A DNA stretch of 32,357 nucleotides from a virus (IMGVR_UViG_2675903665_000002), one strand, 5' to 3'; counted from the stretch's first letter, positions 1 to 32,357 are shown. Notes: a model not told the origin generated them from the letters alone. Made by a program: numbers and translations.

Positions 1-409
1 CTTCCTCTTCCTCTTCCTCTGGTAACTCCTTTTGTAACGCTGTTGGCGTTACTTTTTGCGTTACTCGTTTTCGATGCTCTGCCACTCTTCTATTCGTAAG
101 TGCACGTTTTTTCGATGATTCTCCATTGTGTCGCTCAAAGTTTGGAAGAATTAGTTTGCCGTCATGATAAGCAAGCCATCCGACGCTAATGAGGGCGTCA
201 GCAAATCCTGTAATAAAAGCGAGTCTATCAAGTACTCCTTTTGTAACGCTGCCAGCGTTACCGTCTATTGTTTGCTGGTCAGCCCATGCCCATATACGAA
301 CCAGCTTTCCAAGAACAGCATCTGGATCAATACCCAGAATTTCTGCTATCTGAAAAATTTCAGGTTTATCAGGAGTGATAACTTCAACCTTAATCCAGCT
401 GCTTGCCAT
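1..409 (-). CDS. Replication initiation protein, O-like, N-terminal part; gene wraps the window junction and continues at 31910..32357
   Basis: ATG at 409-407 preceded by GAGGGG SD. Hand translation MASSWIKVEVITPDKPEIFQIAEILGIDPDAVLG... runs into a poly-Glu linker at positions 2-19. Reading frame is continuous with ORF 31910..32302 through the duplicated 26 nt. Sits immediately upstream of the lambda P-like gene. Confidence 0.7.
   Translation of the reverse strand, partial: MASSWIKVEVITPDKPEIFQIAEILGIDPDAVLGKLVRIWAWADQQTIDGNAGSVTKGVLDRLAFITGFADALISVGWLAYHDGKLILPNFERHNGESSKKRALTNRRVAEHRKRVTQKVTPTALQKELPEEEEEE
27..66. repeat. Candidate origin iteron copy 1 (TCCTTTTGTAACGCTGttgGCGTTAC) plus tandem GCGTTACT x2
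   Basis: A 26-mer at 27-52 recurs at 237-262 with 3 mismatches. It contains inverted arms GTAACGC/GCGTTAC. The two copies lie in different protein contexts inside the O-like gene, so conservation is at DNA level. Confidence 0.45.
237..263. repeat. Candidate origin iteron copy 2 (perfect 19-bp palindrome GTAACGCTGcCAGCGTTAC)
   Basis: Second copy of the 26-mer, about 210 bp from copy 1 and inside the O-like coding region, analogous to lambda ori lying within gene O. Confidence 0.45.
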
Positions 410-602
410 AGGTTTCCCCTCTTGCACTCTTTAGTGCACAAGCAAATTCATTACGATGGCGGTTGGCGCTATTCATTGCACATTCAACACATGTTCCGTT
501 CAGAACATACCTTTCAGAGAGATGGCCGTGACGGCACCGCTTTCCTGTGAAATAGCGATTTAACCCGGCTTTTGCGGCCTCCATTCTGGTTACTATCTTC
601 AA
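390..602 (-). CDS. Small Cys/His-rich (zinc-finger-like) protein between the Cro-like gene and the replication genes
   Basis: 70-aa ORF with CRHGH...CVEC motif. TTG start at 602 with AGGGG SD about 8 nt upstream (alternative ATG at 584). Its end overlaps the O-like start. Confidence 0.45.
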   Translation of the reverse strand: MKIVTRMEAAKAGLNRYFTGKRCRHGHLSERYVLNGTCVECAMNSANRHRNEFACALKSARGETYGKQLD

Positions 603-750
603 TTTTTCCGCCCCTTTTTGTTATTGATATTGGCTATTTTGCACAATTGGAAAATTTGATCAACCAGATTTGGTTTTTTATTACCTTTGAGGTACGAATA
701 GATATGAAAAGACCGCCGGGTGGCGGTCTACAGAGGGGTGTGGCTGGATA

Positions 751-981
751 TCATGAGTAGAAGAAGTATGCCAGTTCTGCTTTTGAGCGCAGCCATTGTC
801 TTGTTTTACAGGCTTTAAAAAGCCCATTCATCAATACTTTACCTGGCATTTTGCGCTTACCTGTTAAGTGAGTCTGGATATAGTGACTCGTCGTTCCGGC
901 TTCCTGTGCGAAGGCTTCACGCTCATCCGGAGTAAGTGCAAGCCAGTGCTTTTTGAAATCGAAATGTCCGTTATCGCTCAT
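751..981 (-). CDS. Cro-like small HTH DNA-binding regulator
   Basis: 76 aa with a helix-turn-helix-like segment (EAFAQEAGTTSHYIQTHLTGKR). Divergent from the repressor-like gene across an operator cluster. Confidence 0.6.
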   Translation of the reverse strand: MSDNGHFDFKKHWLALTPDEREAFAQEAGTTSHYIQTHLTGKRKMPGKVLMNGLFKACKTRQWLRSKAELAYFFYS

Positions 982-1017
982 AGCTATTGCCTGATATTTA
1001 TTTCAGATAATAAATAT

Positions 1018-1080
1018 TCACCCATAAGGTAACAAAAATCAAGGATAGTTACCCATGAGGTGCATTTACCTGTTGGGTAA
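1018..1080. promoter_or_regulatory. Divergent immunity-region operator cluster: three sites matching TTACC-N5-GGTAA
   Basis: TCACCcataaGGTAA at 1018-1032 (9/10), TTACCcatgaGGTGC at 1049-1063 (8/10), TTACCtgttgGGTAA at 1066-1080 (10/10). Lies between divergent genes 751..981 (-) and 1136..1720 (+). Confidence 0.7.
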
Positions 1081-1135
1081 TATTGCTTTAAATTGAATCA
1101 TCTACTGATTCATATATGAGGCGATTTTCCAGAAA

Positions 1136-1720
1136 ATGAAAAGTATCCAGGACGTCCGCAGGCAAAATCTCAACGACTTGATCGACCGTGAATTCAATGG
1201 TGTTCAGACGCGGATGGCAGAAAAACTTGGAACTCAGGCAAATCTGGTAAACCGCTGGGCTCTTGGCAAGAAGGTTATCGGCGACCAGGTTGCGCGAAAA
1301 ATTGAAGCTGCCGCCAATAAACCACGTAACTGGCTTGATATCGATCGCTCGCTTTCTCAGGAAGGTTTTCAGCCTGTCGGCCCAAGCGACATTGGTCAGC
1401 TGGCGGCTCACAACCTGGAACGCTGGATGAGCGAAAGCCGCGACCTTTCAACTCAGGGAAAACTTCACCGCGCATCCGGCGTCGCCCAGGTGACAATCAG
1501 CCGCCTGTTAAACAATGAGGTCAGTGTTTCCATTTCCACCCTGGAGAATGTTGCATCAGCATTCGGGCGTCACGGCTATGAATTACTGATTCACCCGCAC
1601 GACCCTGCGACCATCAACTATGACCGCTCGCGCTACGCATTGTTACCCGAAACCGAGAAAGCAAAGATCGAAAGTTACATTGAATTTGTCATCAACCAGA
1701 ACGAAAAAAACAAACAATAA
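1136..1720 (+). CDS. Phage repressor-like protein with two tandem XRE-type HTH domains; no LexA-like S24 peptidase domain recognised
   Basis: 194 aa. HTH-like segments near residues 20-60 and 110-150. No obvious SD upstream of the ATG, so possibly leaderless like lambda cI. Followed by an intrinsic terminator. Confidence 0.65.
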   Translation: MKSIQDVRRQNLNDLIDREFNGVQTRMAEKLGTQANLVNRWALGKKVIGDQVARKIEAAANKPRNWLDIDRSLSQEGFQPVGPSDIGQLAAHNLERWMSESRDLSTQGKLHRASGVAQVTISRLLNNEVSVSISTLENVASAFGRHGYELLIHPHDPATINYDRSRYALLPETEKAKIESYIEFVINQNEKNKQ

Positions 1721-1740
1721 AATCATATTTTTCAGTAAGT

Positions 1741-1768
1741 AAGCCGCCTTCTGGCGGCTTTTTTATTG
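1741..1768 (+). terminator. Rho-independent terminator after the repressor-like gene
   Basis: Hairpin AAGCCGCC-ttct-GGCGGCTT followed by a T-run. Confidence 0.75.
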
Positions 1769-1777
1769 CCTATACTA

Positions 1778-1854
1778 TTACCTAATGGGTAATTTTTTTA
1801 ACTCATATCTATTGACATCAAACCAAATACGCATAATTATTACCTCAACGGTAA
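1778..1854 (+). promoter_or_regulatory. Early-left promoter (TTGACA 1812-1817, -10-like TAATTA/AATTAT about 1834-1840) flanked by two perfect operators
   Basis: TTACCtaatgGGTAA at 1778-1792 and TTACCtcaacGGTAA at 1840-1854; the second overlaps the -10/+1 region. Confidence 0.65.
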
Positions 1855-1873
1855 CAGACCGAGGTAACAAGTT

Positions 1874-2026
1874 ATGCAGTGGAAAATCATCAACGGTTGG
1901 TACTGCGTTACTGCATGCGGATTCATGAGCTGGAAGTTCCGCACCTTACAGGAAGGCATTAAGTGGGCTTTCGTCAGCAAAGAAGCTCGCGATGTGGCCA
2001 ACGATAACGAGATATGGGAGGGCTGA
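1874..2026 (+). CDS. Small hypothetical protein (50 aa), first ORF of the early-left operon
   Basis: ATG at 1874 with GAGGT SD 8 nt upstream. Below the size cutoff of the ORF track; found by hand translation. Confidence 0.3.
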   Translation: MQWKIINGWYCVTACGFMSWKFRTLQEGIKWAFVSKEARDVANDNEIWEG

Positions 2027-2028
2027 TA

Positions 2029-2328
2029 ATGAACGTTAATCAGCAGAAAAATCTTCAAAAAATCATGCTGGCATTCGACAAGGACTACCGCCTGTCAGAA
2101 CAGCTATATGACCGACAAGTTGAACTGATCGAGAGCATCCGGCTTCATCAACTGGCCTCAACTTTCGACGCTGTAACAGGTAAAGGCGTTCGCCAGGAAG
2201 TACTGGAGGCCGCTAAAGACAGTCCAGAGTTCGAAGAACTGATGGATTCCTACCGGCGAGAGGCAATGGCAATTATCGCCCGCTGGGATCTGGCGGATCA
2301 GCTTGATGGGCAGAGGGACGCGGCATGA
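2029..2328 (+). CDS. Hypothetical early protein
   Basis: ORF 2014..2328; likely start MNVNQQK at 2029 after GGGAGG. Its stop overlaps the next start (ATGA). Confidence 0.5.
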   Translation: MNVNQQKNLQKIMLAFDKDYRLSEQLYDRQVELIESIRLHQLASTFDAVTGKGVRQEVLEAAKDSPEFEELMDSYRREAMAIIARWDLADQLDGQRDAA

Positions 2329-3146
2329 AACCGGGAATTTATTTCGACATCAGCAACGAAGACTACCACGCCGGTGACGGCGTGAGTAAGTCGCAACTGG
2401 ACATGGTTGCCAAGAATCCGGCGCTTCTTAAATGGGTTCAGGCAGCACCAGAAGACGAAGAGAAAAAGTCTGCACTGGATATGGGAACCGCATTGCACTG
2501 TCTGCTTCTGGAGCCTGGAGAGTTCGACAAACGCTTCATTGTTTCACCGAAATTCGATCGTCGGACGAAACAAGGTAAAGCTGACGAAGAGGCATTTCTT
2601 CGTGATATTGCGGATATGGGGATTTCGGTACTTGATGCAGAGCAGTGGCGGAAACTGGAGCTGATGCGTGATAGCGCAATGGCTCACCCGGCGGCACGCT
2701 GGATGTTGGAAGCTCCTGGTTACTGCGAAGCATCAATGTACTGGAACGATGAAGAGACTGGTGAGTTGTGCCGCATTCGTCCAGACAAATGGCTGAACGA
2801 GCACAACGTGATCGTCGACGTGAAAAAGGTTGCAGATATGGACCGTTTTGCACGCCACATCGAGGAATTCCGCTACCACGTGCAGGACGCAATGTACCGC
2901 GAAGGCGCAATGAGGGTTACTGGTCAGCCGCATGGTTTTTTCTTTCTTGCCGTGAGCGAAAGCATTGATTGTGGTCGGTATCCGGTACGCGTGTTCGAGC
3001 TGGATGAGCCGGATGTCGATGCCGGGCACGCTCTGTTCCGCCGGGATCTGAATACCTATCACGAATGCCGCATCAACGATGAATGGGGCGGAGTGGAAAT
3101 TATTAAACGCCCTGACTGGGCACGTAAACAGGATATGTACGTATGA
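2325..3146 (+). CDS. RecE-like 5'-3' exonuclease, PD-(D/E)XK fold
   Basis: 273 aa with a D...(E/D)xK-like motif (RPDK...VIVDVKK). Translationally coupled to the downstream annealing protein, the typical exo/annealase pair. Confidence 0.6.
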   Translation: MKPGIYFDISNEDYHAGDGVSKSQLDMVAKNPALLKWVQAAPEDEEKKSALDMGTALHCLLLEPGEFDKRFIVSPKFDRRTKQGKADEEAFLRDIADMGISVLDAEQWRKLELMRDSAMAHPAARWMLEAPGYCEASMYWNDEETGELCRIRPDKWLNEHNVIVDVKKVADMDRFARHIEEFRYHVQDAMYREGAMRVTGQPHGFFFLAVSESIDCGRYPVRVFELDEPDVDAGHALFRRDLNTYHECRINDEWGGVEIIKRPDWARKQDMYV

Positions 3147-4024
3147 GCAATGATATCGCAATCACATCACAACCAGGCGCAACTGTAGGCACTGCTGCGG
3201 CAATCTTCAGCCCCGAGGGCATGAATCAACTGGTGCGTTTCGCGGAGTTGATGTCACAAAGCAAAGCGACTGTACCGAAACATCTTGAAGGCAAACCTGC
3301 CGATTGTCTGGCGGTGACCATGCAGGCGGCACAGTGGGGAATGAACCCTTTCGCCGTGGCGCAGAAAACGCATGTGGTAAACGGAACGTTAGGCTACGAA
3401 GCACAGTTGGTAAACGCGGTCGTATCCTCTTCCAGCCTGCTGGCGACACGCCTGAATTATCGCTGGAGCGGTGACTGGTCGAATGTTAACGGCAAAACAG
3501 ATAAATCACCGAATCTGACGGTAACTGTGTCAGCAGTTCTTAAAGGAGAAGCAGAACCCCGTGAGCTTACCATCAGTATGGCGCAAGCCGGAGTGCGTAA
3601 CTCTCCATTGTGGGAACAGGATCCGCGCCAGCAGCTTGCCTATCTTTGCACGAAACGATGGGCTCGCCTGCACGCTCCTGATGTGCTTCTCGGTGTTTAC
3701 ACCCCTGACGAATTACAGGAAACGGCACCGCGCGTTGAGCGAGACATTACTCCGCAAACAACTACTGCTGCGGGAATGAACAGTCTGATCAACGCTAAAC
3801 CAGTGAAAAAGCCTGATGAGCAAACTCGTAAAGCGGATAGCCGTGATCCAGAAGAAATGCTGATGGCCTTTACCAGCGCAGCGATGAATTACAGCACTGT
3901 CTCCGAACTGGATAAGGCTTACAAATACATTGCACAAAAACTTTCAGATGATGACGAACTGCTGGCAAAAGCCACCGACGTTTACAGCGTTCGTCGGGAA
4001 GAATTAAACGAAACATCTATGTAA
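3143..4024 (+). CDS. Single-strand annealing protein, RecT/Red-beta (Bet) family
   Basis: 293 aa. Segment ...WARLHAPDVLLGVYTPDE...ERDITP... resembles the lambda Bet region as remembered. Positioned next to the exonuclease. Confidence 0.75.
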   Translation: MSNDIAITSQPGATVGTAAAIFSPEGMNQLVRFAELMSQSKATVPKHLEGKPADCLAVTMQAAQWGMNPFAVAQKTHVVNGTLGYEAQLVNAVVSSSSLLATRLNYRWSGDWSNVNGKTDKSPNLTVTVSAVLKGEAEPRELTISMAQAGVRNSPLWEQDPRQQLAYLCTKRWARLHAPDVLLGVYTPDELQETAPRVERDITPQTTTAAGMNSLINAKPVKKPDEQTRKADSRDPEEMLMAFTSAAMNYSTVSELDKAYKYIAQKLSDDDELLAKATDVYSVRREELNETSM

Positions 4025-4073
4025 CCACCACCGCGGCGCCACGTGCGCCGCACTGCAACCAAGAGAGGTATTT

Positions 4074-4322
4074 ATGAAAGGTGCATTAGGTAAGAAGGAA
4101 CTCCTGGCGGTGGTGCCACTGTCATGGAGCACTATCGACCGTATGGAGCGCGCAGGTGAATTTCCTAAACGCTGGTATATCACTGACAAACGCTGCGCAT
4201 GGAACCGTGACGAAGTTGAGCGTTGGCTTGATGAACGTCAGGCAGCAAGCCCGGCAGAGTTCCAGGGTAAAAAACCTCCTGTTCAGCAACGTGTATATCG
4301 TCCCGTGAGCAACGCTGCATGA
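4074..4322 (+). CDS. AlpA-family phage transcriptional regulator / excisionase-like HTH protein
   Basis: 82 aa; motif LSWSTIDRMERAGEFPKRWYITDKRCAWNRDEVERWL is typical of AlpA/Xis-like proteins. Confidence 0.7.
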   Translation: MKGALGKKELLAVVPLSWSTIDRMERAGEFPKRWYITDKRCAWNRDEVERWLDERQAASPAEFQGKKPPVQQRVYRPVSNAA

Positions 4323-4431
4323 GTGCGCTGCTAAGGCACTGGATCAAATGGTCAGGATGGTACTTATTCCTGGCCTCTGTTTCAGCATGGCTTTATCTGC
4401 TGGCATTAATTTTCAGAGAGGGTTGGATTAA

Positions 4432-4731
4432 GTGAGAAAGTTAAGCCGACTTGAAAAATATCACATGAATAAGGTTTCAATGCGCAGTCCGTCAAAGATT
4501 GTCGCCGTTACTCCTGCGGCGATAGAGATCGAAAAACGCGCGATTGAAAGAGAGAAAAAAGGGCAGTTCCGCATTGCCGCTCACCTTTGGCTTCAGTGTA
4601 TGGATGTTGCTTCTGGTGATGTTGAGCGTGCAAGGATCGCGGTTCGCAGGGACCAATGTATCACAAAAGGTAACGGCCTTCGCCGTGGAGACTATAGCGG
4701 TATAGGATGTTGCGGGGTGGTTTATGACTAA
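4432..4731 (+). CDS. Hypothetical protein; overlaps the methyltransferase start
   Basis: 99-aa ORF with an 8-nt overlap with the downstream gene. Start uncertain (alternative ATG at 4462). Confidence 0.4.
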   Translation: MRKLSRLEKYHMNKVSMRSPSKIVAVTPAAIEIEKRAIEREKKGQFRIAAHLWLQCMDVASGDVERARIAVRRDQCITKGNGLRRGDYSGIGCCGVVYD

Positions 4732-5374
4732 GAAATACACACTAATCTATGCAGATCCACCCTGGGTATACCGGGACAAAGCCGCAGATGGTAATCGCGG
4801 TGCCAGTTTTAAATATCCGGTTATGAGTGTGATGGATATCTGCCGCCTTCCTGTGTGGGATTTGGCCGATGAAAACTGTCTGTTGGCCATGTGGTGGGTG
4901 CCAACACAACCACTCGAAGCGCTAAAAGTTGTTGAAGCCTGGGGATTCCGTCTGATGACCATGAAGGGCTTCACGTGGATAAAATGTGGTAGTCGACAAC
5001 CAGATAAACTGGTTATGGGTATGGGGCACATGACTCGCGCCAATAGTGAAGATTGCCTGTTTGCGGTAAAGGGAAAACTACCTACGCGCATTAATGCAGG
5101 GATCGTTCAGTCATTTACCGCACCGCGGCTTGAGCATTCAAGAAAACCAGATATCGTTCGTGAAAAACTTGTGCAATTGTTAGGCGATGTTTCTCGCATT
5201 GAACTGTTCGCCAGACAGACGTCTCATGGCTTCGATGTTTGGGGTAATCAGTGCGAAGACCCGGCAGTGCAACTACACCCTGGATACGCGTTGGATATTG
5301 CCGGATTAACAAATGCATTCAGCAATGCTCCGCTGTCACCAACAGACAACCAGGGGCGGGAGCGTGCAGCATGA
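4724..5374 (+). CDS. DNA N6-adenine methyltransferase, MT-A70-like
   Basis: 216 aa with the DPPW catalytic motif (IYADPPWVY) near the N-terminus. Confidence 0.8.
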   Translation: MTKKYTLIYADPPWVYRDKAADGNRGASFKYPVMSVMDICRLPVWDLADENCLLAMWWVPTQPLEALKVVEAWGFRLMTMKGFTWIKCGSRQPDKLVMGMGHMTRANSEDCLFAVKGKLPTRINAGIVQSFTAPRLEHSRKPDIVREKLVQLLGDVSRIELFARQTSHGFDVWGNQCEDPAVQLHPGYALDIAGLTNAFSNAPLSPTDNQGRERAA

Positions 5375-5619
5375 AGCAGATTATGGTTGCACACAACGGC
5401 GTCAGGTTTGAAGTCGTCATGGTTTTGACTAAGTACCGCAATGATGAGGTATTGCAGAGAAAAGAAACTGTAACTTACCGTTATAAACACCGAAGTTCAG
5501 CTGTTAGAAGATTACGGAAGATTACGGAAGAGCTAAAAAATGATCCTCATCGTGTTATTGAGGTAAAAGGCAACCCATATAAAATCACAACTTCAGTGGA
5601 GCTAAGACATATGCAATAA
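5371..5619 (+). CDS. Small hypothetical protein translationally coupled to the methyltransferase
   Basis: ATG overlaps the methyltransferase stop (ATGA). 82 aa. Contains a perfect tandem 10-nt duplication (ATTACGGAAG x2 at 5511-5530). Confidence 0.45.
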   Translation: MKQIMVAHNGVRFEVVMVLTKYRNDEVLQRKETVTYRYKHRSSAVRRLRKITEELKNDPHRVIEVKGNPYKITTSVELRHMQ

Positions 5620-5943
5620 AATCACGCCTGACGAATCGCGATTATCTCGCTATTGGTATTGCAGAGATTGCTGGACTCAGTGGCGCATGATTTGACAATG
5701 CCGCCAGAGCTATCGCATACTGACCGCACTAGAACTTCAAAGCGGTCACCCGCACCCGATAGCTTTGCGGCTTTTTTATGCCTGCAATTTGGCATAGTCA
5801 CATCCGTACAAAGGTCGGGTGGAGAGGCGTAATACAATACCCAAAAGGGGAATATGCCCGGAGCGTCTTTGAAGGCTCTAGTTGACACCCGATCACCAGC
5901 TACTAACTGGTGATTGCTAACTAAAACTTCAAAGGAGGTCATC

Positions 5944-6594
5944 ATGACCAGTCAACTCATCCCCGTATTCAACGGCACTATATCCAACGAAACCGCTCTT
6001 CTCGTTAATGCCCGTGATTTACACACTTTCCTCGATGTGGGTAAGCGATTTGCTTCGTGGATTGTCGAACGAATTGCTGAATATGGTTTCGTTGAAAATC
6101 AAGACTTTATGATTATTTCCCAAGTTCGGGAAAAAATAGGCAGAGGCCGTCCTGCAAAAGACTACCACCTAACCCTCGATACAGCCAAAGAGCTGGCGAT
6201 GGTCGAGCGTAACGAAAAAGGTCGTCAGGTACGACGCTACTTCATTGAATGCGAGAAACGTTTAAGACAACAAGAAACAAAAGTGGAGAAGGTCTTGTCA
6301 GGCTTCATGCCCGCCATTATGGAGGCGATCAAGCTGGAAGACAAAAAAGAATACAGCGCCCCACTGAAGCCCGGCTACCGCAGCCTGATTCACTCGCCGT
6401 CTGGTGTTCTTGGCCTGACGGAGAACTCACTGCTGATGAATCTGCTGAACCAGTTACAGGAAGACGGGCACGACGTATCGGGCGCGGCGGCGGAGCTGAC
6501 CACCATGTTCTGCTACATCGTTGGTGTGAGCAAATGCCTGCGTGATATCCAGACGCACGCGGAGTACATCAACGACAAGGCAGGGTTCTTCTGA
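5944..6594 (+). CDS. Phage antirepressor (Bro-N/AntA-like N-terminal domain)
   Basis: Perfect AGGAGG SD 7 nt upstream of ATG 5944. N-terminal region resembles the AntA/Bro-N antirepressor fold (...ARDLHTFLDVGKRFASWIVERIAEYGFVENQDF...). Confidence 0.7.
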   Translation: MTSQLIPVFNGTISNETALLVNARDLHTFLDVGKRFASWIVERIAEYGFVENQDFMIISQVREKIGRGRPAKDYHLTLDTAKELAMVERNEKGRQVRRYFIECEKRLRQQETKVEKVLSGFMPAIMEAIKLEDKKEYSAPLKPGYRSLIHSPSGVLGLTENSLLMNLLNQLQEDGHDVSGAAAELTTMFCYIVGVSKCLRDIQTHAEYINDKAGFF

Positions 6595-6640
6595 CAGAAC
6601 GGCGGCACAGGGATGTGCCTTTAAATAATTCTGTACAGAT

Positions 6641-6682
6641 TGCAGACTGTGGGTGAATAGCGTACTATTACCTTAAAGGTAA
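6641..6682 (+). promoter_or_regulatory. Promoter-like element with perfect operator upstream of the AT-rich two-gene operon
   Basis: TTGCAG at 6641-6646, 16-nt spacer, TACTAT at 6663-6668, then TTACCttaaaGGTAA at 6668-6682. Confidence 0.55.
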
Positions 6683-6724
6683 ACCTGTTTTTATTTTATA
6701 CCTGTAACTTACCGGAGATTAAAG

Positions 6725-7051
6725 ATGACAAAACTTGGATTCGTGATGAGAGGTCCGGTAAGAAGCGGAACTCATGCAAAGCGTAGCAAGAGTCGTATTT
6801 TTACTGGTAAGGTTGTAGCACGTAAATCAGCTATTGGCTCGTTCAATAGTGAAAATGCGGCATTGCGCCATATTTTTATCAGCACAAAGCCAAGAGCATC
6901 CGCTGATGTGCATACAATGTCTATTCCTATCACAAAGAATATAAAGCGGATAAAAAAGCTCTCATCTGCAGAATCAAAAGAGATATCTTTCCGCCAGCTT
7001 AACTCATTAGAAACGCATATGAAGGAAGAGGAATTCGATGTTTTTGAGTGA
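6725..7051 (+). CDS. Hypothetical small basic protein (108 aa), first gene of an AT-rich accessory pair
   Basis: GGAG SD 8 nt upstream of the ATG. AT-rich relative to flanking phage genes, with several AGA and ATA codons. Stop overlaps the start of the next gene. Confidence 0.6.
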   Translation: MTKLGFVMRGPVRSGTHAKRSKSRIFTGKVVARKSAIGSFNSENAALRHIFISTKPRASADVHTMSIPITKNIKRIKKLSSAESKEISFRQLNSLETHMKEEEFDVFE

Positions 7052-7550
7052 GTATAGCGGGAAGGTTATACCTACTGGTGAGTTTAAAACTGATGACTTT
7101 CTGATTTCGCTAAAAGATGCTTTTAAACAACACTGGCGTCATGGTCATCATCCTGATCTGGGAAAAGATACTCTTTTTGAAAGACCAGAGGAAGTATTAG
7201 GCTTCCATCTCAGAAAGGTTCATGTCAATATTGGTGAATATGCATCATATTCATACTCATGTACTGAACAGTGTTGGGATGAGTGGTCATATGGATTGAT
7301 TGATGAACAAGGAAATTACAGGCCAAAACCAACCAGTAACGCATATCTCATATATGCAGTCAATGAAATAAGAGATGCAGCCTTACTAGCTTATTGGGAC
7401 CCGCCCGCACACACCAAAGCTAACGCAAAAGTTTGGATGGATTCCGTATTGAATTTCACAAAATTATTTCATGAACGAACGAATACAGCTCCACTTAGTA
7501 GAAATGTTTATCCGTGGGATTATTCGTACAAATCCAAAAAGCCTGCATAG
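7038..7550 (+). CDS. Hypothetical protein (170 aa), second gene of the AT-rich accessory pair
   Basis: ATG 7038 with GAGG SD; overlaps the upstream gene by 14 nt. No family recognised. Confidence 0.6.
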   Translation: MFLSEYSGKVIPTGEFKTDDFLISLKDAFKQHWRHGHHPDLGKDTLFERPEEVLGFHLRKVHVNIGEYASYSYSCTEQCWDEWSYGLIDEQGNYRPKPTSNAYLIYAVNEIRDAALLAYWDPPAHTKANAKVWMDSVLNFTKLFHERTNTAPLSRNVYPWDYSYKSKKPA

Positions 7551-7631
7551 TAGTTTTTTATGGACGAAACAAAAGTCAGTGCTACACTCATTGACGCCAC
7601 ATTGAGGTGGTTTATAGATGGAAATTTCACA

Positions 7632-7793
7632 ATGAAAAAAGCATTTGCTGCACTGTTCGTTTTGTTGTCTCTGGTAGCTTCAACTCAGGCCTTTGCCGGT
7701 CGTTGTCAGCACGACAGCGACACTGCTGCTGACGGCTCCCGCTGCGGTGGGCGTTCTGCGGATTCCCGCCCGGGTGGCGGTGGCATTCGTTAA
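7632..7793 (+). CDS. Small secreted Gly-rich protein (53 aa) with N-terminal signal peptide
   Basis: MKKAFAALFVLLSLVASTQAFA signal-like N-terminus. ORF-track start at 7560 is probably too far upstream. Weak RBS. Confidence 0.4.
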   Translation: MKKAFAALFVLLSLVASTQAFAGRCQHDSDTAADGSRCGGRSADSRPGGGGIR

Positions 7794-7815
7794 AAACAAG
7801 GCCGCGAAAGCGGCC
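7791..7815 (-). terminator. Intrinsic terminator closing the long - strand structural operon
   Basis: GGCCGC-GAAA-GCGGCC hairpin; on the - strand it is followed by TTGTTTTTA. Confidence 0.65.
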
Positions 7816-7816
7816 T

Positions 7817-7832
7817 GTGACATGTCACACTA
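7817..7832. repeat. 16-mer GTGACATGTCACACTA, copy 1 (palindromic core TGTGACATGTCACA)
   Basis: Identical 16-mer recurs at 27852-27867. Both copies sit at a gene stop next to a - strand terminator, at the two boundaries of the structural operon. Confidence 0.6.
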
Positions 7833-8390
7833 CATTGATATATGATTCATAAAGTAGCTTAAAGATTTACTTCCCAGAAAAGAAATTTCTTTTCCTGGAT
7901 ATGTCGCAATAATTGAGCATGACTTATCCCCGTTAGAGGTAACAAATCCTGAATAACCTACTTGTTCTTTACCATTTTGTTGCTTGGCTAAAAAGTAGAG
8001 GTAGCTTATCTTTTTGCCCTCTGGGTAAAACTCTGCCAAACCAGTATCGGTGATTGAATATTTTATTCTCCCGCCTTGAGTAACGTTTTCCATCTCAAGT
8101 TTAGCTATGTCTTTTCTGTTGTATTCAGCATTGATTTTCCTTTCGAAATCAATGTTGTTTTCAAATGAGTAGGAAGCAACAGTCTGAATAGATGGGAACA
8201 CGTTTATCTGGATGCCTCCACAGTCGGCACAGGTATAAAGGTATGAATCAGATGGAATCCCCATAAAAGAAAACTGAGTTACCTTAAATTTATCGCTATC
8301 TCCAAAGTATTGAAGTTCGCATTTAACATTTTGCCCTGCAAAAGAAAATGCAGACATCAATATTGAAACAAAAAATATAATTGCCTTCAT
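7830..8390 (-). CDS. Secreted or lipoprotein-like accessory protein (186 aa), AT-rich
   Basis: N-terminal signal peptide MKAIIFFVSILMSAFSFAGQ. Last gene of the - strand operon. Composition differs from the neighbouring structural genes. Confidence 0.6.
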   Translation of the reverse strand: MKAIIFFVSILMSAFSFAGQNVKCELQYFGDSDKFKVTQFSFMGIPSDSYLYTCADCGGIQINVFPSIQTVASYSFENNIDFERKINAEYNRKDIAKLEMENVTQGGRIKYSITDTGLAEFYPEGKKISYLYFLAKQQNGKEQVGYSGFVTSNGDKSCSIIATYPGKEISFLGSKSLSYFMNHISM

Positions 8391-8392
8391 TA

Positions 8393-10945
8393 TTATTTAC
8401 CTAGCATGAACTGCGATGGTGGGATCAGAAAGTCGTTACCCTGCTCACGCTCAACACGGCGCTGATAACGCTCAAGAGAGCCTGGGTCAAGGGCATCTTG
8501 TATCCGGTTCAATATTAAACCATTCATCGCCGTACGAAGCCAGAACACGTTGAGGAATGGCGTATTGTCAAGTGCCGTGCGATACCAGTCACCCAAATCT
8601 GCATCCCCTCTCGTGGTCTGCTGGAGCAGCGTGATAATGCTGTCAGCGTTCGATGCTGCTGGCCCCATTAGCGACGTAACCGGCCCGGCCCCCATGCGGT
8701 TGACCTCGCCAAACATGAAGTCACCCAAGATGCCAAGACCGCCCCCCTGAGATGCGGCTGCGAGAAACGTCTTGGCATCTGCCGGGCGTGGTGTTTGCCC
8801 TTTCAGCATGAGTTTTGACTGCATGGAGATATAACCAAACATAGTCGCCCAGACAAAGAGGTTTGCAGCACCAAGGAAAGCCCCCTTCCCGTTACGTAGC
8901 AGCGCATTCGTCAGCGATCCGGTTTTCGACTCACCAAGCCCAGCAGGAATATAACCACGCCCGAATACTTCGCGTCCTAGTACGTTCTGCATGAAGCTTG
9001 CAGTGAACGATTTGTACTGACCAGCGAATCGTATTGCTTCCCCAGCCACCGTTCCTGGCACCGTGCCCATCTTCATAAACGCCTGCGTGCGATCGCCAGG
9101 CTCTGACATGGCGATATTCAGGCGGTCAAGGATGTAGCCGCGCAACTGCCCTTCCAATTGATCGCGTGCGTCAGCGATAGCGCGCTGCGTTGGTTTGATC
9201 CCCTTACTCTCTACATAACCGGCAATCACTTCGTCAGGCACGCCGCGGATGCCGCTGGTCGTCATGAACTTACGACCTTCGCTATCGGCCATGTCCATGT
9301 TGCGAAAAATTTCCCACTCACGTTCGCCAATACCGTGCAGATCCAGCACGCGTCGCAGGTCTTCCGGTAGCCGCGCATGAGACTGGTCAGCATTCTTTGC
9401 AAGCCAGTTGGTTATCATCATGGCGTTGCTGTTGCGACCGCTCTCGGTCCAGAAGTTCATGAGGTTGTACTTAAAGAAAAGCTGCTGCGCGCGACCAAGC
9501 TTTCCATTCAGCGTGTCATCACCAGATATGCGCCGGATGATTTCCTGCGTCATGGAGTCGGAATAAACTCCGATAGAGGAAAGGATCTCTTTCTGCTCCG
9601 CGCTGTTGTAACGCGTGAAGCGGCCTCTCATAGCACCAAGCAACGCCTGCATAAAATTCTGCCCTTGGTAGCGCATCTCGGTAGCGGCGATAGGCACGTC
9701 GTTAAACGATGAGATTACCGCGCCACCAAGTTGGCTCATACGCAACCAGCCGCGTACAGCCGCCGACGCATTGGCCCAGCCTACGCTGCCAGGAATATTT
9801 AGCGAGCCGTCAACCTGCGGCATTACGGTACGGTTAATGCGACGCACCTTCGTCATGTAGTCAGCCAACGCTGCCGGTCTTCCGGATTTGCTGATATCTT
9901 CAGCAATGGCGTCCGTCAGGTACTTAAACATGTTCTGTGGGTTAGTGCCCAGTACGCGCATCATGCCCGTTGTGCGGGCAGCGCTGTTTAAGCCACCAAA
10001 CAGCGCTTCTCGCAGGCTGCCGGTGCCGAATTGCTGGTTGTACTCGTGCCACGAGATACCATCTTTGAAGTGCAAAATTCGCTCTTGGCTGGCGCGTTTA
10101 GCTGCGTTCGCCGATCCCTTAAAGCCATTCATCCAATCGGGCTTTTCAGATGTAAGATGCACGCCGGAAGCCAGCCCGTTATAAATGTTACGCGTGAACT
10201 GCTCGCGGTCAGCCACGCCGTCAAAAGTGCGCTCATCAAGGCGCGGGAGAATAGCATTTCGCCATGCTTCATAACCTGCGGCGCGGATCTTCATGATGTC
10301 GTGTGACTGGCGCACTATATAGCCCGGCTCTTTGCGTATCCATGCCCCGGCGCGGTTCTCATCAATGCGCGCAGTTTCCTGCCATTTCATGATGATTTGT
10401 GCAGCGCTTACGGATTGCTTTGTCATACCGTCAGTTGACTGCCCGCGCCCTATGCGCCACATTGCATCGGCAATTTCCCGGTCATTGCTGCCGCTGGCGA
10501 TGAATTGCACCAGCCCGGCACGGTCAAAATCGTAGTTGATACCGGAATGATACTTGCCGCGCAGTTGCGCCACCTCCGAAGATACCGACCGGCGGGCGCC
10601 GGTACGCGCATCGTTGCGGCCAACCAGCATTGCTTCAAGCCCGATATCCGGGCGGTCTTTCCAGATAGTACGAAGCTCTCTAAGTCGTTGTGCGGCAATA
10701 CGGGCGTTGATTGCCTTATTGCGAGCCTCAATCTGTTTTGCCAGCATATCGGCATTGCTCAGTTCTTCCGCTGCGCGCATCGCGGCCTCTTCCAGAGACA
10801 GCGCCTCATTGGTCGCCAGAATTCGCCTAGTGGTGTCGTTCATGTCACGCACCAGCGACTCCATCTCATCGGAAGAAAGCTCGCGACCAGCGGCAGCATT
10901 TACACTGCGCTCGCACTGCGTCAAAAATTCGTTTGCTGCCATCAC
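8393..10945 (-). CDS. Large internal virion / DNA-ejection protein (850 aa)
   Basis: Position at the end of the internal-core protein block. Start overlaps the upstream stop (ATGA). Confidence 0.55.
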   Translation of the reverse strand: MMAANEFLTQCERSVNAAAGRELSSDEMESLVRDMNDTTRRILATNEALSLEEAAMRAAEELSNADMLAKQIEARNKAINARIAAQRLRELRTIWKDRPDIGLEAMLVGRNDARTGARRSVSSEVAQLRGKYHSGINYDFDRAGLVQFIASGSNDREIADAMWRIGRGQSTDGMTKQSVSAAQIIMKWQETARIDENRAGAWIRKEPGYIVRQSHDIMKIRAAGYEAWRNAILPRLDERTFDGVADREQFTRNIYNGLASGVHLTSEKPDWMNGFKGSANAAKRASQERILHFKDGISWHEYNQQFGTGSLREALFGGLNSAARTTGMMRVLGTNPQNMFKYLTDAIAEDISKSGRPAALADYMTKVRRINRTVMPQVDGSLNIPGSVGWANASAAVRGWLRMSQLGGAVISSFNDVPIAATEMRYQGQNFMQALLGAMRGRFTRYNSAEQKEILSSIGVYSDSMTQEIIRRISGDDTLNGKLGRAQQLFFKYNLMNFWTESGRNSNAMMITNWLAKNADQSHARLPEDLRRVLDLHGIGEREWEIFRNMDMADSEGRKFMTTSGIRGVPDEVIAGYVESKGIKPTQRAIADARDQLEGQLRGYILDRLNIAMSEPGDRTQAFMKMGTVPGTVAGEAIRFAGQYKSFTASFMQNVLGREVFGRGYIPAGLGESKTGSLTNALLRNGKGAFLGAANLFVWATMFGYISMQSKLMLKGQTPRPADAKTFLAAASQGGGLGILGDFMFGEVNRMGAGPVTSLMGPAASNADSIITLLQQTTRGDADLGDWYRTALDNTPFLNVFWLRTAMNGLILNRIQDALDPGSLERYQRRVEREQGNDFLIPPSQFMLGK

Positions 10946-12639
10946 ATCCCCCGGTTAATCATACAGGCGGCAAATGCCCGGAAAGCGTTGCTCATGCTAT
11001 TGTCGCTGGCGTCGGCACGAATATCATTGAGTTTCTGGCGCAACGTGGTCGCAAGATCAGGGTTATCGACAGCGATATCGTCAAGCAGGGCGTTACTCAG
11101 GTTGAGCTCGTTATCAAGGTCTGCAGCGGCAGCGGTAATTTCATGATCTGCCTTTTGCGTTTCTTGATAAACCCGATCGGCTGTTTCGCTTGCTGGGCGA
11201 GCCGTTTCATCAACCTGCCGTGCCGGGTTCTGTATGCGATGGATGGCGCGTTCACGCAGTGCCGGTTTGTGCAGTTCATAGAAGGGCTCAACATCTGGGC
11301 TACGTCCTTCCATCATGTGTGCCAGCGCAGCGCGATACGCCTGCTGGTTCACGTTCCAGTCAGCATCCCTGATGGCGCTTGCGGCAGTGCGAACTGCGCC
11401 AGCGACCGGCGACATCTGCATGCCGTCCAGGATCTGCTGCGCACGCTCGGAAATGGTGACTTTCAGGTCGTCTGGGATCTCACCGCGGGAAATCTGAGAC
11501 TGGCGCCAGCGCGCCTGCTCTGCTGTCGCGTTCTGCTCCAGCGATGTGTTGATCTCCTGATTGCGTGCAGCGATGGCGTCTTTCTCGGCCTGAATCTCTT
11601 TCAGTGCCCTAGAGCGCGCATCCTTAAACTTCATCCGCTGCCCCTGATACTTTTTGGTGCGCTGCTGCAGCGTCGCATCAAGCGAGTCAGCATGACGTTG
11701 ATTAGCCGCAAGCTCGGCACGCAGGTCGGCAACGTTACCGATCTGACCGCTCTGTAATTCCTGCTGGCGCGCCATATAGTCAGGAACCACGTCGTCATAA
11801 GCCCGGCTGTATGCGTAGCTCTCCGCTTCACTGGAAATGGCCGCCGCCAGATCTGCGTTAGCGCCAACCTCAGGGATATTCACGCCCGCCGGAATGTTGT
11901 CAGGCGTTATCACCGGGGTTGGCTGCGCATCGCCAGAAAACGCCGGGGACTCTCCCGTTGCAGCATCGGGAACGCGACGCGGTCGCACGATATCGGCGAT
12001 AAGGCCGCCGCCGGCATGCATTAGACCGCCAGCCATCGTGTTAAAGAAAGTACTTTCCAACGCGTTGCTATAGGTGAAGTCGTCACCTTCCGCCGCCGCT
12101 GCCAGCCCGGTAAGCGGCACGGTCACCACCGCCTGCGCTGCCCCCATGCGTGCACCAGCAACAAATCGCTCGCCAAATCGGCCAAGCACAGAAGCCGCCT
12201 TTGCTTCTCCAGCGAACGGAACCAGCGCCAGCGCCACGTTACCAGGATCTGCCATTGAACCAGCTAGGCTGGCTGCGAAATTAAGCGGCGTGGCTACCCA
12301 TCCGCTCGGTGCCGACATCGCGATCTGCTGGCGTGCCAGAGAATCTTTGCGTTCGGCAATAACATGATCGAGAAAAGCCTGCGTAACGCCAGAATCTGGC
12401 ACGTTTATGCTCTTTACGCCGTACTGCTTCAGGAGCTCATCCGCTTCCTGCTTACTGATAACTGTAGAGTTTGGGTCATTCGCCAGCGAGTCGGCCTGCG
12501 CAAAGCGGTAGCCGGACATGACCGGCCCCTCTTCAAATCCCTGCTTAAGGGAAGAAAGCAGCGATTCGCCAAGCCCTGCTGGCGCGTTGCCAATTGGCTG
12601 GTTAATTCCCTGTCCCGGATCATCTGTGTAAATTGGCAT
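10942..12639 (-). CDS. Internal virion protein (565 aa), Ala-rich with coiled-coil-like regions
   Basis: Synteny within the core-protein block; low-complexity Ala-rich composition. Confidence 0.5.
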   Translation of the reverse strand: MPIYTDDPGQGINQPIGNAPAGLGESLLSSLKQGFEEGPVMSGYRFAQADSLANDPNSTVISKQEADELLKQYGVKSINVPDSGVTQAFLDHVIAERKDSLARQQIAMSAPSGWVATPLNFAASLAGSMADPGNVALALVPFAGEAKAASVLGRFGERFVAGARMGAAQAVVTVPLTGLAAAAEGDDFTYSNALESTFFNTMAGGLMHAGGGLIADIVRPRRVPDAATGESPAFSGDAQPTPVITPDNIPAGVNIPEVGANADLAAAISSEAESYAYSRAYDDVVPDYMARQQELQSGQIGNVADLRAELAANQRHADSLDATLQQRTKKYQGQRMKFKDARSRALKEIQAEKDAIAARNQEINTSLEQNATAEQARWRQSQISRGEIPDDLKVTISERAQQILDGMQMSPVAGAVRTAASAIRDADWNVNQQAYRAALAHMMEGRSPDVEPFYELHKPALRERAIHRIQNPARQVDETARPASETADRVYQETQKADHEITAAAADLDNELNLSNALLDDIAVDNPDLATTLRQKLNDIRADASDNSMSNAFRAFAACMINRGM

Positions 12640-12640
12640 G

Positions 12641-15262
12641 TTATCGTCCTGATTGCTGGCCGTTCTGGAAAATGTTAATCAGGTTGTCGCGCTGACTTTC
12701 TGCGCTGTATTCCTTAGACTGTCCGGGAGTATATTTCACCGGAGTATCAATGAACTTGGTAATGCTGTTCCATACTGATCGGTTGGTTGTTCCCAGTTTC
12801 GCCAGATCGTTGAACGGCACCGTAATCGGGTTGCCGTCGGCACCGTTGACGATCAGCCCGTTGAGCATCAGGGTAAGTCCTGTTTCGTCGCTGTTGGTAA
12901 CCCACTGCGCATTATCACGAATGCGGGAGATACTCTGCTCACGGTTGACCTCATCAGGTAGCCTTGGGTCACCAATAAGCGGCATAATCTGATCTGCTGA
13001 CAGGTTTTTCAGATACGCATTGGCACCATCGTTAACGTCACGAATATCTATCCCTGCACGATTAGGTAGCCGCCAAGTGCCATTGGTCTGGTACTGCTCG
13101 CCGAGGATGTCCTGATACGCCTGTTTTGCTGCATCAGACGCCGACATTCCGCGCTGCATGTTGATGTAAGTAAGTCGTTTTCCCTGCTCGTTGAAGTTAT
13201 TCCACACGGCAGTGCCACCAGGCTGAACAACCATCGTGCCAGCAAAATCTTTCGATTGGTCATTCCATGACGAGTCGGCGCTATCCGCGTCGGTTTTCTC
13301 AAGACTGCCGCGTAAGTCAGCAGTTTTAACGCTACGGTTTTGCCAGAGCGCATTTGCCGCGCGCGGGTTCTCGGTAGCCATGACAACCTGCAACGCAGGA
13401 TAAGCGCTCTTCTGAACCTGCTGCATCACCTGATCCGAGTATTTGCCGAACGACTGCGCCACCGACTGAATGGCCTTAACGCTAGATTCCTGCGTGTTGT
13501 CAATACGCTGCAGTACATCATTGACCATGGACTCCGGTAAAACTTTTTTGCTCATTATCCCCAGGCGGTCTTTTTCAGACTGTATGCGGGAAACTAGGTA
13601 TTCACCAGATGAAGGGTCATTCAGGTACTGCTGGAATGCAGCCTGCACAACCGGAGAGTTTTGTTGCAGCCATGCCCCCGGATCCGCTTCCCGCGCCTTC
13701 AGTACCTGCCCAAGCTTGACCTTTGCCGATGCATAAAGCTCTGCTTTGTATTTAAAGTCAGGGTCGTTTTCCTGCGGTGCCATTGCCTGCACGGCGGCGG
13801 TACCCTGCTGGACGTTGCCCTGCATAATGGTCTGATAAACAGGTTGTAGCGTCATTGCCTGCTGGTATTGCTGGAAGGTTTTTTCCATCTGCAGGCGCTC
13901 GGCAGGCGCTGCCTGAAGCGGCATAACGGCGGCCCATTCGTGCGCTGAAATAGGCGTCACCTGCTTACCGGCCTCAATTTTGGATAGGTCGTCCTGCATT
14001 CGACTCTGTAGCGCAACGCGACCGGCTGAAGCCTGCATGTCGTACATGCCAGCAACCTTGCTCATCATCTGCGACTTTTTGTCCGGACTCATGGCGTTCC
14101 AGAATGGCTGTGCGATGAGGTTTTCCATCGTCGCAGATCCAGGAATAGCTCCAGCACTGCCAGTTACTTTTGCCACATAATTGCGCGTCTCGTCGTATGG
14201 GATAGCTGCGGCAAACTGGGCGTTACTGACTTCGCCTGTGCGCGGATCGCCAATCTGTTTAATCCAGCCGTCAACCTTTCCTGGGCCAGCGTTATAGGCA
14301 GCTACTGCCAGAACCGGGTTATTGTCGTATTTCTTCATCTGCGCGCCGAAATAAGCTTGCCCCAAGCGGGCATTATAGCGCGGGTCATTCAACCATTTAT
14401 CGCGGTCCCACGGCACGCCAGCAAGGCGGGCAGCTTCGGGGCCAGTATCTTCCGTCACCTGCGCTACGCCAACAGCGCCTTTTGGCGACACCAGAGGTGT
14501 TCCGTCCTTTCCGTACTGATTTCCGCCACTCTCCTGCCAGATTATTGCAGAGAATAACTGCGCCTCACTCGGTGTATCGGTTACCTCAATCTTGCCGTTC
14601 GGACCCATCATCTGTTGATACATCGGCACATACCACGCCTCCGCCGCACCGTTCGCGGCATTCTCGCGCCACGAAACCCAGTTCTGTTCGATCTCTTCCT
14701 GACTCTGGCCGTGGGCTTCGCCGTAAGCGATGATGCTATGATATGCCTTCAATCCTGCCTGGTTTGCCATTGTCGGGTTACGGAACTGCATCGATAGGTT
14801 TTTTAGTGTCGCATCCTGCATATCCGCCTCATACTGGCGAACCTGTCCTATTTCGTACCTCCCGGCCTGCGTAGTGAACTGAATGCGCTGCTGCTGCGCC
14901 TGCTGCATGAAAGCATTACGAGCCTGTTCATCCGGCAGCGACATAGCCAGTTGTTCGACCTGAGCATCAAACTGCTGCGTATACTCCTGACCTTTTCCAA
15001 TAGCATTTTTCCCTTTCAGGTTAAGCAATCCTGTTTCAGGATTATTCAGCAGATCACTGCTTATCTGACTGAGGTTAAGAGATGCCTCCTGAGCCAGAGC
15101 GATATTGGCACGCTGTTTTGCCTGACCAAAAACATCAATTGCCTCTGTCCCTGCCCGAACAAAAGCATCACCAATACCTGGCTGAGAAAACGTCTGCAAG
15201 CCTGCTGACTGAACTCCACGGCTCTGAACCTGACGGCCGGATACTGTTGGTACGACTGGCAT
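12641..15262 (-). CDS. Internal virion protein with lytic transglycosylase (SLT) domain
   Basis: Motif SAIIWQESGGNQ...AYNAGPGKV typical of soluble lytic transglycosylases. Start adjusted to ATG at 15262 (GGAGG SD, MPVVPTV...) rather than the ORF-track start at 15337. Confidence 0.7.
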   Translation of the reverse strand: MPVVPTVSGRQVQSRGVQSAGLQTFSQPGIGDAFVRAGTEAIDVFGQAKQRANIALAQEASLNLSQISSDLLNNPETGLLNLKGKNAIGKGQEYTQQFDAQVEQLAMSLPDEQARNAFMQQAQQQRIQFTTQAGRYEIGQVRQYEADMQDATLKNLSMQFRNPTMANQAGLKAYHSIIAYGEAHGQSQEEIEQNWVSWRENAANGAAEAWYVPMYQQMMGPNGKIEVTDTPSEAQLFSAIIWQESGGNQYGKDGTPLVSPKGAVGVAQVTEDTGPEAARLAGVPWDRDKWLNDPRYNARLGQAYFGAQMKKYDNNPVLAVAAYNAGPGKVDGWIKQIGDPRTGEVSNAQFAAAIPYDETRNYVAKVTGSAGAIPGSATMENLIAQPFWNAMSPDKKSQMMSKVAGMYDMQASAGRVALQSRMQDDLSKIEAGKQVTPISAHEWAAVMPLQAAPAERLQMEKTFQQYQQAMTLQPVYQTIMQGNVQQGTAAVQAMAPQENDPDFKYKAELYASAKVKLGQVLKAREADPGAWLQQNSPVVQAAFQQYLNDPSSGEYLVSRIQSEKDRLGIMSKKVLPESMVNDVLQRIDNTQESSVKAIQSVAQSFGKYSDQVMQQVQKSAYPALQVVMATENPRAANALWQNRSVKTADLRGSLEKTDADSADSSWNDQSKDFAGTMVVQPGGTAVWNNFNEQGKRLTYINMQRGMSASDAAKQAYQDILGEQYQTNGTWRLPNRAGIDIRDVNDGANAYLKNLSADQIMPLIGDPRLPDEVNREQSISRIRDNAQWVTNSDETGLTLMLNGLIVNGADGNPITVPFNDLAKLGTTNRSVWNSITKFIDTPVKYTPGQSKEYSAESQRDNLINIFQNGQQSGR

Positions 15263-15807
15263 TATAATCCTCCGGGTAATCTGGTTCCTGCTGCTGCCCC
15301 GATTGGCGCAGGGGTGCTTTGAGTAAACGGACTCCACGTCCCACCAAACATCTGGTACGCACCGTATGCCTTCAGAGGCGCAGTGAGCAATGTTGTTGCT
15401 GCTCCCACATTCCCCTGTTTACGGGCTGAACTGGCTTCTGCTTTATAGTTGGCAGCCTGAACCTGATAACCGTAAGCCTCGCGTTGCGCGTTATTCACCG
15501 TCGTCAGAGAATCAAGAGCGCCAAACTGGGCAGTGTCGCCAAATATATCCAGCGCGTTACCTGTAGATAAATCAGCGCCGGTAGCCCCCATTGTCGCCGC
15601 CTGTGTACCAAGCCGCTGTCGGGTCTCTCTGCGCCGTTGCTCAGCTTCAGCGTTACCTCTGTTTATTGCATCATTTGCCTGAGCTGTGGCTATATCTGCG
15701 TTCGCTTCTGCAACCTTCGAGGCATACTTTCCCTGTTGGTACTGGGTGTATGCCTGAATGCCACTCATGGCGAGCATTGCGCCACCAGCAATAACCGGAT
15801 CGCACAT
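15262..15807 (-). CDS. Small internal virion protein (181 aa), hydrophobic N-terminus
   Basis: Position between the tail-tubular-like genes and the large core proteins, analogous to T7 gp14-type proteins. Confidence 0.45.
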   Translation of the reverse strand: MCDPVIAGGAMLAMSGIQAYTQYQQGKYASKVAEANADIATAQANDAINRGNAEAEQRRRETRQRLGTQAATMGATGADLSTGNALDIFGDTAQFGALDSLTTVNNAQREAYGYQVQAANYKAEASSARKQGNVGAATTLLTAPLKAYGAYQMFGGTWSPFTQSTPAPIGAAAGTRLPGGL

Positions 15808-16271
15808 TATTTTCTCTCCATGTGAAATCTGTGGAAATTAAGACCAAGAGCACCATAAGGCGCGGCTTCTTCAAGCCTGAATCCAAGCCAGTGCAGCCAT
15901 GCTTTGGCAACATGGTTTCGCTCGTCGACGTAGTTTTCCAGGCGCGGATAAACTGCCAGCATCTGCTGCAATACAGGTCGGCAGTGGCGAAGAAATGTCT
16001 TCTGATATTTTTCAATACGGCTGGTTCCGACCAGCCAGGGTGTACCATTGCCACCGATCATTGACGCCGGAGATACACCAAACATGGTTACCAGTTCTCC
16101 GTTCGCGAACCCTGACCAGGCCATAGTCGCAGTGCGAAGACCAACACGCAGCGCATCTTCGGTAGTCATCAGCGATACCGCATACAGTTCGTCAATATCA
16201 GCCTGACGAACATCCGGCAAAATCATCTGAAGATGCTCTTCGGTGGCGGGAATAACTCGAACATCGATCAT
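15807..16271 (-). CDS. Hypothetical virion-associated protein (154 aa)
   Basis: Synteny only, at a gp13-like position. Confidence 0.4.
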   Translation of the reverse strand: MIDVRVIPATEEHLQMILPDVRQADIDELYAVSLMTTEDALRVGLRTATMAWSGFANGELVTMFGVSPASMIGGNGTPWLVGTSRIEKYQKTFLRHCRPVLQQMLAVYPRLENYVDERNHVAKAWLHWLGFRLEEAAPYGALGLNFHRFHMERK

Positions 16272-18742
16272 CAGAATCCCCCAACAGTAAGACGAGGAAT
16301 AACGGCAAGAACAGACAGCGGCAACGGATCAAGCTGACGGATTTTTACACGTCCGTTTTTGCCCCAGTTACTGTCCAGTTTCACTTCTACTTTTCCGGTA
16401 GCATCATCAACAGGATCATCGTAGAACTCGAATTCACGCTGTGGATATTCGTACCATTTACCGCCGGGCGTAGTCGCCCAGATGCCGCGACTGGCATTCA
16501 CAACCAGAGTAACGGAGGGGATCACCTGTTTTTTGTCCAGCAGCGTTTCCTGTCCGTTAATGTTGATATCCAGTGTTTCGAATTCAGCAGTTATTGGCAG
16601 GCCGATGTGCACAACAGCCCCCGGAGATTCCAGCGTGACGGCACCTCCGGAAACAACTTTCTGTGGTTCCACGTTCGCATCAGAGAGAATGTTTACGGTC
16701 TGGCCTTCAAGATGAGACAGGCCTCCAAATGTCCGGCGCGCCATCTGCCAGTTCGTGGTGGCCACATTCCTGAGGGGTGGCGGGACGTTCCTGTTAGCAC
16801 GAACCACTACAGCGGTATTGCTGGTTACAGAAATGATGTCGCAACGTAATTCTTTTGACACTTCATCGCCAGTATCATGATCAATTCCGGTATAAGGGAA
16901 CTGTAGTTGGGCACCGATATCACTACTGGTGAAGTACGCACCACCAGAAACACTGATTGTATATTCCTCGCGGTAATCCCATTCGCCAGAACCACCAGTG
17001 ATGATCATCGTTCTGTCAGACGTATTTCTTCCATCATAGCTAAGGCCAGAATCAACAAAGAAAGCATCTTCATCGCTGGTAAATAAACGGCTGGACAGTC
17101 GCTCGATGTATCTCACTGTTTGCCCGTTAACGGTTCGGTTAACGACGAAATACACCGCATCTTCATTTCCTTCGCTGATACTGCATGTGCTTTCATATTT
17201 TCCGGTACTGGATTGTGGTGCCCATGCAAAAACCTGCTGATCACGCAAATAGGTCATCACCAGTAATTTACCGTCATCACGAATGCAGAAGGCGCTGGAG
17301 TAAGGGACAATAGAGAAGCACCAGTCAACAATGCTGTGCTTCTGAAAAAGATGATTGGCAAGGATGGTCAGGTCGTTCCCCTGATAGCCGTCAACATCAA
17401 ATGAGTAGGCCAGATCACGGACAACGCTGCCTTTCTCCTGGACGAACAGAGCAATATTCGCCACGGCAATTGGCGGGACGTTGCTTGAGCCATTTGATCC
17501 CTGAGAGCTGAATGCAAATGATGATGGGGTTAACACTTTGTTCTGGTCGCCGGTGATGACGTACTCACCTCCGGAAGTCAGCGCCACCAGAGAACCAACA
17601 TCAATCAGGTGGCGGATCTCATTAACCTGACGCCCGGCATAGGTGTAGATAATTCTGTCGTCATCCTGCGTAGGATTGCTTTTGCCAAAATCCTTATAAT
17701 CCCCGGTACGGCTGGCCCAGATAGTCTGAGGGAACGCAGTCGATGCGGCGAAGTAAAGACGTTGTTGATAATAAACAACAGTGCCAGGATAACCATTAAC
17801 ACTGTTCCAGGCATATTTAGCCCATTTATAGCTGGCATTATCCTCGCCAACTACCTGCGAAGGGATATAGGAAATCACCTCGGCAGTTGCAGTAGTTCCA
17901 TTTGCAGCAGAGATACGGGCAATGCCAAAACCACTGTGCAGATACTCCCACTCAATGCCGGTATCATCATCACCGGATCCGCCCCAGCCATCCCATGATG
18001 TGCCTTCTGTATGCGAAGGGCGCAAAGTGCCTGTTTTGCCTACTGTAACGGCGCGATAGTAGTTACTGTCTGCACGGCGAATATCGCCAATTGACGTACT
18101 CTTACTGGTTTCCCATACCGGCACAGAATCCACTGCAGGCTGTTCCAGATAGAACAATTTGCCTACCTGCTCCGCGCCAAAAATAGAGGCGCTTGCCGTT
18201 AACGTAATTGTCCCGGTGCTGGCGCTGGCATAAACCGTCACTGACTCGTCAATATTGATATCTTCAAATGGCCCGTTCTTCGTTACCACATCAACCAGTT
18301 GCCAGTTGTCATGCGCATAGCGACGCAACTCTTTCGGCGGGTATGCCGGATGAACAAGCGTAAGCACGTCGGCGCTTTGCGTGAATTTAATTCGGAACAG
18401 ATCGGCTTCAGTATATGGCGTGGAAATTTCATAAATAACATTGCTGCTGTTCAGCACCAACGCACCATCTTTGATAACGCGCATGTACTGGTGTCCGAAC
18501 TCCAGAGCATAAGTCTGAACCGTCGAGAACTGGAACGGGATCAGGCGGCATTTCCGATTTGGGTATTTGGCGGCACCGACAAAACGCGTACCAGGTCGAT
18601 TCTCAACTCCGCCATACTGCCGCACGATAAAGTTATCGCACTTGCGCAATGCCACCTGGTACTTCGCCATGTCAATACGACCGTACAACGACGGTCCAAT
18701 CTCACCACCGGCAAAGCTGGGCTGGATCCAACTGATAGCCAT
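16271..18742 (-). CDS. Tail tubular protein B-like (nozzle), 823 aa
   Basis: Size and position immediately after a roughly 200-aa tail-tubular-A-like gene, as in T7-like gp11/gp12 modules. Direct similarity not verified. Confidence 0.55.
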   Translation of the reverse strand: MAISWIQPSFAGGEIGPSLYGRIDMAKYQVALRKCDNFIVRQYGGVENRPGTRFVGAAKYPNRKCRLIPFQFSTVQTYALEFGHQYMRVIKDGALVLNSSNVIYEISTPYTEADLFRIKFTQSADVLTLVHPAYPPKELRRYAHDNWQLVDVVTKNGPFEDINIDESVTVYASASTGTITLTASASIFGAEQVGKLFYLEQPAVDSVPVWETSKSTSIGDIRRADSNYYRAVTVGKTGTLRPSHTEGTSWDGWGGSGDDDTGIEWEYLHSGFGIARISAANGTTATAEVISYIPSQVVGEDNASYKWAKYAWNSVNGYPGTVVYYQQRLYFAASTAFPQTIWASRTGDYKDFGKSNPTQDDDRIIYTYAGRQVNEIRHLIDVGSLVALTSGGEYVITGDQNKVLTPSSFAFSSQGSNGSSNVPPIAVANIALFVQEKGSVVRDLAYSFDVDGYQGNDLTILANHLFQKHSIVDWCFSIVPYSSAFCIRDDGKLLVMTYLRDQQVFAWAPQSSTGKYESTCSISEGNEDAVYFVVNRTVNGQTVRYIERLSSRLFTSDEDAFFVDSGLSYDGRNTSDRTMIITGGSGEWDYREEYTISVSGGAYFTSSDIGAQLQFPYTGIDHDTGDEVSKELRCDIISVTSNTAVVVRANRNVPPPLRNVATTNWQMARRTFGGLSHLEGQTVNILSDANVEPQKVVSGGAVTLESPGAVVHIGLPITAEFETLDININGQETLLDKKQVIPSVTLVVNASRGIWATTPGGKWYEYPQREFEFYDDPVDDATGKVEVKLDSNWGKNGRVKIRQLDPLPLSVLAVIPRLTVGGF

Positions 18743-19347
18743 CAGGACAACCTCGCAATGGTAAACTCGTCAACCGGTGGCAGTGGTTCCTGTGATTCAT
18801 TCTGGCTATGCGAGCCAGCACTAAGAATCACGCGATTGTACATATTGAGGGCAAACGTACCGAGGTCTGCATTCCCAGTCAGCGCCATGTTAATAGCTGC
18901 CGCAAGACGCCAGGCCAACGCCTCCATAAAAATGGCATCAAACATGTTCACATCTGTAACGCGAGATACATACTTGAGCCATGCCTGCGGCTGGTCTGTG
19001 TAGATCAACTTTCCTGTTCCGTTGGTGTCTGCACCAACTTCGTACTGAACGCGCATTGCTGCTGTTGGATTGCGTACACCAGGAAGCATAATTTCAGTAA
19101 TGCGCAGACAATCGGACGGGTACTGGTACGCATATTCCCAGTCAGGCGGTGGATTGTTCGTATCTGCAAGCGCCACGCGTTTGGTAGCAAAGTTCCAGTC
19201 AAAATCAGAAAGCACAGCATCACGGCAGGCCTCAAAGTGCAGCGAACATTCCCCCGCTTCCTTGCTGGCTTCCGTCAGGCTGTTAATACTGCGGCTGTTG
19301 CCAATATTGGACAGCGCACGATTGCAGATCTCTACTACAGAGGCCAT
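18742..19347 (-). CDS. Tail tubular protein A-like (adaptor), 201 aa
   Basis: Size and position between the capsid block and the large nozzle-like protein. Confidence 0.5.
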   Translation of the reverse strand: MASVVEICNRALSNIGNSRSINSLTEASKEAGECSLHFEACRDAVLSDFDWNFATKRVALADTNNPPPDWEYAYQYPSDCLRITEIMLPGVRNPTAAMRVQYEVGADTNGTGKLIYTDQPQAWLKYVSRVTDVNMFDAIFMEALAWRLAAAINMALTGNADLGTFALNMYNRVILSAGSHSQNESQEPLPPVDEFTIARLS

Positions 19348-19368
19348 AAGTTTCTATACTCCTGCAAT

Positions 19369-19388
19369 AAAGGGGCCGAAGCCCCTTG
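19369..19388 (-). terminator. UUCG-tetraloop hairpin (GGGGC-TTCG-GCCCC) followed by TTTATT on the - strand; probable attenuator after the capsid block
   Basis: Perfect 5-bp GC stem with a TTCG loop in the intergenic gap between 19404..19748 and 18742..19347. Confidence 0.5.
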
Positions 19389-19403
19389 TCTCATCCGCGA
19401 GGC

Positions 19404-19748
19404 TTACACGCCCAGTTCTTTACGCTTATCTGCGATCTTCTCGCGGAGCGTTTCTGCTTTGGCGTTATGGTGTGGCTTCTCGTTAAAGAGCAATTCGTAC
19501 TCTTCACGGAGCTTATCCAGTTCACCATCATCTGACACATCGTTGATGATTTTGGTGCTGGTTGCTGCCATAGACACCTTTCCTGCTACCTTTGCTTTTG
19601 CCTGTCTGGCTGCATCGTTAACAGGTTCCAGTGCGCTACCAGGCTCACCTTCGTATTCGATTTCTGCCCCCTCCGGCCACAGAGTGTTATGGATATGAGA
19701 GAGGCGCAGAACGCGGTATCTTGGTTTCTCACCTGACATCAATATCAC
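19404..19748 (-). CDS. Hypothetical virion protein (114 aa)
   Basis: Position in the head module after the capsid gene; tightly packed. Confidence 0.45.
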   Translation of the reverse strand: MILMSGEKPRYRVLRLSHIHNTLWPEGAEIEYEGEPGSALEPVNDAARQAKAKVAGKVSMAATSTKIINDVSDDGELDKLREEYELLFNEKPHHNAKAETLREKIADKRKELGV

Positions 19749-19749
19749 C

Positions 19750-20187
19750 TTAACCAGTTACTTTTGAGCGGATCGGATACGGCGTATTGGCATCAACATC
19801 AAGATTGATACCCGCAGTGAATTTGCCGGCCGTTAGTGGGCCAGTTGCGACGGAGTAGTTAACACGCAGATATCGCTGAACACCGGCAGGCACCTTTGCA
19901 GAAACAACTCGTTTACCTGCTGTCAGGGTAGCCTTTGCCAGTGCGCCACTATCATAAATAGTGGACCATGAGCTGTTATTCTCACTCGTCTGCAACTGGA
20001 TGTTTACAGTTGCCTCACCACTTGCCGTGGCGGCTTCGTTAACCAGCACCCAAAACTCAAGCGGATAACCCACGCCGATATCGCGACGGTTTCCATCAAT
20101 TGGACCGAGATCGATTACGTCAGTAGAAGCCGCGGTATTCGTAACCGCCTGAGCTTCGGAGAACATCAACAGTTTGTCGGTGATCAT
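19750..20187 (-). CDS. Hypothetical head-associated protein (145 aa), possible decoration or minor capsid protein
   Basis: GGAG SD upstream; immediately downstream of the major capsid gene. Confidence 0.45.
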   Translation of the reverse strand: MITDKLLMFSEAQAVTNTAASTDVIDLGPIDGNRRDIGVGYPLEFWVLVNEAATASGEATVNIQLQTSENNSSWSTIYDSGALAKATLTAGKRVVSAKVPAGVQRYLRVNYSVATGPLTAGKFTAGINLDVDANTPYPIRSKVTG

Positions 20188-20238
20188 CTTCTTTCTCCAT
20201 TAGTGGGTCTGTTACGACCCACAGGTTAATAACAGGCG

Positions 20239-21231
20239 TTACACCACGCGGGCTTCTGTTTCCAGAAGCGCATCAGTTTCACGGATTGGTACACCACGGA
20301 ATGAAGTCCACCACTCGCCTTCTGTCTCTTTTACGCTGATCGCCAGAGATGTTTTCTCCAGAGATTGCAGATCAAGAGCCTGGCCTACAGTGCGGTTCAT
20401 GTAGAACACCGGGCGACCCATGCCACGATTTGGAATGCGATGCAGTGCTTTAACCATCAACTTCGCAATATTTGCGGCAGAGGAAGGTTCTGAAAGATTG
20501 CTGACATCGATGTTTGCAATGCGAACAACATAACGCCAGTCACGCAGAGCAAGTCCGTTGTCCCATTTGTAATGGGTACGGTAGCCTTCGTACTTGCCGC
20601 CATTAGCATCTTCCAGTGTCACCTGGCCTTTATCTTCCATCTGAATGCCAGCCTTCTGCCCTTTCGGGAAGATGCCATGCACTGTGTTTTCGCCCCACAC
20701 CACTAACCAGATTGAAGTGTTATCTGTACCCGTGCCACCAGCATCAATGATGTTCTGAGCATTACCCGCAGACAGGCTGGAATAGCGGGAGGACAGTCCC
20801 ATAAACTGCTGAGGGTTAACGCTGGAATCACCGTAAAACAGCGTCTGCGCCATCGCCTGATTCATCGCTTCAATAAATGCTCGGTCTTCAGACAGGCGGA
20901 ATTCGGCAGTATTACCGTTCAGATCAGCCAGAGACTTATCGACTTCAGCATAGGTTTCCAGCATGCCAATGGAATCAGTGACCTGCACCGTTGTTGATTT
21001 GCTCGGTTGTACGCCATAGTTCAGCAAACGCCAGGTAGCGGAAGGCAAACCAGAACGAATGGTGGTTCGGTGTCCGGTAGGAAGGTTTCCTTCAACAAAA
21101 GGCATATCCTGAAGGATTGGGTTGGTTTGACTGAGAAGCTCGATAATCTTATCGACTTTCCCGTTTGGATCGACGCGCTTACCCCAGTCAGCCAGCGTTA
21201 GCGCAGTTAAGCCTTTAACAGCCATTGTCAT
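20239..21231 (-). CDS. Major capsid protein
   Basis: 330 aa, directly downstream of an acidic scaffold-like gene and the portal gene; typical size for an HK97-fold coat protein. Confidence 0.75.
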   Translation of the reverse strand: MTMAVKGLTALTLADWGKRVDPNGKVDKIIELLSQTNPILQDMPFVEGNLPTGHRTTIRSGLPSATWRLLNYGVQPSKSTTVQVTDSIGMLETYAEVDKSLADLNGNTAEFRLSEDRAFIEAMNQAMAQTLFYGDSSVNPQQFMGLSSRYSSLSAGNAQNIIDAGGTGTDNTSIWLVVWGENTVHGIFPKGQKAGIQMEDKGQVTLEDANGGKYEGYRTHYKWDNGLALRDWRYVVRIANIDVSNLSEPSSAANIAKLMVKALHRIPNRGMGRPVFYMNRTVGQALDLQSLEKTSLAISVKETEGEWWTSFRGVPIRETDALLETEARVV

Positions 21232-21239
21232 TTCCTCTC

Positions 21240-21941
21240 TTATTTGCCATAGAGCACTTCGGCCGCACTACGCTGGCCTTCATTACCACCGGTGACCATG
21301 CCATCTTCAGACATCGCCTTTCCGATTTTCACGAACGTTTTGACCAGATCAGGGTGATTACCCAGCCCGGTGGTGTTCAGATATTCTTTGAGTTCAGGTG
21401 TCCCGAACTGGTCGAGCGCACGCTGTGCGGCGCTAAGGTTAGAAATCAACTTGTCGCCACCGATTTCTTTGTCAGCTTTTACATCCGCAGCCCACTGCTC
21501 GGTTGTTTTCTGCCAGGCTTCTGCCTGGCGCTGCTGAACACCTGCCAGAATCTTCGGATAAGCATCAACCAGCTTTTGCGCTTGCTCGTTGGTCAGGTTA
21601 AGTTCTCGCGCCACCGGCTCGAATTCCTTCAACGCTTCTGTATCCAGCTCTACGCCTTCGGCAGCCTGAAACTCGTACTTCTCCGGCGCACCATCCGGTT
21701 TATCGCCGTCCTTTTTTTCACCCTGCTTATCGCTTTCAGGCTTTTTGTCATCAGCAGGTTTATCGCCATCAGCAACAGGTTGCGGCTTATCACCTTCTTG
21801 TTGTGATGGATCACCAACTGGAGCAGGGTTATCACCTGCAGGCGCTGACGGTTCTGACGCAGCCGGAGCTGCTCCACCATCGACTGGTTGCTCATTGCAA
21901 AGACGGCGATACAGCAAACGCTCAAATAAATTCATGATCAC
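21240..21941 (-). CDS. Scaffolding protein
   Basis: 233 aa, highly acidic with a Pro/Asp/Lys-rich low-complexity N-terminal half; located between portal and capsid. Confidence 0.7.
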   Translation of the reverse strand: MIMNLFERLLYRRLCNEQPVDGGAAPAASEPSAPAGDNPAPVGDPSQQEGDKPQPVADGDKPADDKKPESDKQGEKKDGDKPDGAPEKYEFQAAEGVELDTEALKEFEPVARELNLTNEQAQKLVDAYPKILAGVQQRQAEAWQKTTEQWAADVKADKEIGGDKLISNLSAAQRALDQFGTPELKEYLNTTGLGNHPDLVKTFVKIGKAMSEDGMVTGGNEGQRSAAEVLYGK

Positions 21942-22234
21942 TCCTGTTCACTGGCCTCTTTGGCCATCTTCAAATACTGTTCAGGGCAATGCGCCATAAC
22001 GCGCTGAAACAGTTCCAGCGCCAGATTGCGTTGCCCCTCATTAAATGCCATTGCCATAGCGTCCATCGGTGAGATAGCGGAAAACACACGGCCTTTCTCC
22101 AGCACCGACCAGACAACGCGACGCCCCTGTTCACTGCTCATGACAAAGCGAATGTCATCAATTTCACGCTGTGCCATGTCACGTTGCTTACGGGCGTTTT
22201 CTTCTTTCAGTTGATCATCTTCGTAATCTGTCAT
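21938..22234 (-). CDS. Hypothetical small head-module protein (98 aa)
   Basis: Overlapping start/stop with both the portal and scaffold genes. Confidence 0.45.
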   Translation of the reverse strand: MTDYEDDQLKEENARKQRDMAQREIDDIRFVMSSEQGRRVVWSVLEKGRVFSAISPMDAMAMAFNEGQRNLALELFQRVMAHCPEQYLKMAKEASEQE

Positions 22235-23910
22235 TGTGATTGCCCACCCTGACCACTAACTGCATTCGCCATAGCTGACAAAACACTCGGATCCGAAGTT
22301 TTAGCTTCGCTTAGCGTCTTGGCACCCTGTGCCGCCGCCATCCCCATCGCCATCATTTGTTGCTGCTGTTGTTGCTGTGCCCGTTGCTGGCGAGCCTGCT
22401 CAACCTGTTCCTGCGGAACAATGACGGTTGGAGACACTCCGGACATATCAGCGAATGCATCGATCGCCTGATCAACGTTGAGTTTGTCGAGAGCTTCTGG
22501 TTTCGCTTGCGCAAGTTGACCAATGAAGTTAACCGTGGACGCCAGACTGGACAGGCCGATAGACTTCTGCGCCTGAGCCATGACGGAAATGTATTCGACC
22601 TTCAGGGGCATGCCTTCCATCGCGTCAGGCGGTGGCGGCAGCATGTTTTTGCGCACCATCATCGAGAAAGCGCGGTCAATGAGAGGATTAAGACATTCGT
22701 CGTTCAGACGCTCCAGAACCGGCCCCAACATCAGAAGTTTTTCTTCTTTCATTTCGATCACCGCTTCAACAGGCATCGAGCGGGTATTGATGTTCTGCAA
22801 CATCATGAACAGATCGACAAAGTAGGCGCTGTTAATGATTTGACGAGTGTCCTGAATGTCTGCCACCAAATCTGCTGTACTGGGGTTAACCAGATAAGCA
22901 GGCCTGAAGCCATCCTGACCAGTAATCTGATCGATATACGTGATGTCGCCAGGAAGAAGGGAGGCGCGCTGATTCTTGAGGGAAGTCGGAGCAACCATCG
23001 GCGGATTGGTGGCTTTATCAATCAACTGCGACTTGCGCTTCTGGAGAAGCTGCAATGCCTTAACAGGTCCAAGCGCCAGCATACCCGGGCATGATGATCC
23101 ATAAACATCTTCGCCGTTAACTTCCCAGCGCGGAGCCATAATTGGAAACTCATCGAATCCGGACTCACGCAACAACTTGTCGTTATCGCCACCAACCTCG
23201 TAATAAACCGATTTGAATGGCTTGTTCTTGCTATCCAGCTTCGATGTATCGCGGTCAATGTTCGGGTAAACCGAATGCATCACTTCGATCCACTTCTCGT
23301 AGGTGCCGCTTTCCCACATGCTTTTTACGGATTCGCTGACGTTATTTAGCCCGAACTCCTGAACAAGCTGACGAACAGTCATAGAGAACTTGCGAAAACA
23401 GGTGTCAACACTGCCACGAGGTGAGTTAGCCAGGTAGTAACTGCCTATCGGGAATGGCATTGTGCGAATGATGTCCTCGTCATCCTCCAGCACTGCCATT
23501 GCACCAGTGCTGTATGTGCCGAGGCTTCCGTATAACTGCGGAAGAGACTGGTAGAGATTCGACTTATTGAACATATCGTTCATGCGGTTCTGAACTGCCT
23601 CAAGCCACAACTTAACAGGGCCATAATCCATCATTTCAGGATCTGGCGTAGCCAGGCGAAACCACGGACGCGCGGGGCTTGTGATGCCTGACATCATGCC
23701 GCTGGCGAGAGTGCGCGCCGCCATAGTCCCGGTCGAATCAATAATGCGTGTATTGCGCCGATCGTTACGGTTGGCCTCAGAAGTCAGAAAGCGGGAACCA
23801 CGCGGGTTGATGTAATCACTCAACTCGCGCCAGTGCGGCTCGAACGACTGACGCTCGCTTTCAAGTTGTGCGAACTGTTTGTTCAATCGCTCTTTAGTTG
23901 TTTCCGCCAT
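22231..23910 (-). CDS. Portal (head-to-tail connector) protein
   Basis: 559 aa. N-terminal region resembles the podovirus head-to-tail connector family. Gln-rich C-terminal tail. Sits upstream of scaffold and capsid. Confidence 0.8.
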   Translation of the reverse strand: MAETTKERLNKQFAQLESERQSFEPHWRELSDYINPRGSRFLTSEANRNDRRNTRIIDSTGTMAARTLASGMMSGITSPARPWFRLATPDPEMMDYGPVKLWLEAVQNRMNDMFNKSNLYQSLPQLYGSLGTYSTGAMAVLEDDEDIIRTMPFPIGSYYLANSPRGSVDTCFRKFSMTVRQLVQEFGLNNVSESVKSMWESGTYEKWIEVMHSVYPNIDRDTSKLDSKNKPFKSVYYEVGGDNDKLLRESGFDEFPIMAPRWEVNGEDVYGSSCPGMLALGPVKALQLLQKRKSQLIDKATNPPMVAPTSLKNQRASLLPGDITYIDQITGQDGFRPAYLVNPSTADLVADIQDTRQIINSAYFVDLFMMLQNINTRSMPVEAVIEMKEEKLLMLGPVLERLNDECLNPLIDRAFSMMVRKNMLPPPPDAMEGMPLKVEYISVMAQAQKSIGLSSLASTVNFIGQLAQAKPEALDKLNVDQAIDAFADMSGVSPTVIVPQEQVEQARQQRAQQQQQQQMMAMGMAAAQGAKTLSEAKTSDPSVLSAMANAVSGQGGQSQ

Positions 23911-23924
23911 TTCAATGACTCCGG

Positions 23925-24131
23925 TTACTGACCAAGCAGCGTTTTACCGCTGGTATTAGCGGTTGATGTGTCGCCCTGAGAACCGGTAAGCAGCGTAGAA
24001 CTACGACCAGCAGCAGCGCGACGGCGACGTGTTTCTTCGTCGCGGGCATCAACAACGGCGGCATCCTGCTCCTGTGGTGCTGCCTGAACTTCTGGTGTTG
24101 CAGGCACTGATGGTGAGCTACCCATGCACAT
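23925..24131 (-). CDS. Small hypothetical protein (68 aa) upstream of the portal gene
   Basis: ATG at 24131 with GGAG SD 8 nt upstream. The alternative overlapping frame 23912..24151 looks less protein-like. Confidence 0.35.
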   Translation of the reverse strand: MCMGSSPSVPATPEVQAAPQEQDAAVVDARDEETRRRRAAAGRSSTLLTGSQGDTSTANTSGKTLLGQ

Positions 24132-24199
24132 ATCAATGACTCCGTACGCAATTAAATTATTACCAATTTAACCACATATGATTTATTTATCGTAGAAGG

Positions 24200-24236
24200 T
24201 TGACATTTAACGCGTGAATTATTACCTTTCGGGTAA
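24200..24236 (+). promoter_or_regulatory. Promoter (TTGACA at 24200-24205) with perfect operator for the tRNA transcription unit
   Basis: TTACCtttcgGGTAA at 24222-24236 positioned where a -10 element would be expected. Confidence 0.55.
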
Positions 24237-24558
24237 CCAAAGAGCTCATTCCGGTTACTAACCTGACTGGCTTGTCGTTAAATTAAACAGGTGGAGTGAG
24301 CTTTTATTTTGAGCAGTACGGCGTATGGCACATGCGCCGATAGCGGTCTGGATACGTTTAAGGGGCACCCTCCCTTGCTCGGGCAAACGAACCAGGTAGC
24401 CGGAATGTGCAAGTCGAGCGGTTTTATTCCGCGCACGGGGATTCACCATCCCGGCGATTCGGTGTGACGCCTCGGAAGAGACGAGGGTACAACGATGAGA
24501 GCATTTATGGAGCCGCGACAAAGTGTGGCGCCTTAACAGGCTAAGTGCTCTCAGCGTT

Positions 24559-24635
24559 GTGGCATTAGCTCAGTTGGACAGAGCAACCGCCTTCTAAGCG
24601 GTTGGTCGCAGGTTCGAATCCTGCATGCCACGCCA
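24559..24635 (+). tRNA. argU: tRNA-Arg (anticodon UCU), argU-like
   Basis: 77 nt. 7-bp acceptor stem GTGGCAT/ATGCCAC, D-arm GCTCAGTTGGACAGAGC, anticodon arm ACCGC-CTTCTAA-GCGGT (anticodon TCT), T-arm GCAGG-TTCGAAT-CCTGC, discriminator G plus CCA. Near-identical in arrangement to E. coli argU. Confidence 0.95.
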
Positions 24636-24678
24636 GAATCACGCCTAAGGACCGTGATGCCAGAAGTTCCAGGTGCTT

Positions 24679-24721
24679 GGCGGTGATGGTTTCCCTTGAA
24701 GGACTATCACCGCCCTTTTTA
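24679..24721 (+). terminator. Intrinsic terminator downstream of the tRNA
   Basis: GGCGGTGAT...ATCACCGCC stem followed by CTTTTTA. Confidence 0.65.
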
Positions 24722-24798
24722 CAGCAGGACGCCATTGCGATGACTTCATGCTGTAAACCCGTACAGCCACGGAAGGCATAACTCATTGCTTCCAGTTC

Positions 24799-24822
24799 GC
24801 CCGGTTCGCCGGGCATTTTTTT
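24799..24822 (+). terminator. Intrinsic terminator (GCCCGG-TTCG-CCGGGC plus T8)
   Basis: 6-bp GC stem with TTCG tetraloop followed by ATTTTTTT. Confidence 0.8.
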
Positions 24823-24838
24823 GCTTGATGACCGCAAA

Positions 24839-24857
24839 TTACCTTAAAGGTATAATC
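24839..24857 (+). promoter_or_regulatory. Near-consensus operator (TTACCttaaaGGTAT, 9/10) fused to TATAAT, directly upstream of the membrane-protein gene
   Basis: Same TTAAA spacer as the 6668 site. TATAAT at 24851-24856. Confidence 0.5.
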
Positions 24858-25676
24858 ATGAAAAACTTCAAGGTAATTAGCATGTTTGAATCGTTTAAAG
24901 AGCTGTTTTTATCTACTGCCAATACTGCCGTGAATCGAGCCAAAAACCCTGTGCTTGGTGCTTTTGTTATGTCCTGGTGCGCCTTCAACTGGAAATCAAT
25001 TCTTTATCTATTTTTTAGCAAATCAAACATAATAGATAAAATTTCATATATCTCAGATAACAGCACATGGAAAACTGTTATGTTTTATCCATGCTTATCT
25101 GTAATTGCTATCTGCTGCCTATTACCATGGGTAAACAATATCATTAACGTATGGCAAGCAAAGCCTCTTGATAATAATGACTCAATCGAAAATCACCTGA
25201 AGGCAAGAAAAATCCAGCGTGAAACCAGACTGCAGAGGTTATTGGCTAAAAAAGATGTTACATACGACAAAGTTAAGACTGGCGCGGAAAAAGACATCCA
25301 AGAGATGAAAGAAGAGATTATTCGATCAAAGAATAGTATGGGGGAATTGACTGCTGAGTTGAAAGCTAAAGATGACGAATTGAGATCCGCCAGTGCTCAG
25401 TTAGCAGCTCTAAATCATTCATTAAAAGAGATATCGGAAACTCTTGGAAGAATGAATGAGGCATATAAGACCCTCCAAAATGATTTCGACGAATACAAAC
25501 TCAAATACCCTGAAAAATCTCAAATAAAAAGTCTTGCACTTGGCAACGGCCAAACAATTAGCAACTTTTTGGAGCAACACAACTTATCCGGATTAAAATC
25601 TGGTAAGCCAGACGTTTTTAATAACTTTGGTGTTCTATCTGGATTATCAGGTTTCGAGGATAAAAATAAAGACTAA
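24858..25676 (+). CDS. Accessory membrane protein: two predicted TM helices followed by a long coiled-coil; AT-rich
   Basis: Hydrophobic segments VLGAFVMSWCAFNWKSILYLFF and VMFYPCLSVIAICCLLPWV, then a charged heptad-like region. Opposite strand to the structural genes. Start may be ATG 24882 if TATAAT is the -10. Confidence 0.6.
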   Translation: MKNFKVISMFESFKELFLSTANTAVNRAKNPVLGAFVMSWCAFNWKSILYLFFSKSNIIDKISYISDNSTWKTVMFYPCLSVIAICCLLPWVNNIINVWQAKPLDNNDSIENHLKARKIQRETRLQRLLAKKDVTYDKVKTGAEKDIQEMKEEIIRSKNSMGELTAELKAKDDELRSASAQLAALNHSLKEISETLGRMNEAYKTLQNDFDEYKLKYPEKSQIKSLALGNGQTISNFLEQHNLSGLKSGKPDVFNNFGVLSGLSGFEDKNKD

Positions 25677-27148
25677 GCATATGGATCGTACTCGGTAAGC
25701 GCCTTGCCTTGCTGGTTCTGCTGCCCGGGAAGTCGCAGGCGCTTCGACACCGGGAAAGCAAACGTCAGCAGCAGCGCATCGCCTTTACCCGGCGAACGCC
25801 CAAGTCGCTCTTTGATATCTTCCTTCGGTTCGATAACGATTTTACCGTCCACTCGAACTTTGTACTCTGCCGCCGACAGGTCGTCTGCAGTTTCCTGGTC
25901 ATCCAGCATGCCGCCCAGCCTCAGCCATGTCTTACATGAGTTGAACATCTCCCCACGCTTGTTGAGCATCTGCGGGTCAGTAGACGCGCCACCGAACGGA
26001 ACAAGTTGCCATGTACGACCCCAGCCGTCACCGATTGACTTCAGACCAGTTCCGTAACCGAAGTCGATGAACACTGCGTCAGCCTGGTACTGGTCTTCAA
26101 AGTCAGCGATACGCTTCGCCATAATCAGATCGTCAGTGGTCTTGTTGCCAGTCCACAGCACCTTACTGTGCAGCCCCTGCCGCAGGTATATCACAGCGTC
26201 ATCAACGCCTGAGTATGCCGGGTCAACGCCGATTATCACCGGAGCATGTGCAACCTGCGCAGCGGTGACCACCCGTTTCATTGCCTCGTCAGTAAGTCCG
26301 GTAGGGATAAACTGCAATTCAGATGCATCCGGGAATATGCCGCGCACACGGATTTTAACGAAGTCGCTGTCTTCCCCGTAGTCATCAACCCATTTCTGCA
26401 ACTGCTGTTTGTTGGTGCCTTCCACCGTCCGGCTGTCAATCTGCGCAGTTTTCCAGCGGTGTTTATATTTGCGGAAACATTCGCGGAAACGTCCGGTATT
26501 ACGCGTCGGGTTTCCGAACGCCACCCAGATAATCTCAGTGTCTTCGTCCGTTAGCGCACCCTCGGCAACTTCCCACACCAGATCCGCAATGTTCGACGCT
26601 TCATCGAATACCACGATGATGCGTTTGCGCTCGTTGTGTAGTCCGGCGAATGCCTCAGTGTTGTGCTCAGACCAGGGTATTGCGTCAGCTCGCCACCGCT
26701 TGTCGTGTCCAGGATCATTGCTGTACATCGCGGTAGCGGTACAGGTAAACCAGTCTTTCGTGATAGCAAGGTTCGACCACTTGATAATTTCCGGCCAGGT
26801 CTTCGTTCGTAGCTGGTTGTCGGTGTTGGCGGTCACCACAACCTTACAATCCTCGCAAGTGGACATGCCCCAGTTGATCAGCATTGAGATGAATGCGGAT
26901 TTACCAATACCGTGACCCGAAGCGCGTGCCAGCATAAGCGGCTGATAGCGCGTCTCTGGATTCTGCAGGTGATCACGTATCTCTCGGAACGCATCAGCCT
27001 GCCACTGACGTGGACCGGTGGCATGTGCCAGTTCAGTCCCATCTTCCCCCCACGGGAACGCATAGAGGGCATAGCCAAGCGGATCGTGAGTGAACCCTGC
27101 AATATCCTCGATTAACTGCTCTTCAGGAGATAACGCTGTATCTGTCAC
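25673..27148 (-). CDS. Terminase large subunit
   Basis: 491 aa. Walker A-like SGHGIGKS in the N-terminal ATPase region and an acidic nuclease-type C-terminal region. Start overlaps the terS stop. Confidence 0.85.
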   Translation of the reverse strand: MTDTALSPEEQLIEDIAGFTHDPLGYALYAFPWGEDGTELAHATGPRQWQADAFREIRDHLQNPETRYQPLMLARASGHGIGKSAFISMLINWGMSTCEDCKVVVTANTDNQLRTKTWPEIIKWSNLAITKDWFTCTATAMYSNDPGHDKRWRADAIPWSEHNTEAFAGLHNERKRIIVVFDEASNIADLVWEVAEGALTDEDTEIIWVAFGNPTRNTGRFRECFRKYKHRWKTAQIDSRTVEGTNKQQLQKWVDDYGEDSDFVKIRVRGIFPDASELQFIPTGLTDEAMKRVVTAAQVAHAPVIIGVDPAYSGVDDAVIYLRQGLHSKVLWTGNKTTDDLIMAKRIADFEDQYQADAVFIDFGYGTGLKSIGDGWGRTWQLVPFGGASTDPQMLNKRGEMFNSCKTWLRLGGMLDDQETADDLSAAEYKVRVDGKIVIEPKEDIKERLGRSPGKGDALLLTFAFPVSKRLRLPGQQNQQGKALTEYDPYA

Positions 27149-27741
27149 TGATTACCATCCTGACGTTCTTTGAGTCGCTTCCTGGCTGCTGCTATGCGAT
27201 CAGCAATTGTCACATTCACATTAACATCCAGACGTTCTTTGAATGCGTTGACATCAACATGCTTACCAATCAGCTCAAGGTTCTTCACCTTGTCAGGCCA
27301 TTTAATTTTTTTGAGGATTGTCTCTATTGAATCCTCGTTCATGTTCATGATGGTCGATGACAGATCAAAGCCACTAAGCGTAGTGCGCCAGATTTTCGGC
27401 CACTCACGGATTGGTTTAAGGCTCCCATCGTCGTTGAGGATGTCGATCACGTCCATCTGGTCGATCTCCACCAGGCGCATGAGAACGTAATCAGCACTGA
27501 CACGCATTCGTTTGTTGCGCTCCTCCATCAACTCGGCAATCCGTTTCTGAATGCGTTCATCGCGCATCATGACACTGGCTTTAACTGCCGCTGTATTTGG
27601 GGAGAATCCTGCGTTAATCGCAGCCTGAGTCTGGTTTTCAGGCGTTTTGATGTATGACTGGCAATAAGCCTCCTGCATTGCTGTGAGCGGCTTAAATTGC
27701 GTTGATTTGCGTTTATAGGTTTTAGGTTCAGCAGGCATCAT
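27145..27741 (-). CDS. Terminase small subunit
   Basis: N-terminal LTAMQEAYCQSYIKTPENQTQAAINAGFSPNTAAVKA... resembles the Terminase_2-type small subunit. Start set at ATG 27741 (MMPAEP..., GGTGG SD) rather than the TTG at 27819. Confidence 0.75.
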   Translation of the reverse strand: MMPAEPKTYKRKSTQFKPLTAMQEAYCQSYIKTPENQTQAAINAGFSPNTAAVKASVMMRDERIQKRIAELMEERNKRMRVSADYVLMRLVEIDQMDVIDILNDDGSLKPIREWPKIWRTTLSGFDLSSTIMNMNEDSIETILKKIKWPDKVKNLELIGKHVDVNAFKERLDVNVNVTIADRIAAARKRLKERQDGNQ

Positions 27742-27758
27742 AACCACCGTGGTAATTG

Positions 27759-27781
27759 TTACCGTTGTGGTAATAATACCA
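27759..27781 (-). promoter_or_regulatory. Candidate late promoter: extended -10 (TGgTATTAT on the - strand) overlapped by a perfect operator
   Basis: TTACCgttgtGGTAA at 27759-27773. The - strand reads catgGTATTATTACC, so the operator covers the predicted start site 18 nt upstream of terS. Confidence 0.5.
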
Positions 27782-27783
27782 TG

Positions 27784-27810
27784 CAAAATAAAGCCGCCAT
27801 AGTTGGCGGC
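27784..27810 (-). terminator. Intrinsic terminator on the - strand immediately upstream of the terS promoter region
   Basis: GCCGCC-atagtt-GGCGGC hairpin followed on the - strand by TTTATTTTG. Confidence 0.6.
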
Positions 27811-27851
27811 AGTATTCAAAATCCATCAAATTCATCATGCATAATCTACTC

Positions 27852-27867
27852 GTGACATGTCACACTA
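27852..27867. repeat. 16-mer GTGACATGTCACACTA, copy 2 (palindromic core GTGACATGTCAC)
   Basis: Identical to 7817-7832. Overlaps the stop codon of gene 27860..28201 in a different frame context from copy 1, so conservation is at DNA level. Confidence 0.6.
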
Positions 27868-28201
27868 TTAATTTCGTTTCATGCCAGCCTTTAGTCACCC
27901 AGCATTGCGAGTCACCATTACACGGGCATGAATTCACAGGAACTCTCTCGCCGCACTTACCGCAACGTTTTCTGCTGATCGATTTTATACGCCCGCGCAC
28001 GCGTGCATCATCCTGGCGGATCAGTAACGCTATATACTCACCAAATTCGTAAGGCGCACGCCCGGGGCGACGCGTGGCACAGTTACGCTCCAGCATTTCA
28101 ATTTCCTGAGCATCAAGCACAATCTCCAGCTTACGTACACCGGATTCAGCTTGTCTGGCTCTCTGAGCGGCTTTGCGCTCTGCTGCTGATTTAGCCATCA
28201 A
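27860..28201 (-). CDS. Hypothetical Cys-rich (zinc-binding) protein immediately upstream of the late operon; possible late-gene regulator
   Basis: 113 aa with a basic N-terminus and a C-terminal CGKCGER...CPCNGDSQC cluster. Position is analogous to late activator or antiterminator genes. Confidence 0.4.
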   Translation of the reverse strand: MMAKSAAERKAAQRARQAESGVRKLEIVLDAQEIEMLERNCATRRPGRAPYEFGEYIALLIRQDDARVRGRIKSISRKRCGKCGERVPVNSCPCNGDSQCWVTKGWHETKLIV

Positions 28202-28225
28202 TATTCACCTTTATTGCGAACATAC

Positions 28226-28447
28226 TTAGCTGTGTGTTGCCGATGTGCGGAGATTCTCTTCTATCAATTCCACGCATTCTGACCGACGAACAAATAATTC
28301 GTCTCCGTTATGAATTACGACATAGCCGTAAGCGGTTTTACGCATCACATCGAACTCATCCCATACGGAAATACCGCACTCTGCTAACGAGCAATCCAAA
28401 TAATCTTCCGGATGCTTGTCGGTGTTATTAATGATGCGAATCCTCAA
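28226..28447 (-). CDS. Hypothetical protein (73 aa)
   Basis: ORF in the nin-like region; no family recognised. Confidence 0.35.
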   Translation of the reverse strand: MRIRIINNTDKHPEDYLDCSLAECGISVWDEFDVMRKTAYGYVVIHNGDELFVRRSECVELIEENLRTSATHS

Positions 28448-28477
28448 ATCTTTTCACCTTTAAGGATAAGTTGCATG

Positions 28478-29398
28478 TTAGCCACGGTTAACCTCCTGCG
28501 GCGGTTCTGGTAGCGGCATCCAGTGGGTTACTCCATGCCATATACCAGTTAAGATTTCAAACCTTGGCTCTCTGCCTTTCTGTGTCTTGGCATATTCATT
28601 TCTTGTATATACGCATTGTCTAACTGCATATCCATTCCATCCAATAACTGTTTGTCTGATTTCAGGCATTCGCTCACTACAGCTTATCCAACCATCCGGA
28701 GTTACCGGAACTTGCGGAATGGCTGTCTGCTCTCGAACGTCATTAGGCGCTATCGGTTCTGCTGCCAACTGACTGGCATATTTGTTAATGGTAACGATAA
28801 GCTCTTGCTCAGCCTCATCCAGACAATCACCGATACCTCGCCTGTCACCGTCAAAATCATCGAAATCGGCACGAATCCTGGCAACCTTCAGGATTGCGGA
28901 CAACACCTCACTAGGAATTGCCGGATAGTTGGTTGACGTTTCCGAGATTTCCCGAAAATTATTGGTTGACGAATTCTTGTTTTCCCGAAAGTTTCCGGAC
29001 TGAAGCATGGCGGCGCGGCAGGCGTTCCATATTTCGGCAGCAATATCGCGCTCGCTATCGGTTAATTTGTACGTTGAAACATAGCCAGAGAGCATTTCTA
29101 CGTTTTCCGGAGTTGCTTCTTCAGGCACTACCGGTGCTGGAGGGGCGGCGTAAATGCCCTCTATCACTAAATGTTTGCGCTCAAAATCATCTGGCTCTCG
29201 ATGATATACGTAACTCCAATCACCAAGGTTATCATTGCGCCTGCAACGGAAACCTATCGGCTCTGCTTCCAGCGATGCCAGCGCAATCCGTGCCAGTTCT
29301 TCCGCTTCTTCTGCTGGCAGTACAACGTTGCTACCAGGTCCGTATGTTTCGCGCCACTGCTTGATTGTCAGTAGTCGCTCTTTGGTTATAGTGGTCAT
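28478..29398 (-). CDS. Phage protein with C-terminal DUF551-like domain
   Basis: C-terminal ...ILTGIWHGVTHWMPLPEPP resembles the DUF551 proteins common in enterobacterial prophages. Confidence 0.55.
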   Translation of the reverse strand: MTTITKERLLTIKQWRETYGPGSNVVLPAEEAEELARIALASLEAEPIGFRCRRNDNLGDWSYVYHREPDDFERKHLVIEGIYAAPPAPVVPEEATPENVEMLSGYVSTYKLTDSERDIAAEIWNACRAAMLQSGNFRENKNSSTNNFREISETSTNYPAIPSEVLSAILKVARIRADFDDFDGDRRGIGDCLDEAEQELIVTINKYASQLAAEPIAPNDVREQTAIPQVPVTPDGWISCSERMPEIRQTVIGWNGYAVRQCVYTRNEYAKTQKGREPRFEILTGIWHGVTHWMPLPEPPQEVNRG

Positions 29399-29408
29399 TT
29401 GTTATGCC

Positions 29409-29606
29409 TCAATACACGAAATCTGTTTTAAATTCATGGTTACATTCTGGACAGCATGTTTCGTAACCTTTTATTTCTTCACATGCCTGTTTAGCTCCAG
29501 AAAACTCCCAGAAATCAGCATCACAAAGCAGATCGAAATTGTGACCGCATTTTGGGCATTCGGTATCAAGTGACAGATTCCAGTAAGCAGTGGTGTTTTT
29601 ATCCAT
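29409..29606 (-). CDS. Small zinc-ribbon protein (65 aa)
   Basis: CPKCG...CCPECNH four-Cys arrangement. Confidence 0.45.
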   Translation of the reverse strand: MDKNTTAYWNLSLDTECPKCGHNFDLLCDADFWEFSGAKQACEEIKGYETCCPECNHEFKTDFVY

Positions 29607-29607
29607 A

Positions 29608-30210
29608 TCACTCTCCTTTGATGCGAATGTCAGCGACGCGTAATGCGTGTTCTAGGTCAATCAGGTAAAGCCAACTGCCATTTTCTTTAGGTATCATGAC
29701 TTGTCGCTCATCTGCATTTATCGGGTGTCCATATCGAAGGTCGTAGCGAGTCGGTAATTGAACTTCCCGCGCTTCCAGTTCAGCAATACGCTTGCACCCA
29801 TCAGAGATAACTCCCTCGTAATACTCGCGCTGCTCGTTGAGTTTTGATTTTGCTGCTTCAAGCTCAACGCGCAGCTTCCCTACCGTTAACGCAATATCCT
29901 CGTTCTCCTTGTCGCGGGATTTGATGTATTGCTGGTTTCTTTCCCGTTCATCCAGCAGTGCCAGCACGGTAGCTGGATTGGCTGCGGCGATGAATTCAGC
30001 ATTGGCCTGCTGCTCCATTTGGAAATCTTCATAGAAACGGCTTTCTGGATGCGCTCCTTCAATTCTGCAAATGGGAATATATCCAGCAACTTCACGATGA
30101 ATTAGTGCATCATCACCATCAAATCGGCCATCTCCATATTCGAGCGACCACTCGCCACACGTTGCTTTCTCTGCCGCCTCACGCAGTGCCTGATAGTCAA
30201 TCTTGCTCAC
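29608..30210 (-). CDS. Ead/Ea22-like early protein
   Basis: Segment AEFIAAANPATVLALLDERE is characteristic of the Ea22-like family of lambdoid prophages. Confidence 0.6.
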   Translation of the reverse strand: MSKIDYQALREAAEKATCGEWSLEYGDGRFDGDDALIHREVAGYIPICRIEGAHPESRFYEDFQMEQQANAEFIAAANPATVLALLDERERNQQYIKSRDKENEDIALTVGKLRVELEAAKSKLNEQREYYEGVISDGCKRIAELEAREVQLPTRYDLRYGHPINADERQVMIPKENGSWLYLIDLEHALRVADIRIKGE

Positions 30211-30638
30211 TGGATGACTCCTTTACGAAGCTGTTCAGCAATACTTACGCATATCTCTGCGCCTCTAATCAGCCCCGGAACGTTCTTGTTTGGCCCAACT
30301 TCACCATCAACAAAATCAATCATCGCGTTACGAGCCATATCCACGCCCTGCGCCCGCACTTCAGCCAGGAAAGCGTCGGTGGCTGGGGTTTCCGTGAAGT
30401 TGTCCTCCCAACCGTAGTACTCCTGACGACAGAAGTTATTAAATTCCTTCTCCGACTGTTTAAGCCCCGCATTCTCCGCCGCCAGCGCATTAGCACGCAC
30501 CAGTTGCACTTCCAGTTGCGTTGCCAAATCGCTGATCAGCTTTGCCACACTGCGCATATCAACGGCACCACATTCTGCTTTCAGTTCCGAAGCCATCTCA
30601 TGCCCGGCGGCAACTAACCCTTTGATATTACTTTCCAT
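30207..30638 (-). CDS. Hypothetical protein (143 aa)
   Basis: ORF with start/stop coupling to its neighbours. Confidence 0.45.
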   Translation of the reverse strand: MESNIKGLVAAGHEMASELKAECGAVDMRSVAKLISDLATQLEVQLVRANALAAENAGLKQSEKEFNNFCRQEYYGWEDNFTETPATDAFLAEVRAQGVDMARNAMIDFVDGEVGPNKNVPGLIRGAEICVSIAEQLRKGVIQ

Positions 30639-30699
30639 CTTTACCCTCGCTTATCCACATAACTTATTGATTACACTGATAACTAAAAAGATCGTCGAT

Positions 30700-31044
30700 T
30701 CAGAACTCTTCGATGTTCCAGCCACCACCTGCTTTCTTTGGTTTAACCGTTACCCCGATGATTCGGAACGGATACTGATCTGCGGCGACTTTGGTTTTCA
30801 CCCTGGCGTCGTCGGTCCAGAAACCTTTCACTTCGTGCAGTTCCATCTCGCCGGTGGCGAGCATCACAGCAAAATCGGGCGTATAGAACGTGTTGTCAGC
30901 TAACCGCAGCTTGATACCCTCAAATCGATACCAGACGATTTCTCCTGCACGTTTACGCAGCTCAAGGTGCTGGCAATACGCAGATTCTGTTTTGTTCATC
31001 TGTCCTGTTTTGAGTCGACCAAGAGCCTGTATCTGTTTTCTCAT
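30700..31044 (-). CDS. Putative PD-(D/E)XK-type nuclease (114 aa), NinG/RusA-like position
   Basis: D...E-x-K arrangement (TPDFAV...ELHEVKG). Start codon lies 4 nt from an operator that embeds the SD. Confidence 0.4.
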   Translation of the reverse strand: MRKQIQALGRLKTGQMNKTESAYCQHLELRKRAGEIVWYRFEGIKLRLADNTFYTPDFAVMLATGEMELHEVKGFWTDDARVKTKVAADQYPFRIIGVTVKPKKAGGGWNIEEF

Positions 31045-31047
31045 GAT

Positions 31048-31124
31048 TTACCCCTGAGGTAATTAAAAACCACATAAGACACGAAATCAATAGATTTTAG
31101 AATATTTTATTACCTAACGGGTAA
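31048..31124. promoter_or_regulatory. Two perfect operators between the P-like gene and the downstream nuclease-like gene
   Basis: TTACCcctgaGGTAA at 31048-31062 and TTACCtaacgGGTAA at 31110-31124. Confidence 0.65.
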
Positions 31125-31161
31125 TTATCGAAACGTAAAAAAATGCGCTATCGCGCTGGTA

Positions 31162-31938
31162 TTACTTGATAAATCCTGCCGCCTTTCCTCGCCTGTATTC
31201 CTCCATCAGCCACTGCGCCGGTGTTATTCCCCCAAGGGTGGCGGCGTTAGGCATGCACCCGAAACTTCGCCCTGGTGGATGGTAAACGTCTCTCCCTGTG
31301 TCCGGAGGCGTACTCATGGGTTCTGGCTTTGCCTGTATGCTGATCACCGGATCGGGTATCTGCTGTCCGGAAGCCACCTTTTTCGCCCAATCATCGAGCA
31401 GCCTGCGCGCGTGTTTCTCAACCTCTATCTCGCTAAGCTGGCGCTGATACATTGCACGGCGGGTATCACATACGACCCAGTACATAACCGGATGCCGCCA
31501 CGGGAATCTTTCGGGACCACCAGGATATAAACTTTTTTCCTTGCTGTACCGGTGAAACTCCGTCATCACATCGTCAATGGTAACGCCAAGAACCATCTTG
31601 CTGTCTTTACACCACTTGATGAATTGCCCTGGCGACGGCCAGAACGGAGATTCACTGGCGCGGGCGTGGCGCATACCAGCGTTAACCTGTTCCATTGTAG
31701 TGATCCCATTCTCCAGAAACGCAAGCATCCATTGCTTACGGAATTCATTAAGTTTGTTCTGCTCCCTTATGGTCGAAACGCTTGCAGGAAATGCAGCCTG
31801 TAACTGGACAAATAGTTCATTGAAAATTCTAGCAACCTGCTCCTTTTTGCCATTGCTGTCACGCCGCTCTTCATGCACAGCAACACCATGCTCACGTAAG
31901 CGATCGTACTCATTGAGAAGTTCTGGAGTTGATTTCAT
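31162..31938 (-). CDS. P: Replication protein P-like (helicase loader)
   Basis: Segment ...FPASVSTIREQNKLNEFRKQWMLAFLENGITTMEQVNAGMRHARASESPFWPSPGQFIKWC closely resembles the lambda P sequence as remembered. Confidence 0.85.
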   Translation of the reverse strand: MKSTPELLNEYDRLREHGVAVHEERRDSNGKKEQVARIFNELFVQLQAAFPASVSTIREQNKLNEFRKQWMLAFLENGITTMEQVNAGMRHARASESPFWPSPGQFIKWCKDSKMVLGVTIDDVMTEFHRYSKEKSLYPGGPERFPWRHPVMYWVVCDTRRAMYQRQLSEIEVEKHARRLLDDWAKKVASGQQIPDPVISIQAKPEPMSTPPDTGRDVYHPPGRSFGCMPNAATLGGITPAQWLMEEYRRGKAAGFIK

Positions 31939-32357
31939 CCCACACCCCTTCTATCCAGTCAGTGTTATTCCAGTCAAGCTCATCGCTTTTCCCGGCATTT
32001 TTTGATTTTCCCCTGATATGATTTACGTGCCTGGCGAATTTTTGTTCCCACTGAACCTGCGTGAACACTTTGCCCTCAGCCATCCAGTAATCCCGGAATG
32101 CAGCAAGTTCAGCAGGTGTAAATTCCGGTTCCGGCAGGGCCGTTCCCCACAGCGCAGCACGCCGCCGAAAATCTGGCGACGGTAGCCAGCCATCTGTCAT
32201 CGGAAATTTCCCGATGGGTTCACTCAGGCCATCCAGAAATTCAGGTTCTGCCACCTGCAACGGCGTACTGTTCGCTTCACTGGTCGGAGCACCCTCGCGC
32301 ACGTGCGCTATGTGTGGGGTTTTATATATATCTTCCTCTTCCTCTTCCTCTGGTAAC
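31910..32357 (-). CDS. Replication initiation protein, O-like, C-terminal part; continues from 1..409 across the junction
   Basis: ORF 31910..32302 has no credible start of its own (GTG) and stays open upstream through the poly-Glu codons. Frame matches the 1..409 segment. Confidence 0.7.
   Translation of the reverse strand, partial: LPEEEEEEDIYKTPHIAHVREGAPTSEANSTPLQVAEPEFLDGLSEPIGKFPMTDGWLPSPDFRRRAALWGTALPEPEFTPAELAAFRDYWMAEGKVFTQVQWEQKFARHVNHIRGKSKNAGKSDELDWNNTDWIEGVWDEINSRTSQ

Follow-up and report, generated by a model that had tools for sequence, protein, structure and literature searches.

The temperate podophage analysed here carries an accessory gene on the opposite strand between its terminase (terL) and portal genes. 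The promoter of this gene contains a predicted binding site for the repressor of the phage, and its product is a predicted inner-membrane protein with a long helical stalk. Judged from this promoter, the gene is probably silent in the lysogen and expressed early in infection or upon induction. We tentatively propose that the whole unit is a native Uetakevirus cassette that encodes an immunity-gated, early membrane competition factor.

The cassette and its immunity operator

The window, which is the whole stretch of 32,357 nt that was analysed, represents a temperate podophage of E. coli of the genus Uetakevirus (epsilon15/phiV10-like). The sequence on either side of the cassette shares 96-100% identity with phiV10, the O157 typing phages and numerous E. 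coli prophages. The locus contains the following features:

22231..23910, minus strand: portal gene
24559-24635, plus strand: tRNA-Arg(UCU), in the same orientation as the cassette gene
24882..25676, plus strand: cassette gene (264 aa), between terL and portal
25673-25676: CTAA, in which the stop codons of the converging cassette and terL genes overlap; no terminator separates them
25673..27148, minus strand: terL

The GC content is 31-41% over 24800-25700 versus 51-58% in the flanks. AGA accounts for four of the eight Arg codons in the cassette gene and for none in terL, the portal gene or the major capsid gene. A preliminary description of this DNA had noted an AT-rich gene on the opposite strand between terL and portal, lying beside the tRNA unit, converging on terL and interrupting the packaging/head operon. 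The base composition, the position of the tRNA gene, the plus-strand ORF that ends at 25676 and the overlap of the two stop codons confirm this picture, and the insert is an accessory one that occupies a cargo slot. An Rfam scan of 23900-25900 returned the tRNA as the sole non-coding RNA match. The terminator scan detected none on the plus strand downstream of the cassette gene, at the terL junction. The same tight junction is present in BUCT711, EC.W1-9, L006, L097 and L098; all six Uetakevirus-type cassettes lack a terminator before terL, and their coding sequences either overlap terL or end within 1-13 nt of it. A LexA-like string (CTG-N10-CAG, 24751-24766) was dismissed as a regulatory site; approximately eight such strings would arise by chance in the window, and this one is not conserved in relatives.

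Upstream of the gene, the predicted control elements are closely packed:

24828..24856, plus strand: predicted sigma-70 promoter (-35 ATGACC at 24828-33, 17-bp spacer, -10 TATAAT at 24851-56)
24840..24852: predicted operator, the perfect palindrome TACCTTAAAGGTA, located in the promoter spacer and overlapping the -10 box by 2 bp
24863..24875: second operator-like site in the leader, a weak match (AAACTTCAAGGTA) with two mismatches; its right half coincides with the Shine-Dalgarno element AAGGT (24870-74)

The promoter matches the consensus at 10 of 12 positions. The near-consensus operator that had been noted within it proves to be a perfect palindrome. Sites that match TACCTTAAAGGTA with at most two mismatches occur seven times in the window versus 0.47 expected, and the TACC-N5-GGTA core occurs 10 times versus 0.19 expected; perfect full copies are found at only two positions (24840 and 6669). 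An inverted repeat (24834-49/24866-81) spans the promoter and leader of the cassette. The second operator-like site is not conserved in the other cassettes that were compared.

On this arrangement, the best start of the gene is 24882, which yields a product of 264 aa, rather than 24858 or 24839. The 272-aa RefSeq form (WP_000787773.1) begins with the ATG at 24858. This codon lies one base past the -10 box and is thus upstream of the probable transcription start, which is predicted at about 24862-24864; at the position of this codon relatives read CAGAAAAA, not CATGAAAA. The start of every homolog is equivalent to Met9 of the RefSeq form (24882), and AAGGT is located 7-8 nt upstream of this codon. 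The gene is therefore placed at 24882..25676. Position 24839, from which the feature had originally been drawn, is not a gene start.

The same operator class recurs in the immunity region and ahead of the tRNA unit:

751..981, minus strand: cro-like gene
1019..1079: tripartite OR, with CACCCATAAGGTA, TACCCATGAGGTG and TACCTGTTGGGTA at 1019, 1050 and 1067
1136..1720, plus strand: cI-like HTH repressor gene
1779..1853: two OL-type operators (1779 and 1841) that flank a TTGACA promoter downstream of cI
24200..24235, plus strand: promoter of the tRNA unit (TTGACA at 24200-05), with operator TACCTTTCGGGTA at the -10 position (24223-35)

The three tandem OR sites fill the 154-bp gap between the cro-like gene and the repressor gene. 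Because this tripartite OR sits between cro and cI, we conclude that TACCTTAAAGGTA is a predicted binding site of the phage repressor and represents a genus-wide immunity operator. By analogy with lambda, Cro may be a second protein that binds the palindrome. The cassette operator belongs to the same class as the OR and OL sites and is placed to occlude RNA polymerase; a repressor dimer seated between the -35 and -10 elements should block the enzyme. Further sites precede a DUF1064 gene (31049 and 31111) and, at 6669, a two-gene unit that lies downstream of ant.

This control system extends beyond the window. The promoter and operator of the tRNA unit are retained in phiV10, EC.W1-9, BUCT711 and SPN1S. 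Klebsiella phage BUCT711 and Salmonella phage SPN1S encode homologous repressors and show an identical operator layout; a single operator specificity is found throughout the three Uetakeviruses examined from E. coli, Klebsiella and Salmonella. No such site is present at the lysogenic-conversion genes of SPN1S (gtrA and acyltransferases). A literature search, which did not extend to the genome papers of epsilon15 and phiV10, retrieved no study of a Uetakevirus operator regulon or transcriptome. The TACC-N5-GGTA motif provides a map of the repressor regulon across the genus.

The cargo slot and the spread of the cassette

The cassette occupies a slot whose left boundary is a terminator:

24799..24822, plus strand: hairpin and T-run (GCCCGGTTCGCCGGGC ATTTTTTT), the second terminator of the tRNA unit and left boundary of the slot

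In IMG/VR, 80 loci carry a terL that is 98-100% identical to that of the window, and the slot could be delimited in 78 of them. At each of these 78 loci, the cargo starts directly after the T-run of this hairpin. The most frequent cargo is a Phage_gp49_66 protein, as in phiV10 p03 (36 loci), followed by a 140-aa protein (22 loci); a 110-aa protein is found at five loci and a 115-aa protein at one. The stalk-protein family is present at 11 loci, of which nine are of the window type, including a frameshifted copy, and two, among them L006, carry a 246-aa allele that has an unrelated C-terminus on a near-identical backbone. A Tad2-like anti-Thoeris protein occupies one locus, other or unclassified ORFs occupy four, and four slots are empty. 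The gene is therefore dispensable and exchangeable by this comparison, since near-identical phage backbones carry other cargo or nothing in its place; it is an accessory gene. The cargo of SPN1S was rejected as an intact protein of the TM-plus-helix type, as its translation is frameshifted after 28 codons.

The stalk-protein cassettes are built differently from the other cargos. The latter have no promoter of their own, carry a ribosome-binding site directly after the T-run and end 105 nt before terL, and in phiV10 a terminator is annotated between the cargo and terL. Within the slot, no cargo but the stalk-protein family has its own promoter, and none but this family adjoins terL with no terminator in between. 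Among 5,426 complete E. coli genomes, the flanks are present in 905, the window-type cassette in 37 and the 246-aa type in five. The slot is thus an exchangeable cargo site in approximately 900 of these genomes and may be mined for defence and anti-defence genes.

The promoter-operator-leader plan is retained in eight cassettes from five genera, including those of EC.W1-9, BUCT711 and the 246-aa E. coli allele. A genome scan with a narrower family alignment yielded two loci. A distant subfamily, which shares 23% identity overall and 34-41% over the N-terminal module (tblastn with the window protein), fills the same slot in Uetakevirus-like prophages from Rahnella and an Advenella MAG, where its genes again run on the opposite strand and directly adjoin terL. 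Upstream of these genes, the same order of elements is observed: a hairpin, a T-run, TGATGACT, CACCATAAAGGTA, TATACT and an A-rich leader. By this comparison, the regulatory architecture is older than the protein sequence.

Outside the genus, the operator is stranded or degenerate. In a Klebsiella P22-like prophage (L010), the cassette operator is intact and orphaned, and the OR of this prophage reads TTAGA-N5-TCTAA. In the lambdoid phage KO-TP1, the operator has decayed to TACCATAAGATAC, and a remnant of the 3´ end of a Uetakevirus terL follows the cassette stop codon, which indicates that the cassette was exported from a Uetakevirus. Lambdoid and P22-like phages also carry homologs in their early regions. 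Relatives in SSU5-like phage-plasmids lie between parA/replication genes and tail genes and have both their own promoter and their own terminator; those on IncF plasmids adjoin a DUF1778-GNAT toxin-antitoxin pair, and one relative is located among chromosomal housekeeping genes. The LF82 prophage 'Gally' was rejected as a related Uetakevirus, being P22-like and inserted at torT-torS.

Protein anatomy and family

The encoded protein comprises a membrane hairpin, a helical stalk and a disordered tail. Residue numbers refer to the 272-aa form unless they are counted from M9 (264-aa form).

24948..25151, plus strand: predicted membrane hairpin, with TM1, a short acidic loop and TM2 (AF2 pLDDT 84-94)
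25152..25544, plus strand: helical stalk that extends TM2, predicted to be cytoplasmic
25545..25673, plus strand: variable tail, predicted to be disordered (pLDDT <50), ending in a short basic motif of the K-x-K-D type

Hydropathy supports the two N-terminal TM helices of the preliminary description. TM1 (residues 31-54) is marginal, with a Kyte-Doolittle value of about 1.2, and holds a conserved Lys; TM2 (residues 72-98) is strong, with values of up to 2.15. A first AF2 model built with 21 close homologs was poor (pLDDT 64), and a second model built with an alignment of 32 diverse family members reached a mean pLDDT of 81, with values of 84-98 across the membrane module and the stalk. Counted from M9, this model consists of an amphipathic helix (2-19), a kinked TM1 (23-45), a short helix (50-60) and a single unbroken helix (63-221) in which TM2 runs straight into the stalk; residues 219-264 are disordered. 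The stalk helix spans approximately 130 residues, and a heptad scan finds a continuous pattern over approximately 80 of them. The continuous helix and the disordered end thus divide what had been described as a coiled-coil tail of roughly 150 aa into about 130 helical and about 45 disordered residues. The stalk probably forms an oligomeric coiled coil approximately 20 nm long.

Across the 32 members, the mean number of Lys and Arg residues is 3.8 before TM1, 2.4 in the loop, which is net negative, and 4.9 after TM2. By the positive-inside rule, this distribution predicts an N-in/C-in topology and hence a cytoplasmic stalk. The topology is uncertain because TM1 is only marginally hydrophobic and contains the conserved Lys.

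Conservation breaks near residue 167, with a highly conserved proximal stalk and a hypervariable distal part. In an alignment of 21 sequences, residues 9-167 are conserved with 66 invariant columns, and the region past approximately residue 167 cannot be aligned except for the short basic C-terminal motif, in which K271 is nearly invariant. The invariant residues in the membrane module are R, G, N-W and P. A dN of 0.2-0.35 with saturated dS shows that the protein is under purifying selection.

The protein matches the phrog_4780 profile over its full length (residues 9-272, E 2.3e-137) and is a direct member of this family; its N-terminal module also recurs in phrog_13369 and phrog_35327. None of the three families carries a functional annotation, so that membership gives no hint of a role. 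A search with the N-terminal module recovered 1,212 representative clusters at E<=1e-3, and each of the 177 close homologs is an enterobacterial 'hypothetical protein'. Scans of the protein and 32 family members against Pfam and NCBIfam returned coiled-coil noise only, and against PADLOC-DB 2.0 they returned only coiled-coil segments of the SMC, LmuB, JetC and DndD types (11-21 bits). tblastn against 50,697 phage records identified only three homologs, all uncharacterised, and no known superinfection-exclusion (Sie) protein (SieA, SieB, Imm, Sp, Cor, Llp or gp15) was matched. Fold searches of the PDB and BFVD gave no match, and neither sequence, profile nor fold linked the protein to any known Sie, Abi or defence protein. 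The remote homology search that the preliminary description had proposed therefore ends without a Pfam, PADLOC, PDB or fold match. Its suggestion that the architecture is typical of Sie or Abi sensors holds as an architectural resemblance and not as kinship by sequence, profile or fold. Homology to a lysis protein, which would have argued against that suggestion, was sought in the Pfam, PHROG and NCBIfam scans and was not found. Nothing specific was found in the literature on the WP_000787773.1 protein or on TM-plus-coiled-coil defence genes, and WP_000787773 is not listed in the supplements of the DefensePredictor paper. By sequence or fold, the cassette protein is outside every characterised Sie, Abi, defence and lysis family.

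Proposed function, alternatives and known systems

In the model that we tentatively favour, the cassette would consist of a strong promoter of its own with the immunity operator inside it, a short A-rich leader and the 264-codon gene. In a lysogen, the cI-like repressor (1136..1720) would bind the palindrome and occlude the promoter. Where the repressor is lacking, either in an infected non-immune cell or upon induction, the gene would fire at once, and its transcript would run antisense into terL; Cro, together with late transcription arriving from terL, would later shut the cassette down, leaving a short early pulse. The protein would be anchored in the inner membrane by its helical hairpin with both ends in the cytoplasm, where it may exclude superinfecting phages or exert an abortive-type block on incoming phages or other mobile elements. 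Anchoring or effector activity may reside in the conserved membrane-proximal module, and the hypervariable distal stalk and tail may provide specificity. In phages with another repressor or on plasmids, expression would be constitutive and the gene may behave as a classical protective moron.

A role in competition at the membrane, between phages or between elements, is the most likely function, although we hold it with less confidence than the regulation. Its carriage as a lone gene on many types of mobile element argues for such a role. Near-identical backbones carry unrelated C-terminal alleles or lack the cassette, so the variable part is not tuned to the carrier phage. A bolder reading would make the family, with more than 1,000 clusters, a new and widespread class of exclusion or defence protein, in which a hairpin bears a stalk of approximately 20 nm with an exchangeable tip, and would make the cassette a repressor-gated 'early gatekeeper' with a transcript antisense to the terminase gene. 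We consider it rather doubtful; if true, the cell would be closed to competitors only while the phage develops.

The preliminary description had implied a sensor that is expressed in the lysogen. This expectation is not supported, since the immunity operator overlaps the -10 box, is conserved over deep divergence and predicts repression. With the operator inside the core promoter, expression is predicted only where the repressor is lacking, and a gene that is silent in the lysogen would not protect it, which weakens a defence reading in the native context. A protein made constitutively from the prophage, protecting the lysogen as a Sie/Abi-type membrane sensor or effector while the operator only partially damps a potentially toxic product, is accordingly unlikely in our estimation. 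It would fit a low-GC gene with its own promoter, alone on the opposite strand, with a hypervariable C-terminus and with homologs in heterologous prophages, on plasmids and on a chromosome, where no cognate repressor is expected and constitutive expression is evidently tolerated. However, the operator is a perfect palindrome, one of only two full copies in the window; its placement between the -35 and -10 elements has been kept together with the overlap of the -10 box, and no operator is present at the genuine lysogenic-conversion genes of SPN1S. The predicted early timing could instead serve the phage's own development, with the protein taking over host functions at the membrane (blocking division, or altering the envelope or a membrane protease) or neutralising a membrane defence, and having no anti-phage role. 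The Tad2-like anti-Thoeris gene that one phage carries in the same slot makes a helper of the lytic cycle a live alternative, the immunity-controlled early expression resembles the wiring of lambdoid early accessory genes, and the extreme conservation of the proximal stalk across host genera fits a conserved host partner. We nevertheless judge it improbable, as the gene is not required and other cargo freely takes its place on near-identical backbones, its distal part is hypervariable, and it has relatives on IncF plasmids and a chromosome, where a lytic helper makes little sense.

Two further readings set the competition role aside altogether. The cassette might mainly be a regulated antisense unit, in which early transcription into terL delays the packaging genes and the protein is secondary. 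The six terminator-free, tightly abutting Uetakevirus-type junctions would suit this reading, as would the 105-nt spacer of the other slot cargos and the terminator annotated there in phiV10, but it is very unlikely: selection on the protein is strongly purifying, homologs in other settings are followed by terminators of their own, and cassette-free phages manage without such a unit. Hardly plausible at all is a lysis protein, whether a class II holin/antiholin or an i-spanin-like membrane coiled coil, although two TM helices with a charged C-terminal part, and a membrane anchor followed by a coiled coil, superficially recall holins and Rz. No holin or spanin family is matched, and neither an o-spanin partner nor an embedded ORF is present. 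The gene lies outside the lysis region under predicted immunity rather than late control, and BUCT711 has the cassette gene in addition to a complete lysis cassette at another site, with two holins, an endolysin and an Rz-like gene. Moreover, the coiled coil is predicted to be cytoplasmic, with an N-in/C-in topology versus the single N-in/C-out TM helix of an i-spanin.

What is new here is the predicted and unusual control, by the immunity repressor, of an accessory phage membrane protein whose family has no annotation. The analysis supplies an anatomy, a topology model and a regulatory logic for a large unannotated family of phages, phage-plasmids, conjugative plasmids and chromosomes. If the favoured model holds, this temperate-phage accessory gene breaks the usual rule that a moron is on in the lysogen. 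Its action would be limited to a short period after infection or induction, because the gene is built around an immunity operator, and for temperate phages, superinfection and inter-phage competition during this period have been little studied.

Several known systems share parts of this design. The lambda bor and lom genes and those of HK97-type phages are classical morons. Like them, the cassette is inserted between conserved genes, stands out by its base composition, brings its own promoter and can be exchanged between phages. It is moron-like but departs from the class in two respects: in the native slot it lacks its own terminator, and its expression is predicted to be shut off in the lysogen, whereas prophage expression is part of the classical pattern. 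The kil and cIII genes of the lambda PL/OL operon are controlled by the repressor, expressed in an early pulse and non-essential, and they target host functions, in part at the membrane. The predicted wiring of the cassette, with direct repressor control and an early pulse, is similar. However, kil and cIII encode small soluble or amphipathic peptides within an early operon, whereas the cassette is a stand-alone unit on the opposite strand within a late operon.

T4 Imm and Sp are superinfection-exclusion membrane proteins, and T4 imm is an early gene that is not expressed from a prophage. P22 SieA is a phage superinfection-exclusion membrane protein that is expressed from the prophage (PMC10883804). 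Similar to the cassette, these are small single phage genes that are dispensable for the carrier, and their products reside in the inner membrane, as is predicted for the cassette protein. By contrast, they share no sequence or fold similarity with it and lack a long cytoplasmic stalk, and the prophage expression of SieA differs from a cassette promoter that contains an immunity operator. By analogy, the cassette would work most like an early-expressed exclusion gene such as T4 imm. In overall plan, the protein also resembles a validated E. coli defence protein in which a membrane anchor precedes a central coiled coil (DUF4041) and a nuclease domain at the C-terminus (Vassallo et al., 10.1101/2022.05.12.491691). 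Both have the order of anchor, coiled coil and C-terminal part and are encoded by single genes on mobile elements, whereas DUF4041 and the nuclease domain are absent from the cassette protein.

The leader 5´ of tRNA-Arg and the hairpins 3´ of it

A long leader precedes the tRNA-Arg(UCU) gene, and several elements with potential for base pairing follow it.

24236-24558, + strand: leader of ~320 nt, from the tRNA-unit promoter to tRNA-Arg
24679-24714 and 24799-24814, + strand: two terminator-like hairpins 3´ of the tRNA, within 24636-24822
24718-24757, + strand: conserved inverted repeat between the two hairpins
24834-24849 and 24866-24881: arms of a 16-nt inverted repeat, 88% complementary

Blocks of the leader are almost invariant among the Uetakeviruses of E. 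coli, Klebsiella and Salmonella. Variable inserts, each closed by a conserved helix, part these blocks. Of the 68 pairs that RNAalifold predicts in the leader, six carry compensatory changes, and the single-sequence z-score is -2.5; a search of Rfam returned no match to the leader. The leader is probably a structured non-coding RNA that is co-transcribed with tRNA-Arg, and PhiV10p04, a minus-strand ORF annotated at the same position, may be spurious.

Most cargos of the slot depend on read-through of both terminator-like hairpins. In the lambdoid phage KO-TP1 and the Klebsiella P22-like prophage L010, approximately 170 nt of the region 24636-24822 came along with the cassette. The 16-nt inverted repeat is not kept in other cassette alleles. 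This repeat would pair with the Shine-Dalgarno of the 24882 start and mask it in read-through transcripts from upstream; its first arm (24834-24849) would be absent from transcripts of the cassette's own promoter.

Cargos of the slot and alleles of the cassette gene

At the compared locus L036, in a near-identical phage backbone, the slot carries a Tad2-like Thoeris anti-defence gene (98 aa; PF11195, E = 3e-24), which begins right 3´ of the hairpin and has no promoter of its own. The cargo of Salmonella phage SPN1S (2190-2605, minus strand) begins after the same hairpin and has a TM-like N-terminus. Its reading frame is broken after 28 codons, and the record annotates two small ORFs in this stretch. 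The cargo may be a membrane gene in decay, or the frameshift may be an error of sequencing.

AGA accounts for four of the eight Arg codons in the cassette gene (24882-25676) and AGG for one, whereas no AGA codon occurs in terL, portal or the major capsid gene. The neighbouring tRNA-Arg(UCU) is therefore of more use to AT-rich cargo than to the structural genes.

Shortened alleles of the window-type gene are found repeatedly. One of them, P0027 (163 aa, 29 member sequences), stops close to residue 163 and thus retains the conserved module alone; the allele at locus L016 is frameshifted. Either such alleles are in decay or the gene can do without its variable distal part.

A second perfect operator and the wider genome

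A second perfect copy of the operator is located downstream of ant, at a predicted promoter that drives two overlapping genes.

6669-6681: second perfect operator, TACCTTAAAGGTA, directly 3´ of the -10 box of promoter TTGCAG-17-TACTAT, in the region 6640-7550 (+ strand)
6725..7051, + strand: first gene, 108 aa, phrog_5933
7038..7550, + strand: second gene, 170 aa, weak YafO_toxin match (E = 7e-4)

The pair may be a repressor-controlled cargo resembling a toxin-antitoxin system.

The surrounding interval, 5250-8400, was set against Klebsiella phage BUCT711 (11328-16866) and locus L005. In the window, the gap from the DNA methylase (4724..5374) to ant (5914..6594) contains only two short ORFs, whereas relatives carry an integrase there and BUCT711 the lysis cassette as well. 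The integration and lysis modules may have been lost from this copy or may be located elsewhere.

Two E. coli 'plasmids' in PLSDB, NZ_CP079771.1 and NZ_CP079768.1 (41,027 bp), are circular Uetakevirus genomes that contain the cassette at 99.6% identity, and are probably phage, either excised or replicating, and not plasmids.
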